Source of the DNA: an uncultured Acidobacteriota bacterium
Lineage (GTDB): Bacteria; Acidobacteriota; Terriglobia; UBA7540
Direction: 5' to 3'
Assembly: GCA_963804995.1 (NCBI GenBank)
Contig: CAWDSK010000006.1
Location: 544,001-608,000, forward strand
DNA: 64,000 nt
Positions 1 through 64,000 of the stretch are shown piece by piece. Made by a program: the position numbers and the translations under genes. Within the stretch, counting starts at the first letter, position 1; each line of letters opens with the position of its first letter. The notes below the pieces were generated by a model. It ran no database searches, was not told where the DNA came from, and saw only the letters and a program-made list of their open reading frames with translations.

Positions 1-20
1 TATGGAGAAGCGCGGAGCGT

Positions 21-50
21 AGAAGGCAGTAGGCAGAAGGCGGTAGGCAG
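21..50. repeat. Heptamer tandem repeat (AGAAGGC/AGTAGGC x4)
   Basis: agaaggc-agtaggc-agaaggc-ggtaggc read directly. Confidence 0.7.
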
Positions 51-52
51 TC

Positions 53-189
53 GTAGCGCGGACCTCCGCCCTTGGTCCGCGGCTCTTCGTGTGCCGCCGG
101 ACCGAAATCCGAAATGGCCGCCTCTATTCGGAATTTGAAGGATCTTTAAACGAAGAACCGCAGACCCCAACGACGGGGGTCTGCGCTAC
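53..189. repeat. GTAG-type REP-like inverted doublet, family A (GTAGCGCGGAC...GTCTGCGCTAC)
   Basis: Starts GTAG and ends CTAC with internal hairpins; near-identical arms at 2970-3090. Confidence 0.85.
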
Positions 190-239
190 AGTTGCAGGGG
201 GGGCCGAACCCCTAACCCCCAATCCCTAACCCCTGCTCT

Positions 240-2765
240 TCAGTACTTCACATTCGAAAGCCGGCCCGTGGTCTCGCCGCGCAGCCACACGTAGATCGGG
301 GCATGGGGAGAGGGTGGCGGCCAGGGAAGCTCCACTTTCAGCGTCTGCTCTTGCGGACTGCCGGGCACAGGCGTGGGAATTCCTTGCGTGGGGAAACCCG
401 TTTTGCTATCCCAACCGGTTTTCTCGATAATCTGCAAGTCCTGGCCGGTCAGGGTTCCGGCGTAAAGCGTTCCGCTAAGTTTTTCTTCCGTCAAAGCAAA
501 TTTCTCAATGCGTGGCAAGCGAATCACGCGGCCCAGCACGGAGGGATCTGAACTCCCCGCGCTATCGGTGGAAAGAGTTGCCGCCAATTGGCACCCCGAC
601 TGGCCGACGACGCCGGGATCAAGCGAAAGAAACAGCCCGTCCTCCCCCGCGAAATCCAGTTGGGCAGTGCCCGTTCTGTCTCCGGGGCGGAGGGTCAGGG
701 CCTGCTTCACAAAACCCTCGTTCGCGCAGGTAAGGCTGAGCGAGGGCCGCGCGTCGAGGTTCTGAGTCAGCAACGAAAAACTTATCGCCCCGCCCGCCGG
801 CATTTCTCCCTTGTCCAATTGCACATCGGGTTGCTGGGCCAAGGACTGACTGATGCCGGCGATCTTCGGCCGTGGACCCGCCACCTGCAGGACATCGGGA
901 ATCTCGAGAGGCGCTTGAATATCCACCACAGAAACTTTCGCGGCAACCAATTCACCGCGATGCGCCGCGGGCAGAAGTTTGACGGTGGCCATGCGCTCCT
1001 TCAGATCGTGAGCGTCCGGCTTCACGGCGGCAAGTTCCCACGTCGCGTCGGAACTGGTAAGGCGCGTGATGCGTTCCAAACTTGTTCCCCGCAGGGTAAC
1101 AGTCTGCTGGGTCTCACCCAGGTTCGAGCGCAGCGGCAGGCTTTCAAGCTGGGGATTGGGTGGATGGATGACCAGCGCCACGTCGTGCGCGGCCCCACTA
1201 GTCTGGGTCAGCTCCAAACGGTAGCTCCCTGCCTCCCAGGTTGAGGTGTCCACTTCGACTTCCATACTATCCTGATCGCCTTGCGCCAAACCCTTCGGCA
1301 GGGTAAAGGTAAGTTCAGCCTTCTTATCACCCGCCTTGGCAATTGCAACCTTATTAACAAACTCAAAGTCCGTGCCGCTCAGTTGGACCTTCACCAGGCC
1401 GCTTCCCTGCGCCAGATGATCCGCAGACTCCTGCGTGACTTTTGCTTTGGTGAAATCTCCCAGGGAACGCAATTCCACCTTCTCCGCCACCTGAAAAGGC
1501 TCCCAGTCCCATAGGGCAGTAAGCTTATAGTCGCCCTCTGCCAGCTTGGTTTTACTCAGGTCGAGTTCGAGCGAATCCTCTGCGGCGCCTGCTTCCACTT
1601 TCACGGGTACGTCAGCGTGTTGACTGGCAGAAACCAACTCCCAGCCGTGGGCGCGCGGCAGCAGCTTGGCATCCGCGGGCTTGGAGTAAGGGATCTTCAG
1701 GTTAGCCTTTCCGCCCAACGGCACATACACCGCTTGCGTGAGTGTCCCGGGCGGCGCGGCCGTATCGGGAAGGCGCAACATCCAGAGGTAGGCGACGCGG
1801 GTGCGCGGTTTTTCCGGCTCTTTTTTCGCACAGAGCGCCAGGCCATTCGTTTCGAAGGGTTGGGTAAAGGCCGCGCGGAAATCACTATCGGGAAACATCA
1901 AGGTGCGCAGGTTCAAGAAAAGCGCCGCGCCTCCCGCCACTAGTCCTACTGGCGAGCCAAAGAAAAGCGCGGCCACCGCGCCCGCCAGACCAGCAGACTG
2001 CTGCGCCACTCCGGAGGGAGTGGAGGTGAGCGGATCAAAAGTTTGGAGCGAAGGGAGCGTCGCCGCCAGTAGCAACGCGGCCTGCTGGTTCGGCGGCGCA
2101 TTCGGGTCAAGCTTGGGTACCGCCACGTTGTAGTCGGCTGAGAATCCTGCCAGCGCCGCGTTCAAGTTGCGGGTCGGGTCCGGCGTCTGTTGATATTCCG
2201 CCAGAGCCTCAACCAGGGCGCCCACCTTGGCCGTTTCCTCCGCATATTCGGTCAACTGAGGAATGAGATCGGGATTCTTCTCCACCATGGAGCTGACCTT
2301 CTTTACGTCCAGCCCATGCGGCCCGAAGACCACTCCCACGACGCAGGCCCGGTGCGGCACCTCCCATTCGGTGGGATCCTTGGCGGGCCGCGCTTCCAGC
2401 ACGTCGAGGTCTTCGCCCTTTTTCTCCTTGCCTTCGTTGTCCTCTTTCTGCTCCTTCGATTTCATACTCGTTGCCGGGATGAGTAACACGGCAATCTTGG
2501 CCTTGTCCTTGATGGCGGGGGGGATGTGCAAGGGCTCATACTTCAACTTTTCGCCCGGCTGGAGAATATTGAGTTCGCGCACTGGCAGCGACGGCCCACT
2601 CTTTGCCGGCTCAACTAGCAGCCGGAACCTGCTGACGTTGAGGCTTCCTGCGCAGGCGGGGCCGGTTCCAGCCAGGCACCGGGGGATAGCTGAAATTAGG
2701 ATTAGAAAAGCCGCGAGTATAAAGACTCTGCCTGCTGAGGAGGGGCGTGGGTTTGTTTTTTTCAT
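240..2765 (-). CDS. Large secreted hypothetical protein (~841 aa), probable repeated beta-sandwich/Ig-like domains
   Basis: Long ORF; ATG at 2765 gives a signal-peptide-like N-terminus (MKKTN...VFILAAFLILISAIP); repeated P-x-I/L beta segments. Confidence 0.8.
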   Translation of the reverse strand: MKKTNPRPSSAGRVFILAAFLILISAIPRCLAGTGPACAGSLNVSRFRLLVEPAKSGPSLPVRELNILQPGEKLKYEPLHIPPAIKDKAKIAVLLIPATSMKSKEQKEDNEGKEKKGEDLDVLEARPAKDPTEWEVPHRACVVGVVFGPHGLDVKKVSSMVEKNPDLIPQLTEYAEETAKVGALVEALAEYQQTPDPTRNLNAALAGFSADYNVAVPKLDPNAPPNQQAALLLAATLPSLQTFDPLTSTPSGVAQQSAGLAGAVAALFFGSPVGLVAGGAALFLNLRTLMFPDSDFRAAFTQPFETNGLALCAKKEPEKPRTRVAYLWMLRLPDTAAPPGTLTQAVYVPLGGKANLKIPYSKPADAKLLPRAHGWELVSASQHADVPVKVEAGAAEDSLELDLSKTKLAEGDYKLTALWDWEPFQVAEKVELRSLGDFTKAKVTQESADHLAQGSGLVKVQLSGTDFEFVNKVAIAKAGDKKAELTFTLPKGLAQGDQDSMEVEVDTSTWEAGSYRLELTQTSGAAHDVALVIHPPNPQLESLPLRSNLGETQQTVTLRGTSLERITRLTSSDATWELAAVKPDAHDLKERMATVKLLPAAHRGELVAAKVSVVDIQAPLEIPDVLQVAGPRPKIAGISQSLAQQPDVQLDKGEMPAGGAISFSLLTQNLDARPSLSLTCANEGFVKQALTLRPGDRTGTAQLDFAGEDGLFLSLDPGVVGQSGCQLAATLSTDSAGSSDPSVLGRVIRLPRIEKFALTEEKLSGTLYAGTLTGQDLQIIEKTGWDSKTGFPTQGIPTPVPGSPQEQTLKVELPWPPPSPHAPIYVWLRGETTGRLSNVKY

Positions 2766-2969
2766 CTCCGCTCGGTCCGATGGAGGATGGTAAGTCTCAA
2801 CAACTATTGGATGCAAGTGCGCTGAGCGGGGTGGTGCGGGCGGGAGCAATTATGAATTATGAATTATGAATTGCGAATCATGGACAACTAGATTGTGATG
2901 TTGCGTAGTTCAGAATTATTTCTGCCATTACGCAGCAAACACCGTGAGGTAGGTGATATTCAAGCGAGC

Positions 2970-3090
2970 GTAGCGCGGACCTCCGCCGTTGAGGTCCGCG
3001 GCTCTTCGTGTGCCATCTGAGCGAATTCAGCGTAGCAAAGCAGTTTTCAAACGAAGAGCCGCGGACCCCAGAAACGGGGGACCGCGCTAC
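2970..3090. repeat. REP-like inverted doublet, family A second copy
   Basis: GTAGCGCGGACCTCCGCC...GGACCGCGCTAC, homologous to 53-189. Confidence 0.85.
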
Positions 3091-3131
3091 GCCGCTGATG
3101 ACCCTTTGATGCCTATTGCATAATTCAGAAC

Positions 3132-3959
3132 TCAGGGTTTCCCCGCCGCGCTCCACACGCAGCGCAGGCCGAAGTCAGGGTTTCCTACTTCGGGATACTC
3201 CGCGTGACGGTCTGACAGGCGGGTGAACTGGGCACCCCACTGATACGAACCGCCCCGCAGACCGCGCATGTTACTGCTCCACGGCCCGGCGGGATCGACG
3301 GACGGGCTGTGCGGGTAGTAGTGGTCATCGTACCCGTCGTTCACCCACTCAAACGCGTTCCCCAGCATGTCGTAAAGGCCGTATCCATTGGGACGCTTCA
3401 GGGCTACGGCGTGCGCGTGCCCACCGCTGTTGTCGTTGTACCAGGCGATTTCGTTGAGAGGGCGAACCTCGTTGCTACCGCCGCGCGCCGCGTATTCCCA
3501 CTCCGCTTCGGTGGGCAGCCGCCCTCCTGCCCACTTGCAATAAGCCGCGGCAGCGTGCCAGTTCACCTCGGTCATCGGCATGTCGTCCTTGGCCAAGTCA
3601 GGGTGGGCCTCGAGATACATGGGCATGCCGTGTCCTGACGCCGCAGCAAAGCGCTTCCATGCTGCCACGGTGACTTCTGTCTGTCCGATCCAGAAGCCCC
3701 TCGCGATCTTTACCTGATGCGCCGGCTTTTCCGGGTCGAAGCACTCGTTGTCACCAGTTGAGCAGCCCATCATGAAAATTCCAGGGGGGATCCAGACGTA
3801 CTTAAGCCCGTCCTTTGGATTCTCGCGCACTGCACCGGGGGTTGGCCCGGCCCCCGCTGATTGGGGTTCGGTCTTGAGGATTGCGGTTTGATAGATTGAA
3901 ACGCCGACGGTGAGCAACGCCGCGAGACCTATGGCAACGAGAATGTGTTTCGATTTCAT
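3132..3959 (-). CDS. FGE-sulfatase (SUMF1/EgtB/PvdO) domain protein with N-terminal signal/anchor
   Basis: Motifs RLPTEAEWEYAARGG, NGYGLYDMLGNAFEW, RGGS and FGLRC; ATG at 3959. Confidence 0.9.
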   Translation of the reverse strand: MKSKHILVAIGLAALLTVGVSIYQTAILKTEPQSAGAGPTPGAVRENPKDGLKYVWIPPGIFMMGCSTGDNECFDPEKPAHQVKIARGFWIGQTEVTVAAWKRFAAASGHGMPMYLEAHPDLAKDDMPMTEVNWHAAAAYCKWAGGRLPTEAEWEYAARGGSNEVRPLNEIAWYNDNSGGHAHAVALKRPNGYGLYDMLGNAFEWVNDGYDDHYYPHSPSVDPAGPWSSNMRGLRGGSYQWGAQFTRLSDRHAEYPEVGNPDFGLRCVWSAAGKP

Positions 3960-4057
3960 GCTTCCAGCTTCCGCCTGTCGGCCCCCTTGGATTCTTTGAA
4001 CCTGCGAGTGGCCCCTCACCCGTCCTCCTCGTTTGACTCCTGGACGAGAAATCCGAG

Positions 4058-4162
4058 CTATACAGAGCGCCATAAGTGTTTGCGCATTCGGCTGTAGCGG
4101 CGCTCTATGAGCGCCGACCGGCGGTCATAGACCGCCGCTACAATTTATGGCGCTGTGTATAG
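4058..4162. mobile_element. MITE-like element with 18-bp TIRs enclosing a GTAG REP doublet
   Basis: CTATACAGAGCGCCATAA (4058-4075) vs TTATGGCGCTGTGTATAG (4145-4162), 17/18 match; inner GTAGCGGCG...CGCCGCTAC at 4094-4141. Confidence 0.7.
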
Positions 4163-4163
4163 A

Positions 4164-4240
4164 ACCCCCGCACCCGTCCCGCTCCGGCTGATGAAAGCGC
4201 CGGCAGCGGTCCACCCTCTCCCCCAAAGGGGCGAGGGCTA
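4164..4240. repeat. CCCCTCACCC-family palindromic repeat
   Basis: Homologous to the repeats inside 8939-9144 and 29374-29543 (ccctctcccccaaaggggcgaggg). Confidence 0.75.
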
Positions 4241-4295
4241 TGAATCTGGCCGTATCGCACTGCTCGGACGGTGATTCTACATCTCGAACGAGGGA

Positions 4296-5334
4296 TCAGT
4301 CGAACGCTGACTGCAAGAACGCCGCCATGTAGAAAGCGTCGAGATACTTGAATGGCGCCTCGGCGGTGATGTAATGGCCGCAGGGCAGGACGCGGGTCTG
4401 GTGCGGCAATCCTCGGCGGGTGAATTCATCGAGGAGCTGATGCGAGTACATCGGCAAGAAGGTTAGATCGTAGGTGGCATAGATCAGCAGGGATTTCTTG
4501 GGCCAGCGCGCGAACTTGTCGACATAGGAAAAAGGGCTGATGGCTAGCCAAATGCGGCGCAGGCGATCCTGGTCGATGTCGCGCTCGATGCCCTGGCGCA
4601 CGTGGCGCGTGGATTGGCCCGTCCACACCACATCGCCAAAGGTGACGGAGAAGTGGTTGAAGACGTTCACCTCCAAGCGCGGGTCGTGCGCGCTGGTCAG
4701 GAAGGCGTAGCAGGAACCGAGGCTTGTCCCCACAATTCCAAATTCGCTTGTAGCCCTGCATTTCCAGCCAATCGAGACAAGCCCGCGCATCGATCACCGC
4801 CTGGCGCCCGGCATCGAGAGTGCGACCCAGATTCGCGGACACTGCGTAATCAGCGCGCTCGGTTTCTGCCGGCTTGCGATAGTCGTGGTAAGGCAGGCTC
4901 AGGCGCAACGCGGAGATTCCCAGGAAGTTGAAGATCCGGCACAGGGCGTTGTGGCTTTGGGCGTCGGCGTTCCACTGCGGCATCACGATCAGAGCGCGGC
5001 GGCGTCCGGCGGGAAACCAGCGGGCCCGCGCCAGGTTGTTGCCGGGGCAGGGCGTGTGGACGGGCGAAGTGAAAAGCAGAAAATCATTCTCCAGTCGAAA
5101 ATCCGAAGGGGTCTGGTAGGCGTAGAAATCGTCACTCGCCGAGACGATCTGCTGGTTCAGTTGGGTGAGGTACGCCTCGGGGTCCACGTGCGCGCAGTCG
5201 CCGGCGCCGTTCACGCCCGGCCAGCCCGCGGTCCAATCGAGTCCCCATTCGAGGGGCCGCACCACGCGGTTGGTGTCGCGCGCGTTGAGCCGCGTCTCCC
5301 AGGCGTACATCCAATCTCGGTAGCGGTCCCACAT
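4296..5334 (-). CDS. Alpha/beta hydrolase, split by one extra base near 4750
   Basis: ORFs 4426-5334 and 4296-4790 join as ...QGY/SEFGIVGTSLG (GxSxG nucleophile) with C-terminal Asp (YDLTF) and His (PCGHY). Confidence 0.8.
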
Positions 5335-5450
5335 CAGTCTGCGGCCTCAGCTCAGAACCATCCATTATACCCAACCCGGCGTGGACGACCACTGTGGCGC
5401 TCGGCCCCGATCATCAATTTGGAAAGAACGCGCTATCGGGGCTCGGCGCC

Positions 5451-5553
5451 TTGGATTGCGGTAGCAGCAGCTACCGCTTTCTTCCTCCGCGCCTCGCCAA
5501 TTTGCCATCTGGACCGAAGGCGGAAGGCGGTAGCTGCTGCTACCGCAGTCCAA
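5451..5553. repeat. Long inverted repeat, family B (TTGGA.TGCGGT.GCAGCAGCTACCGC)
   Basis: 27-bp arms; homologous to 7736-7840. Confidence 0.85.
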
Positions 5554-5579
5554 AGTGCCTTCGGCACAGCAAGAACCAT

Positions 5580-5793
5580 CGCGGGTGGGGACGCCCGCGC
5601 TACAAATGCCGCATGGAAACTTCACGCCAATGCTTAATGCGGGTATATACTGCCCTGCCTCGGGATGCAAAAAATGGAAGAATTGGCATATGTGTATCGC
5701 GGTTCCCCCCAAGCACCCAATGGCCTTTGTAGCGCGGGTGTCCCCACCCGCGTATTCACAAGGACCAATCGCGGGTGGGGACACCCGCGCTAC
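5580..5793. repeat. GTAG REP family C (GTAGCGCGGGTGTCCCCACCCGCG): singlet 5580-5603 and doublet 5729-5793
   Basis: Near-identical units, also at 11409-11472. Confidence 0.85.
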
Positions 5794-5814
5794 AACGGTG
5801 GAAGGAAGGTACCG

Positions 5815-7704
5815 ATGAGCATTAGGCGGATTTTATTTCTACTTATTCCCCTCTGCGCCCTCACGTGGGGTGCGGAATTAGCGGGGGCGTCCTTGCCGGG
5901 CAAACCCTATCGCGTCCTCGTTGTCGTGGAGCGCTGGAGCGATCCCGCCAGCGTTCTGATTGACCACGAAAAGGACGACTTCCAACCCGTCGCCGCACTG
6001 CTCAAAGCCTGGTCTGTTCCCTTTGACATTTTTCGGCTCGACCAGCAGCATCTCGACGCCACCTACTTATTCGACCGCGAGGGAAAAATTCGTTACGGAA
6101 GTGTGATTTGGCTGGCGGACTCTCCCTCTTACCAGACGCATAATCTGGCGGCGCTCGAGGACGCGGCGCATGCCGGCACCAGCCTCGTCGCGATCAGCTC
6201 CCGGTGTCTCGACCCGGTGCTCAACCGCGTGCTGGGGTTGGAGTTCAAGTCGCCCTATCGGGCCGATGAGGCGCTGCACTTCACTGAAGCCCACTTCATC
6301 ACCCGCGGGTTGGCGGGCGAGAAGATGGATCCGCGCGACGTGCTTGAGGAAAACCAAGGCCGTTTGTGGATGGGGACCGGCGGAGCGACAGTCCTGGCCG
6401 CGCAAGGGCAGCATCCCGTCCTGACCGTGAATCAGTTGGGCAAGAACGTTTCAGGAATTTGGTTGGGCCCCGCGCATGTGGGCCTGGTGCGCGCCTCCAC
6501 CTTTTGGCGGAGCCTCTTTTTCCGCGCCCTGGTGTGGAGCCTAGGCTACCTCGTCCAGCCTGACGTGGATTACTCACACCGCATTGAGATTGAGATGGAC
6601 GACTGGGGAACCTCCGACAAGGGCTACCTATCTTATTGGCATTACGTCGAACCCAGCGAGGAGACCCTGCGCGAACATTTGATCGCACCACTCGAAAAGC
6701 ATCATGCCGTGGCGTCGGCTAACGTCAATACCGGTTACGCGGACCGCAAGACGAAGCAGATCCTCTCCCCCTGGGCGCAGGATTTTACGGACGCGTATGG
6801 CCGGCATCAGGATTTTGCCTCGACCCGAAGGGGCTTGAAAGCGGCGCTGGCCGCCGGAGTATTGGAGATCCAGAGTCACGGCTGGACCCACATGCAGCCC
6901 GACTTGGAATCCCCTCCCGGCCCCTGGTGGACGGCGGATTTGGAGGGAGAAGGTTCGGCGGGCGGCTGGTACACGGAGTTTGGTGACGAGCGGCGTGGCG
7001 TCGAAAATGCCGCCATCGTCCAACTCTTTCACCTGCAACGCTCCCTGGAGTATCTCGCCAAGGACTTTGGCCAACGCCCGCTGGAATTGCGGCCCGGTGG
7101 GGGCCAGTGGTCGAAGTCGCTCGCGAATCACACCGCCTTGGTGGCCGCTCGGGCGGGGTTCGGAATCTTCCACTCGGAGCCCAACGCTTATTACTATCTG
7201 GACCGCGAATTGGCTTTGGATATGTGGGGGATTTCGCCGCACACGACGGTGGCCTTCGATGTGCCTTTCCAAACGGAACTCTGGCCACCCCATCCGGATG
7301 GCCCTTTTATGGTGGTTTTTCACGATCGGGATATCGCCTACCAGCCGGAGTTCTTTGAGCGGTTCCTGACCGCTCTGCCTGCCGGCTACCAAACCATCAG
7401 TACGAATCAGTACGTGGGCTTTCTTCACACCCGCATTGAGTCCAGCGCCGACGACGGGTGGCAGCTCAAATTCCGCTTTGATGAAGCCTACTGCCCTTAC
7501 TTTTCGAGCCATCCTTCGGCGTGGCGAGTCTGGCTCTCCGACCCCTGGCGCGAGGAACTCGGGACCCTTCAGGGATCGGTCGTCACCGTGGATGGTAAGA
7601 CCGTTCGCACGGCAGGCGCCCCAGACTTGTCTCACGAAAACCTGACGATCGATATTCCCGCGGGGCTGGGTGAGCACGTATGGAAATTAAGTCGCGCGCG
7701 GTAG
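5815..7704 (+). CDS. Secreted protein with polysaccharide-deacetylase-like (NodB-type) C-terminal domain
   Basis: Signal peptide from ATG 5815; motifs EMDD, EIQSHGWTH, RPGGG and FHD. Confidence 0.7.
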   Translation: MSIRRILFLLIPLCALTWGAELAGASLPGKPYRVLVVVERWSDPASVLIDHEKDDFQPVAALLKAWSVPFDIFRLDQQHLDATYLFDREGKIRYGSVIWLADSPSYQTHNLAALEDAAHAGTSLVAISSRCLDPVLNRVLGLEFKSPYRADEALHFTEAHFITRGLAGEKMDPRDVLEENQGRLWMGTGGATVLAAQGQHPVLTVNQLGKNVSGIWLGPAHVGLVRASTFWRSLFFRALVWSLGYLVQPDVDYSHRIEIEMDDWGTSDKGYLSYWHYVEPSEETLREHLIAPLEKHHAVASANVNTGYADRKTKQILSPWAQDFTDAYGRHQDFASTRRGLKAALAAGVLEIQSHGWTHMQPDLESPPGPWWTADLEGEGSAGGWYTEFGDERRGVENAAIVQLFHLQRSLEYLAKDFGQRPLELRPGGGQWSKSLANHTALVAARAGFGIFHSEPNAYYYLDRELALDMWGISPHTTVAFDVPFQTELWPPHPDGPFMVVFHDRDIAYQPEFFERFLTALPAGYQTISTNQYVGFLHTRIESSADDGWQLKFRFDEAYCPYFSSHPSAWRVWLSDPWREELGTLQGSVVTVDGKTVRTAGAPDLSHENLTIDIPAGLGEHVWKLSRAR

Positions 7705-7735
7705 TGCCCTGTAACAGAAGTGCGTCGAAGGCGCC

Positions 7736-7840
7736 TTGGAGTGCGGTCGCAGCAGCTACCGCCTTTGTTCCTCCCACGACGTGCACATTTGCCGTATGGA
7801 CCGAAGGCCGAAGGCGGTAGCTGCTGCGACCGCACTCCAA
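7736..7840. repeat. Long inverted repeat, family B second copy
   Basis: Perfect 28-bp arms TTGGAGTGCGGTCGCAGCAGCTACCGCC and complement. Confidence 0.85.
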
Positions 7841-7984
7841 GACGCTGCGCGCATTTTCATTGTCAGTGGTGCACCGCAGGAGCAGGGGCGTCTGTGGGGT
7901 TCGGAAACGATCCCGCACATTTGAGACTTGGTGAGCTAAGTTATTTGTCCGGGGATGGAAGAGCCAGGATGATGGAGGTGTTCA

Positions 7985-8917
7985 ATGACCGGAAAAGAGA
8001 TGCGTCGTCGCCAATTCCTCCAAACCGCTGCGGCACTGACCGCCGGCGGGGGATTGTCCCTCTCCGCCTTTGGCCAGGTATGCCCTGCCGAGCCGGGCAC
8101 CGTTCGAGACCGGCTGTGGGTATTCTGTAATCCGATTAATGGTGATTATGAGTACGTTCGCAAACGCTCCGTGATGACACCGCTCGAGAGCGCCGTATAC
8201 CTGGGTGTGCCCAACATGATCATGGTCAATCAATACCCCGGACCCGGGCAGGAGGCATGGTACAAGCCCTGGGAGCCCCCCTTCGAAGCGTACGCTTTCC
8301 CTTTGAAAGTCGAGAAGCGCGTGGTGTGGTCCATTGTAGATGCGGGTGGAGTTACCAAAGACTGGGAGAGGAAGCAAGTCCTGGCTATGGCTCGCCGCAC
8401 CCCCAACATGGTTGGCGTCTTTATGGATGACTTTTTCACAGGCAAGCCGGGCGCGAAACCGGCGAGCTTGACGCTGGATGAACTGCAAGCTGTTAAGCGC
8501 GAGCTCAAGGGACCGGACAAGAAGCTGGACCTTTACGTCACACTCTATACCCAGATGCTAAAGCTCCCCATCGTTGAATACCTGAAGCTGATTGACGTGA
8601 TCACGCTCTGGACAGGCGAGACGGCTCAAATAGCCAATCTCGACGCAAACCTGACCAGCCTGAAGATACTGGTGCCGGAATCCCGAATACTATTGGGCTG
8701 TTATACGGCTGAGTATGATGGAAAGCGAACCCCCATGTGGCTGCCCCTCCCGGTTTCCGCCATGCAACACCAGTGCGAGGTCGGATTGCGCTGGCTCCAG
8801 GAAGGCCGCATCGAAGGGATTATCATCTACGGGAATTTCTTCGATCTGGGTTGGGAATGCGTCGAATGGGCTCGGGAATGGATCAGGAAGGTCGGGGAGA
8901 CCAAGCTCCGATCGTGA
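7985..8917 (+). CDS. Tat-exported hypothetical protein, possibly a TIM-barrel glycosidase-like fold
   Basis: RRRQFLQ twin-arginine signal; GGAGG RBS; VGVFMDDFF motif. Confidence 0.75.
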   Translation: MTGKEMRRRQFLQTAAALTAGGGLSLSAFGQVCPAEPGTVRDRLWVFCNPINGDYEYVRKRSVMTPLESAVYLGVPNMIMVNQYPGPGQEAWYKPWEPPFEAYAFPLKVEKRVVWSIVDAGGVTKDWERKQVLAMARRTPNMVGVFMDDFFTGKPGAKPASLTLDELQAVKRELKGPDKKLDLYVTLYTQMLKLPIVEYLKLIDVITLWTGETAQIANLDANLTSLKILVPESRILLGCYTAEYDGKRTPMWLPLPVSAMQHQCEVGLRWLQEGRIEGIIIYGNFFDLGWECVEWAREWIRKVGETKLRS

Positions 8918-8938
8918 ACCGGCGAAGCCTGTGCCGCC

Positions 8939-9144
8939 CTAGTGCGGTGTCCCGAGTTAGAGTTGAGAACCCCCTCACCCCCGGCCCCCTCCCCCAAGGG
9001 GGCGAGGGGAGTGTTAATCTGATTTTATAGCCCTCGCCCCTTTGGGGGAGAGGGTGGACCGCAGCCGGCGTTTTCATCAGCCGGGGCGGGACGGGTGAGG
9101 GGGTCGGACAGCCTTGTCAAATATTTACCGGGACACCACACTAG
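8939..9144. mobile_element. MITE-like element with CTAGTG(C/T)GGTGTCCCG TIRs enclosing a CCCCTCACCC-family doublet
   Basis: 15/16-bp TIR match at both ends; one end homologous to 29374 onward. Confidence 0.75.
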
Positions 9145-9169
9145 TCGAGCGCCCAGTTCACAAAATTCC

Positions 9170-10546
9170 ATGGGTCAAGGCAATGCCAATACGAACGCTC
9201 CTGGAGCGCAAGCGCCCGGTTTGCGCCGTGTCCTCACCCTCAAGGACCTGATCTTCTACGGTCTGGTCCTCATGCAGCCCATCGCTCCCGTAGGAATCCT
9301 GGGCTTCTCTCAGCAGATGTCTCACGGTCATGCCGTGACCACGATCTTAATCGGCATGGTCGCGATGATGCTGACCGCGTTCAGCTACGGCAAGATGGCG
9401 GCGCTTTATCCTTCGGCGGGATCGGCCTACACCTACGTCGGACGGGAACTCAACCAGCATCTGGGTTTCCTGGTCGGGTGGGTGATGACGCTCAACTATA
9501 TGATGATTCCGCTCATCAACACGGTCTTCGGTTCGCTCACTCTCTACCGCCTGGTCCCGCAGATTCCCTACGTTATCTGGGTTGCAATTTTCGTCGGAGT
9601 GATCACCTTTTTCAATCTGCGGGGCATCCGCGCCGTCGCCAACACCAATACCGTCTTCCTGGGAATCATGACGGCGGTGATCCTCCTGTTCGTGGCGCTG
9701 GCCGCCCATTATGTGGCGAAAATGCACGGCTGGCTGGGCTTGTTTTCGTTTCAGGCATTTTATGATCCGCGTACCTTCGACGTACGCTCGGTCAGCAAGG
9801 CTACTTCCCTTGCCGTCCTCACTTATGTGGGCTTTGACGGGGTAACCACGCTCGCTGAAGAAGTGAAAGACGCCAAGCGCACCGTTCCGCTGGCGACCGT
9901 GCTCATCTGCCTGTTGGTCGGAATCTACAGCGGAGTGGAAATATACCTCGCGCAGCTCGCCTGGCCGGACTACCTCCACTTTCCCAATATCGAAACCGCC
10001 TTCCTGGACGTCACGCGAAGAGTGGGGGGCCCCCTGTTGTTCGCAGCCATGGGGGGTGTGTTCATCCTGGCTTGCCTGGGCAGCGGGCTGACAGGGCAGG
10101 TGGGAGCGGCCCGGCTGCTCTACGGCATGGGCCGCGATAATGTGATCCCACGCCGCTTATTTGGACATCTCGACCCGCAACGGGGTAACCCCAGCTTTAA
10201 CGTCTGGGTCATTGCGGCATTGACCTTTGCCGGGGCCTTGTTCATCAGTTATGAGCGCACTGCGGAACTTCTGAACTTTGGCGCCTTCATCGGCTACATG
10301 GGCGTCAACGTTGCCGCCATCCGGCGGTTTCATCCCCGGCCGGGAAAAGGCGTGTTACGCGAGTGGCTCGGCGGTGCTTTGGTGCCGGGGTTGGGCTTCG
10401 TGTTTTGTTTCGTCATATGGTGGGGCCTGGCCGCGCCTGCCAAAGTCATTGGCGGAATCTGGCTCCTTCTGGGGATCATCTATAGCGGCATTAAGACCCG
10501 CGGCTTCCGCACCCCACCGCGCTCCTTGAACTTCACGGAAACCTAA
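9170..10546 (+). CDS. APC-family amino acid/polyamine permease
   Basis: LRRVL..DLIFYGL, YPSAGSAYTY, GFDGVTTLAEE; about 12 TM segments. Confidence 0.92.
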   Translation: MGQGNANTNAPGAQAPGLRRVLTLKDLIFYGLVLMQPIAPVGILGFSQQMSHGHAVTTILIGMVAMMLTAFSYGKMAALYPSAGSAYTYVGRELNQHLGFLVGWVMTLNYMMIPLINTVFGSLTLYRLVPQIPYVIWVAIFVGVITFFNLRGIRAVANTNTVFLGIMTAVILLFVALAAHYVAKMHGWLGLFSFQAFYDPRTFDVRSVSKATSLAVLTYVGFDGVTTLAEEVKDAKRTVPLATVLICLLVGIYSGVEIYLAQLAWPDYLHFPNIETAFLDVTRRVGGPLLFAAMGGVFILACLGSGLTGQVGAARLLYGMGRDNVIPRRLFGHLDPQRGNPSFNVWVIAALTFAGALFISYERTAELLNFGAFIGYMGVNVAAIRRFHPRPGKGVLREWLGGALVPGLGFVFCFVIWWGLAAPAKVIGGIWLLLGIIYSGIKTRGFRTPPRSLNFTET

Positions 10547-10625
10547 CGTTGCGACCGCATACCTGCCAAAACGCGGCACGTATGCGCCACCCGCAGCCCC
10601 CCTGCGGTGCGTGCTGCCTTACTGT

Positions 10626-10654
10626 TTGACATTAAACGCAAGGCGTTATAGACT
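10626..10654 (+). promoter_or_regulatory. sigma-70 promoter of higBA with a palindromic operator in the spacer
   Basis: TTGACA-17bp-TAGACT; AACGC-AAG-GCGTT at 10635-10647. Confidence 0.75.
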
Positions 10655-10661
10655 GCAAGGT

Positions 10662-10940
10662 GTGATTAAATCTTTCCGGTGCAATGAGACGGAGCGGCTC
10701 TTTCATCGCGAGCCCAGCCGGAAGTTCCGCGCCATCGAACGTTCGGCGCTTCGCAAGCTCGACATGCTCGATGCGGCGAATGATCTTCAAATACTCAGTG
10801 CACTTCCGGGCAACCGACTGGAGCGGCTGCGCGGCGACCGCGAGGGACAGTACAGCATTCGGATCAACGACCAGTGGCGGGTCTGTTTTAGCTGGCGAGA
10901 GGGCGACGCCTACCACGTGGAAATTGCGGACTACCATTAG
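10662..10940 (+). CDS. higB: Type II TA toxin, HigB (RelE/ParE superfamily)
   Basis: IKSFR, PGNRLERLRGDREGQYSIRINDQWRVCF, VEIADYH; GTG start. Confidence 0.93.
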   Translation: MIKSFRCNETERLFHREPSRKFRAIERSALRKLDMLDAANDLQILSALPGNRLERLRGDREGQYSIRINDQWRVCFSWREGDAYHVEIADYH

Positions 10941-10952
10941 AAGGAGGACAGG

Positions 10953-11258
10953 ATGGCTAGGAAACTGAAGCCCGTGCATCCGGGCGAAATTCTCCGCGAG
11001 GAGTTTATGAAGCCGCTCGGCCTCAGCATGAACAAGCTGGCGTTGGACCTGCGTGTGCCCGTCACCCGCATCGCGGAGATTGTCCATGAGCGTCGTGCTA
11101 TTTCGAGCGATACCGCCCTGCGCCTGGGCCGCTACTTCAACACCCCACCGGTTTTCTGGATGAACCTCCAGGTTCGCTATGACCTCGAAGTCGCGGAAGA
11201 CGAACTGGCGCCCCGGATCGCGCGCGACGTGCATCCCATTGAAACAGCAACCACTTAG
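10953..11258 (+). CDS. higA: HigA family antitoxin (HTH-XRE)
   Basis: PVHPGEILREEFMKPLGLS, TALRLGRYF, FWMNLQ; AGGAGG RBS; toxin-first order. Confidence 0.93.
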   Translation: MARKLKPVHPGEILREEFMKPLGLSMNKLALDLRVPVTRIAEIVHERRAISSDTALRLGRYFNTPPVFWMNLQVRYDLEVAEDELAPRIARDVHPIETATT

Positions 11259-11286
11259 GCAAACTGGCGCAGAGCGAGCGCGCACT

Positions 11287-11472
11287 GTAGCACCGGCACT
11301 CCTGCCTATGAATGGGGCTTGAAGGTTCGAGCCTAACAACACAGCCAGGAGTGGCTGTGCTACAGCTACGGCTGGCGCCCCGACGAGTCAGGGCGATTTA
11401 GTCCATTTGTAGCGCGGGTGTCCCCACCCGCGATTGTTCTCGCGAATACGCGGGTGGGGACACCCGCGCTAC
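11287..11472. repeat. Two GTAG REP doublets (11287-11363 and family C 11409-11472)
   Basis: GTAG...CTAC bounded hairpin pairs. Confidence 0.8.
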
Positions 11473-11512
11473 AACGGCGGGGGGCAACACCCGAGATTAC
11501 CCCCAGTCCATG

Positions 11513-11607
11513 GTCAAGACGGACGAATCGTTCAGATAATAGAATCGGAGGCCGGACGTGGCCGGGCTCGAAGTGGCGTCTGTAGGTCGGGAACATCGGC
11601 GGGCAGG
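11513..11607 (+). repeat. Direct-repeat element with core ATCGTTCAGATAATAGAATC (left copy)
   Basis: Left part matches 20611-20647; right part matches 20722-20803. Confidence 0.85.
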
Positions 11608-11690
11608 GTTCAGCGACGTAAATCGCAAAAATGTACGGCATAGCCTTCTTCAAATGTTCGAAAATGCGATGTCCGAGCCGGACTGTGAGT

Positions 11691-11870
11691 CTAACTTATG
11701 CTGTAGGGAGCGAATGCAAAAAACAAGTACACCGCGCCCATGACGATCATGGCAGCAAGAAAAAACACGACCACGCCCAAGACGGCGACGGCAGCAATAT
11801 CGGCGGCGGTCTTCACTATCAGTCTGAGATCCTCAGACCATGCTGGCACCTTAAAAATCATAGCGAACAT
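11691..11870 (-). CDS. 59-aa small membrane protein (not in the ORF track)
   Basis: ATG at 11870 with AGGAGG 5 nt upstream; MFAMIFKV...MGAVYLFFAFAPYSIS; similar to 14119-14262. Confidence 0.7.
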   Translation of the reverse strand: MFAMIFKVPAWSEDLRLIVKTAADIAAVAVLGVVVFFLAAMIVMGAVYLFFAFAPYSIS

Positions 11871-12363
11871 GGCGCCCTCCTATCACGCCCGTCTCGATGG
11901 GCTTAGCTGCGCTGCCTCTCTTCCACGGGCACTCTAATGAGGCACGGAGGCCCGGGCACCGGCAACGGTGGCGCTCGGGGTACCCTTTTCAGAGTTTCCT
12001 CGCATTCTCCCGTCCTTGCGGGTACAAACAATTCATGAGGCATCTTGCTTTCCAAACTGTTGCCGGCCTTAATCCTTGTAAATACATGGGCCCCAACATT
12101 GGATCGGTCCGCAGTTGTATAAGCCTTTGAACAACCGGGCATGGCTTGTCCAGGATTTTTGACGATCCTGAATGGAGCCGTCAGCGCAAGTTGCGCAGAA
12201 CTCGAAGATTGTGAGGCGGTTACCTGAAAAGGATCGATTGGAACAACGCGTGCCTCACGGAGGGCGTGGTCGGCGGGACTCCTGGAGCTTCGTAGCGCGA
12301 CCACGCAGCGAGCGAAAATCTTAACGCAATCGCTAGCTGACGAAGAGGAGGATTTAACGAACC

Positions 12364-12927
12364 ATGAACCGCCAAAAGAGAACACCTTACTTCTTGATCT
12401 TGTTGCTAGTGGTTGCGGGCTGCCTTTTGATTTCACCCGCCGCCAATGCCGGGGACAACCCATCTGGAAGCTCCCAGGCAATATCCCAGCTTCTCTCGCA
12501 AGTCAAAACAGAGGCGATCGCCCTGGAGGAGGATGCGGAAGATCTCGCCACGTGGACGCGAACAAAACAGATGAGCTGGCAGAGTCACGCGGAAAAACTC
12601 AACAAAATGCGCGACCATATCAACGTGGCCGGCAAGCTCCTTGCCCAGCTTAACGAAGCCCGGGGGGGAGCCTCCCCTTGGCAGCAGCAGGCGATTGACC
12701 GCATCTACCCCTTGCTGAAGGAACTCGCCGACAATACTGAAACGACGATCAGGCATCTCGTAGACAACAAGGGCCTCATCCACTTTTCACCCTACACGGA
12801 TTACGCGAGAGCCAATTACGATCTGGCTCAAGAACTGACAGCGCTGATTAGCGATTACGTGGAATATGGGGATCACGAGGCAGAATTCCATCGCCTCCAG
12901 GAAAAGCTGCGACCTGCCGCAAGCTGA
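12364..12927 (+). CDS. Secreted alpha-helical hypothetical protein
   Basis: GAGGAGG RBS, signal peptide, amphipathic helices. Confidence 0.75.
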   Translation: MNRQKRTPYFLILLLVVAGCLLISPAANAGDNPSGSSQAISQLLSQVKTEAIALEEDAEDLATWTRTKQMSWQSHAEKLNKMRDHINVAGKLLAQLNEARGGASPWQQQAIDRIYPLLKELADNTETTIRHLVDNKGLIHFSPYTDYARANYDLAQELTALISDYVEYGDHEAEFHRLQEKLRPAAS

Positions 12928-13209
12928 TTCCGCTTTCGGAACGTCGGACGGAAGACTGTGAGGTGGCCGGGTTCGGGCCAGGGCCGCCTCACAGGTTTTC
13001 CGGTTCCAGTGTTTTCAGACCGGAGTGCGCCGGTTATGCCAACCCGAGGAAGGCCGTCTGATCGAGAGGCTTGATCTTGAAAGCGATGGCCGCTCTGAGC
13101 CACCAACACATGACCAGCCGGAGTCCCAGGGGGCCGCCTGGTTTTACACGCAACGCTGGGGAGGGCGATTCCGGGTTTTCATTGCGAGCTGAGCAGAAAG
13201 GACATCGAC

Positions 13210-13728
13210 ATGCCCTATCTTTTTCAAAACTGGAGTGGGCTCCACCAGCTCATCGTTCACATCCCGATCATCTTGCTCCTGGTCGCCCCGTTCTTAGTCT
13301 TTGTGAGCCTCGGATTCTCGGCCGCAAAAAGGCGTCCATTTCTAGTGTCAGCTTTGACACTCATGGTGCTGGGGACGGCGATGACCTTCGTGGCCGTCAT
13401 GACGGGGGAGGCCGCGATGAAAGTCATTAGCTCCACACCTGCCATTAAGGCTGCACTCGCGGAACACCGGGCTCTGGCCGAAACTACACAGGAGTTGTTC
13501 ATCGTGCTTACGTTGGGATTTGCGGCTCTGCTCTTCGCCACCAGGCTGTTGGGGGGTGAACTCGAGCCTCGCGTCAATACGGTACTATGGGTCGTTTACC
13601 TGCTTCTTTATGCAACTGGAGCAATATTACTCGTCCACACTGCGCGTCAGGGGGGGCAACTCGCCCATAGGCTTGATGCACAGTCGGCAGCAACTTATCA
13701 ACTGTCAGGTAAGGAGGGCGCGAGGTGA
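13210..13728 (+). CDS. DUF2231-like membrane protein
   Basis: LHQLIVHIPI, TGEAA...H, TARQGGQLAH pattern; 4 TM segments. Confidence 0.75.
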   Translation: MPYLFQNWSGLHQLIVHIPIILLLVAPFLVFVSLGFSAAKRRPFLVSALTLMVLGTAMTFVAVMTGEAAMKVISSTPAIKAALAEHRALAETTQELFIVLTLGFAALLFATRLLGGELEPRVNTVLWVVYLLLYATGAILLVHTARQGGQLAHRLDAQSAATYQLSGKEGAR

Positions 13729-14099
13729 AAATCCCTACCGTGCTACTGATACTCGAGGAGTCTGATGATCTGGAAATCTACGGAGATTTTCTCCGCGACA
13801 GGGGGTACGCGACCCTGAAATGTACCTCCCTGAATGAAGGCATCAATTCCCTTGAGACCGAATCGGTCTCACTAGTGATTGTCAGCCAAGGTACGCGCGC
13901 GTTCGAGGGCCGGCAGGTACTGGAACGATCCCTACAACTCCACCCGCAAGTTCCGGTTTTGGTCGTGGCGCGGGTTTTGGACATGCACTGCTACCTCGAA
14001 GCCATGGATCTTGGGGCGACCGATTACCTTGAAAGGCCGGACCCACAGGACATGGTGTGGGTGGTCGATACGCAAATGCGCCGGGTGGGAACTACATGA
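13725..14099 (+). CDS. Stand-alone atypical receiver domain
   Basis: REC fold pattern (AMDLGATDYLERP); phosphoacceptor position is Ser (LVIVSQ) and the conserved Lys is Arg; GTGA overlap with upstream gene. Confidence 0.75.
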   Translation: MKIPTVLLILEESDDLEIYGDFLRDRGYATLKCTSLNEGINSLETESVSLVIVSQGTRAFEGRQVLERSLQLHPQVPVLVVARVLDMHCYLEAMDLGATDYLERPDPQDMVWVVDTQMRRVGTT

Positions 14100-14118
14100 T
14101 CTTGGGAAGGAGGTTGCC

Positions 14119-14262
14119 ATGTTTCAGATGATGAACGAGGAGTCAACACAGCCACAGGACCGTAAGATGATGATCGTGAGGGTCGGCGCATTGACCGTCG
14201 CCTTGCTTGCGCTAGGAGCTGCGGTCTATTTCTTTGCGTTCCTTCCGTACGCCAACCGCTAG
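14119..14262 (+). CDS. 47-aa small membrane protein
   Basis: AAGGAGG RBS; MFQMM...LGAAVYFFAFLPYANR. Confidence 0.7.
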   Translation: MFQMMNEESTQPQDRKMMIVRVGALTVALLALGAAVYFFAFLPYANR

Positions 14263-14504
14263 GTGCAGCAGAGTCAAGTAGAAGGGAACACTAAGAGATA
14301 CCCATGGCCGGTTTCATCACTGATTCGTTACCCCCAAAGGGCCTTTTCTCGGTCGGCTCAGCGAGGCAGCGGACCACGTTATCTCTCTCCATTTCGGGGG
14401 GCAGAGTTTCAGGCAGATGCTCGCGAAAGCCTCCCTCAGAAATGGCGTGGGAGTGTTTGCCGTCGAACGGGACAGCCACTCCCCAAGCAGACTGACGGGC
14501 ACAC

Positions 14505-15146
14505 ATGTTGGAAATACTTGTAATATTCTTCGCGGTCTTCATTCTGAACATTATTCCGGCGTTTGCTCCGCCTACGTGGATGGCCCTTTCCTACGCAGGG
14601 TTCCGGCATCCTTTGTACAGCATAACCCTCCTGGCTTTCGTAGGCGCCACTGCCGCAACGCTCGGTCGACTCGCGCTTGCTAAGCTGTCACGGGTGATCA
14701 TTCGACAAAGGTTGTTGAGCAAATCTACCCGCGAGAATATCGATGTCCTTAAGGAGGGGTTGGAGAAGAGGCGGAAGCTTACCTTCAGCGTGTGCCTATT
14801 CTATGCCTTCAGTCCGCTTCCGTCGAATTTCCTATTTATCGCGTATGGCCTGACTTCGCTGGAATTAAACCTCATTGCAATTCCGTTCTTCCTAGGTCGG
14901 TTTGTTGCATACAACATTTATGTCTTCGCCGGCTCAATCGCGGCCAGAAAGATCACCTTGGAATCATCCGAAGGGCAGTCCTATCTTGGAGCGTACTTCG
15001 TCCTTTCGCAGATCCTCTTGCTTTTTCTTGTTTACCTCTTCACGAAGGTTGATTGGAGAGCCCTCTTTGACGATAAGAAATTCAGATTGGTAAAAGCAAA
15101 GAGTGCAATCAAATTGGGCTCCGTTGACGCAGCCGCACCGCGATGA
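14505..15146 (+). CDS. Integral membrane protein, DedA/VTT-like
   Basis: NIIPAFAPPTW, GATAATLG, FSPLPSN, GRF; multiple TM segments. Confidence 0.65.
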   Translation: MLEILVIFFAVFILNIIPAFAPPTWMALSYAGFRHPLYSITLLAFVGATAATLGRLALAKLSRVIIRQRLLSKSTRENIDVLKEGLEKRRKLTFSVCLFYAFSPLPSNFLFIAYGLTSLELNLIAIPFFLGRFVAYNIYVFAGSIAARKITLESSEGQSYLGAYFVLSQILLLFLVYLFTKVDWRALFDDKKFRLVKAKSAIKLGSVDAAAPR

Positions 15147-15171
15147 CCGAAATTCTCAGGGTTGCGACCAT

Positions 15172-15187
15172 TGGCACGATAGTTGCT
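15172..15187 (+). promoter_or_regulatory. sigma-54 (-24/-12) promoter
   Basis: TGGCAC-GATAG-TTGCT matches TGGCAC-N5-TTGCW exactly. Confidence 0.75.
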
Positions 15188-15340
15188 CTATTCAACGCTG
15201 TGGAAGACGGCCATGACATAACTTCGACGGAGTGACGGTCATTGGGGAAAAATTTGGAAGGCCGATGCATCGCCCGTCTGCGAAATGGAAATGAACGGCG
15301 AAGGCAGAGTTGAGCTCAACTTCAGAAAGAGAGAACACCG

Positions 15341-16324
15341 ATGAAAAAAACATCCAGTTTGGGAAGTTTGTTGATCGCCGCTACCTTTCTGGTTCCGGCA
15401 TGGGTGAGGCCGGCCGACCAAAAAAATGATGTTGAAGCCATCGGGTCTCGCAATGTCGCACATAAAAGCATCGTTTCCATCGAGAAAGAGGTGGCGATTG
15501 GCAGGCAGTACGCCACGGAAATTGACAAGTCCGCGAAATTGCTGACGGATCCTGTCGTCACGGAGTACGTGAACCGCCTCGCCCAGAACATCGCGCGCAA
15601 CTCAGATCTCCAGGTCCCGCTAACCGTCAAGGTCCTCAACATACCGGATATCAACGCGTTTGCACTCCCCGGTGGCTTCATGTATGTGAATAGCGGTCTG
15701 TTGGCGGCGGCCGAGGAGGAAGCCGAAGTTGCCGGAGTCATCTCACACGAAGTGGCGCATGTGGCGGCGCGCCATTGGGCAAGTCAAATGACCAAGTCAA
15801 CCCTTTTGCAATACGCGATGATCCCCTTGATTTTCACGCCCATGTCCTACCCTGTGTATGTGGGAGTATCGCAGGGAATGAATATTGGGATACCCCTTAC
15901 TTTTCTCAAATTCAGCCGCAGCGCTGAATCCGAGGCTGATTTTTTGGGGCTGCAATACATGCATAAGGCCGGGTATGATCCCAATGCCTACGTGGCTTTC
16001 TTCGGGAGGATCATTGATGAGCAGAGGCGGACTCCAGGCAGCACCCCCTCGATTTTTTCTGATCACCCGATGACCGGCGACCGGATCATTAAGTCAGAAG
16101 AGACGATCAAGGAGGTCTTACCCAAGAAAGACTCCTACCTGGTTTCCACTTCGGAGTTTGATGATGTCAGAAATCGACTCCTGGCCACTTTGAAGAGGAG
16201 CAAACTGCAGAAGTCTGAGGCCAACAACCCGACGTTGCGGAAGCGCGAAGCAGCAAAGGAATCGCCCAGCCGAGTGGAAACCCGGAGCGAAGATAAGCCG
16301 CCGGTTCTGCGGCGGAAGGAATAA
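15341..16324 (+). CDS. M48 family metallopeptidase (BepA/YfgC-like), exported
   Basis: NAFALPGG, HEVAH zinc motif, SRSAESEAD, DHP. Confidence 0.92.
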   Translation: MKKTSSLGSLLIAATFLVPAWVRPADQKNDVEAIGSRNVAHKSIVSIEKEVAIGRQYATEIDKSAKLLTDPVVTEYVNRLAQNIARNSDLQVPLTVKVLNIPDINAFALPGGFMYVNSGLLAAAEEEAEVAGVISHEVAHVAARHWASQMTKSTLLQYAMIPLIFTPMSYPVYVGVSQGMNIGIPLTFLKFSRSAESEADFLGLQYMHKAGYDPNAYVAFFGRIIDEQRRTPGSTPSIFSDHPMTGDRIIKSEETIKEVLPKKDSYLVSTSEFDDVRNRLLATLKRSKLQKSEANNPTLRKREAAKESPSRVETRSEDKPPVLRRKE

Positions 16325-16609
16325 ACCCGGGGGATAAAGCCATTCAAGAGCCGTCCGAGGATGGATCGGGCAATGGCCTGTTCGGCGCGGTCAAAGATTT
16401 TGGACACTTTTAGCCTTGGGATGTACAAAGATTCAGCCACGACGCCCCGAAACCGTGAGTCCCCCGCAGTCAATTCATTTGTTTTCAGAGTCTTGCGACT
16501 ACGGCTCCTCGATTGCAATCAAGGGTGCGTGAGGCAAGGACAGAAACGCTGGACAACACGATTCACGGCCGCCCCGTTTCAAAGGGAAAGCCTCCAGGAG
16601 GATACTCTT

Positions 16610-17353
16610 ATGCGTACAATGACTCTGTTCGCTATTCCCTTCGTTTTCGTATTAGCTGCCGGTCCAGCGCTGGTAGCCGGAGAGCGCGCAACTGACGCTC
16701 AGATCGTTGCTGAAATCCAGAACAAACTTTATCACGCTAAGGTTTCGCAGCACGGCGACGTACAGGTAGCGTTTAGCAATGGCATTGCGACGCTCACGGG
16801 GACAGTCGATAGCGTGGGTGTGAAGCAGGCAGCCGAGCGGGCCGCGGAGAAGGTTGACGATGTCGCCCAAGTCATCGGACAGATCACGGTGCATGCCGAG
16901 GATGTAACCGACCGACAGATTGTCGAAAAGGCGCGCAAGGAGATCGTCACCTACCCGTTTTACGGCATCTTCGATAATCTCGAACTGCGGGCCGAAAACG
17001 GCGTGCTGACGGTGGGTGGCCAGGTGAGCGATCCCTTCAAGAAGTCTGACATCGGGAACTTTCTGGCTTACGTCAAGGGTGTGTCCCAGGTCCAGAACAA
17101 TCTTGAGGTTCTACCCGTCTCGATCTATGACGACCAATTGCGGCTGGCCATCGCTCGTGCAATCTACAACGACCCGTTCTTTGTCCACTACGCGACCACG
17201 GCGCTGCCGTCCATCCACATTATCGTCAAAAACGGAAATGTGACTCTGGAAGGTGTAGTGAGCTCCCCCCTGGACAAGGCCAAGGCGGGAAACGACGCGA
17301 CGTTCGCAGCCACCTATTTTGCCCTCACGAATAACCTGCGTGTGGGGAACTGA
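16610..17353 (+). CDS. Triple BON-domain exported protein
   Basis: AGGAGG RBS, signal peptide, repeated G.vTL.G.V...NnL.V units. Confidence 0.88.
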   Translation: MRTMTLFAIPFVFVLAAGPALVAGERATDAQIVAEIQNKLYHAKVSQHGDVQVAFSNGIATLTGTVDSVGVKQAAERAAEKVDDVAQVIGQITVHAEDVTDRQIVEKARKEIVTYPFYGIFDNLELRAENGVLTVGGQVSDPFKKSDIGNFLAYVKGVSQVQNNLEVLPVSIYDDQLRLAIARAIYNDPFFVHYATTALPSIHIIVKNGNVTLEGVVSSPLDKAKAGNDATFAATYFALTNNLRVGN

Positions 17354-17514
17354 AATCGCATGCACGATTCGCCACTGCGGGGGGAGGCGCTCGAAGCAGT
17401 CGATAACAAGGGCGCCTTCCCCCGTCGCTCGCTGGCGGACCGCTCACCACACAACTCTGGCGCCTTTGCTGATGATCATTGTTTGCCCACAAGCCGGCAT
17501 GCCCGCCAGTTCTG

Positions 17515-17622
17515 TACCTCAAAGCCATAGATTTTGGGGCGATCGATTACCTTGAAAGCCCGGACCCAGAGGAGATAGTGTGGGTGGTCGATTCGCAAAT
17601 GCGCCGGGTGGGAGCTGGCTGA
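17515..17622 (+). pseudogene. Truncated paralog of the atypical receiver gene 13725-14099
   Basis: YLKAIDFGAIDYLESPDPEEIVWVVDSQMRRVGAG* aligns with YLEAMDLGATDYLERPDPQDMVWVVDTQMRRVGTT*; no in-frame 5' part. Confidence 0.75.
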
Positions 17623-17623
17623 C

Positions 17624-19027
17624 CTATGGCTTGGAATCACCTATACCGTACTTGGCAATTTTGTATCCGAGATCGCTGCGGGAAAGCCCCAGGCGGCGGG
17701 CGGCTTCCGCCTGCGCCCCATTGGTAGACTTCAAAGTTCTCAGGATGAGTGTCTTCTCGGCCTCGGCAAGGAAGTTGCGTAAGTCATTAACTTCCGGTAG
17801 GACGTCGGAAAGGGATGCCGATTTCCCCCCCGCGGATCTTGCCGATTCCTGTATCGGGCCTGAACTCAACGGCACAGGGAAGCTATCCGCACTGAGCTCG
17901 CTGCCGCTCGAAAGGATTGAGGCTCGCTCGATGAGGTTTCGCAGCTCCCGGATGTTTCCTGGGAAGTCGTAGTCTTTAAGCTTCTCCATCGCCTCCGGGC
18001 TAAAGGTTCGCTTCGGCAGCTTGAGTTCCAAGGCCACCTGCCGCACGAAAAGTTCCGAAAGGACAGTAATGTCCTCTCTCCTTTCGCGCAGCGGAGGAAT
18101 GGCAATGGGCACTACCGCCAGCCGATAGTAAAGGTCCTGCCGGAACAGCCCTTCGCTCACCCGCTGCGCCAAGTCCCGATGGGTGGCTGCCAGCAGGCGC
18201 ACATCCACTTTCCTCAACTGTGTGGTTCCAACTCGCAAGACTTCTCCGTCCGTGACCACGCGCAAGAGCTTAGCCTGCGCGGCGGGCGACATCTCCGCCA
18301 CTTCGTCGAGGAAGAGAGTTCCCTGGTGGGCAGCCTCGAAGAGCCCTTGACGGCTGCGGTCGGCGCCGGTAAAGGCCCCCTTCTCGTGGCCAAAGAGTTC
18401 GCTTTCGAGCAGTGTCTCCGTGAAAGCCGCGCAGTTCACGGCCACAAAGGGTTTGGGGGCCCGGGGGCTGTTCTTATGGATAGCGCGAGCCACCAGTTCC
18501 TTGCCCGTGCCCGTCTCGCCGGTGATCAGGACCGTGGCGCCGGTCGGAGCTACCCGCGCTATCAACTCGCGCACCGCCTGCATAGCCGCGCTTGAGCCAT
18601 AGATCTCCGGCGAACCCACCAGACGAACCACTGTGTCCTTGAGGAGGACGTTTTCACGCCGCAGCCGCGTACGCTCGCAGGCGCGGGAGACCGCCGCGCG
18701 CACCACCTCGGGCTGAAACGGTTTCGTAATGAAATCAAAGGCCCCTTGCCGCATGCTCTCCACGGCCAGATCGACGGTCGCAAAGGCCGTGATGACCACC
18801 ACGGAAACCGCGGGATCGGCCTCGATTGCAGCCGCCAACACCTGTAGGCCGTCTCCGTCGGGCATCTTTTGGTCAGTGAGCACGACGTTGAAATCCTCCG
18901 CCATCAGGACTTTTCGGGCCGCCTGCACTCCCGCGCACTCCGAGACCTCGTGGCCGTCCTGCTGTAGGTTCAGCGCCAGCACGCGACGCGTATGAGGCTC
19001 GTCATCCACAATCAATACTCTGCCCAT
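17624..19027 (-). CDS. sigma-54-dependent response regulator, NtrC family (REC-AAA+-HTH)
   Basis: VDDE/TDQKMP, GETGTGKE, GAFTGA, LFLDEV, FPGNIREL. Confidence 0.95.
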   Translation of the reverse strand: MGRVLIVDDEPHTRRVLALNLQQDGHEVSECAGVQAARKVLMAEDFNVVLTDQKMPDGDGLQVLAAAIEADPAVSVVVITAFATVDLAVESMRQGAFDFITKPFQPEVVRAAVSRACERTRLRRENVLLKDTVVRLVGSPEIYGSSAAMQAVRELIARVAPTGATVLITGETGTGKELVARAIHKNSPRAPKPFVAVNCAAFTETLLESELFGHEKGAFTGADRSRQGLFEAAHQGTLFLDEVAEMSPAAQAKLLRVVTDGEVLRVGTTQLRKVDVRLLAATHRDLAQRVSEGLFRQDLYYRLAVVPIAIPPLRERREDITVLSELFVRQVALELKLPKRTFSPEAMEKLKDYDFPGNIRELRNLIERASILSSGSELSADSFPVPLSSGPIQESARSAGGKSASLSDVLPEVNDLRNFLAEAEKTLILRTLKSTNGAQAEAARRLGLSRSDLGYKIAKYGIGDSKP

Positions 19028-19160
19028 AACCTCCACCCCTGGGGTTTGACAGTGATAATCCGTCCCCTAACTCAGCCGGCAAGGCCTAGCGTATATTGGT
19101 ACGATTCACGGGGGCCATCCTCAAGCCATCTGCGCCTCCCGCCGTCGGTTTAAGCAGGGT

Positions 19161-20474
19161 TCATGCCAAGTCTCTATCCTCATGTGCCGCCGGAAAGGTC
19201 AGCTTAAAGCAAACACGGCCCGGCTCATTTGCCGAAAGAATTAAGTCGCCCCCGTGAGCGCGGGCAATGTTGCGCGCAATGGCGAGGCCCAGACCGGTTC
19301 CCTGCGCCTTGGTGGTAAAGAACGGTTCGAAGATCCGCGCCACGGAGGCAGGGGGAATGCGCGGGCCGGCGTTTTCAACTTCAATCCGGACTGAGCCGTC
19401 GCCGTCTACCCCCGCCCGCAGATCCACCCTGCCCTCTGGAGACGATGCTTCGACGGCATTCATCACCAAATCTACCAACGCCTGCTGCACGTAGCTGGCG
19501 TCGATGTCCGCCACTAAGCCACCGGAAGAGTGGGCATGGATGGACACTCCCCTCTCGTTACCGCGTGGACGGCAGGCATCCGCAACGTAGCCGAGAGTAT
19601 CATCAAGTGAAGACGGAGCCTTTTGCGGGCGGCGCGGACGCGCGTATGCCAGGAAATCGGTGGTCAGCCTTTCCAGGCGGCGTGACTCCTTGGCCGCAAT
19701 CTCGAACATCTCCTCGCGCTCGGAAGTCTCCAACCCACTCCCGCGTGCTGTCGCGAGAGCGCTGACAATAGACGAGACCGGATTCCGGATCTCGTGGGCG
19801 ATGCCGCTCGCAAGCCGCCCCACCGCTGCAAGCCTTTCTTCCTGGACCAGTTGCTCCTTCGCCCTCTCGAGGTCCATAAGGCTTGCGGAGAGTCGCGCCT
19901 CTTTTTGGTGCAGATGATTCACCAGCAACCATACCAGTACGCCCACCACGGCATAGATCAACGATATGGTTCCGGCCTCAACGTATTCGTTCACTGGCGT
20001 CCGAAGTTGGTGCTGCGCATAATGCCAGACCCAGGAGAAATTGATGCCGTCCACAACCGCTATGACGGCCAGCGTTGGCAGCAGGGTTAGGCGAAAGGCT
20101 GCTACCAGGATAGGCACAACCATAATCACGAAGTATTGGGTATCCTCGCGATTCGTGACTCCTCCCAGCACGACCGCGAGGAGAATATTGAAGCAAATCG
20201 AAGCCCAGCTCAGTACCATCATTCCCTTGACGCCCAGGGGCGTGCTCCGGGCCACCAGCCAGAATAATTCCGCCCCTTGGGCAAAGAAAGCCCCTCCCAG
20301 GATGGCGATCAAGGATACGGAGGGAAAACCCCAGTGAGAGGCGAACAAAGTGTGAACGAGGACCAGAGTAGCAAGGATGAAAAGGTTGAGGATGATGAAG
20401 GTCGTTTCCTGACGTTTGAAGGAGTCAAAATCAGTGGCTAGGAATACCGATTTGGGTTGAGGTTTTCGGAACAC
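19161..20474 (-). CDS. Membrane sensor histidine kinase
   Basis: About 6 TM segments; AHEIRNP H-box, NAVEA, FEPFFTTK, GTGLGL. Confidence 0.93.
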   Translation of the reverse strand: MFRKPQPKSVFLATDFDSFKRQETTFIILNLFILATLVLVHTLFASHWGFPSVSLIAILGGAFFAQGAELFWLVARSTPLGVKGMMVLSWASICFNILLAVVLGGVTNREDTQYFVIMVVPILVAAFRLTLLPTLAVIAVVDGINFSWVWHYAQHQLRTPVNEYVEAGTISLIYAVVGVLVWLLVNHLHQKEARLSASLMDLERAKEQLVQEERLAAVGRLASGIAHEIRNPVSSIVSALATARGSGLETSEREEMFEIAAKESRRLERLTTDFLAYARPRRPQKAPSSLDDTLGYVADACRPRGNERGVSIHAHSSGGLVADIDASYVQQALVDLVMNAVEASSPEGRVDLRAGVDGDGSVRIEVENAGPRIPPASVARIFEPFFTTKAQGTGLGLAIARNIARAHGGDLILSANEPGRVCFKLTFPAAHEDRDLA

Positions 20475-20559
20475 GTTGACCTACCTTAGCACGGGTTTTT
20501 GAACTCGTATAGTGTTCCGCAGGCCACAGCCGCAGGCAGAAAGTATTTGGCAGGTTTGT

Positions 20560-20803
20560 GCAGAGCGAGCCCAGCTCTGCGATTTAGTGCGGATCAAGCA
20601 AGCCGGTCCCTGATCAAGACCGACGAATCGTTCAGATAATAGAATCGCAAGCTTGTGTGTAGATCGTCTGGCTGGCGCAGAGCGAGCCCAGCTCTGCGTT
20701 ATAGTGCGAATCATACGGCGCATCGTTCAGATAATAGAATCAGAGGCTGGACGTGGCCAGGCTCGAATTAGCGTCTCTAGGTCGAGAACATCGGCGGGCA
20801 GGA
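20560..20803 (+). repeat. Tandem ~100-bp units (GCAGAGC hairpin plus ATCGTTCAGATAATAGAATC core), right boundary copy
   Basis: Two hairpins GCAGAGCGAGCCCAGCTCTGC and two cores; tail homologous to 11526-11607. Confidence 0.85.
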
Positions 20804-21535
20804 TCAGTAATGACCGGGAGGCCAAGGCTCGCGGCATCCTTTATGAAGACCATTTCCAACTTGACCATCTACAACATGTTTGCAGGGCGGGATTACAGGA
20901 GACGTTGTGTCTGGTGAGGTGAGCGCGACCGCCGCTTTGAACTCCCGAGTTTCCCCTTGCGGCTGGATAACTCTTTGGGAAGTTATTTTCGCTGCGCTTG
21001 CAGATACGCCTTGCAGGGCTGCCTCGACACGGGCAGTCTGGCCCGCGTCCAGAATCATCGGAGCGCCCATGCCAAGGATCTCCGCTGTCCCGTGGTTCAC
21101 CACAACCGTGGAGGCATTCCCATCAGCCTCCAACTCGCACTCCGCTCCCGTTAATTCATCCCCCTTCACCAGCACCTTTCCGCCGGGAAGAGCAACTTGC
21201 ACCTGATCACCCATCTTCTCGTCGACAACCACGGATCCCCGGCGCAACTCAAATTTCGTCGCCGAGCCGCTGGCGGGCAATGCCACTTGCGTATCGCCGA
21301 GGAGGATGATCGATTCGTTCGAGCGGAAACGGAGCCAGGCATTGGATCTCTCGGCGGTAGTGATCACGTCGCCAGGTAGGACTGTGGTCCCGCTGGAGAC
21401 AAGGACGTCCCCTACGGTCACTTGACCGCTGGTCCGCAAGACCCCGACCCACTGGGTATTCGGACCCGCTTCCAGCAGTGCACTCGTGACCGCCACTAGA
21501 AAAATCACCGCGAGCGGCAATCGTAGCCTTTTCAT
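20804..21535 (-). CDS. Exported FecR-like beta-domain protein
   Basis: Signal peptide; GTTVLPGDVITT and LRRGSV pattern; TTGACA-17-TAAAAG upstream at 21698-21670. Confidence 0.65.
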   Translation of the reverse strand: MKRLRLPLAVIFLVAVTSALLEAGPNTQWVGVLRTSGQVTVGDVLVSSGTTVLPGDVITTAERSNAWLRFRSNESIILLGDTQVALPASGSATKFELRRGSVVVDEKMGDQVQVALPGGKVLVKGDELTGAECELEADGNASTVVVNHGTAEILGMGAPMILDAGQTARVEAALQGVSASAAKITSQRVIQPQGETREFKAAVALTSPDTTSPVIPPCKHVVDGQVGNGLHKGCREPWPPGHY

Positions 21536-21936
21536 GGTGAGACTCCTTTCCACCGTGCTCTTCTGCCGACGGAACTTAAGGCCATGAGCACTAACTTCTT
21601 CCCCCGCGGAGAAGCCTTCGAGACACACGCGACTTGTTCTGAGTTTTAGTTACAACGCTCCCCGTTTGTCTTTTACCATTTAAGGTATGCGGTGTCAAGG
21701 GTGTTACCCCTTCAGCAACTAGTGTAGAGTAACCCAACTCCGAGCGGGATGCGGCTTACATCTTTAAGTCTTATTAAACGGGTTGACGTTTATCATGTTA
21801 AAAACTGCAAAGCATGTCGCTGCGTGCCTGACTTGGAGGCGCAACCCGCTTGTAATTCCAGCGCGTTGCCAGGAGAATCGACACAATTTTTACTTGTGTT
21901 CAAAATTGACCATCTTTTTTCTGCGCAGGGATTACG

Positions 21937-22119
21937 ATGAGGAGCGTGAAGACGAGAGAACTCACCCAGGAACAGATACTGTCGGTTCGTTGTCCTACCT
22001 GTGACGCTGATCTTGGAAAGCGCTGTGAATTGAGTGCCGGAGGCTTACGCTATTCACCACACCGGGACAGGATACTTGCAGCATCTGAAGCTGTGAAAAG
22101 AAGACGGGCATCGAAGTAG
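21937..22119 (+). CDS. 60-aa zinc-finger-like protein
   Basis: CPTC.A..G.RC...PH.DR Cys3-His spacing. Confidence 0.55.
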   Translation: MRSVKTRELTQEQILSVRCPTCDADLGKRCELSAGGLRYSPHRDRILAASEAVKRRRASK

Positions 22120-22585
22120 CCGGCAACGTCCAATTAGGATACTGCCGGCATTTTACTTACCATACTTCCACTCCCTGATTTCAATTTGACCCACTACCGA
22201 GGGCAGGCGGGCGCATCAGGACGAGCCCAGTGGCGGATAGGGCAGTAATAAACGCGTTTGGAGCCGCATGCTCGCCATTCTGGCATTTGCCAGCCAGCGA
22301 CATTTTGTCATAGTGGGACATGTCCCACATGTTGCTCTCCGCGGGGCATAGCGAGCGAGGTCCCACTTAATTCCCCATCTTCATGCGTTTTCTTCCTATG
22401 ACTTTTCACGTGTGAATTTGCCGCACTCCGCTACGTTTAGGCCCCAAGAGGCGGGAGCTGTAAATTCGAGTCCCTCCCTCATTCGGCTGAAATCAGGGCC
22501 AGGTCCGATTGCAAATTTAGTCTGGATTTGAGTAGACGTTACCGCGGAAACCCTCATCCAATGGAAGGCCTAACTGCGGCTTTGC

Positions 22586-22614
22586 TTGACGCATCTGCAG
22601 ATTGTCCTTAGACT
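22586..22614 (+). promoter_or_regulatory. sigma-70 promoter of the S55 peptidase operon
   Basis: TTGACG-17bp-TAGACT. Confidence 0.55.
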
Positions 22615-22651
22615 AGAAAATTGTCCAGAGCTTATTGCCCTGTTCCTTAAT

Positions 22652-24505
22652 ATGATGCTAATCAGGCGATCGTGTGCCAGCCTCGCGTTGGTTCTCCTGC
22701 TTGCAACCTCACTGGGAGGCCAAGAGAGCGCACCCATCTTTCCCGTGGGTGAAATCCACCCCGGCCTCAAGGGAGTCGGGCGCACCATTTTCACCGGCGA
22801 CAAGATCGAAGAATTCCAGGTGGAATTCCTGGGCGTGCTGAAGAATGCGCTGGCTCCCAAGCGTGACATTATTCTGGCGCGGCTTTCGGGTGGCCAGATC
22901 GAGAAGACCGGCGTCATCGCGGGCATGAGCGGAAGCCCGGTTTACGTGGACGGCAAGCTGGTGGGCGCCGTGGCCTTGTCGTTTCCATTTTCAAAGGATC
23001 CGATTGCGGGCATAACACCGATCGGGGAGATGCTGGATGTCGTCCCCGAAAAAACCAGCAGCACCGCCCGCTTATCACCCAGCGAGAGCTATCGAATTGT
23101 CCGCGTCTCCGGTGAATCCGGGGAGATGGGCCGCTTGATCCCCAACGAAGATGCCGCCGCGGTTGCGCCCAGCCTTCCCCCGGCGCCAGAACCCGCTGAG
23201 GCTTCTCTTTCCAGTCTTCTGCTGCCCCTGCGCTTTGGTGGCTTTACGAACGAAGCCATCAGCCTGCTTACCCCGCAGTTTCACCGAATGGGATTCGAGC
23301 CCATGCAAGGCGGCGTGGTTTCAGGCGGCGGGGAAGAGACTCCGCCCAGCGCGACGGACCTGACGCCAGGCTCCATGATCAGCCTGCTGCTGGTGCGCGG
23401 CGACCTGAACCTGAACGTCGATTGCACCGTGACCTTCCGGCAGGGAAACAATCTCTACGCGTGTGGCCATCGTGTGCTCTCCAGCGGACCCGCCCAGTTC
23501 CCCTTCGCGCCATCGCACGTGATCACCACGGTGGCGAGTATTGCCTCCTCCTTCAAGCTGGACGCGCCCGGCAAGGTGGTGGGCACCATTCAGCAAGACC
23601 GCTTTGGCGCCATCTACGGCCAGGTCGGCGACAAGACTCCGCAGATGATTCCCGTGCACCTCCGGGTGGACTCAACCCTTAACCGCAAGGCCGATTACCA
23701 ATTCGATATGGTGCAGGAACCATTCCTCTCGCCCATCTTGCTGAATCTCAGTATTACTTCCTCCCTGATGGCCACGGAGCGCGCCATAGGGCCGTCCACT
23801 TTGGAACTGAAGGGCAAGATTCAACTGGCTGACGGTGAGTCCGTGAACCTGGAAGACGTCCTCTCCAGTGATATGGGGGCGGCGAACATGGTGGGCGGGG
23901 CCGTGGCGACCCCGCTCAATTTCCTGATGTCCAGTGGATTTCCTGACCTGAAAATCCAGGCAATCGATCTCAACATCGTCTCGCTGAACGAGAAAAGGAC
24001 CGCCACTATCGAGCAAGTGTGGAGCACGAGGTCGGAAGTGCGGCCCGGCGACCACCTGGAAGTAGCCGCCCTGCTACGGCTGCCCTGGGGTGAAACGCTG
24101 ACGCAGATGATCCCGGTGAACGTGCCGGACAACGTGACGGACAAGATGCTGTCGATCGTGGTGGGGGGTGGAGCAAGCATCAACGCGCTGGAGTTTCGCT
24201 TCACGCCGCTGGGATCCGCGCCGCGCGATTCGCATCAACTGGTGCGCGCGTTGAATCGGATGCGCCGCAATAATCGGGTCTACGCCCTGCTGATGTCACC
24301 GCAGCGTTCCTTTGTCATGCAGGGAGAGGAATATCCATCACCTCCTCCCTCCCTGATGCAGACGTTGTTGGCGGACCCTGCCGCCGCATCGAGCGTAGTG
24401 TTCAGCGGCACGTCTGTGGTGGGTGATTTTGAGACCAAACCGACTCCCTACACCATCCGCGGGCAGAAGACGCTGATCCTCAAGGTGGTCGGTCCGGGGA
24501 TGTAG
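22652..24505 (+). CDS. SpoIVB peptidase S55 domain protein
   Basis: GVIAGMSGSPVYVDGKLVGAV, ACGH; signal peptide. Confidence 0.9.
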   Translation: MMLIRRSCASLALVLLLATSLGGQESAPIFPVGEIHPGLKGVGRTIFTGDKIEEFQVEFLGVLKNALAPKRDIILARLSGGQIEKTGVIAGMSGSPVYVDGKLVGAVALSFPFSKDPIAGITPIGEMLDVVPEKTSSTARLSPSESYRIVRVSGESGEMGRLIPNEDAAAVAPSLPPAPEPAEASLSSLLLPLRFGGFTNEAISLLTPQFHRMGFEPMQGGVVSGGGEETPPSATDLTPGSMISLLLVRGDLNLNVDCTVTFRQGNNLYACGHRVLSSGPAQFPFAPSHVITTVASIASSFKLDAPGKVVGTIQQDRFGAIYGQVGDKTPQMIPVHLRVDSTLNRKADYQFDMVQEPFLSPILLNLSITSSLMATERAIGPSTLELKGKIQLADGESVNLEDVLSSDMGAANMVGGAVATPLNFLMSSGFPDLKIQAIDLNIVSLNEKRTATIEQVWSTRSEVRPGDHLEVAALLRLPWGETLTQMIPVNVPDNVTDKMLSIVVGGGASINALEFRFTPLGSAPRDSHQLVRALNRMRRNNRVYALLMSPQRSFVMQGEEYPSPPPSLMQTLLADPAAASSVVFSGTSVVGDFETKPTPYTIRGQKTLILKVVGPGM

Positions 24506-24511
24506 AAAAGC

Positions 24512-24596
24512 AGTGGCGAGTGGCTAGTGGTTAGTGGTTAGTGGTCAAGGGCCGGGGTTCAGAGACTAGCCACTAACCACTAGCCACTAACCACTA
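24512..24596. repeat. Inverted pair of heptamer tandem arrays (AGTGGYT x5 / ACTARCC x4)
   Basis: Read directly; the two arrays are complementary. Confidence 0.8.
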
Positions 24597-24622
24597 AAAA
24601 CTGGTTTCAAAAAGGGTTTGGC

Positions 24623-26896
24623 ATGAAATTCGGCAGCTACCATCGTACCCTGTTTCTGGTCTTGCTTATCGCCGTGCCCGTTTGGGGAGTGGAGACAACC
24701 TTCTGGCAGATCGGCTCCTTCGACGAGTTCCTGCAAGGGAATTTGACGGGAGTCTCCCTGAGCAAGGAAGGTGAGTTGACCCTCGCCCCCGATGCGCAGG
24801 TAGTCTTCACCCCGGAAGAGGCCCAAGCGCTCGCCCTGGCACGCGACCCGAGCGGCAACCTTTTCGTGGGCACCGGCCACCAGGGGAAAGTATTCCGCAT
24901 GGGCTCCGACCAGAAATCCCACCTCTTCTTCACCACCCATGAGCCGGATGTCTTCGCCCTGGCCGCAGGTCCTGACGGGGCACTCTACGTGGGAAGTTCG
25001 CCCGAAGGCAAAGTCTACAAAGTTACCCCCGACGGCAAGTCCAGCGTCTTTTACGACCCCAAAACGAAATACATTTGGGCGCTGGGGTTCGACTCACAGG
25101 GACGGCTTTATGTGGGCACGGGTGATAAGGGCCAGATCCTGCGCGTGGACCCTTCTGGAAAGGGTGAGGTCTTTTTTGACAGTAAGCAGACGCACATCAT
25201 GTGCCTGAAACTCGACCCGCAGGGCAACCTGCTGGCGGGCAGCGTGCCGAATGGGCTGATTTATCGCATCACACCCCAGGGAAAGGCCTCTGTACTTTAT
25301 CAGGCGAGCTTGCCGGAGATTCATGAGTTGGCGCTCAACTCCCAGGGCCACATTTTTGCAGCGACCTTGGGCGGGGCCGGAGGCAAGGGGTCGCCGGATT
25401 TCCTGCTGACTCCCCCGGGTGCTCCTGCGAGCGGAGGCGTCACGACCGTCACGGTTACTGCGTCCACGGAGCCCGAAGCCTCGATGCCCAAAGGACAGAC
25501 TCCGCCCGCCGAACCCGCCTCTCCCAGTTTTAACCGTTCGACCCCTGTTCCCCCTCCCTTCATGCCTATGGGATTCTCCCAGGGACGCGGCGCTCTGGTT
25601 GAAATCTTCCCGGATTCCACGGTAGAGACTATTTGGAGTTCAAATAACGAAAGCATTTTTGGCCTTACCGTCAGGAACAATCATGTACTCTTTTCCACCG
25701 ACTCTAACGGCCGTATCTTCGACTTGGACCCGCAGCGGGAAGGCGAAAATCTGACCCTACTGACCGAAACCCATGAGACGCTCGCGACTCGCCTCCTGAT
25801 GGGAGGTGGCAATCTTTACGCGACCACAAGCAACGCAGCTAAGCTGCTCCGGATCTCCACTTCCCCCACCCGCGAAGGCACTTTTGAAGCGCCAGTCAAG
25901 GACACGAAGTTCATCTCGCACTGGGGGGTCCTAGCCTGGCGAGGGGAAGTACCCCCAGGATGCGCCTTACAGTTTTACACGCGTTCGGGGAATTCCGAGC
26001 GCCCCGATAATACGTGGAGTGACTGGGGGGGGCCCTACAGCAATCCCAGTGACGGCGCGGTGGTAAGCCCACCCGGCCGGTATATCCAATGGAAGGCAGT
26101 TTTTAAGGCTTCCGGCAACGCCTCACCGACCCTGGACGAGGTCACCGTTTCATACCTGAACCAGAACCTGCCGCCGCAAATCCACTCGCTGAACGTCAGC
26201 ACTTCCGGGGAGCGAACTGGGGCCGCAGGGACCGGGATGCCGTCCGGCCTGCCGATGGGAATGGGGGTCTCGATCACGGCCCCCTCCAACCTGAATTTTG
26301 GCCCTGCCCCGCCGCCCACCCCAGCCGGTAAGACCCCAGTCAATCTAACCTGGCAAGCCGACGACCCTAACGGGGATCAGTTGGTTTATGCGCTGTATGT
26401 TAAGGCCACAGACGAGGAGGAATGGCACCTCCTCCGCGACAGGCTCCACCAGACTAACTATACGATCACGCCCGATGTCCTAGCCGATGGAAAGTACGTG
26501 GCTCGATTGGTGGCATCGGATGAGGAATCCAATCCCCCCGCCACAGCCCGAAAATCCGAATTGCTGAGCGCCCCGTTTTGGGTCGATAATACCCCCCCAG
26601 AGGTTCGGGTCCTTAGGCAGACGGTCAATGGCTCCGCGGCGGAAGTCCAATTTGTCGCAGAAGACAGCACTTCCCCCCTGCGGAGTGCTGAAACCTCCTT
26701 GGATGGCAAGCATTGGGAAGACGTGATTTCCGACAACGGAATCGTGGATTCTCGTAAGGAGACTTTTACCGTCAAGCTCCCCCATTTGGACCCGGGGGAG
26801 CACATCCTGCTGCTGCGGGCCTACGACACCGCGGGGAACGCAGGAGTGGGGAAGGCGGTGATCCGGCTCCCCGGGACCGGAGGCCAGGTCCGATGA
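24623..26896 (+). CDS. Secreted beta-propeller (WD40/SMP-30-like) protein with C-terminal Ig/FnIII-like domains
   Basis: Repeated AL..D..G.LYVGT..G.V/I units; WSDW, YIQWK, DTAGN. Confidence 0.85.
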   Translation: MKFGSYHRTLFLVLLIAVPVWGVETTFWQIGSFDEFLQGNLTGVSLSKEGELTLAPDAQVVFTPEEAQALALARDPSGNLFVGTGHQGKVFRMGSDQKSHLFFTTHEPDVFALAAGPDGALYVGSSPEGKVYKVTPDGKSSVFYDPKTKYIWALGFDSQGRLYVGTGDKGQILRVDPSGKGEVFFDSKQTHIMCLKLDPQGNLLAGSVPNGLIYRITPQGKASVLYQASLPEIHELALNSQGHIFAATLGGAGGKGSPDFLLTPPGAPASGGVTTVTVTASTEPEASMPKGQTPPAEPASPSFNRSTPVPPPFMPMGFSQGRGALVEIFPDSTVETIWSSNNESIFGLTVRNNHVLFSTDSNGRIFDLDPQREGENLTLLTETHETLATRLLMGGGNLYATTSNAAKLLRISTSPTREGTFEAPVKDTKFISHWGVLAWRGEVPPGCALQFYTRSGNSERPDNTWSDWGGPYSNPSDGAVVSPPGRYIQWKAVFKASGNASPTLDEVTVSYLNQNLPPQIHSLNVSTSGERTGAAGTGMPSGLPMGMGVSITAPSNLNFGPAPPPTPAGKTPVNLTWQADDPNGDQLVYALYVKATDEEEWHLLRDRLHQTNYTITPDVLADGKYVARLVASDEESNPPATARKSELLSAPFWVDNTPPEVRVLRQTVNGSAAEVQFVAEDSTSPLRSAETSLDGKHWEDVISDNGIVDSRKETFTVKLPHLDPGEHILLLRAYDTAGNAGVGKAVIRLPGTGGQVR

Positions 26897-27033
26897 CGGG
26901 CGGCAAAAATGACCGCGAGAGTAAGCTGGCGGTAACTGCTTGGCTGGCTTGTGCGTCATAGTAGGAATACAACTCTCAATAATTGCTCCGCATCTCATTA
27001 TGCGAGTTGAGGTGCGGCCGATAGTGAAACGGT

Positions 27034-27669
27034 TTGAACCCACAAAAGACACCGGCACCGAAAGCTGCGTCGGAGACTCAGCTCATTGCGCGTGCACAGC
27101 GGGGTGATGAAGAGGCGTTTGCCAGTCTTTTCGAAACCCACAAGCGCCGGGTTTACTCCCTGTGCTTGCGCATGACAGGAAATACTGCGGAAGCGGAAGA
27201 CCTGACCCAGGAAGCGTTCTTGCAGTTGTTTCGTAAGATCTCCACCTTTCGCGGAGAGTCTGCTTTCTCAACGTGGCTGCATAGGTTGTCAGTAAATGTG
27301 GTGCTGATGCACCTGCGCAAGAAAGGATTGCAGCAGGTTTCGCTCGACGAGGTGGACACTTCCCAGGACGAACCCGTCAAGCGGGATTACGGTGATGATG
27401 ACCGGCGACTGACGGGCTCAGTTGACCGCATCGGCTTGCAGCGGGCCATTGCGGATTTGCCCCCCGGATATCGGGCGGTGTTTGTGTTGCACGACGTGGA
27501 AGGTTACGAGCACAACGAAATCGCTGAAATCATGCATTGCTCCGTGGGGAATTCCAAGTCGCAGCTTCACAAGGCTCGCATGAAGCTGCGCGACCGGCTG
27601 CGTAAGGATCGATATCACGAAATTGCGGCAGAACCGCTTCCTGCCGACGAACAGGTGGAAGAGGTTTGA
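27034..27669 (+). CDS. ECF sigma-70 factor
   Basis: [33 protein letters not shown]. Confidence 0.93.
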
Positions 27670-27677
27670 GAGGCGTT

Positions 27678-28367
27678 ATGGAAGAGGGTCGATACGAAAA
27701 ACCCGGCGCGTGCCTCCAGTTTGAGAGTGAGCTGGAAGCTTACCTGGAGGGAGAAACCCGCCCCTTCGTAATTGCGCACATCCAGGATTGCCCGTTCTGC
27801 CGTGTCCTGCTGGGCGAGGTGGAGCAGATCCGCCAAGTGGCCCGGGAGTTGCCTCTGGAGGAGCCTTCCTCTGTCGTCTGGGCAAACCTGCATGCGAGGC
27901 TGGAGGCCGAGGGAGCCTTTCGCCCGCAAGGGGCCGGCTGGCACAACATCCTGTCCTGGCGTTTTCTTCCTCACCCCGTTCCCGCGGGAGTTCTTGCCGG
28001 CTTGATTATCCTGGCCTCAGTCCTGACCCTACCTCCCCGCGGTGTCGAGCGTTGGGACGCGCCGGCTCGGGCCACGAGTTCCCCCGCCACGATAACCGCC
28101 TCCGCGATGCCGGTGGGCGAAGATGGCGCCCTGGCGCAAGTCGTTGGCGATCTCGAAAACAATTTTCGCGCGAACGAGGCTTCCTTAAACCCAGACCTGA
28201 AGGCCACGTACGAAAAGAGCCTGGTCAGTTTGGATGACTCGATTCGCGAATGCCTGGACTCTCTGCGCGACGAGCCCAGGAATACCATGGCGCATGATTA
28301 CCTCTTGACAGCGTACACTCGAAAGGCTGAAATACTTTCTTCTGCGTTGGAGTTCGAAGGGCGTTAA
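27678..28367 (+). CDS. Zinc-finger (HxxxCxxC) anti-sigma factor with TM helix
   Basis: HIQDCPFC; directly downstream of the ECF sigma. Confidence 0.85.
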   Translation: MEEGRYEKPGACLQFESELEAYLEGETRPFVIAHIQDCPFCRVLLGEVEQIRQVARELPLEEPSSVVWANLHARLEAEGAFRPQGAGWHNILSWRFLPHPVPAGVLAGLIILASVLTLPPRGVERWDAPARATSSPATITASAMPVGEDGALAQVVGDLENNFRANEASLNPDLKATYEKSLVSLDDSIRECLDSLRDEPRNTMAHDYLLTAYTRKAEILSSALEFEGR

Positions 28368-28383
28368 CGGAAGGGATACGGGC

Positions 28384-29277
28384 TTGAAGCACCGAACATT
28401 TACCAAGTCGTTACCAGAGATCAAACCGATTCTCCGATCTCTGGCGCTAGTGCTTTTGTCGGCCACGATAGTATGGGCCGGCGGCGAGGGGCGGTTGGAG
28501 AAGTCCTTCGACACCACCCGCGAGCCACGCATCAGCTTGACCAACCTGAAAGGTCAGGTGCTGGTGCGCTCCTGGGACAAAGCCCAGGTTCACATTGTCT
28601 ACACCGTTGCCTCTCCGCGTGTGGAAGTGGATACGGAAGTCATGCCTGACACGGGCGCGGCCGAGAAAATCCACATCACCACTCACGTCCTGGACGGGGC
28701 GGTCATCGGAGATGCCCAGACGGCCGATTACATCCTGGATGTTCCCGCCGGCTCCAGCCTCGAAATCCGCAATTCCCAAGGGAAAGTCCGCGTCGTGGGA
28801 ATCCAAGCCGATGCCGCCGTTGATTCAGTGGGTGGCGACATCGTGGTGGCAGACTACACCGGCCACCTTACGGTTCGTTCCGTGGGCGGAAACATCGAGG
28901 TTACCCATCCAACCGGTCAAGTGGAAGCTTACACAATTACCGGCAACTTGCGATTTGTGTCTCCCGCCACCACCCGGCTGCATGGCAGCACGACCTCCGG
29001 GAACATTGTCTTTGAGGGCGATTTCATGGCCCGCGGCGACTACTTCCTCTCCACTTACAGCGGAAACGTGGACGTGATCTGTCCAGCTTCCGCTTCCTAC
29101 GAGGTGAGTGCCGTCACCAAGCGCGGAAAAGTCATCAATACGTTGCCCATCAAAACCCGGCGCCAGTCGGCGTCACCGCTTGACTCCAACAGCTTGCTTG
29201 GAACACACAATACCGGCAAGGCCACCGTGGAATTGAAGTCCTACAGCGGAACCATCCGCATCCGGCCACAAGAATAA
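28384..29277 (+). CDS. DUF4097 beta-strand repeat (putative adhesin) protein
   Basis: Repeated S/T-x-x-G-N/D-I units; signal peptide. Confidence 0.85.
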   Translation: MKHRTFTKSLPEIKPILRSLALVLLSATIVWAGGEGRLEKSFDTTREPRISLTNLKGQVLVRSWDKAQVHIVYTVASPRVEVDTEVMPDTGAAEKIHITTHVLDGAVIGDAQTADYILDVPAGSSLEIRNSQGKVRVVGIQADAAVDSVGGDIVVADYTGHLTVRSVGGNIEVTHPTGQVEAYTITGNLRFVSPATTRLHGSTTSGNIVFEGDFMARGDYFLSTYSGNVDVICPASASYEVSAVTKRGKVINTLPIKTRRQSASPLDSNSLLGTHNTGKATVELKSYSGTIRIRPQE

Positions 29278-29299
29278 AAGGAATAACTTTTGGATTGGG

Positions 29300-29323
29300 G
29301 TAGGTGGAGGAGCCTCCACCTAC
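29300..29323. repeat. Perfect GTAG hairpin GTAGGTGGAGG-AG-CCTCCACCTAC
   Basis: 11-bp perfect stem between convergent genes. Confidence 0.6.
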
Positions 29324-29373
29324 GACTTCACTTCCCTGGCGAGGGGCGAGGAGAGGGACCCTGCTGTGGCAAG

Positions 29374-29543
29374 CTAGTACGGTGTCCCGGTTAATATTCG
29401 ACAAGGCTTCCGACCCCCTCACCCCCCAGCCCCTCTCCCCCAAAGGGGCGAGGGGAGAGCTAATTCTCTTGCCCTCGCCCCTTTGGGGGAGAGGGTGGCT
29501 GGCCGAGGCGTTCTCATCAGCCGAGGCCAGACGGGTGAGAGGG
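29374..29543. repeat. Partial MITE-like element (one CTAGTACGGTGTCCCGG end plus CCCCTCACCC doublet)
   Basis: First ~50 nt homologous to the reverse complement of 9090-9144; second TIR not found. Confidence 0.7.
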
Positions 29544-29623
29544 TTCTACCCCTTGCCTTCGCGCAGCTTGGACTGGTGGATTAAGAGATTCGTGCGATGT
29601 GGCTCACGATTCGGATCGGGGAG

Positions 29624-31627
29624 TCAAGGCTGCCCCCCGAGAGATTCCAACTTTTTGAGGTTGGCAAGAGCGTCGGCATTGGAAGGATCAAGTTTCAGCC
29701 CCGCGTGGTATTCGCGGATAGCGTCGGCGTTACGGCCGGAGTCCATGTAAAGAAGTCCCAGCATGAAATGCGTCCGGCTATCGAAGGGACTGATCGCCTC
29801 AGCATCCAGAAAAGCGCGCTCCGCGCCGCTGCGGTTTCCCTGGAACCATTCCACCAATCCCAGGTCCCAGTCCCCCTGCCGGGTAGGCTCGATTTCTACG
29901 GAGCGGCGCGCTTCCGCCTCGGACTCACGCAGTCGCCGCCGATTCAAATAGAACTCACTCAAGGCGTTGTGCGCCCGCACGCTGAGAGGCGCAAGATTTT
30001 CGGCGGCGCGGAACTGGGTCTCCGCTTCCTGGAGCCTGCCCGTGGCCTCGTAAGTTTTCCCCAAGTCCAAATGGGCATCACTGTAATTCGGCCGGATCAT
30101 CAGGGCGCGAAAGAAGAAACCTTCCGCTTCCTCATAATGCTTCTCCTCGTTGGCTGCCAAGCCGAGATTGTGCAGAACGTATTCATTATCCGGGGCCAGT
30201 TCCAGCGCCGTGCGCCATTCCTTTACCGCCGCCGCTTTGTTTCCCTGCGCCCAGTATACGGTCCCCAGATTATTGTGGATGTAATAGGCGTCCGGTGAAA
30301 TGGCCAGGGTAGCGGTGTAAAAAGTGGGGTTATCCCGCCAGTCGCGATTTCGGATGAGGATGCGAAAGGCCCAAAGGGTGGCGATCAGGCCCGCCGCGAG
30401 GGGCAGCGCGACGCGCCATCGACTGCCCCGGGCAGAAAGCGCCTTCCAGCCTTGGACGCCCGCCCAGCCCACCATCCAGCAGAATCCCACTGAGGCAAGA
30501 TAGAGGTAGCGCTCCGCAAAGGGATTGCTGGTCATCCAACGAACATTCAATACCGGGGCGAGCGTCAGGAGCAGCCAAACTACGCCGAAAGAGGCTTGCC
30601 GGTTGAACTTCCAGAGGACCGCAAAAGCTGACGCGCAAATGATCAGAGCCGCAAGCCCACCGAGCGCCCAGGGATAGAGTCCGGCAAAGTCGGTGGGAAA
30701 GACGTAATAGGCGCAGAGTTCGGCCGGCCACACAAGTTTCCAACAGTAACGGCCAATCAGGTACAAGGCCGAAATTACCAAATCACCTATCCCCAACCCC
30801 GGCCTGCCAACGCTGGGTGCAAGTCCGCCCAGATATCGGACGCGGAGCACCAGATAAATTGGCGCGAGCAACCATAATGCGCCATAGCGCCGAAACTTCT
30901 GGACCCCGGTGGTCTGCGCGTGATCCTCACGGAAAAAGTGCTCGTAAAGCGTAGCGAGCAATGGAAGCGTGAGCGCTTGCTCCTTGGAAAGCACGGCGAG
31001 CACAAAGGACCCCACCATGGCGATCTGGAACGGGATCGAGCGCTTGCCTCCCGCACGCGCGGAGGCGAGGAAAAACCAAAAGGTCAGAAGATAGAAGAGC
31101 GCTAGCTCGAGTTCGGTGACCGCGGAGATCCAGTTTACCGCTTCGCTGTGAATGGGGTGGAGCGCAAAGATACCTGCCGCCAGGAGCGCCACTGCAGGGG
31201 AGCGAAACATTTTGAGCGTGACCAGGAAGACGAGGAGAACCACCCCCACGTTCGCCAAAAGATTGGCGAGGTGAAACCCCAGCGCACGGGGCCCGAAAAG
31301 CTGATAACAGAACAGATATCCCAGCGACATCATCGGGCGGTAATAATTGGAGGAGCCGCGGAAATCACCCATAAACGACCACACCGAGGAGGTGAAGATC
31401 TCCCGCAAGTGATGGAAGTTCCGAAGGTAGGGATTAACCAGGACCTGGTCGATGTTGTCATAGACAAAGCCGTTGCGTAAGGAGGTGAGATAAGGGAGCG
31501 CCGCAAGGCCAACGAGGATGAGGAAGTACGCCACGCCCTGCTTGTTCCGCAGGAGGGCCGGAGGCGCTGTGCCCGCCACCGAAGGCGAGGCGGGAGACGA
31601 AAGGTCAGGGGGGTGCTCTGGGATCAC
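29624..31627 (-). CDS. TMTC-like GT-C membrane glycosyltransferase with C-terminal TPRs
   Basis: YYRP, GFHLANL, FALHPIHSEAV.WIS, SKE, AERYLYL, RN.DW and TPR repeats. Confidence 0.88.
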   Translation of the reverse strand: MIPEHPPDLSSPASPSVAGTAPPALLRNKQGVAYFLILVGLAALPYLTSLRNGFVYDNIDQVLVNPYLRNFHHLREIFTSSVWSFMGDFRGSSNYYRPMMSLGYLFCYQLFGPRALGFHLANLLANVGVVLLVFLVTLKMFRSPAVALLAAGIFALHPIHSEAVNWISAVTELELALFYLLTFWFFLASARAGGKRSIPFQIAMVGSFVLAVLSKEQALTLPLLATLYEHFFREDHAQTTGVQKFRRYGALWLLAPIYLVLRVRYLGGLAPSVGRPGLGIGDLVISALYLIGRYCWKLVWPAELCAYYVFPTDFAGLYPWALGGLAALIICASAFAVLWKFNRQASFGVVWLLLTLAPVLNVRWMTSNPFAERYLYLASVGFCWMVGWAGVQGWKALSARGSRWRVALPLAAGLIATLWAFRILIRNRDWRDNPTFYTATLAISPDAYYIHNNLGTVYWAQGNKAAAVKEWRTALELAPDNEYVLHNLGLAANEEKHYEEAEGFFFRALMIRPNYSDAHLDLGKTYEATGRLQEAETQFRAAENLAPLSVRAHNALSEFYLNRRRLRESEAEARRSVEIEPTRQGDWDLGLVEWFQGNRSGAERAFLDAEAISPFDSRTHFMLGLLYMDSGRNADAIREYHAGLKLDPSNADALANLKKLESLGGQP

Positions 31628-31888
31628 TGTAAACTCGATGAGTACCGCCAGCGGGCTTGGATTTTCCGGACGGCTCGCCCTATCCGGCGCTTCATTTTGA
31701 TTATACCGACTGACATAGGTTCTTGCGAATTTCGTTGTAGCGGGTGGATTCTCGCTTGGAATTCAGAAGGGATTTCTCTTGATTTTCAACCTTCAACTCT
31801 CGCATCCCTAACTCTTCGGGTTGCGCAACCGGCGAGCGCGACACTATAATCTCAAACGGATATTTTTGGGGCGAGACCCTGTCAAGGA

Positions 31889-32401
31889 ATGAACCGTCAA
31901 CGGCGAAAACTGATCTACCTTCTGGGCTTCATGGGGAGCGGCAAGTCCACGGTGGGCCAACTGCTGGCAACAGCGCTGGGTTGGCCGTTCATTGATCTTG
32001 ACACCGTCATCGAAGCCGGGCAGGGTTTGAGCATCCGCGAGATCTTTGAGAACTCCGGCGAACCCTTCTTTCGCCAGATCGAGCGTGCGGCGTTGACGGA
32101 GGCTTCGAAATCCGAGCCGGCAGTTATTGCCCTGGGGGGTGGAACGTTCGCACAACCACCCAACGTCGATTTTATTCGCGATACGGGTGGCGCCACGATT
32201 TGGCTGGACTGTCCGCCGGAAGTTTTGCGCGCCCGTTGCGAAGGGTTGGAGAATCGCCCGCTTTTCCGCGATGCCGAGTCCTTTGGCCGGCTGCTGGTCG
32301 ACCGGTTGCCGTATTACCGCCTCGCAGAATCGCGCGTCTCGACAGACGGCCTAACACCTCAGCAGGTGGTCGAACAAATCCTGCGTCTGCGGCTCGCCTG
32401 A
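31889..32401 (+). CDS. aroK: Shikimate kinase
   Basis: GFMGSGKST, DLD, GEPFFRQIE, LGGG, RPL. Confidence 0.95.
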   Translation: MNRQRRKLIYLLGFMGSGKSTVGQLLATALGWPFIDLDTVIEAGQGLSIREIFENSGEPFFRQIERAALTEASKSEPAVIALGGGTFAQPPNVDFIRDTGGATIWLDCPPEVLRARCEGLENRPLFRDAESFGRLLVDRLPYYRLAESRVSTDGLTPQQVVEQILRLRLA

Positions 32402-32418
32402 GCTGAAAGGAGTTTCCC

Positions 32419-33153
32419 CTGGCCTCCCTAAAACGCTGTGTCCTGCTCCTGGCCGTTGCCCTGTTCGCAAGCGGCGCGTGGGCCGCTGACCCCTTGGCAG
32501 GCCAAGCTCCAAGTCCCACGCCTCCAGACCTGAATGACCAGGGCACCTTCGAGATTCTTGTCGCCGGCAAGAATATCGGAACTGAGAAGTTTGAGATTCG
32601 AACCGGGCCGAAGCAAATTGAAGCTCAGGCCGAGGTTCATCTGCGGATGGAACAAGACGGAAAAACGCTGGAGGTCAGGACCTCACCGCATCTGATCCTC
32701 AACCCACAACTCCGGCCTCTTTCCTATACCTGGAGCCAGAAGGGCACACAGTCTTCCCAGCTCTCCATTGACTTCCATTCCTCTCCCGCCCGCGCCCAAT
32801 ACAAGACCGTAACCGGTGAATCCGATCGGCGTGACTTCAAGTTAGGCAAGGACGTGATGGTGCTGGATGACAACGTCGTCCACCACTACCAGTTAGTGGT
32901 TGACCGATACGATCAGACAAGCAAGGGGAAACAAACTCTTAACGCCTTCATTCCGCAGGAAGCCCTCCCCGGTGAGATCACGGTGGAGGACGTGGGCGCT
33001 GAGCCGGTTAGCGTCAGAGGAGAAAGCCTCAACTTGCGGCATCTCACCCTCACCACGGACTTGGCGCGCGTCGACCTTTGGGTCGATAACCAGGACCACC
33101 TGCAAGTTGTCTCTGTGCCCGTTGCCCAGCTCCAGGCTGTGCGGAAGAAATAA
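32419..33153 (+). CDS. Exported beta-rich hypothetical protein, probable CTG start
   Basis: AAAGGAG RBS then CTG at 32419, in frame with ORF 32494-33153, adding a signal peptide. Confidence 0.65.
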   Translation: MASLKRCVLLLAVALFASGAWAADPLAGQAPSPTPPDLNDQGTFEILVAGKNIGTEKFEIRTGPKQIEAQAEVHLRMEQDGKTLEVRTSPHLILNPQLRPLSYTWSQKGTQSSQLSIDFHSSPARAQYKTVTGESDRRDFKLGKDVMVLDDNVVHHYQLVVDRYDQTSKGKQTLNAFIPQEALPGEITVEDVGAEPVSVRGESLNLRHLTLTTDLARVDLWVDNQDHLQVVSVPVAQLQAVRKK

Positions 33154-33159
33154 ACATCC

Positions 33160-34110
33160 ATGGAAAAAATACTCGTTACCGGCGGCGCCGGGTTCATTGG
33201 GTCCCACCTCGTGGAACGCCTGCTCCGGGAAGGAAAGCGCCTCGCGCTTGTCGATAACCTGGACGATTACTATGACCCGGAAATGAAACGGGCTAACCTC
33301 GCGGAAATCCGGGCGTGCGGAAATTTCGAATTCTTCGCCGTGGATATTCGCGAAGACGAGAAGCTGCGCGCGGTGTTTCAGAGGTTCCAGCCGGAGGTCG
33401 TGGTGCACTTGGCGGCCCGCCCCGGCGTGCGCCCCTCATTCCTCCAACCGGACGCGTACGTGTCCACCAATGTCGCCGGCACCGCGCGGTTGCTGGAGGT
33501 GAGCCGGCAATACGGTGTGCCGCGGTTTGTGTTTGCTTCCTCAAGTTCCGTGTACGGGAAAGCCAACCGCGCCCCATTCAGGGAAGACGCTTCGACGGGC
33601 ACTCCCCTGTCCATCTATGCCGCTACCAAAGTTTCCGGCGAAGCCTTGGCATTCACCTACTCTGAGGCCTATCCCCTTTCCGTAGTCTGCTTGCGCCTCT
33701 TCACGGTGTTCGGGCCTCGCCAGCGGCCGGATCTCGCCATCCGCAAGTTTGCAGGCCTGATTCTGGAAGGCGCAGAAGTGCCTATCTACGGGGACGGTAG
33801 TATCCAACGTGATTTCACGTATATCGACAACATCGTGGAAGGCATTGTGCGCGCCCTCAAAACTCCTGGCCGCTTCGACGTTTTTAATCTGGGAAATTCA
33901 CACCCTGTGCGCGTGGACTATATGGTGGATACCCTGGCGCGTGCTCTCGGCAAGCCCGTACAGCGAAAATTCCTTCCCGCCCCACCCGGTGAAATGGTCC
34001 TGACCCACGCGGACCTCACCAAGGCTCGCCAGGTTCTTGGCTACAGCCCCAAAGTTAGCTTCGAAGATGGAATTCTGCGGTTTGCTGACTGGCTGAGAAC
34101 TCGTGCGTGA
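33160..34110 (+). CDS. NAD-dependent epimerase (UDP-glucuronate 4-epimerase-like)
   Basis: TGGAGFIG, ASSSSVYG, YAATK, GPRQRPDLAI. Confidence 0.92.
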   Translation: MEKILVTGGAGFIGSHLVERLLREGKRLALVDNLDDYYDPEMKRANLAEIRACGNFEFFAVDIREDEKLRAVFQRFQPEVVVHLAARPGVRPSFLQPDAYVSTNVAGTARLLEVSRQYGVPRFVFASSSSVYGKANRAPFREDASTGTPLSIYAATKVSGEALAFTYSEAYPLSVVCLRLFTVFGPRQRPDLAIRKFAGLILEGAEVPIYGDGSIQRDFTYIDNIVEGIVRALKTPGRFDVFNLGNSHPVRVDYMVDTLARALGKPVQRKFLPAPPGEMVLTHADLTKARQVLGYSPKVSFEDGILRFADWLRTRA

Positions 34111-34184
34111 GTATCCCACTGCTGGGATGTTAGGGAGACAGAATGAGTTCTAAACAGGAAGGTTTTTAGGGGAAATAAAACGAA

Positions 34185-34220
34185 CGAGCGGCATCCGCAT
34201 CGTTGCTCGGATGCCGCTCG
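34185..34220. terminator. Hairpin between convergent genes, probable bidirectional terminator
   Basis: CGAGCGGCATCCG / CGGATGCCGCTCG 13-bp stem with A-rich 5' flank. Confidence 0.65.
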
Positions 34221-34246
34221 CCCTTTAGATCTCTTGCAGATGGCGC

Positions 34247-35170
34247 CTAACGCCTAACTTGGTGGAAATCGCCTGTAAAGGTGCTCGCTGGGCAATTCAA
34301 ACCTAGGACCGGGCTGACAGTCGCCCCCGCCTCCAAGGCTTCATTGTCGTACTCGCAGGCTGCAATGTTATATGCGGCCGCAGCTTGTGAGTCAGCAGCC
34401 GCAGCAGCTGACTCCCCAGCGGCCGCAGCAGAAGCCGCAGCGTTTGCAGCAGCGGTAGCGGCGCCCGCAGCAGAAGCCGCAGCGTTCGCAGCAGCTTCGG
34501 CCGAAAGCGAGTTAGAACTCGCGTCATTCGCCTTGCTTTCCGCAAGCCCCGCCAGAATAGCAGCCGCGACGGCAGCGCCTAGCGCCCCAACTTCCAGCGC
34601 CGTGTTCCCACCGCCGCTGCCCCAGCCACCGTTGCCACCCTTATCGGCAGTCTTGGGAGCGATAACGATGGTTTGCCCCTTCGTGACGTTCTTGGTTGTT
34701 CCGTGATCATCAACCTGCAAAGCACCTTCCTTTGCCGTGATAACAACGGAGCCATTCAACATGGCGACTTCGCCGAGGGTCTTAAACCCAGCCGTCGGCA
34801 CAATGGAAACGTTGCCGACTTTTACCCGTACCCCAGCTCCGTCGATCGGATGGAACACCGATACGTTGCCCTGGCTAAGCAGGACGGTGACCTGATTGGC
34901 ATCCCTCATGAAGGATGCAACCGTGTCATGGCCAAACACCATGCGGCCGCTAGTTCCCGCGGCTACTACGGCTACACCATCTCTCACTTGCAGGCTGTCA
35001 CCACTGAATATCGTGGTATTCGGCAGAAGCGCCTGGCCGCCTACGGATGCATTCATGCTGCCCGCTACAGATCCGATCACAGCGGAACCGGCTAGCGCCG
35101 GCACAGAAGCAACCATCCCTACAAGGAGCGCAAATAGGCTGACTCGCAAAATTGTGGACTTGGTGGACAT
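34247..35170 (-). CDS. Exported FecR-like beta-domain protein with Ala-rich tail
   Basis: Signal peptide; NTTIFSGDSL; poly-Ala segment; TTGACA-17-TAATCT upstream at 35286-35258. Confidence 0.7.
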   Translation of the reverse strand: MSTKSTILRVSLFALLVGMVASVPALAGSAVIGSVAGSMNASVGGQALLPNTTIFSGDSLQVRDGVAVVAAGTSGRMVFGHDTVASFMRDANQVTVLLSQGNVSVFHPIDGAGVRVKVGNVSIVPTAGFKTLGEVAMLNGSVVITAKEGALQVDDHGTTKNVTKGQTIVIAPKTADKGGNGGWGSGGGNTALEVGALGAAVAAAILAGLAESKANDASSNSLSAEAAANAAASAAGAATAAANAAASAAAAGESAAAAADSQAAAAYNIAACEYDNEALEAGATVSPVLGLNCPASTFTGDFHQVRR

Positions 35171-35788
35171 CGTTGATACTCCTTTTTGGGCCCGGAACCC
35201 CTCTGACTGCCGCAACCCAAGGTTTCAGTTTTTAATTTGGTCTTTCGTTGCGAACACAGATTAGCTTCTGGCGGAAATGTTGTCAAGTTTTTTTTTCAGA
35301 AAAACCTAACTTTTTTGGTAGGGTACAAGACGGAAAGTCTGAGGTGTCATTATTACCATGTGAAAACTGCAACCAACTACAAATACAGGCCTTAGCTGAA
35401 TGCACGAGAGACCGTGCGAGGGGGCTCGGGGAAACATTAAAAGATTGTTAAGACACGTGTCATTTTAATATCTGGATACCATGTGAGAATCACGTACGCG
35501 CCTAGGCCTTCCATGGCTCCACATCCCTCATCACTGTCCAGCATGGTGGCTTTGGATCTGGTTTCCACAGCGCCGGGATGAAGTCTCCTTCGACACATTA
35601 CTCATGCCCCGAAGGAAGATCCCGCCGCGCCTGCCGAAAAACAGATTGCAACCTGGCGCAACAACGTACCCCAGGTGCATATATACGTTTAGGGCATGAC
35701 CTGCTTAACGAATAAACGACTGGAAATAGTTGTGGGTTCTTATTTTGCCGCAGGGTGAAGACAAACTTCGGCCAGTTGTTCCTTCCGG

Positions 35789-36823
35789 TCAAACGCGGAT
35801 TATAGCCTTCACCACGCCGTCGCGCCGCGCCGAGACGAGTTCGAAGGCCTGGGGGGTTTCCTCGAGCGGAAAGTGATGGGTGACGAGGGGGCGGACGTTG
35901 ATGCGGCCGCTGGCGATGAGGTCAATGGCGGGCGCCACGCATTCGTTCTGGCGGCGCACATGGAGGATCCGCAATTCGTTCCGCCGCAGCAGACTGCTAT
36001 CAAAGCTCACCCGGTCAACTTCTGGAATCCCGATGACCAACAATGCGCCAGCGGGCTTCAAGAGTTCAAGGCCCTGGTCAAGTGTCTCCTGCTCGCCCGC
36101 GCATTCGAATACCGTGTCCAGGCCGAGTGGGGCAAGCTGGCGAATGGCGGCCACCACGTCTTCGTGGCGGGGATTGCCGGTCCAATCAGCCCCGCAGGTG
36201 CGGGCCACGGAGAGGCGCTCGTCAAGAATATCCGTCACATAAACGGTAGCCTGCAGGTGGGCGCGAATCGCCAGCAGTGTGCATAATCCAATCGGCCCCG
36301 ACCCCAGGATTCCAGCCTGTGCGCCGGGAGGCAGTTGGGCCATCGCCGCCGCGTAAAGGCCGATGGATAGCGGCTCAACGATCGTGGCTTCGTCATCATC
36401 GAGCGAGTCGGGCACCGCAAGGCAACACTCCGCCGGCAACACCAGATATTCCACCAGCGCCCCCGGCAACTGTCCGGGATTGCCCAGGAATTTCTGCTTC
36501 CGGCAGGTATGCTTGCGTCCCGCACGGCATTGGTCGCAGCTCCCGCACGGTACCAGTGGGTCAACCGCCACGCGTTGCCCCACGCGCAATTCCCGCACTT
36601 CGGCACCGACTTCAAGAATCGTACCGGCGCACTCATGACCGAGGATATGGGGAAACTCCACGACCTGGGGGCCAATTCGCCCCTGGTTGTAATAATGCAT
36701 GTCCGAACCGCAGACGCCCACGGCGTTGATCCGGAGCATCACTTCGTGCGGTCCTGGCTGGCGGGGGGCCGGCGCCGGGCGGATCTCCACTTGGTTTAGA
36801 CCGGTCAGGTACGCTGCTTTCAT
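35789..36823 (-). CDS. Zn-dependent (sorbitol/threonine-type) alcohol dehydrogenase
   Basis: GVCGSD, GHE, CGSCDQC...C, GSGPIG. Confidence 0.92.
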   Translation of the reverse strand: MKAAYLTGLNQVEIRPAPAPRQPGPHEVMLRINAVGVCGSDMHYYNQGRIGPQVVEFPHILGHECAGTILEVGAEVRELRVGQRVAVDPLVPCGSCDQCRAGRKHTCRKQKFLGNPGQLPGALVEYLVLPAECCLAVPDSLDDDEATIVEPLSIGLYAAAMAQLPPGAQAGILGSGPIGLCTLLAIRAHLQATVYVTDILDERLSVARTCGADWTGNPRHEDVVAAIRQLAPLGLDTVFECAGEQETLDQGLELLKPAGALLVIGIPEVDRVSFDSSLLRRNELRILHVRRQNECVAPAIDLIASGRINVRPLVTHHFPLEETPQAFELVSARRDGVVKAIIRV

Positions 36824-36998
36824 TGCATCTCCAGCCACGATTCCCTCTCCACTTCGGGTTCAACCGATGGTACCATCGATTACCTCAAAGGGTTAGTCAA
36901 CACGTTGAGGAGACATGAGACTGGGCGACGCCCGGCGTGCCCGTGCGCAGGCTGGGCGCAGCGTGGCGGAATGCAGAACTCCAAGGAGGACAACAACC

Positions 36999-37514
36999 AT
37001 GAAGAGAATCATTCTGGCTTCAGGCCTGGTAGTGCTATTCGCGGGCCTGACCTTCGGCAAGATGGCGGCAACCGCCAAGGCGGATCTCTCCGACAGCAAG
37101 GGCCAACACGTCGGAACCGCCAAACTCAAAGGAACTGACCAGGGAGTGAGCGTGGCGATCGAGGTCGCCAACCTTCCCCCGGGAGTGCACGGCTTCCACA
37201 TCCACGCAGTCGGCAAGTGTGAAACGCCAGATTTCAAAAGTGCAGGCGGACACTTCAATCCCGAGGGCAAGAAGCACGGATTGGAAAACCCGGAAGGCCA
37301 CCATGCGGGTGATCTCCAGAATCTGACTGTGGATGCCCGCGGGAAAGCAAAAGTAAAAGTCGTGGTGACAGGTGTCACGCTGGGTGAAGGAGCGAACTCG
37401 CTCTTTCATCCGGAGGGCACGGCCCTTGTCATCCATGCCGCCCCCGATGATATGAAGACCGACCCAGCCGGCAATGCCGGCGCGCGTATTGCCTGTGGTG
37501 TGATTACGAAATAG
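36999..37514 (+). CDS. sodC: Periplasmic Cu/Zn superoxide dismutase
   Basis: HGFHIH, SAGGHFNP, HAGDL, GNAGARIACGVI. Confidence 0.95.
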   Translation: MKRIILASGLVVLFAGLTFGKMAATAKADLSDSKGQHVGTAKLKGTDQGVSVAIEVANLPPGVHGFHIHAVGKCETPDFKSAGGHFNPEGKKHGLENPEGHHAGDLQNLTVDARGKAKVKVVVTGVTLGEGANSLFHPEGTALVIHAAPDDMKTDPAGNAGARIACGVITK

Positions 37515-37573
37515 CTAACCAGCCGGAGGCGGGGCGTGGCGGCCCACGCCCCGAATTCCCTTATCTCGGTGTC

Positions 37574-40022
37574 CTATTCTGCCTTCATGGTCGTGAAGGC
37601 CAGGGTGAGCAATGTTTTCTGCTCGACCTCATGCGCCTTGCCGGAGCCCGTGGCGGGACTGGGACTCGCCGAGCGCTTTACGGAGCGCACCGCGCGGGGC
37701 CGCGCCAAGCGCCTTAACCGTGGCATGAGGAAAAACAGCGCACCCATGTTAGCAGGCTCCTCTTGAACCCAAACCACCTCCCTGACCGCAGGATGCTCAT
37801 TGATTGCGGAAAGCAGTTCCTTGTCCGGAAAAGGATAAAGCTGGTCGAGGGCGAGGATGGCCGTCTGCGTGTCTCCGCGTTTCTTGCGTTCGGCGCGCAG
37901 TTCGTGGACGATCTTGCCTGTGCCCACCAGCAGGCGCCGGGCCTGGGTAACCTCGTGATCCGGGATTACCGGCAAGAAGCGTCCACGGGTGAGGTCCTCG
38001 AAGGATGAAGCAGCGGCCGGATGCCGCAACATGCCCTTGGGGGTAAACACCACCAGCGGCTTACGCCACCGCCGCAGCGCCTGGCGACGCAACAGATGGA
38101 AATATTGAGCGGCGTTGGTGGGCTGGCAGATTTGAATGTTGTCGCGGGCGGCAAGCTGCAAAAAGCGCCCCAGGCGCGCGCTCGAGTGCTCTGGTCCCTG
38201 TCCTTCGTAACCGTGCGGCAACAACAGAACCAGCCCGGAAAGTAATCCCCACTTGTCTTCCCCGGCTGCGATGAATTGATCGATATAGACTTGCGCGCCG
38301 TTGGCGAAATCCCCGAACTGCGCTTCCCAGAGCACCAAAGTCTCTGGATAGTCGCGGCTATATCCATACTCGAACCCTACCACCGCGGCCTCCGAGAGTG
38401 GCGAATCATAAATCTCAAACGCCGGCTGTTGGGGCGCAAGATGGGCGAGTGGCGTGTACGCGGCCTCAGTTTCCGTGTCGAACAGCGTGGCGTGACGCTG
38501 GTTGAAGGTTCCACGCCGGGAGTCCTGGCCGGTCAAACGCACCGCGGTTCCCTGCCGCAGGAGCGTGGCAAACGCCAGCAGCTCCGCGGTGCCGTAGTCG
38601 AGCGCATGGCGGCCCTGCGCCATCTGTAGGCGCTGGTCCAAAAGTTTTTTCACCTTGGGATGAACCGAGAAGCCTGCCGGAACCCGCACCAGCGCCTCAC
38701 CGATAGCGCCTAATTCCTCGACGGGCACAGCGGTCTCCACTTCCAATTCCGGTTTATAGGGTCCGCCGCGGTAGTTGTCCCAATAGGGAGGCAGCTCGCG
38801 CAGCAGCGGATTCTTGCGGATGGTACGGGCATGCTTGAGTGCCGCCTCAAACTCCCCGCGGACTTCCGCACTATGCGGGGCAGGGTCAATCTGGTGGCGG
38901 CGAGCGTAAGATTCCCAAACCGGCGGCAGTGCGGCGATGCGCCGGTAACGCACGGGTTGCGTCGTGGTGGGGTCATCAATCTCGCTGTGCCCGTGGCGGC
39001 GGTAGCCGATCAGATCCACCACTACGTCGCTCGAGAATTTGTAGCGGTATTCCGCCGCCCAGCGCGCCACGCGTACGGCCGCATCCGGGTCTTCCGCGTT
39101 TACATGAAAAATCGGAATCGGCAACCGTTTGGCCACGTCAGCGGCAAAACGCGAGGAGGAGGTATCCTCGGGGTTGGCCGTGAATCCAATCAGATTGTTC
39201 ACCACCACGTGCACGGTGCCACCCACCGCGTATCCCTCAAGGTTAGCCAGGTTAAGCGTCTCCGCGGCGACACCCTGTCCCGCGAAAGCCGCGTCGCCGT
39301 GTAGTAGTACGGGAAGTACGCAGGTGGTGCCTCCCTGGCAAAGACGTGCCTGCTTGGCGCGGGTCCGTCCGACGGCCACGGGATCGACCGCCTCCAAGTG
39401 CGAAGGGTTAGAAACCAGGTGGATCCGCATGGGGCGGCCCTGTGCGGTCCGATAATCGCCGGTCGCGCCCAGGTGATACTTCACGTCGCCACCACCCAGG
39501 AAACTGCGCGGATCAACGTCTTCGAAGCGAGCAAAGATGTCATCCGCGGCTTTGCCCACAATGTGCACCATCACGTTCAGGCGTCCACGGTGGCTCATGG
39601 CCAGCACGGTCTGCTCTGCGCCCAACTCCGCGGCGCGATCCAGAATCTCATCCAGAAGCGGAACGAGCGTCACCACCCCTTCCAGCGAGAAGCGCTTGGT
39701 TCCTGGGTAGCGCGATTGCAGCACCTGTTCGAAGATTCCCGCGCGGGTCAGCCGGTTCGAGCACACGAGGAGTGTCCACCGCCGGAGGGTCCACTTCGAG
39801 GCGCTCCTCGATCCACCGCCGGCGCTCGGGATCGGGGATGTGCATGAATTCCACGCCGATTGTGCCGCAGTAACAACGCCGCGCCTGAGCCGCCGCCTCG
39901 CCATTAATAGCAAGCTCCGGCGGCGCCAGCGGCTTCAGATAGCCAAGCGGATCGAGGTCCGCTGCGAGGTAGCCCCAGTGGCGAAAAGCGTCGAAAACTG
40001 TTTCATCTGTGAGAGAAGCCAT
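37574..40022 (-). CDS. sucA: 2-oxoglutarate dehydrogenase E1, frameshifted by one extra C near 39756
   Basis: YCGTIGVEFMHI in one frame; KRFSLEG, HGDAAF.GQG, WEAQFGDF, PHGYEGQGPEHSSAR in the other. Confidence 0.9.
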
Positions 40023-40396
40023 AGCAGTCTTAGTATAACCTCTTCGGACGGTTCAGCGCGGGTGGGGACCGTGGGCCGTGGGCAGTTACGAGTCATCAGC
40101 TTGCTATCTTCAGCCAAGACCAAAACACCCTCCCACGAGCTCCAACCGACCCCCGAGAATTGGCGACAGGCAGCAGTTTGGTAGTGTCTCAGTTTGATGA
40201 TGTAGCGGCGAGTTTACCTCGCCATATGGCGGCGTCCCGATCAGATCGGGATGAATGCCGCCGCCTCTACGTCAAACTGGGACACTACCAGCAGTTTTGC
40301 TCCTTACGGAACAAACACCCGCTCGGTTATAATCTCCGTGGGCTTTGCCAGGATAAGTGCCAAATCCCCACCGCCATCAGGAGAACGAGCCTGCCC

Positions 40397-40834
40397 ATGA
40401 CCGCATCACCGCAACTCCAGACTGATGAACAAGAGGTTCTAGCTGCCAACCGTGCGTTTTACACTGCCCTACACACGCTCGACTTGCCGATGATAGAGCA
40501 GCTCTGGCTGCATGCGGATTGGGTAATGTGTCTGCACCCGGGCTGGGAACTGTTGGTGGGTTGGGAGGATGTTCGGGGAAGCTGGGAGAGTATTTTCCGT
40601 TCCACCGGAAAGATGATGGTTTCCATCAGCCGGGCTCTGGTGCACGTAATGGGAGAAACCGCCTGGGTTTCCTGTCTTGAAAATGTGACCACCGCTTCCC
40701 CAAAAAACTTTTCCGCGGCGCTCGTTGAAACCACCAACATTTTCGTTCGGCGTGACGGCCGCTGGCTCCTTGTCCACCATCACACCACGCCCCTTGCGGG
40801 TGACGCGCCAGGCGCTACCTCTACCGTGCAGTAA
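40397..40834 (+). CDS. NTF2/SnoaL-like protein
   Basis: ANRAFY, C.HPGW, GW..V..SW, TNIF, W.LVHHH. Confidence 0.88.
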   Translation: MTASPQLQTDEQEVLAANRAFYTALHTLDLPMIEQLWLHADWVMCLHPGWELLVGWEDVRGSWESIFRSTGKMMVSISRALVHVMGETAWVSCLENVTTASPKNFSAALVETTNIFVRRDGRWLLVHHHTTPLAGDAPGATSTVQ

Positions 40835-40955
40835 GTTTAATGCAGCGTTGGGCAAAGGCACGTGGAGCCAACTCCTTCCCGCGAACCTTGCAGCCCCACA
40901 GGGGGGTGTTTGAGTTCAGCGAAAACCCGAGCGAATCTGGTGTCACGAGGGGACT

Positions 40956-40989
40956 AAAAAAACGGGCGGCAATCCGAAGACCGCCGCCC
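40956..40989 (-). terminator. Rho-independent terminator of the PDZ gene
   Basis: On - strand GGGCGGCGGTC-TTCG-GATTGCCGCCC followed by a T-tract. Confidence 0.75.
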
Positions 40990-41043
40990 CAGGGTAGTAT
41001 GCCGAAATAAAATTCATGCGAGGAGAAACCCCGCGGCCGAGCC

Positions 41044-42099
41044 TTAAATCTCACTGTTCGTGGGCTTTAAGGTGAAGAGGTTCTGCTGATTCTTCAATTG
41101 TTCCTTGAGGTTGCGCAACTGCTCGCGTAGTTGGCGCTGCCATTCGCCCTGCATCAGCTCCTTCTGCTTTTCAACTTCTTGCCGCAATTGCGCAGCGTTG
41201 AGCCGAGCCTGCCCCACCAACTCCTGGAGTTGCGCGACATCCCCTGGGTCAAGACCTATCACAGCCCTGGAGGTGCGCCCCTCCCGGGGGACGGAGCGCG
41301 TTAATTCCACGCTCACCGTCTGTTCATGGTGGTCGCGTACGAAGGTCAGGTTCACTTTGCGGGTGTGGTCCGTGAAATTTTCGTTCAGCGCGGCGCGGAG
41401 ATCATCTACGTCACTCACCGCTTTGCCATCCACTTGCACGATCACGTCGCCCGCCTTCAATCCGGCTTTTTCGGCGGCGCTGCCCACCATCACCTCGCGC
41501 ACCAGCACACCCTTCCCCTGCCTCACACCGAAGAATTGCGCAAGCTGCGAAGTGAGGTCGTCACCGGAAATTCCCAAACTGGCGCGCGCCGAAGAATTTG
41601 AAAAATCGAAGTCCGGCAAGGTCATCGGGGGAACGAACATTCCTGGAACAGAAGGGTTGGAGTGCCAATTAGCGGGCGCCCCCAGCTTCGCACTTACGGT
41701 ACGATCCTGCCCATCGCGTTTTACCTTGATCGCCACGGTGCGGCCGGGCGGCGTCTCGCGAATCAAGCGCCGCAACTCGGCGCTGCTGCGGACGTGAATT
41801 CCATCGAATTCCAAAATGACATCGCCCTTCTCGACTCCGGCTTTGGCGGCGGGGCTATTGGCTTCGACGCTCGTGACGATGGCGCCGGCTACGGCGGGCA
41901 ATTTCAATTCCTGCGCCTTTTCCGGCGTCACTTCATCCAGAATGACACCCAGGTGCGCGTTGCCATTGTTGAGCACGTAAACCTGTGGTGAATCAGGCGG
42001 GCCCGGCGGCTCTGGCATCTCCTGGCCCTGGAAAACTCCTGCCGCGGCCGCCAGCAGCGCCAGGGTAATGGCTGTTCCTAAAAGTATCTTGCTGGTCAT
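41044..42099 (-). CDS. Exported tandem PDZ-domain protein with coiled-coil tail, no protease domain
   Basis: Two LGV/I...SPA.KAG...GDVI units. Confidence 0.88.
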   Translation of the reverse strand: MTSKILLGTAITLALLAAAAGVFQGQEMPEPPGPPDSPQVYVLNNGNAHLGVILDEVTPEKAQELKLPAVAGAIVTSVEANSPAAKAGVEKGDVILEFDGIHVRSSAELRRLIRETPPGRTVAIKVKRDGQDRTVSAKLGAPANWHSNPSVPGMFVPPMTLPDFDFSNSSARASLGISGDDLTSQLAQFFGVRQGKGVLVREVMVGSAAEKAGLKAGDVIVQVDGKAVSDVDDLRAALNENFTDHTRKVNLTFVRDHHEQTVSVELTRSVPREGRTSRAVIGLDPGDVAQLQELVGQARLNAAQLRQEVEKQKELMQGEWQRQLREQLRNLKEQLKNQQNLFTLKPTNSEI

Positions 42100-42291
42100 G
42101 GGTTTCCTCCGAGTACGAGTGGTTCTCCGGATATTCCGGAGTTCTCTCAACTACCCGTCTCCCTTGGCGGACTGACTGCTTGCTTTCCTATAAGACGTAT
42201 TGCTCCGAGCTTGGTCATCACGGTTTTCCAACGCACCGACGATGGATGAGCAAATGAGCCGAGGGCTCAATCTTCCTTCGCCGCCGTAAAA

Positions 42292-43083
42292 TTATAGGTC
42301 TGCATCGCGCTGCCCGACCCGAATATTTCCGCGCACAGTCCGGATTTCGACCGGCACGCCCCCCTCGCCCAGGCGCGTTCGGCGTGTGGAATCGCCGGGG
42401 ACGGAACTGACTTGAAAGGCGTAGTCTCCCACGATTTTACCCGCCACAGTCGTCAGCTCCAGGTCAGCGTTAGCCCGCGCGGGCAACAGCAGATCCACGT
42501 TGCCATTAAGGGTTTCGAGCTTAAGTGGAAACTGGGGATCGGGCAGCCTGCGCAGCGTAAGGAGAATATTCCCTGTCAGTGCCCGCGCCACCACGGATCC
42601 TGCCACGTTGACACCTTCGATATCACCGTGCAGGCTGCGGGCCTTTACCGCTCCTTCCACATCCCGCACAGCAATGTCGCCTTCAAGGGTACTAAGTTGC
42701 TCCAGGCGCACTTGGCGAGGCACGCGCAGCCGGTAGTCCACACGGATCTTTTCATCAAGCCCCGCCGGATAGAGTGTGTGAAAGGCCAGGCTGCCGTCCC
42801 CCGCTTCCACAGCCACCTCCACGTCGTCGATGCGGTCGGAAGGGCCCGGACTGCGCATGGCTACGGTAGCTTCCACTTCCGCGCGATCCCATCCCTCCAC
42901 AAGGACACTGCCTTGCACATTCTCCACCGAGACCGAACCTCCCGGCGCGAGCGGGAAATGCTTCGCCCAAACACGCTCCATGGTGTAGGCAGGACTCGAC
43001 ACTCCGGCTATGCCGAAGCTGGCTGCCAAAAGTAGGATGACCTTCAGGCTCGGGCGGAATCCCATGTGGTTACTTGTCGTCAT
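42292..43083 (-). CDS. DUF4097 beta-strand repeat protein (second gene of the apparent fusion)
   Basis: Own ATG and signal peptide (MTTSNHMGF...VILLLAASFGIAG); ENVQGSV.VEGWD. Confidence 0.75.
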   Translation of the reverse strand: MTTSNHMGFRPSLKVILLLAASFGIAGVSSPAYTMERVWAKHFPLAPGGSVSVENVQGSVLVEGWDRAEVEATVAMRSPGPSDRIDDVEVAVEAGDGSLAFHTLYPAGLDEKIRVDYRLRVPRQVRLEQLSTLEGDIAVRDVEGAVKARSLHGDIEGVNVAGSVVARALTGNILLTLRRLPDPQFPLKLETLNGNVDLLLPARANADLELTTVAGKIVGDYAFQVSSVPGDSTRRTRLGEGGVPVEIRTVRGNIRVGQRDADL

Positions 43084-44445
43084 TGTTGCCTTCACCCCGC
43101 TCCCGCCGGTGTTGCTCCCGTTCCTGATCGCGCTCCACACGGCGGCGCTCCTTTTCCGCGCGGCGATCCTCCAGGATTTCCAGGAGGTCGCTTCGCGCTG
43201 TTTGAGATCTTCCATAGACTGCTCGTCGATCTTGCGGATTTCGATATTGCCCGCCACAGTTCGAATCCTCAGGGTATCTCCCCCACCGTTCAAAGCGCCG
43301 CGGCCGCGCAGGGTGGTGGGAACAAATTCTTCTTTTTCACCCTGAATGGTAAGGGGAAAGTCCGAGACGATCTTGTGGCCCGCCGCAGCGTTGATAGCGG
43401 CATCAATGTTAAGCGGAAGATCCATGGGCAGATAGACGAAGACATCTCCCATGGAGGTCTCGAGCTGCGACGGCCCAAAAGTCTTTTTTGTGGAACTGAA
43501 CTGGGCCAGGATGCGCCCCACCGCGGTGGAAGCTTTGACGGCGCCTTCGAGTTGGAGCAAGTCGATGCTACCGCCGGCGGTTTCCACCACCACACGGCCC
43601 CGCGAGCCTTGCATACGGACGCTGCCACCCGCCGTCTCCGCGTGCACGCTGCTGCCGGTCGGACCAATCTGGATCTGGCCGCCCGCAGTTCGAGCCAAAA
43701 CTCTCCCGGCGGCGCCGCCCACCACAACATCGCCTCCCAACGTCTCGGCTTTCAGTTCGCCCCCCACCGCGCCGGTTACGATTTCTCCGCCACTGGTCTC
43801 GAGGGCAGCATCCCCTTTGACATCACCCACGTGAATGGAGCCTCCCGCCGTGCGCGCGATCAGGTCGCTGCCGATTTTGCCGAGCGTGATGCTGCCCCCT
43901 GCGGTTTCCACCTTAACGGGACCCGCCAGATCCGCAGCCCGCACGTCCCCGCCCGCCGTGGTCAGCCTGGCCTCGCCTTGCAAGGGAGCTTCCACCCAGA
44001 TGTCGCCACCCTGCGTTTCTATATCCAGGTTGTAGCGGGGGGGCAAGGTGATCTGAAACTCCACTCCGAAGTTTTCGCCACGACCGAGGCGTCCCGGAGT
44101 TTGACTGGTAAGGTAAATGCCTCCGGCTTCAACCGAGCGGACGTTCAATTGGAAACGCTCAAACCATTGGCGTGCGGTGGACTCGTTAGAGGTGTGGGCG
44201 CGCAGAATCACGACGCACTTCAGCTTGTCGCCGGGTTCCGGCCGGATGTCCACCGCACCCACATCCGCTCGCAGTAGCAGACGCGCCCCCTCCTTGGCGG
44301 GCGCTTCGAATTCCGAGCGCAGTTCCCAACTGGGCCCGCGGCGCACCGGCGAGCCGTGCTTTATCGAGGTCACGTCCAGCGCCGCAAGGGGCCGGGCGCT
44401 CAACAAAGCCAGAAGCACAAAGCTGTTTACCCACTTCTTTCCCAT
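43070..44445 (-). CDS. DUF4097 beta-strand repeat protein; one missing G near 43172 fuses it to the next gene
   Basis: Many T.GG.I/V repeats; the shifted frame gives a charged tail WEDRRAEKERRR...NNDDK*. Confidence 0.75.
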
Positions 44446-44461
44446 GGTTCCTTTCGGGTCC

Positions 44462-45406
44462 TCACTTTCCAAATTTCATCACGGCGTCCGCACACCTCAC
44501 CCGGATACAGGAATTCCGATCCGTGGTGGCCAGCTTCTCCAGGGCCTGCTGAATCGCGGGATCGCGGCCCTCTTCCTCTTCGTGATCCACCAGGGCCTCG
44601 AGCGCCGCCACCCGCACGCCGGCATTCGCATCGTGCTGGAGCGCCGCCAATAAGGCGAGATGCACATCGTCGCCGCACTCCATGCCGCGCACTGCCTCCA
44701 GCGCCTCCAAACGCACCCCGGCGTTGGGATCATGCCGTAGCGCATAGAGCAACGCGCCCCGGATGTTGGGATTGTCAAGGTGTGAGCGCAGGGCGTCGAG
44801 CGTGTCGCGCCGAATGCCCGGATTGTCATAGCTCTTCACGGCGTAGACCAGCACCCGCTGAATCTGCGGGTTGTCAAGGGACCCTTCCAGCGTCATTCGC
44901 CGTTCCGCGTCCATGGTGATGCGCACCCCACCGGTTTGAGGGTCGGCGGCGACGCGGCTGATGCCGCGGATCTGCATGTTCTCGAGGTCAGGGTCGGTTA
45001 GAGCGGCGGTATTGACGCCTGCGGGATTGGACGTCAGCCGCCCGGCGTGAGGCCGTAGCCCCCACCCCAGGCCAAACCCGCACAGCACCATCGTCAACCC
45101 CAAAGCAAAACCGGAAGCAGGTTGCAGTCGAAGCACCGGTAAGCCCTGATGGAGCAGCGCCCGCCAACCGTGTTGCTCGCGTTCCAGCGCTTCGTCGAGC
45201 GCCTGGCGCGATTCCGCCAGCAGCGCGGCGGAGGGTTTCGGGCGCGGTCGTTCCGCCAAGGCGCGATGGAGTTGCTCGGTCTTTTCGAGAGCCGCCCGGC
45301 AATTCGCGCATACTTCAAGGTGCGCCTCACACGCGGCTCGCTCCTCCGCGGAGAGCTCCGCGTAAAGAAACAACGGCAGGATCGCTTCGAACTCCAGACA
45401 CTTCAT
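44462..45406 (-). CDS. zf-HC2 anti-sigma factor with TM helix and HEAT repeats
   Basis: HLEVCANC; repeated D.NAGVR..ALEA. Confidence 0.88.
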   Translation of the reverse strand: MKCLEFEAILPLFLYAELSAEERAACEAHLEVCANCRAALEKTEQLHRALAERPRPKPSAALLAESRQALDEALEREQHGWRALLHQGLPVLRLQPASGFALGLTMVLCGFGLGWGLRPHAGRLTSNPAGVNTAALTDPDLENMQIRGISRVAADPQTGGVRITMDAERRMTLEGSLDNPQIQRVLVYAVKSYDNPGIRRDTLDALRSHLDNPNIRGALLYALRHDPNAGVRLEALEAVRGMECGDDVHLALLAALQHDANAGVRVAALEALVDHEEEEGRDPAIQQALEKLATTDRNSCIRVRCADAVMKFGK

Positions 45407-45431
45407 AGGGCCTTCCTTCACTTTGAAACTC

Positions 45432-46061
45432 CTAAACCAGATCTCCCAATTCCGAGCGCAGTTTCTGGGTGGCGCGAAAGAGACAATTCTTTACCGTCTG
45501 CTCGCTGGTATTGCACATCTCTCCAATCGCCCGCAATTTCAAACCCTGGTAATGTTTCAACTCAAAAACCATGCGCTCCCGAGGGTTCAGCCGGTCGAGC
45601 GCGGCCTGGATGCGGCGGGCAATCTCTTTGGAGTGCGTGGCGCGTTCGGGATCAAGGGTGGGTCGGTCATCCGGCACATTCTGGAAGTACTCGGGCTTAC
45701 CCTCTTCGGGCTGGGGAACCGCGACCTCCTTGCGCGCGTTCCGCCGGCGCAGGTGGTCTAGGCAAACATTGGTCACCACACGATAGAGCCAGGTGGAAAA
45801 GCGAGCCTCCATGCGGAAGTTGCGCAGAGAGCGATACACCTTCAGAAACGCTTCCTGGTATAAATCGCGCGCTTCTTCGGGGGATCCCACGACTTGGAGA
45901 GCCAAGCGTAATACGTCCTTGTCGTACCGGCGCACGAGCGCGTCGAAGGCAGGATGATCACCTTCCTGGGCGCGGCGAATCAAAGCAAACTCCTCGAGTT
46001 CACTCTCCCGCGAAGGTTGTGAAACCACTTTGCCGGCGATCTCCAAGCAAGCGCCATCCAT
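45432..46061 (-). CDS. ECF sigma-70 factor
   Basis: ARDLYQEAFLK, FSTWLYR, TVKNCLFRA. Confidence 0.93.
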   Translation of the reverse strand: MDGACLEIAGKVVSQPSRESELEEFALIRRAQEGDHPAFDALVRRYDKDVLRLALQVVGSPEEARDLYQEAFLKVYRSLRNFRMEARFSTWLYRVVTNVCLDHLRRRNARKEVAVPQPEEGKPEYFQNVPDDRPTLDPERATHSKEIARRIQAALDRLNPRERMVFELKHYQGLKLRAIGEMCNTSEQTVKNCLFRATQKLRSELGDLV

Positions 46062-46664
46062 TGCGACTATGGTTCGAACCCCTCACTGGGCTTAGACGCC
46101 CCCCAAATAAAAGGTAAGCACCAACACATTAAGATGCAAGGGGGTAGAGGCGCGGGTAGCAGTATTGTATGAAAACCGTGGGCCGATTAGTGATTTTTGG
46201 AATCATAACTCGTCGGCGCTACTTCCACCTGTGTCGACCCTGCGCGGTGCTCAGGGCGGGCTCTATAGATTGGCGATACTTCGCCCCGATTTATGGCGTA
46301 ATCCGCGTATTTTCGGGCCCCAAGTCCGATCGATTGCCGTCCATTCTCACAAAATTCCGGAATTTTCTGCAAAAAGCTCGAATAATAGCCTGACAAATTG
46401 TCACCATATCCTGTGTTTTCATACACATCCCCGGATCGACCTTCATTTTTAACATCTCTACGACCACTAGTTGGTCGCCGCTCGGTGTGATTAACTGATT
46501 TAGTTTCATTCACTTGATTTCTGTGCTGGATCATGAATATTGTCGCTAACTAGCTGTATTATCATGAATATCGCCGGGTTCCTGGGATGTGATCGCGATT
46601 TTCCTGTTTGCCGGCCTGCCGAGCATCTTTACTGGCGCATAAACCCAAATTCCAGCTTCCCATT

Positions 46665-46694
46665 AGTATACTTTATGGTTAATACCCTTGTCAA
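46665..46694 (-). promoter_or_regulatory. Near-consensus sigma-70 promoter
   Basis: TTGACA-18bp-TATACT on - strand. Confidence 0.55.
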
Positions 46695-46792
46695 GACTAA
46701 ACCGCACCTCGGTCCAGCGGAGTGTCGAAAATCAACGGGACCAGAACTCGGGGATTTACTGTCGTGGCGCCCCGTGCCAAGATGGCAAAGTC

Positions 46793-47695
46793 GTGCCGGA
46801 ACTCCCTGATATCGTCGTTTACATCGAAGCCCTGGAGCAGCGCATCCTCCATCAGCGGCTCGAACGTGTCCGCATTGCCAGCCCCTTCCTGCTCCGCACC
46901 GCGCGGCCCCCTCTCCAGGATGTGGAAGGGAAAACCGTCCAGGTGGTCCGCCGCCTTGGCAAACGCATTGCAATCGGCGTCGAAGAAAACCTCTGGCTTG
47001 TGCTTCACTTGATGATCGCGGGGCGCCTGCACTGGCGAGAGGTGGGAGTGAAGCTCACACCTAAGCGGGCGCTGGCGGCGCTGGATTTTCCGCAGGGCAG
47101 CCTGCTCCTCACCGAAGCCGGCACCCAGCAACGGGCCTCGTTGCATGTTGTCCAAGGCGAAGAAGAATTGCGGATGCTCAACCCCGGGGGATTGGAAGTT
47201 CTGGAGTGCGATCTTGGCGCCTTTTCCGCTCGTCTGACTTCAGCAAATCACACGCTGAAACGTGTCTTGACTGATCCGCGCTCGTTTAGCGGTATTGGCA
47301 ACGCTTACTCCGACGAAATCCTTCACCACGCGCACCTTTCGCCCATCGCCATGACTCAACGTTTGAACGAGGAAGAAATCGAGCGCCTGTTCGCCTCAAC
47401 GCGGTCCGTCCTGGTGGATTGGACAGACCGGCTGCGCGCTGAGGCCCGAGGTAGGTTTCCGGAGAACGTGACCGCCTTCCGCGAGGAGATGGCCGTCCAC
47501 GGAAAATACGGAAAGCCTTGCCCGCGTTGTGGAGCCAAGGTGCAACGCATCCGTTACGCCAGCAACGAAACCAACTACTGCGCCCGCTGCCAGACGGGCG
47601 GCAGACTGCTCGCTGACCGTGCCTTATCGCGATTGCTGAAACAGGATTGGCCCCGCACCCTCGAGGAATGGGAAGCACTGCGGCCCGCCCGTTGA
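46793..47695 (+). CDS. Fpg/Nei family DNA glycosylase
   Basis: GTG-PELPD N-terminus, HLMIAG, GIGNAYSDEIL, CPRC...CARCQ. Confidence 0.93.
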   Translation: MPELPDIVVYIEALEQRILHQRLERVRIASPFLLRTARPPLQDVEGKTVQVVRRLGKRIAIGVEENLWLVLHLMIAGRLHWREVGVKLTPKRALAALDFPQGSLLLTEAGTQQRASLHVVQGEEELRMLNPGGLEVLECDLGAFSARLTSANHTLKRVLTDPRSFSGIGNAYSDEILHHAHLSPIAMTQRLNEEEIERLFASTRSVLVDWTDRLRAEARGRFPENVTAFREEMAVHGKYGKPCPRCGAKVQRIRYASNETNYCARCQTGGRLLADRALSRLLKQDWPRTLEEWEALRPAR

Positions 47696-47781
47696 TATTG
47701 ATGAGAAATCCCTCATCTTCCCCACCCCCTCTGCCGATGATATGTGTGGAAATGCAATTTCTTTCGATTATAGGAGGCGCC

Positions 47782-48289
47782 ATGCAGTGCAAAGTTTTCA
47801 GTATTTCCCTGGAGTCAGAAGCAGCGCTCAATGGGGAGCAGAAGCTGAATGATTTCCTCGATACGACAAATGTGAAGCGCGTTTTTGCTTCACTTGCCAA
47901 TCAGCCGGAAGGTCCCATGTGGTCCCTTCTCTTCCTCTATGAGGATGGTGCGCAGGTAACACACAAAGCTCCGACCAGCCCGGAGGCCACGGTGAATCCC
48001 GGCACTCCCCTAACCGGCGAGCAGGTAAGATCGATCGTCGCCTTAAAGAAATGGCGAGCTGATGCGGCGGCCCTGGAGGGTGTCCCCCTTTACATGGTGG
48101 CGCAGAACCGATGGCTGGAAGAGATGGTTCAAATGCCGGTGAAGACGCTGGACGATCTCAAAAAGGTCAAGGGATTGGGCGAGTGGAGAGTGCAAAAATA
48201 CCGGAACCAAGATTCTCGAGACCCTGAACGCGGCGAATGCGGCTAGGCGTTCCTGGCCATCCTCTTCCTACTCCGCCGGCCGGGCGTGA
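47782..48289 (+). CDS. Stand-alone HRDC-domain protein, with one extra C near 48201
   Basis: AGGAGG RBS; LKKWR...GVPLYMV...KVKGLG; corrected frame reads KYGTKILETL. Confidence 0.75.
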
Positions 48290-48296
48290 TGCGTGG

Positions 48297-50280
48297 TCAC
48301 GCCACGTCCACCACACCTTCGGCAATCTGCCCCAGGTACTGGCCATCCGCCATGATATCGGCCGCCACGGCCACGCGCGATTTCCCGCGGTCCCAGTCGC
48401 CGGGAATGGTCACGCTGAAACCGGTTTTGCCGTCCTTGCCGGCGGGCACTTCCAGGGTGCCAACTTGCGGCGAGGCCTTCCAGCCCTCCGGTAACACCAG
48501 CGCCGCCTCCAGGCGCATGGTGTGCGAGCGATAGTTACGCACGCGCAATTCGAGTGCCGAGGTCGAACCCGCTTTCGCCGCGAGTTGATAGGGGTAAAGC
48601 CGCGCCCAACTGGGGTTCAAGCCGAAATTGGAATCCCGATCCGCGATCACATCATTGAAATAGTCCCGTTGCTTTTCAAGCCGCCGCTCCCAGTCCTCCA
48701 GATCGCCCTTGTTGGCGATATAGGGTTTGACATGACCCGGGGCGATAATATTCGGCTCGTTGTCCAGGATGGTCCGCACCGACCGGATGTGGCTGTCGTT
48801 CTCCACCCAGTTGCGAAAGATCAGGTTGTGGCGAAGCACGAAGGGGGCCCCCATGGAAGAAATCGCGTCGCCCGTAAATGCCACGCGCGCCCCGTCAATC
48901 TCCGCAAACATCGCCATTTGATATTCCGTGTGGCCGGGAGAATGGCAAACCTTGAATTCAAACTCTTCCCACTTGAAGGTTTCGTTATGGTGGAAGGCGC
49001 GATCCACTTTAATGCGTTCGCCCAACGTGCATCCCAGATTGTTCCCCCGCGGATTCTCCAGAATCTCCACCATGTTGTCGTAACACCAGACTTTGGCGTC
49101 ATAGTGACGAACCAGGTGGGGAAAGCCATTCAAGTGGTCGTCGTGCATATGGCTGGGCATGGCCACGTCAATGGACTTCATTCCGTAGCGAGCTTTGAGC
49201 TCGGGGATCGTGTGCTCCACAAAACGCATGCGGCCGCGGATCGGTGCGGCGTTAATGAGGGTGGTGCAGAAATTGTTACTCGCCGCCCCGTAATCCACGA
49301 AGAGCGCCTTGCCACTGTCGCTGATCACGGTGTAGAAGCACGAGGTCGTCTGGAAGGAAGCGATCAGGTGCGGCGTCACTGCAAAAGGTTTGTTGTCGAG
49401 GGTCAGCGCCGTCCCCGGCATATAGGATTCCACCCAGCCGCGCATTTTGGCGATCAGGTCGTTGAACGCCGCATCCCCACTGACGAAGGGCTCACCGTGC
49501 GAGGGACAAATGAATTGCGGCCCCAAATCCCGCAAGTGGGCGAGAGAGTAAATGGCAAAATCCACGCCATCAGTACTCATATATTGATATTGCAGGTCAT
49601 ACAGAGTGATGACCTTACCGGGGGAATGAATCAGGTCCCCGGTGAAGGCCGTCTTTCTGCCATCCACCGTTCCCACCAGGCTGAGGGAGCCGAGCGTGTG
49701 TCCGGGAGTGGGATAGATCAAAAGCTCATAGGGGCCCCAGCGAAAGGTTTCATAGTCGTGCAGCTCACCTGCCACCGGCAGGTTGCGCGTGACCGTGAAA
49801 AAGTCGTTGCGGAACGTCGTAGAGATGGAAGATGCGCCGATTGCGCCAGAAATTCTCCGCATCCTCGAACAGCTCCCGCTCCTGCACGGGCACGTGAATC
49901 GGGATGCGCTCCGCCACCGCCCGCGCATCGCCCTGGCACTGGTCGCGGTGATGGTGAGTGTGCAGGATGCCCTCCACCTTGGTGACACCGATCTGGCCGA
50001 GCAACTTCAGGATGTGGCCGGAGCCAAAGTCGATGAGCAAGGCCTGGTTGCCATCCTTGAGGACGTAAACGTTGCAAGTGTCACGCAAGACGTATAGGTT
50101 GGGGGATATCTGTGTCAGTCCCGCACGGGGCGCAAAGGCAACCTGTGATTCGGCGGGCGAAGCGGCTGCCACACCAGGAGGGGCCGCAGCCAATTCCGAG
50201 GCAATCAAGCCCGCCCCAGCGCTCTTAAAGAAATCCCTCCGCGACACGCCCCGTCGACCCTTTCCCTTTTGCCTCTTCAT
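48297..50280 (-). CDS. Tat-exported tandem metallo-beta-lactamase-fold hydrolase, frameshifted near 49812
   Basis: SRRDFFK; THHHRDQ and SHMHDDH; two PGHT and TGD sets. Confidence 0.85.
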
Positions 50281-50345
50281 GGCGACCCTCCTCGATCGGA
50301 CGAAAGACTGCAGTTCTGCACGGGTAATTGTACCGGCTGCTTCCC

Positions 50346-51290
50346 TCAGCGTTCACGAGCTTCGATGTGGTCCAGGAACGCTCGCAGTTCCTGCGGCAAG
50401 GGCGCCTCGAAACTCAAGGGCTGTTTCGTGATGGGGTGAGCAAAAGCCAGCCGGGCCGCATGCAGAAAGGTTCGCGAAAGGGTCGGCGCTTCCCCTCCCG
50501 CCACGCGCAGTTTCGCGGGCGCACCGTAAGTCAAATCTCCAACCACCGGGTGACCCAAGGAAGCCAGATGCACGCGGATCTGGTGCGTCCGGCCGGTGAA
50601 CGGCTCAGCATTGAGGAGGGTGAAATCAGGAAAGCCCTGCAACACTTGGAAGCGCGTCAGAGCCTGGCGAGCGGCAATCCCGCCCACCTTCATGCGCGTG
50701 CGGTGCACCGGGTCGCGACCCACCGGCAGATTGATTTCACCGTTGGCCTTTGCCACCCGCCCATGAACCAACGCCACGTAAGTCTTGTGCACTTGGCGCG
50801 ATTTAAACTGCTCAGCCAGGCGGCGATGGGCGGTATCGTTTTTGGCGACGATGACCAGCCCTGAGGTCATCTTATCCAGGCGGTGGACGATGCCGGGCCG
50901 CGTCTCGCCACCCGCACCGGATAATGTCGCAACGTGATGTAACAGAGCATTTACGAGGGTGCCGGATTTCACTCCCGCGCCGATGTGCACCACCATTCCC
51001 GCAGATTTGTTCACAACCAGAATGTCTGCGTCTTCGTAAACGATAGCGAGCGGCAGGTCCTCGGGCGAGGCACGTAGTTCCTCACGCTCCGCCTGGACTT
51101 TGATTCGCGCTCCCGCTTCGACCTCTTTACCGGCCTTGCGGGGTAGCACTCCGCCCAGCGTTACCAGCCCCTGGCGGATCAGCCGTTGAATCTGGCTGCG
51201 GCTCCAGTCCGGCATCTGGGCGGCGAGATACACATCCAGACGTTCGCCCGCCGCTTCCGCGGGGACAACGAACTCTCGTGTCAGCGCCAT
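50346..51290 (-). CDS. rluD: RluA-family pseudouridine synthase (RluD-like)
   Basis: S4 domain; GIVHRLDKMTSG, TGRTHQIRVH, LHA. Confidence 0.9.
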   Translation of the reverse strand: MALTREFVVPAEAAGERLDVYLAAQMPDWSRSQIQRLIRQGLVTLGGVLPRKAGKEVEAGARIKVQAEREELRASPEDLPLAIVYEDADILVVNKSAGMVVHIGAGVKSGTLVNALLHHVATLSGAGGETRPGIVHRLDKMTSGLVIVAKNDTAHRRLAEQFKSRQVHKTYVALVHGRVAKANGEINLPVGRDPVHRTRMKVGGIAARQALTRFQVLQGFPDFTLLNAEPFTGRTHQIRVHLASLGHPVVGDLTYGAPAKLRVAGGEAPTLSRTFLHAARLAFAHPITKQPLSFEAPLPQELRAFLDHIEARER

Positions 51291-51364
51291 AAACACTCAG
51301 GGAGGTAAGGCTTCAACTCAGCCCTTTACTCAAGCAGTGATTTTCGAGGTTCAAGACCGGAACG

Positions 51365-51865
51365 TCAATCCGAAAAGATCACCTGGATAATCAGCAAGCC
51401 CGCGCCAACCACGATGGCACTATCCGCCAGATTGAAGGTGGCCCAATGATAGCTGCGGATATAGAAATCGAGAAAGTCGACAACGCGGCCCACGCGGATC
51501 CGGTCGAAGAGATTGGACAGGGCGCCGCCCAGAATCAGCGCGAGGCCCAGACTGGTTTCCCACTGCAGGCGCTGCGTCCTCCACACAATACCCACCACGG
51601 TAACAAGCAGGACAGCAGAAATCACGATCAAGAGCCCAGTCTTCCACGGGGCCGGCGATTCCGAGAAGAGTCCGAAGGCTGCGCCGGCATTCTGGGTGTT
51701 GGTCAGGTTGAAGAATCCAGGCACGACAGGGATGATGGCACGGTCGGGAATGCGACTTGCGACCATTGACTTCGTAGCTTGATCGGCCACGAACACGACA
51801 ACCGCGATTGCGACGGAAAGGATTCGCGTGACGATTCCAACTCGGGCATTCCCAAGTGAAGACAT
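51365..51865 (-). CDS. lspA: Lipoprotein signal peptidase II
   Basis: DQATK, N.GAAFG, GA.SN..DR, VVDF, FNLAD. Confidence 0.93.
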   Translation of the reverse strand: MSSLGNARVGIVTRILSVAIAVVVFVADQATKSMVASRIPDRAIIPVVPGFFNLTNTQNAGAAFGLFSESPAPWKTGLLIVISAVLLVTVVGIVWRTQRLQWETSLGLALILGGALSNLFDRIRVGRVVDFLDFYIRSYHWATFNLADSAIVVGAGLLIIQVIFSD

Positions 51866-51929
51866 GAATAAACTCAGGGCGGAACTTCTAAAGCGTGGTG
51901 ACGAGCCGGCCGAGTGCGCGGCGACCGCT

Positions 51930-54767
51930 TCAGCCTGCCGACTCAATCTCCCGCAAGGCGAACGAGCAACGATCACACACTGTGGGGTATTGTGAGTCCT
52001 TCCCCACCTGCTCGGAATAATTCCAGCAGCGCTCACATTTCTGGCCAGAGGCCTTGTCGATTTTCACGCTCAGCCCCGGCAACCCGGTCACGAGTGCGCC
52101 TTCGACAGCCCGCTTCGTGATCTCCACCTGCGATACGATGAAGAGCCCGGGCAGGAAAGCGCGATACTCTTCCAGCAGGGGCAGCAGTTCTTCACCGACC
52201 GAGAGGCGGACCAGGGCTTCGAGAGAACCCCCAATGAATTTTTCCTGGCGAGCAATTTCCAGCGCCTTCAACACCTCATTGCGCACCGCGACCAGCCGCG
52301 GCCAATTCTCCAGGCGCTGCAAGTGGGATTCCGGAATGCCCGCGCGCAACTCAGCGGGAGCCAGGAACCTTGCCAAGTGCACGCTTTTTTCCCGTCCCGC
52401 GAGGGCGGGAAGGTGCGTCCAAACTTCCTCCGCAGTGAAGCTCAGGAGCGGCGCCAGGATACGCACCAACGCATCCGCAATCCGGTAAAGCGCGGTCTGG
52501 GCGGCCCTCCGGCGAACCGAACGCGCCGGCGAAGTGTAGAGGCGATCCTTCAAAATATCGAAATAAAACGCGCTCAAATCCACGGTGGCAAAGTCATACA
52601 CACCACGATAAACCTTGTGAAATGCGTAGTCGTTGTAGGAGGCCTCAGCCCGCTCCAGCAGTTCGGCCATACGCACCAGCACCCAACTATCAATCTCCTC
52701 GAACTGGCTCGCATCCACGGAGTCTTTCGCCGGATCAAAATCGTATAGGTTCCCGAGACAGTAGCGGAACGTATTGCGCAGCTTGCGATAAGCTTCGGAA
52801 AGGCGCGTCAGCATGTCCGGCGAGATTGAGACATCTTCGCCGAACTCAACCGAAGCCGCCCACAGGCGCAGGATCTCCGCCCCATGCGTCTTGATGACCT
52901 CCATGGGCTCAATTACGTTGCCAATCGATTTCGACATGGCTCGGCCCTGCGCATCCAGCACCCATCCATGCGTCAGCACCTGGTGGTAGGGCGCCCGGCC
53001 GTGCGTGCCGAGCGCCACGAGCAGCGAACTGTGGAACCAGCCGCGATACTGGTCGCCCGCTTCCAGATAGACGTCGGCAGGCCAGGGCAAATCCGGGCGG
53101 TAGCCCAGGACCGCATATTGACTGGACCCCGAGTCAAACCACACGTCGAGAATATCGGTTTCCCGGCGCAGATTGCTTCCACCGCATTGCGGGCAACGAG
53201 CCCCGGGCGGCAGAAGCTCCGCATCCGGATGGGCGTACCAGGCGTCCGCCCCTTCCTTGCGGAAAAGTTCGAGCGCATGCTTCGCCAAGTCGGCGTCCAT
53301 AATCGGTTTCTGGCAGTCCACGCAATGAAAGACCGTGATGGGCACACCCCACACGCGCTGCCTGGAAATGCACCAATCCGGGCGCTCCGCGATCATGTTG
53401 GAGATTCGATCTTCGCCCCAGGCGGGGACCCACTTGGTCTTTTTGATTTCATCCAGGGCGCGCTGGCGCAGCCCCTGGTGGTCAATGTCGATGAACCATT
53501 GCTCTGCGGCGCGAAAGATAATCGGCTTGTGGCACCGCCAGCAATGGGGATAGGAATGCGTAAGCGAACCGGCTTGCCCCACCAGCACGCCGCGCGATTT
53601 CAGCAATTCCACGATGGGCTGGTTGGCATCGAAAACTCTCTTGCCGACATACTCAGGCAGACCCTCCGTGATTTTCCCCGACTCGTCCACCGGGCAGTAA
53701 ATATCGATGCCGTATTGCACGCCCGTTTGATAATCCTCGCGCCCATGGCCGGGAGCCGTATGCACGCAACCGGTCCCATCTTCCGCGGTCACATAAGTTG
53801 CCAGCACTCCCAGGAGATCGCGTTCGAGGAAGGGATGTTGAATCTTGATCCGGTCGAGCTTCTTGCCCGGAAGGCGTGCCAGGACGTTCGAAGCCTTGAG
53901 CCCGGTCTCCTCCACCACCGGCCCCTGTCGCCGGCTTTCCAGAATGTAGGCATCGCCTCGGGGATCGTCATCGCCCGCCACCACGTATTCAAAATCGGGA
54001 TGGAAGGCCACCGCCATACTAGCCGGGAGTGTCCAGGGAGTAGTGGTCCAGATCACGACCCAGAGCTTGCGTCCCTTAAGCGCGGGGTCGAGCGCGGCCG
54101 GGTCGGTCAGCACGGGGTAGCGCACGTAGATCGACGGACTGCGATCTTCTTCGTATTCCACCTCTGCTTCCGCCAGCGCGGTCTTGTCCGTGATGCACCA
54201 GTAAACGGATTTCCGCCCGCGATAGACGTAACCGCCGCGCAGGAAAGCCAGAAAGGCTTCCGCAATGCGCGCCTCATATTCAAAGCCCATGGTGAGGTAG
54301 GGCTTCTCCCACTCACCAAAAACTCCCAGGCGAATAAAATCCTGGCGCTGTATGTCCACGTACTTTTCTGCGTACTTGCGGCAGGCGCGCCGAACCTCCA
54401 CAGTGCTCATCTGCGCCTTGCGCGGGCCCAGTTCCTTGTCGACATTGATTTCAATCGGTAACCCGTGGCAGTCCCAACCCGGCAGGTAGGGTGCGTTGAA
54501 ACCCTCCAGCGTCTTCATCTTCACAATGAAGTCTTTCAGGATTTTATTGAGCGTGGTCCCAAGGTGGATGCGGCCGTTCGCATACGGAGGCCCATCGTGC
54601 AGCGTGAATAACGGCGCACTTTGCCGCGCGGCACGAATCTGATTGTAGAGACCTTCCTTCGCCCACCGGGCAAGCCACTTGGGCTCGTTCTGCGGCAGGT
54701 TGGCCTTCATTGAGAATTCGGTTTTGGGGAGATTGATTGTGTGCTTTAGATCCGGACTCTTCTGCAT
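51930..54767 (-). CDS. ileS: Isoleucine--tRNA ligase (type 1)
   Basis: HDGPPYANG.IHLG, GWDCHGLP, WCISRQR.WG, AMSKS, CERCW zinc finger. Confidence 0.97.
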   Translation of the reverse strand: MQKSPDLKHTINLPKTEFSMKANLPQNEPKWLARWAKEGLYNQIRAARQSAPLFTLHDGPPYANGRIHLGTTLNKILKDFIVKMKTLEGFNAPYLPGWDCHGLPIEINVDKELGPRKAQMSTVEVRRACRKYAEKYVDIQRQDFIRLGVFGEWEKPYLTMGFEYEARIAEAFLAFLRGGYVYRGRKSVYWCITDKTALAEAEVEYEEDRSPSIYVRYPVLTDPAALDPALKGRKLWVVIWTTTPWTLPASMAVAFHPDFEYVVAGDDDPRGDAYILESRRQGPVVEETGLKASNVLARLPGKKLDRIKIQHPFLERDLLGVLATYVTAEDGTGCVHTAPGHGREDYQTGVQYGIDIYCPVDESGKITEGLPEYVGKRVFDANQPIVELLKSRGVLVGQAGSLTHSYPHCWRCHKPIIFRAAEQWFIDIDHQGLRQRALDEIKKTKWVPAWGEDRISNMIAERPDWCISRQRVWGVPITVFHCVDCQKPIMDADLAKHALELFRKEGADAWYAHPDAELLPPGARCPQCGGSNLRRETDILDVWFDSGSSQYAVLGYRPDLPWPADVYLEAGDQYRGWFHSSLLVALGTHGRAPYHQVLTHGWVLDAQGRAMSKSIGNVIEPMEVIKTHGAEILRLWAASVEFGEDVSISPDMLTRLSEAYRKLRNTFRYCLGNLYDFDPAKDSVDASQFEEIDSWVLVRMAELLERAEASYNDYAFHKVYRGVYDFATVDLSAFYFDILKDRLYTSPARSVRRRAAQTALYRIADALVRILAPLLSFTAEEVWTHLPALAGREKSVHLARFLAPAELRAGIPESHLQRLENWPRLVAVRNEVLKALEIARQEKFIGGSLEALVRLSVGEELLPLLEEYRAFLPGLFIVSQVEITKRAVEGALVTGLPGLSVKIDKASGQKCERCWNYSEQVGKDSQYPTVCDRCSFALREIESAG

Positions 54768-54926
54768 GCACCCTCCGTCGTGAGGATAAACAAGCCATTA
54801 TAGAGAACGGTGGAAGGAAGTGTCTAGCGGAGAGGGGATTCGGGTATCACGATGGGATCTCAAACAACAACCGGCAAGCAAAAATTCACTACAATATCTG
54901 CCGCGCTGATCCGTCTACACGAATAG

Positions 54927-55514
54927 ATGAAGGACGCGCTCAGCATCGAGTCGATGACCGAAGAGCAAAACGACCGGATCTCGACGGTAATCACGCGGGA
55001 ACAATCCCGCCTGCGCAACTTCATCCGCAAGCGCGTTGAAAACGAAAGTGACGCGGAAGACATCCTGCAAGAGGTTTTCTACGAACTGGTGCAGGCTTAT
55101 CGGCTGATGAGGCCTGTAGAGCAAGTAGGCGCGTGGCTGTTCCGGGTCGCCCGGAATCGCATCACCGACCTCTTCCGCAAGCGCAGGCCTGAGTCATGGC
55201 AAGGCCAGCCTGAAAGAGAGGCGGAAGATGGTGAGGAGCTTTTCTTGGAAGACCTTCTGCCCTCGCCCGAAGCCGGCCCCGAGGCGGCCTACGCACGTGA
55301 GGTACTGCTCGAAGAACTTGACGCGGCTCTGGACGAACTGCCGGCGGAACAGCGCGAAGTGTTTATCGCCCATGAATTCGAGGGACGGAGTTTCAACGAC
55401 CTGGCGGCGGAAATGGGTGTGGGCGTGAATACCCTGCTTTCCCGCAAGCATTACGCAGTGCTTCATTTGCGCCGGCGCTTGCGCGCCATCTACGACGAAT
55501 TTACAAAAGCATGA
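54927..55514 (+). CDS. ECF sigma-70 factor
   Basis: DAEDILQEVF, AWLFRVARN, NTLLSRKHYAV. Confidence 0.92.
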   Translation: MKDALSIESMTEEQNDRISTVITREQSRLRNFIRKRVENESDAEDILQEVFYELVQAYRLMRPVEQVGAWLFRVARNRITDLFRKRRPESWQGQPEREAEDGEELFLEDLLPSPEAGPEAAYAREVLLEELDAALDELPAEQREVFIAHEFEGRSFNDLAAEMGVGVNTLLSRKHYAVLHLRRRLRAIYDEFTKA

Positions 55515-55858
55515 GGAGACCCAGCATGAGAGGGAAATGGATATTGAGAGGTTTGAAAATCGCGTTGTTCGTGGCGCTTGCCGCCACGGTGTTCAGCTTC
55601 GTCGTCATGCAGCTCTGGAACTGGCTGATGCCGGTCATCTTCGGCCTGCACCTGATCAGTTTCTGGCAAGCCCTCGGCCTGCTGGTGCTGAGTAAGATTC
55701 TCTTTAGCGGCTTCCGTGGGCGGCCCGCCTTCGCCATGCATTGGCGGCAACGTATGATCGAGCGTTGGGAGCAGATGACTCCGGAAGAACGGGAAAAGTT
55801 CCGAGCCGGCATGCGCGCGGGCTGCGGCCACCCCGATCCCCCCACGACTCAGGCTTAG
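55511..55858 (+). CDS. Small membrane protein coupled to the ECF sigma (possible anti-sigma)
   Basis: ATGA overlap; LWNWLMP..FGL..ISFWQALGLLVLSKILF; MTPEEREKF. Confidence 0.8.
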   Translation: MRRPSMRGKWILRGLKIALFVALAATVFSFVVMQLWNWLMPVIFGLHLISFWQALGLLVLSKILFSGFRGRPAFAMHWRQRMIERWEQMTPEEREKFRAGMRAGCGHPDPPTTQA

Positions 55859-55930
55859 AAGGACGGGTCCTAATGCGGCGGATGCGCTACTCAGTTCGAG
55901 AGCGCCGCCGGTTGCGTAGGGGGGACGGGC

Positions 55931-58900
55931 CATAGGCGTTAAAATAAGCCCGACTGAAGGTGCATCGCATTCCTACGCGCTGGCTATTACTAGCCAGGTG
56001 ATTTGTTTCCGAGTGCCCGTCATCCGCCCGGAATGCGTAATTGTAACCAGACTCGTCGATAATCGCTAGCCGACCAGCGGGGATCTATTGCTTTTTCAGG
56101 ATACCTATACACGACCGCCCAATTTCCGATATGGCGACTTACCGTCAAAGTGAACTGCGATACGAAATCCCATGCCGCGCGTAGTCGTAGCATATCGTCC
56201 ACAACTTCTTCTTGCTGCGTTCCTCCCCACTTGTCTGGGCATGCTATGATTTCGGTTAGATGACAGAGAAATCCCAAGGGCCAGACTACCGGAAATTCAG
56301 GCCGTCCGAATTCATGAGGGCGCGACGACCCCACCTGTTCTCCGACAGCGAGGTGATCGAGCAGGCTCAGCTTGATCCTACGACCTTTGAATACCATCTC
56401 GACACGCTTACTTCCCGAAAGCAGGAACTCGATTTTGAAGGATTCGCCCGCAAGCTGGCTGAAAAAGAAATTTGCCCCAATATTCGACCCCAGACAGGAC
56501 CCACAGGGGGTGGCGATAGCAAGGTCGATTCCGAGACATACCCAGTCTCTCCAGAGATCTCGGATCGCCTGTACTACGCGGATCCAGAGGGCCGCGACGC
56601 TGCGAATGAACGATGGGCATTTGCGTTCAGCGCAAAGGAGGAGTGGCGAGCCAAGGCTATCTCCGACGTCAAGGCCATTGCCGGCACGGGACGGGGTTAT
56701 ACGAAGGCATTTTTTATCACCAGCCGGTTCGCCAAAGACAAGAATCGTGCTGATCTCGAAGACAAGCTCACCAAAGAATACGGGCTCGATGTGCGGATAC
56801 TCGACCGCACCTGGATTGTTACGAAGGTCTTTGAGAACGGGCGCGAAAGACTGGCAATAGAGAACCTAAAGTGTACCGTACCATTGGTTCCAACCCCGAA
56901 GAAAGGGCCGCGCGACCTATCGCGTGAGGCCGAACTGAAGGAACTCGAAGAGCAAATCACCGATCCCAGTCGCTATGTAGGGCTGAGCTACCAACTGGTT
57001 GAGGATGCGTTGCAGGCCGCGCTGCTTGCGCGTGGAATTGAGCTTCCTCGCGCGGAAGTGGAGGCTAAATTCGAGCGTGCGGTTCACCTCGCCGAGAAAC
57101 AAGGCATAAATCAGCAGCAGCTTCGCTGCGCATACAACAAGGCATGGACTTATTTTTGGTGGTATGAAGATTTTCCCTCCTTTATCGGGGCCTACGACAC
57201 CGTTGAGGCGCTTGCACGGGAAAGCTCTCAAGTATCTGATATTGAACTCCTCCAAAACCTGTGGGAACTCCTCTACGCTAGCGCAAAGACCGGAACGTGC
57301 GGTCCAGTCGATGCGCGAACTGATGAGCGCACGGCCACGTTGAGGTCAGCGCTTGAGGCTATTCTAGCGGACACGACACGGCCGAACGCGTCGCTGCGGG
57401 CGCGAGCGAGTCTGCTCCTAATGGATCTCTCGGTCGCCTACGATAAGCCCGAGAAGCTAAAGGAGGTATTTCGAGCGTTTCGCGGTGTTTTCGAAAAAAG
57501 TAAGGGGCTTATCGACTTCCCAGCGAAGCATTTCGTGAAACTGCTCATGGAATTGAGCGATCTTCTGCCTGACGATGAGGAATTCGATGTTACGTTCGAA
57601 TCGGCAATTGAAGTGGCACGCGAGCGCGAGAGCCAGACCGTTTCAGGACGAATGCTCCTCAGGCGGGGCCGCCAGAAACTACAGAGCGGAAAACCATATG
57701 AGGCCATCCGCCTGCTCGGCAGGGCCCAGCAGGATTTGGCGCTCGAGGAGGCTCGCGGAGAAATGGTTATGGCCCTCGGGCTGTGCGGGGCAGCTTACGA
57801 GACCGCAGGACTATTGTGGGCTGCTCGCGGCTGTTTGCTCCTGGCAGTCAATCAATCTCTGAAGGAATTTTGGGAGGAGGGGGAAATAGTTCGGCCCGCA
57901 CTCATCTGCCTGCGCAAAATCATCTGGCTCGAATTACAGCTGGGCCGTGTCCCATGTGTCCTTGCATGGGCCGAGAACTTCCTTATGATGAATAGCGCGA
58001 TCGAACATGATCCTGAAGCACAGAGGCAGCTAGCGGAGGAGTGGACCAATCTCGATGGCGTCCTCGGTCTTCTGCTCCTAAGGACGGACCTCAGAGACCT
58101 CAGGGATCTCGGGTCCCTTCCGACGGTGCTGGAGAAATTTCACCTGGACGGCTCCTGGATGGCTTTGCTTTATGCATTGGGCTATGAGGATAAGCTCCGT
58201 ACCGACAAGGTCATCCCGGTCGATGAGAGTCCAGGAAGCGTCGCAGCGTTCTTCGACAAGTGGTTAAGCCAACCGGCCGGAAACGACCTGCCCTCCGTCC
58301 CTGAATTCATTGACCGGCGTACGGTTGAACTGCGCTCAACTGTCTTAGGCTGTGAGATCCTCGCGACTGTCTCGAACAACAACGAATCGCTGTTCCTGGC
58401 CGAAGGGATACTGGCCGGCGTCGAATCATTTCTGGCGACGAGCTTGGATTTCGCGCTTGTGCCCCACGCTTCGCGCATACATCTCCGGGTCACTCCGTCC
58501 GATTTCCTGGATCAGGTGATCGAGTTCACCGTCAAGTCGGCTCCGCATACCATTATCGATGTCCAACACCGAAAGGACAGCTTGGCGGCCGCGGAGGTCA
58601 CTAGCGCTTTCAAAGACAAACTAGTAGAGATTATTAGCTGGGTCGCGGCACACATCGCGATACCAGCTGAGCCAAGTCTGAGGCATTTGGAGGTTCTAAT
58701 CAGGGACGAACGCGCGCTTGGCAGGGCCATTCTGATCGCCGGGATTGGGACCCTGATCGGTAACGCTTTGGGCGCTAAGCCTAAAATTCGCATTTCGGAC
58801 TGGACCTCGGCGGGAGACCAGGGCGAGAGCTTTCCCCTGCTTCGGACAGAGCCGTGGAGCCATGCGCGGCTGCTAGGCGACTCCGAAGCTGAGAGGGTGC

Positions 58901-60020
58901 CCCCGAGTCCTGGAGTTGGGGAGCCCCCGGCCGAACTGTTCAACGTGGAGAGCCTAAAGCATAGGGATCGAAGGGTGTTCTCCATTATCAACCTTGACCT
59001 CTGGGAAAAGGCTCGTTGGGCCGGTACGGGCTATATCTTCCCGATGGAGACAGACTCAGACGAACCGCCGTACCTGACCTTAATTTTCGAAAACCTCCCA
59101 GCCGCAGAGACTATCTTCCAGGGATGGTTGGAGGAGGTTGGTCCAAGAGATTCCAATGAGAGGATTAGGGTATCCATCATTACGGGGATCAGCATCGAAA
59201 ATCCTGCTCGCTACCGCGTGGTACTAGGATCAAACCCCGACTGGAGCACGATCGCCCCCATGAGCCATTTCGTCATGACATATCGTATTAACACGATGAA
59301 CCCGGCGACCTCGGCAAACTTAGATCGCTTCTTGGAAGCGTATAACGCCCAAAAAAAGTACATGCTCGTTCCAGGCGAGGCGGAGCCGAGCGGGATGGGG
59401 CGTATTGCGCCAGGGCTCGGAATCCTCAAGCACGAGTTGCTTGTCCGCCCAGCTTGGCAGATAGGCGAACATGACCCGGACATCTGCGGCATCGACCTGG
59501 ACGACAAGGTAATTATCCCAGACGGTGTTAAAGACGCTCCGGTTCTCGCAGCGATGGCGAGAAAAAAAGAGACTAGAAGCTGAACCCAATTCATGGCGAA
59601 CGGATGCCACGACTCTCAAACCTAATCGCAAGATGGGCCGAAATGAACTTTGCTACTGTGGAAGCGGCAAGAAATACAAGAAATGCCATGGAATATAGAG
59701 CTCGGCTTATCCACATTCACGCCGGTTCCGCTCGCTGGAACATACAGATCCCTAATGTTCACCGATAATTCTCGCATCGCTGATCTCTTTGCCCGCTGGT
59801 GCGGTCGAAATCAATCCACAATGACGTGTAACGGCCTATGCGCGGATGTGGCGCCCGCTGGTTCCGGGCGGATGGTCTGACGCTCGGAAACAATGAGAGC
59901 GCTCGCATTGATGCACAGCCGCCTACACGGGAAGTGCTGACATTCCGGAACATGGACTTCTTCTCGAAGCATGCACCTTGGTCCTGCCAGAACAGTGCGG
60001 CGCCTATTTTAACGCCTATG
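55931..60020. mobile_element. Non-autonomous IS-end-bounded cassette (IS4-family-like ends)
   Basis: TIR CATAGGCGTTAAAATA(A/G)GC at both ends; exact 11-bp direct repeat GGGGGACGGGC at 55920-55930 and 60021-60031. Confidence 0.88.
56260..59583 (+). CDS. 1107-aa protein with N-terminal restriction-endonuclease-like region and helical/TPR-like repeats
   Basis: FEGFARKL...GGGDSKVD...AFSAK...FITSR...ILDRTWI resembles the Mrr-type PD-(D/E)xK layout; helical central region. Confidence 0.75.
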
Positions 60021-60103
60021 GGGGGACGGGCCCACTCGTCGGGCGGCAATGTGTCCCCTCACCCACCGTCACTGCGGCGATCATGGGCCGGAGATCTTAC
60101 CGC

Positions 60104-60163
60104 TTGACAAGGCTTTTTCCCGGGTTTACATTGGCCTTTGAAAAATGACTGACTGGTCAGTCA
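60104..60163 (+). promoter_or_regulatory. sigma-70 promoter plus TetR-type operator
   Basis: TTGACA-17-TACATT (60104-60132); palindrome TGACTGAC-TG-GTCAGTCA (60146-60163). Confidence 0.8.
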
Positions 60164-60180
60164 GAAAGGGTCCAGACGGG

Positions 60181-60831
60181 ATGACGACGAAACGAAAGGT
60201 GCGCGCCAACGCCTCCAAACCCTTACCCCGAGGCCGCCAACCCAAGGCCGAGCGTCAGGAGCAGATCCTGGCGGCTGCGTTTGAGGAATTCTCGCTCCAC
60301 GGGTACGCGGCCACACGTCTGGACGATGTCGCCCGGCGCGCGGGCATCGCCAAGGGCACGATCTATCTCTATTTTCAGGACAAGGAACGTCTCTTTCGGG
60401 CCGCCGTCCGCAGTCTGATTCAAAAGCGAATGGACGTAGTCGTGGGCACTTTAAGCGGGCCTGCGGAGCAACTCCTGCGCGAGCTGTTATCCAGGATGTA
60501 TCTCCAGGTGGTGAGAAACGACCGGGCCCGGGCCATCGTTCGCATGCTGGTGGCGGAGAGCGGAAAGTTCCCGCAACTTTCAGGCATTTACCATCGCGAG
60601 GTCATTGCCCCGGGGATGAAGGCGATGCGCATGGTGCTCGAGAGGGGCATCGCGGCGGGCGAATTTCGCAAAACGGCGGCCGTGGAGTTTCCGCAGATCC
60701 TCGCCGCCCCGGGAATCATGGCCATCCTGTGGAGATTGCTTCACGGAGATCGCTATCGCCTAGACCTGGATGCGTACATGAAAGCGCACATCGAGCTGGT
60801 TTTGGGCAGCTTGCGCCAGGAGCATTCGTGA
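60181..60831 (+). CDS. TetR/AcrR family regulator
   Basis: ILAAAFEEF...GY...DDVARRAGIAKGTIYLYF.DKE. Confidence 0.93.
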   Translation: MTTKRKVRANASKPLPRGRQPKAERQEQILAAAFEEFSLHGYAATRLDDVARRAGIAKGTIYLYFQDKERLFRAAVRSLIQKRMDVVVGTLSGPAEQLLRELLSRMYLQVVRNDRARAIVRMLVAESGKFPQLSGIYHREVIAPGMKAMRMVLERGIAAGEFRKTAAVEFPQILAAPGIMAILWRLLHGDRYRLDLDAYMKAHIELVLGSLRQEHS

Positions 60832-60836
60832 AGCTC

Positions 60837-60958
60837 CTGGCGTAGTGTCCGGTAATTAACTGGATAACGTAGCGCCGCCATCTTGGCGGCAATTGCCGGC
60901 AGGATGCCGGCGCTACGGCTAGGACGATTGTCCAGCCATTTCCTGGACACTCCACTAG
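60837..60958. mobile_element. MITE-like element with degenerate CTAGTG.AGTGTCC TIRs enclosing a GTAG REP doublet
   Basis: CTGGCGTAGTGTCCGGTAA vs reverse-complemented CTAGTGGAGTGTCCAGGAA; inner GTAGCGCCG...CGGCGCTAC at 60869-60916. Confidence 0.6.
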
Positions 60959-60991
60959 CGCTCAGAGCCCGCTGAGTAGAGGAGAGAACCC

Positions 60992-62335
60992 ATGAGGGTG
61001 AATCCGGGATGGGTCACGTTGCTGGTATTGGCGTCGTTCGCGGCCGTGAGCCCGGCAGGTGCGCAGCAGGTGACACCGCAGAGGCTGACGATCGAGGACG
61101 CGGTGGGTCTGGCGCTGAAGAAGAACTTGAGCGTGCGGGTGTCTGGTACTCAGGTGGAGGAATCGGCGGGCACGCTTGAAAGGCGGCGCTCTTCCCTGCT
61201 CCCGCACGTCAACGGGAACGCTCTAGCCAACCGCGAAGATATCGATCTGGCCGCCATGGGAATTTCCTTTCCCGGGGCTCCTTCCGTTGTCGGGCCGTTC
61301 GCTCATTATGATTTTCGAGTGTCAGCGAGCCAAACCTTGATCAACCGTCAGGCCTACCATAGTTGGAAGGCGAGCGAGAGACAGGAGCAGGCTGCGAAGC
61401 TCGATTATCAGGACGCGCGTGACTTGGTGGTCCGGCAAACCGCCGCGCTATATCTCGATGCCCAGGCTGCGGCCGCGGAAATTGAAAGCGCCGAATCCCG
61501 CGTCAAGACCTCGGCGGCACTGGAGAAGCTGGCGCGCGACCAACACACCGCGGGGTTGGCAACGGCCGTGGATGAGGTTCGCGCCCAGGTGCAATTGGCG
61601 CGTGACCAGCAGAACCAGCTTGTGGCACGGGACAATTTCCAGACATCCTTGCTGGTCCTTGCGCACTTTCTGGGCTTAAGCCCCGGAACGCCGCTGGAAT
61701 TGGCCGAACCGCTGAACTTCCATCATGTCGAAACGCCGGACGTTGCTCAAACGCTCCCCGGGGCGCTTCAGGCACGCGCTGACTATCGGGCGCTGCTGAT
61801 GCAGAAGGATTCACTCATGGAGCAGCAAAAAGCTTCGCGGGCCCGCTATCTGCCGACCCTCACTCTCAACGGGGATTACGGGGCGATCGGGCGCCAATTC
61901 GGCACCCTGGCAGGCACGGGGGAAGTCCAGGGAACCGTTACCGTAACCTTATTCGATCGGGACCGCAGCGGAGAACAGAAGGAGTTGGAGAGCCGGGTGA
62001 AACGCCTTGGCGCCCAGCTCGATGACCTGAGCCAGGGGATCGAGCAGGAACTGCGCAAGGCGGTATTGGACCTCGAATCCACGGAGAGCCAGGTGACGGT
62101 CACGGTGGCCGCCCAGAATCTGGCGGAGCGCGAGCTGGCACTGGCCCAAGACCGTTTCCGTAATGGCGTGACAGATAACATTGAGGTGGTGACAGCGCAG
62201 AGCACGCTCGCGGGCGCGCAGGATGATCACATCGGGGCGCTGGCACGCCATGCCGATGCGGTCATGGCCTTGGTGCGCGCCCTGGGGGGAAACGAAAAGA
62301 CTTACCGAGCGTACCTCGGTGAACCTGAACATTGA
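60992..62335 (+). CDS. TolC-family outer membrane efflux protein
   Basis: Signal peptide; LT.EDAV.LAL..N; two OEP repeats; LVRALG. Confidence 0.92.
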   Translation: MRVNPGWVTLLVLASFAAVSPAGAQQVTPQRLTIEDAVGLALKKNLSVRVSGTQVEESAGTLERRRSSLLPHVNGNALANREDIDLAAMGISFPGAPSVVGPFAHYDFRVSASQTLINRQAYHSWKASERQEQAAKLDYQDARDLVVRQTAALYLDAQAAAAEIESAESRVKTSAALEKLARDQHTAGLATAVDEVRAQVQLARDQQNQLVARDNFQTSLLVLAHFLGLSPGTPLELAEPLNFHHVETPDVAQTLPGALQARADYRALLMQKDSLMEQQKASRARYLPTLTLNGDYGAIGRQFGTLAGTGEVQGTVTVTLFDRDRSGEQKELESRVKRLGAQLDDLSQGIEQELRKAVLDLESTESQVTVTVAAQNLAERELALAQDRFRNGVTDNIEVVTAQSTLAGAQDDHIGALARHADAVMALVRALGGNEKTYRAYLGEPEH

Positions 62336-62403
62336 GCACTCGAAATTCGAAACTCGGTCCGCATTTCGAGTTTCGATTCTTCTGCGGCAGAGGTAAAACA
62401 GCC

Positions 62404-63390
62404 ATGAAACGCATAATTCCGCTCCTGATACTCTTGGCGATCGGCGGCACCGCGGTCTACTTCCATCCGCAATGGTTTCGTAAGCCGGCCCCTGAAAATG
62501 TGCTCAAGCTTTCGGGGAACATTGAAGCGCACGAGAGCCTGGTGAGCTTCAAGGTGACTGGCCGCGTCACTGACCTGCCCGTCGATGAGGGCATGACGCT
62601 GAAAGCCGGCGAGGTGGTGGCGCGGCTCGATAACGATGACTACCGGCAACAGGTGGCCGTGGACGAATCCGTTATTCACGTGCGCAACCGGCAACTTGAC
62701 CTGGGCCTGGCGGGCAGCCGGACACAAGACATCGAGGCCGCCAAGCTCGCGGTCGAGGACGCCAAGGCTGACCTTGACCAGAAGAAGAAGGACCTGGCGC
62801 GCTACCAGGCGCTCTACGAGAAGGACGAAATCCCCGGCCAGACGCGCGATTTGGCAGCCACTAACGTCACCCGCGCCCAAGCTACGTGGGAGCGCGCGCA
62901 GCAAGTCTACAATGAACTTGTGGAAGGAACGCGCAAGGAAGAACTGGCCGTCGACCACGCCAATGTTCACCAAGCGGACCAGAGCCTGGATTTGTCCCGC
63001 ATCCGGCTGGCTTATACCGTGCTGCGCGCGCCCTTCGATGGAGTAATTCTGACCCGCCAGGCGGAACTGGGAGAGGTGGTTTTGCCGGGCACGCCGATTA
63101 TCACGCTCGCCGACCTGGACCATCTATGGGTGCGGGTCTACGTGCCGGAGACTGATCTTGGCAAAGTGCATTGGGGGCAGGCGGTCGAGGTGCGGACTGA
63201 CACCTACCCCAACAAGATTTATCACGGTCGGATTTCCTTCGTCTCTTCAGAGGCGGAATTCACTCCCAAGAGCGTGCAGACTGAGACGGAGCGCGTCACG
63301 CTGGTTTACCGGGTGAAAGTAGACGTGGAGAATCCGAACCGGGAACTGAAGCCCGGAATGCCGGCTGACACCATTATCAAATTGCAGTAG
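62404..63390 (+). CDS. HlyD-family periplasmic adaptor (YbhG-like)
   Basis: LSGNIEA, RAPFDG, EAEFTPKSVQT, LKPGMPAD. Confidence 0.92.
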   Translation: MKRIIPLLILLAIGGTAVYFHPQWFRKPAPENVLKLSGNIEAHESLVSFKVTGRVTDLPVDEGMTLKAGEVVARLDNDDYRQQVAVDESVIHVRNRQLDLGLAGSRTQDIEAAKLAVEDAKADLDQKKKDLARYQALYEKDEIPGQTRDLAATNVTRAQATWERAQQVYNELVEGTRKEELAVDHANVHQADQSLDLSRIRLAYTVLRAPFDGVILTRQAELGEVVLPGTPIITLADLDHLWVRVYVPETDLGKVHWGQAVEVRTDTYPNKIYHGRISFVSSEAEFTPKSVQTETERVTLVYRVKVDVENPNRELKPGMPADTIIKLQ

Positions 63391-63400
63391 CGAGTACATC

Positions 63401-64000
63401 GTGAGCATCCCTCCTGCCATCGTCGTTTCCTCACTCAGCAAGCGCTTCGGCGAAGTACGCGCCGTGGAGGGGCTCAGCTTTGAAGTTTATGCGGGAGAGA
63501 TTTTTGGTTTGGTGGGGCCGGACGGCGCTGGCAAAACCACCGCGCTCCGCATGCTGGCGGGCGTGCTGGCAGTGGATTCAGGCTCGGCGACAGTGGCCGG
63601 CTTCGATGTGGTGCATGACCCGGAGGGCGCCAAGTTTCAGCTCAGCTATATGTCGCAACGATTCGGCCTCTACGAAGACCTTACAGTAGACGAAAATCTA
63701 CGGTTTTATGCGGATTTATTTGGAGTAGTGCGCAAGCAGCGCGAGCGGCGCTCCCAGGAATTGCTGGCGGCCGCCGGCCTGAGCGATTTCCGGAGCCGCC
63801 TGGCGGGGAACCTCTCGGGCGGGATGAAACAGAAACTCGGCCTGGTCTGCGCCTTGATTCACACGCCCAAGGTGATCCTCCTCGACGAACCGACCAACGG
63901 CGTCGATCCGGTATCGCGGCGCGACTTCTGGCGCATACTCTATTCACTGGTGGCCGAAGGCGTGGCCATTCTCACTTCCACTTCCTACCTCAACGAAGCG
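63401..64000 (+). CDS. ABC transporter ATP-binding protein (YbhF-like), truncated by window end
   Basis: GTG start; GPDGAGKTT, LSGGMKQKL, LLDEPT. Confidence 0.92.
   Translation, partial: MSIPPAIVVSSLSKRFGEVRAVEGLSFEVYAGEIFGLVGPDGAGKTTALRMLAGVLAVDSGSATVAGFDVVHDPEGAKFQLSYMSQRFGLYEDLTVDENLRFYADLFGVVRKQRERRSQELLAAAGLSDFRSRLAGNLSGGMKQKLGLVCALIHTPKVILLDEPTNGVDPVSRRDFWRILYSLVAEGVAILTSTSYLNEA

Follow-up and report, generated by a model that had tools for sequence, protein, structure and literature searches.

The locus at 55931–60020 of the window (the whole 64-kb stretch of DNA that was analysed) raises the question of what kind of element has the ends of an insertion sequence and a large gene inside, but no transposase. 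Its terminal inverted repeats, CATAGGCGTTAAAATAAGC at 55931–55949 (+ strand) and CATAGGCGTTAAAATAGGC at 60002–60020 (− strand), are identical at 18 of 19 positions. The 11-mer GGGGGACGGGC adjoins both of them on the outer side, at 55920–55930 and 60021–60031. A previous sequence-only reading had described the inverted ends and the 11-mer immediately outside them, and both are exactly as it stated. With up to three mismatches, the end pattern matches twice in the window, where 0.01 matches are expected, and GGGGGACGGGC occurs exactly twice, against an expectation of 0.12; none of 100 shuffles reached two occurrences in either case. The end repeats and the direct repeat are not chance. That such repeats happen to surround an ordinary chromosomal gene has next to no probability, as nothing speaks for it beyond a G/C-rich, repeat-rich genome, whereas no shuffle reaches the observed counts and the same ends bound other elements with duplications of their own.

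The boundary of the duplication is formally ambiguous by one base per side, with G at 55919 and 60020 and C at 55931 and 60032. Eleven base pairs is the right length because the sister elements presented below all end in CAT...ATG with 11-bp duplications. The element is laid out as follows.

55920–55930, no strand: left target-site duplication GGGGGACGGGC; its outer triplets are G/C-rich, as in 17 sister insertions
55931–55949, + strand: terminal inverted repeat of end B (CAT...AAGC), with 10 exact pattern copies in its own genome
55931–56032, + strand: end module B, about 102 bp, 74–83% identical to the B ends of three sister cassettes (E1–E3) and of a solo end
55980–56010, + strand: terminator-like, inward-facing hairpin within end B, with a 7-bp stem, a TTAC loop and a T-rich tail
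56132–59838, + strand: cargo segment; a locus without cassette ends in a genome of another genus (G047) is 88.6% identical to it over 3714 aligned columns
59887–60020, − strand: end module A, about 134 bp, sharing 73% identity with sister-cassette A ends
60002–60020, − strand: terminal inverted repeat of end A (CAT...AGGC)
60021–60031, no strand: right target-site duplication GGGGGACGGGC

The ends were compared with those of the IS4 family. According to Table 1 in the accessible part of PMC2266710, the IS231 subgroup has the end signature CAT-------AA--TAA--- and direct repeats of 10–12 bp. End B agrees with this signature at all eight specified positions, end A has TAG in place of TAA at positions 15–17, and the 11-bp duplication falls within the range. 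Judged by end signature and duplication length, the cassette ends and duplication appear to fit the IS231 subgroup, in agreement with the IS4/IS231 type proposed in the sequence-only reading. That reading had also envisaged further copies of the end: 10 exact ones were found in the own genome and at least 114 stretches carry them in the genome collection, while among viral contigs only two stretches do.

Autonomous elements with the identical first 16–19 nt are present in other genomes (L032, L049/L059 and L027/L085). They measure 1293–1374 bp and encode a transposase of family PF01609. Their 11-bp duplications are exact in L032, L049 and L059 and match at 10 of 11 positions in L027; for L085, no 11-bp duplication was found. 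Several phyla contain autonomous IS4-family elements with this same end, along with MITEs and further cassettes that carry cargo. The own genome contains related insertion sequences, T374, T383 and six copies of T3, which have CATA.GCG.TA ends and 11-bp duplications. Their transposases match PF01609 and score 140, 117.5 and 104 bits, respectively, against the NCBIfam IS4-family model NF033592, for which the cutoff is 115. They also have the motif Y-x2-R-x3-E-x6-K (spacing read from the sequences), so that a DDE transposase with the Y(2)R(3)E(6)K motif is found in autonomous relatives and none in the cassette itself. The related transposases consist of 344–383 residues, with 367 for the L032 type and 369 for T3, and the autonomous relatives span 1.29–1.39 kb. 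The transposase of IS231 is larger than these. The ends of the three own-genome insertion sequences match the cassette end at about 15 of 19 positions. No transposase with an identical end was found in the own assembly, which is 92% complete, and the closest one there is 36% identical to the L032 enzyme. The autonomous partner that had been suggested thus exists as IS4-family elements with the identical end in other genomes, but not in the own assembly.

The sole long ORF of the cassette is 56260–59583, encoding a protein of 1107 residues (P0001). The earlier statement that there is one substantial ORF holds for this gene and has to be supplemented with a short ORF, 59525–59698, that contains a SEC-C motif. 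Pfam, NCBIfam and PADLOC scans of the cassette ORFs found no transposase domain. When six IS4-family transposases were compared by tblastn with 55931–60020, no remnant was detected; the best match (E 0.064) is a 38-residue stretch within the large ORF. These results sustain the previous remark that no DDE transposase is recognisable inside, also in the stretches flanking the large ORF, where a decayed one had been considered.

Four more cassettes and two solo ends were found in the own genome, with the same inverted repeats, end modules of 100–170 bp and different cargo. E1 is 7568 bp long with a 9-bp duplication; E2 (3842 bp) and E3 (2788 bp) both have exact 11-bp duplications; the fifth own cassette, about 5.5 kb, is truncated at one end. 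With four additional cargo cassettes in other genomes, the earlier expectation of cassettes with other cargo was confirmed. The cargos of the four own sisters are HEC-01, a methylase and HNH set, a radical-SAM/CapP-like operon, and stress genes, the stress-type genes of E2 not being defence genes. Profile matches for sister cargo, in own and other genomes together, comprise HEC-01A/B (E 4e-154 and 1e-73) and PifA (9e-116); further cargo consists of a capP-like peptidase, a TIR-domain protein with GHKL (HATPase_c_3), nuclease-like proteins and the N6-methylase and HNH set. As judged from these comparisons, the own genome has at least five such cassettes, this one included, with predicted cargo of mostly anti-virus genes. 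The 128-bp A module occurs at six places in the own genome and in none of 132 other genomes of the family, and the cassette lineage is therefore known from one genome only. Among 79 loci fetched from the genome collection, no match to the end modules extends beyond the first 19–29 nt.

The sister cassettes bear on whether the element could instead be a decayed transporter insertion sequence, that is, an IS4-family element that had the large gene as passenger, lost its transposase by deletion in place and never moved as a cassette. The accessible part of PMC2266710 describes elements of the IS231 subgroup in which passenger DNA accompanies the transposase, and in a cassette from a foreign genome (L050) PifA has a transposase gene of a different type (PF13701) next to it. 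However, no transposase remnant is found in the 330 bp before the large gene, in the 440 bp after it or elsewhere, and the cargo segment fills nearly all the space between the two end modules. E1–E3 are also without a remnant by tblastn (best E 0.29) and the fifth cassette shows no transposase domain in its long ORFs by Pfam scan alone, so that five independent clean losses would be needed. Decay in place is very improbable.

In the excerpt of PMC6199540 that was available, a mobile insertion cassette (MIC) is defined by two IS-related inverted repeats around one or more passenger genes, without transposase. Here, the inverted repeats are IS-related (identical in L032, L049 and L059), a passenger ORF is present and a transposase is not, and the duplication has the length of the parent, 11 bp as in 17 related elements, autonomous ones included. 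With no transposase inside, sister cassettes with other cargo and autonomous IS4-family partners elsewhere, 55931–60020 is, as originally claimed, very probably a MIC of an IS4-family element.

How this MIC would have arrived can be sketched from what is known of the family. A DDE transposase made elsewhere would bind both 19-nt terminal inverted repeats, excise the cassette and insert it at a G/C-rich target by cutting the two strands 11 bp apart, and this stagger would leave GGGGGACGGGC duplicated. The presumed landing place is intergenic: on one side is an ECF-sigma/small-ORF pair, the small ORF ending at 55858, and on the other a TetR regulator gene that starts at 60145. In the 17 elements with 11-bp duplications, autonomous ones included, G or C accounts for 93 of the 102 cells at the six outer positions of the target. 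IS231A was reportedly found by Hallet et al. in 1994 to prefer GGG-N5-CCC.

Both flanking genes lie on one contig, 326–2097 bp apart and without a cassette, in 12 of 18 genomes of the same genus. Subtracting the cassette leaves a spacing of 321 bp in the window, close to the 326 bp in one congener (G006) and the 391 bp in another (G010). The search for an empty site in relatives, which had been suggested, yielded this adjacency of the flanking genes but no exact empty site: the congeners have not conserved the intergenic target sequence, with homology stopping about 100 bp left of the insertion point and resuming about 120 bp right of it in the six loci examined. Raw reads were also searched. 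Out of 24 matching runs, in the best of which 0.25 of the words were present, four were examined; they yielded no joints and only short, low-depth contigs within the cargo gene, none over either end, and are uninformative on the empty site. Sub-terminal matches in congeners were considered as cassette ends and rejected, as the inverted repeat was not linked to them in the 11 loci fetched; they are another dispersed repeat.

The hairpin in end B is terminator-like and might shield the cargo from transcription coming from outside. In alignment A3, two of its seven pairs differ at both bases when this cassette is compared with its sisters, and pairing is kept in 90.6% of the cells; 19 of 500 shuffles do equally well. 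Conservation of the pairing lends weak support to the hairpin, because the alignment contains two lineages only. No RNA family was found in 55500–60500 by Rfam at E ≤ 0.1, and a promoter scan of the cassette found no sigma-70-like site inside.

Whether the cassette is still mobile is a separate matter. It may be a fossil, a MIC by origin that is now immobile since no transposase in the cell recognises its ends. No transposase with identical ends is present in the assembly, the cassette ends have drifted to 73–83% identity from their sisters, one of the sisters is truncated at one end, and two solo ends occur. Each cassette, this one included, is single-copy in the own genome, which gives no direct sign of recent movement. 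Against this, the six T3 copies are identical over about 1.39 kb aligned and five have intact 11-bp duplications, which points to an active enzyme, and the right end of T3 differs from the cassette end at only two of the first 17 positions. In addition, the IS231 transposase is reported to act in trans on related ends, according to the excerpt of PMC6199540, and the assembly is incomplete. The chance of immobility is put just short of even, and that of the cassette still being able to move in this cell slightly lower again.

The cargo gene and the domains of its product are as follows.

56260–59583, + strand: cargo gene P0001, 1107 residues, shortened by a frameshift relative to relatives of 1146 residues
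56368–56880, + strand: putative N-terminal nuclease-fold domain of the PD-(D/E)xK type (Mrr-like), residues 37–207, from the structure model and invariant residues
56902–58287, + strand: predicted all-helical, TPR-like array, residues 215–676, from the model (Z up to 13.3, near noise for helical repeats)
58321–59529, + strand: two predicted C-terminal α/β domains, residues 688–1090, with no fold family matched (best Z 8.0, noise level)
59558–59698, + strand: detached C-terminal tail with a SEC-C zinc-binding motif (PF02810), lying in the +1 frame with respect to the main ORF
59560–59569, + strand: A-rich run at which the frame is lost; compared with the in-frame form, the window lacks 2 nt

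The SEC-C motif of the short ORF 59525–59698 was recognised by Pfam PF02810 with E 8.9e-11, and 35 of 45 residues of the detached tail are identical to residues 1101–1145 of P0003. The short ORF appears to be the frameshifted tail of the large gene, the last 40 residues being out of frame in this copy. One peat-metagenome contig has 12 letters at the A-rich run (place 59564), which gives the in-frame form. Either an error of assembly or a genuine defect of the gene may account for the frameshift.

Among 8000 candidates scored, 1094 relatives of P0001 were found at E ≤ 0.001, with no named family. Pfam, NCBIfam and PADLOC-DB 2.0.0 gave no family for P0001 either, nor did PADLOC for the homologue in the foreign cassette L071; the SEC-C tail alone matches the PADLOC profiles E2 and PDC-S12, via the motif itself. 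No match was obtained when the cargo profile was compared with the sequences of solved structures, and Foldseek with the whole model returned helical-repeat proteins only. An Atlas search returned unnamed clusters and one Cap4_nuclease lead at 0.86, to be taken as a lead only.

The N-terminal domain, modelled with a pLDDT of 84.8, superimposes onto the catalytic domain of AspBHI (4oc8) with a Z of 9.8 and an r.m.s.d. of 4.5 over 144 residues, and onto the N-terminal domain of Avs4 (8dgf) with a Z of 9.6 and an r.m.s.d. of 3.2 over 136 residues. D86, K88, D90, E92 and K126 are invariant in 57 sequences; the candidate catalytic residues were assigned by eye, and loop 79–86 has a pLDDT below 50. 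The domain is predicted to have an Mrr/Avs4-like nuclease fold. No Pfam or NCBIfam family for a P-loop STAND NTPase was found in P0001, and the region following the nuclease is all-helical and TPR-like. Modelled alone, the C-terminal half has a pLDDT of 73.4, and its best match, with a Z of 8.0 at noise level, is a sub-domain of M1 aminopeptidase; no HExxH motif was seen in residues 681–1107.

A nuclease of this type could in principle be the mobility enzyme itself, a PD-(D/E)xK nuclease-based transposase using these ends. The L071 cassette (3649 bp, duplication matching at 10 of 11 positions) has a 43%-identical homologue as its sole long ORF, in the same orientation as P0001 relative to the AAGC and AGG ends. 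Yet sister cassettes with the same ends do without this gene, and the same ends flank ordinary DDE transposases in the autonomous elements. The gene also does without the ends: they were seen at none of 80 metagenome loci encoding relatives (up to 1500 bp per side, many contigs ending sooner) and are lacking from the G047 copy. This role for the protein is extremely unlikely. The absence of ends at the 80 loci indicates at the same time that the cargo gene is not a habitual passenger.

Two observations speak for mobility of the cargo. At 88.6%, the nucleotide identity of the cargo to the copy in another genus exceeds that of the flanking genes within the genus (73–77%), and the gene is present in 4 of 133 genomes of the family. 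A 40-nt inverted repeat around the G047 copy was considered as transposon ends and rejected, as it looks like two facing terminator hairpins. From the nuclease-like fold and the defence cargo of sister cassettes, we infer that the protein has a role in defence. A single-gene anti-phage nuclease of the abortive-infection type, the helical array of which would sense the trigger, is a somewhat favoured identity. Taken together, a non-autonomous MIC with IS231-type ends and a nuclease-like gene as cargo is the likely explanation of the whole element.

A broader proposal is tentative and rather unlikely. The pair of IS4-type end modules would be a reusable shuttle for anti-phage genes, by which resident defence genes are captured and moved by a borrowed transposase, and the passenger would be a new, widespread single-gene defence nuclease with an Mrr-like nuclease, a TPR array and SEC-C. 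In one genome, the same two end modules, of about 100–170 bp each, flank five or more gene sets that differ from one another, and at least two of these sets exist without ends in related genomes, with 82–89% identity, which would be consistent with capture of resident defence genes between fixed transposon ends.

Among known proteins, Avs4 (8dgf) and AspBHI (4oc8) are those onto which residues 37–207 of the cargo superpose, and an Avs-like helical repeat array follows the nuclease. In contrast, neither has a counterpart of the C-terminal domains and SEC-C tail, and no STAND/P-loop NTPase module like that of Avs proteins was detected by Pfam in the cargo. An uncharacterised family of proteins about 1100 residues long, of which there are more than 1000, is singled out as a candidate defence nuclease.

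With the IS231 and ISH8 subgroups of IS4, as described in the accessible part of De Palmenaer, Siguier and Mahillon 2008 (PMC2266710), the elements share CAT ends, a duplication that spans roughly one turn of the helix and, in the autonomous relatives, a single-ORF DDE transposase with the YREK motif. A G/C-rich target with a variable centre is also shared. At 1293–1390 bp, the autonomous relatives lie below the ranges for IS231 (1450–5400) and ISH8 (1400–1800) tabulated in that part of PMC2266710.

A close parallel is provided by MIC231, the cassettes that IS231 has in the Bacillus cereus group (Chen et al. 1999; De Palmenaer et al. 2004, as cited in the available excerpts of PMC6199540 and PMC2266710). 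According to these excerpts, MIC231 likewise has IS-type inverted repeats, passenger genes and no transposase, and a conserved stretch beside an end that recurs in cassettes whose cargo differs. Also shared are the end signature CAT-------AA--TAA and the 10–12-bp duplication, and movement here would be in trans. The host differs, IS231 being almost confined to the B. cereus group in the accessible part of PMC2266710, whereas the present genome is a Gram-negative, soil-type one of another phylum; within the limits of that part, the 2008 survey had not seen the modular MIC build outside the Bacillus IS231 subgroup. The own cassettes are larger (2.8–7.6 kb) than the 0.7–3 kb quoted for MICs in the excerpt of PMC6199540, and differ from MIC231 in their mostly anti-phage-type cargo. 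Among the accessible papers that mention mobile insertion cassettes together with phage and defence, none is about defence cargo to judge by its title.

The qnrS2 and qnrD mobile insertion cassettes and the Tn3-type MICs of Xanthomonas, as far as the accessible portions of their descriptions go, are also transposase-less, bounded by inverted repeats and spread one adaptive gene; they differ in parent transposon family, plasmid context and cargo, which is for resistance or effectors. MICs are known but rarely catalogued, and here a set with shared ends and swapped cargo is found in one soil-type genome. This arrangement would offer single defence genes a simple route to spread and reshuffle without plasmids, phages or integrons, and the shuttle proposal, if true, would describe a transposon-based counterpart of integron cassettes. 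The cassette itself is a clean new example of an already known kind of element.

The element at 55931–60020 has the structure proposed by the sequence-only reading: the inverted repeats, the flanking duplication and the sole long ORF were all recovered. It lies between genes for a sigma factor and a small protein on the left and a regulatory gene on the right.

Features at and around the cassette
54927–55514, ECF sigma-factor gene
55511–55858, 115-aa ORF
55490–55933, minus strand, 147-aa ORF
55920–55930 and 60021–60031, 11-bp duplication GGGGGACGGGC, directly outside both ends
55931–55949, inverted repeat CATAGGCGTTAAAATAAGC; inverted copy at 60002–60020, matching at 18 of 19 positions
55980–56010, hairpin and T-tract in end module B
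56260–59583, sole long ORF of the element
60145–60831, TetR-family gene, upstream of an outer-membrane efflux gene
60832–60959, repeat of some 120 bp in the interval from the TetR-family gene to the efflux gene

With up to three mismatches, the end pattern occurs at these two places only in the window (0.01 expected), and the 11-mer also occurs only twice (0.12 expected); for both, none of 100 shuffles reached the observed value. The cassette measures 4090 bp, with a G+C content of 55% against 58–62% in its surroundings. No transposase was found in it with Pfam, NCBIfam or PADLOC, and tblastn with six IS4-family transposases gave a best E of 0.064; the degraded transposase at 55950–56260 or 59590–60000 that had been named as evidence against a cassette is thus not apparent. 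With its ends, duplication, passenger gene and lack of a transposase, the element is a mobile insertion cassette (MIC) as Chen et al. 1999 used the term, going by the definition in an excerpt of PMC6199540; its movement in trans is putative. The 147-aa minus-strand ORF takes its start ATG from the first three bases of the cassette end (CAT) and extends into the flank. This ORF matches no family and is probably spurious, and it shows that the cassette end is able to provide an outward-facing start codon.

Both flanks were found on one contig in 12 of 18 same-genus genomes, with 67–77% identity, 326–2097 bp apart and with no cassette sequence between them. The cassette is absent from the syntenic site of these congeners. 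The spacing in the window, less the cassette and one repeat copy, is 321 bp, compared with 326 bp and 391 bp in two of them (G006 and G010). An exact empty site was not seen: the intergenic target is not alignable in congeners, and public runs yielded no contigs across the cassette ends. Copies of the repeat at 60832–60959, 84–91% identical, lie on six or more contigs in the window's own genome and also in many congeners.

The 7.55-Mb assembly of this genome (nine contigs, 92% complete) contains ten exact copies of the 19-mer end and an eleventh that differs at one position; as a control, the reversed pattern gave one match at up to three mismatches. As the sequence-only reading had anticipated, a search with the end brought out further cassettes with other cargo, together with two solo ends, one of type A and one of type B.

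Sister cassettes in the same genome
E1: contig 3, 136650–144217; 7568 bp; 9-bp duplication; DUF1643, radical SAM/SPASM enzyme, XRE regulator, M78-chagasin protein (capP-like, E 1e-17), papain-like protease, uncharacterised protein
E2: contig 3, 837399–841240; 3842 bp; exact 11-bp duplication; Transgly_assoc, BON, uncharacterised small proteins
E3: contig 6, 1929309–1932096; 2788 bp; exact 11-bp duplication; HEC-01A and HEC-01B (PADLOC E 4e-154 and 1e-73; AAA_21 plus DUF4276)
Fifth cassette: contig 6, 1048368–1053903; about 5.5 kb; second end lacking its first 52 nt; LexA-like S24 repressor, 824-aa N6-methylase/Eco57I-type protein, HNH protein, uncharacterised protein

All cassettes of the genome have two distinct end modules in common, end A (159–170 bp) and end B (about 160 bp), and no common sequence between them. 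Each module is 89–98% identical among E1–E3, in which tblastn with the six transposases gave a best E of 0.29. The window's cassette, opposite in orientation to its sisters, matches them at 73% over 135 bp in end A and at 74–83% over about 102 bp in end B; it is a diverged member of the set. A 128-bp stretch of the A module occurs at six places in the genome and in none of 132 other genomes of the family at E ≤ 1e-5. Pairing in the end B hairpin is kept through two double changes between cassette and sisters, a comparison of two lineages only; hairpin and T-tract might insulate the cargo. The inner module borders adjoin dispersed repeats that many family genomes contain unaccompanied by the inverted repeats; recombination at these dispersed repeats would allow the cargo to be swapped.

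A miniature repeat of roughly 210 bp (window 9093–9143 and 29381–29432) is abundant: 54 sites in the genome agree with the 60-base query at 50 or more positions, and it may have terminal inverted repeats, as suggested by short inverted matches at a distance of about 208 bp. The solo A end (contig 6, 1082498; L014:501) and the solo B end (contig 5, 247302; L012:10001) adjoin the same position of this repeat. It faces the element alike at both, with flanks alike at 50 of 51 bases; an ordinary duplication would not yield the same facing on both.

The proposed autonomous IS4-family partner was found in part: elements with identical ends exist in other genomes, and none in the 92%-complete assembly of the window's genome. 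The latter contains three related insertion sequences, each agreeing with the cassette end at about 15 of 19 positions and none having it exactly. Their ends read CATA.GCG.TA..(A/C)TA. Their proteins match PF01609 and the NCBIfam model NF033592 'IS4 family transposase', T374 and T383 above the curated cut-off and T3 with 104 bits against a cut-off of 115, and the sequence of each contains the motif Y-x2-R-x3-E-x6-K. An exact scan with the 19-mer, one genome per species, gave at least 114 stretches; those listed come, by their record labels, from Acidobacteriota, Armatimonadota, Proteobacteria, Bacteroidota and others, many at contig ends. Inspection of 79 fetched loci revealed autonomous elements with PF01609 or homologous transposases, miniature elements and further cargo cassettes.

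Related elements in the window's genome (T) and elements with the 19-mer end in foreign genomes (L)
T374: 1338 bp; 374-aa transposase; exact 11-bp duplication
T383: 1330 bp; 383-aa transposase
T3: 1390 bp; 369-aa transposase; six copies, identical over the element by alignment, five of six with exact 11-bp duplication
L032, autonomous: 1304 bp; 367 aa; exact 11-bp duplication
L049 and L059, autonomous: 1293 bp; 344 aa; exact 11-bp duplication
L027 and L085, autonomous: 1373–1374 bp; 381 aa in L027; duplication 10/11 in L027, no 11-bp duplication found around L085
L028, L045, L058, L069 and L081, miniature: 145–281 bp; 10–11-bp duplications
L050, cargo: 4442 bp; PifA (E 9e-116) beside a PF13701 transposase
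L098, cargo: 5235 bp; ThuA-TIR protein, uncharacterised protein, GHKL ATPase, nuclease-like protein
L071, cargo: 3649 bp; homologue of the window's gene
L074, cargo: 2365 bp

Of 8000 candidates scored, 1095 are related to the L032-type enzyme at E ≤ 1e-20; most are about 355 aa long and encoded on contigs near 1.3 kb in length, and one is labelled 'IS4 family transposase [Terriglobia bacterium]'. The identity of the L032-type enzyme to anything in the window's genome is at most 36%. That genome also has a 2660-bp transposase-less element (contig 6, 61427–64086; L015:501–3160) with related ends, CATAAGCGTTAAC... and CATAGGCGTTAACC..., a 10/11 duplication and one 575-aa ORF without Pfam, NCBIfam or PADLOC matches. 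Several further ends of this CC-type family adjoin REP-like hairpins.

Known or plausible defence genes were present in six of nine cargo cassettes examined, a small and non-random sample. The cargo of E2 consists of stress-type genes, not defence genes. The 499-aa PF13701 (DDE_Tnp_1_4) transposase in L050 (4830–6329), of another type than the 344–383-aa enzymes, may belong to an insertion sequence nested there or else be an alternative partner.

With 8000 candidates scored, the 1107-aa cargo protein of the window (P0001) was found to have 1094 relatives at E ≤ 0.001. These are 1080–1160 aa long, all unnamed or 'hypothetical', and come from cyanobacteria, Thermodesulfobacteriota and many metagenomes; many of the closest have a C-terminal SEC-C motif. 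An intact relative of 1146 aa (P0003, 88% identical) aligns without gaps up to residue 1104, and its last 45 residues match the separate ORF 59525–59698 at 35 positions. The window lacks 2 nt in the A-rich run 59560–59569, where the frame is broken; at this run, one peat contig of low depth carries 12 letters and reads in frame. The break may have arisen in assembly or may be a real mutation. The 62–72 nt encoding the SEC-C motif (59621–59692) match DNA of distant genomes within the order and the class with 77–83% identity; the motif is conserved down to the nucleotide level.

An AlphaFold2 model of P0003, built from 57 sequences, has a mean pLDDT of 84.8 and a pTM of 0.74. Its residues 37–207 superpose onto the catalytic domain of AspBHI, a restriction enzyme (Z 9.8, rmsd 4.5 over 144 residues), and onto the nuclease at the N-terminus of Avs4 (Z 9.6, rmsd 3.2 over 136 residues); D86, K88, D90, E92 and K126 are invariant in the alignment of the 57 sequences. 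Residues 215–618 resemble a TPR array, for which Z values were rated uninformative as for helical repeats in general, and the C-terminal half gave no convincing structural match. No P-loop module was found in the protein, which is therefore not an Avs/STAND protein. A nuclease-type defence function is suggested.

The cargo gene is patchily distributed: of 133 family genomes, 4 have it. G047, a genome from another genus, has a copy with 88.6% DNA identity that extends over window 56132–59838 only and leaves out the end modules, whereas chromosomal flanks within the window's own genus are only 73–77% identical. The G047 copy is flanked by a 40-nt inverted repeat (L141:1053–1092 and 5001–5040; 80% complementary). 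Each arm forms a G/C hairpin followed by a T-rich tail, so that the pair resembles terminators facing each other more than the ends of a transposon. The cargo of E3 likewise occurs without cassette ends, in eight other genomes with 82–89% identity. None of 80 metagenome loci had a cassette end near the relatives' genes, within at most 1500 bp of flank per contig, many contigs stopping sooner; the single end match among them, with three mismatches, lies inside a gene. Together these observations indicate that the cargo gene travels by several routes, and it was captured at least once by this cassette type. The L071 gene is 43% identical to that of the window and in the same orientation; its cassette may reflect a separate capture, or else an old one that both cassettes have in common.

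By analogy with MIC231 and IS231, an IS4-family DDE transposase acting in trans would cut and paste the cassette, making cuts staggered by 11 bp in a G/C-rich target. In the 11-bp duplications of 17 elements, G or C fills 93 of the 102 cells at the three outermost positions of either side, and the centre is mixed. This pattern resembles the target preference GGG-N5-CCC that Hallet et al. reportedly described for IS231A in 1994. In the excerpt of PMC6199540, MIC231 is reported to be moved in trans with IS231. The IS4 subgroup table, as excerpted from PMC2266710, lists CAT-------AA--TAA--- with 10–12-bp repeats for IS231 and CAT-----------T----- with 10 bp for ISH8; end B of the cassette agrees with the IS231 signature at every specified position. 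Judged by their titles, none of six papers that mention mobile insertion cassettes together with phage and defence terms deals with defence cargo. MICs are already known as a kind of element. New in this case are the host group, the presence within one genome of sister cassettes that share their ends and carry mostly defence-type cargo, the wide distribution of a single 19-nt end over different phyla, and a passenger family that is uncharacterised.
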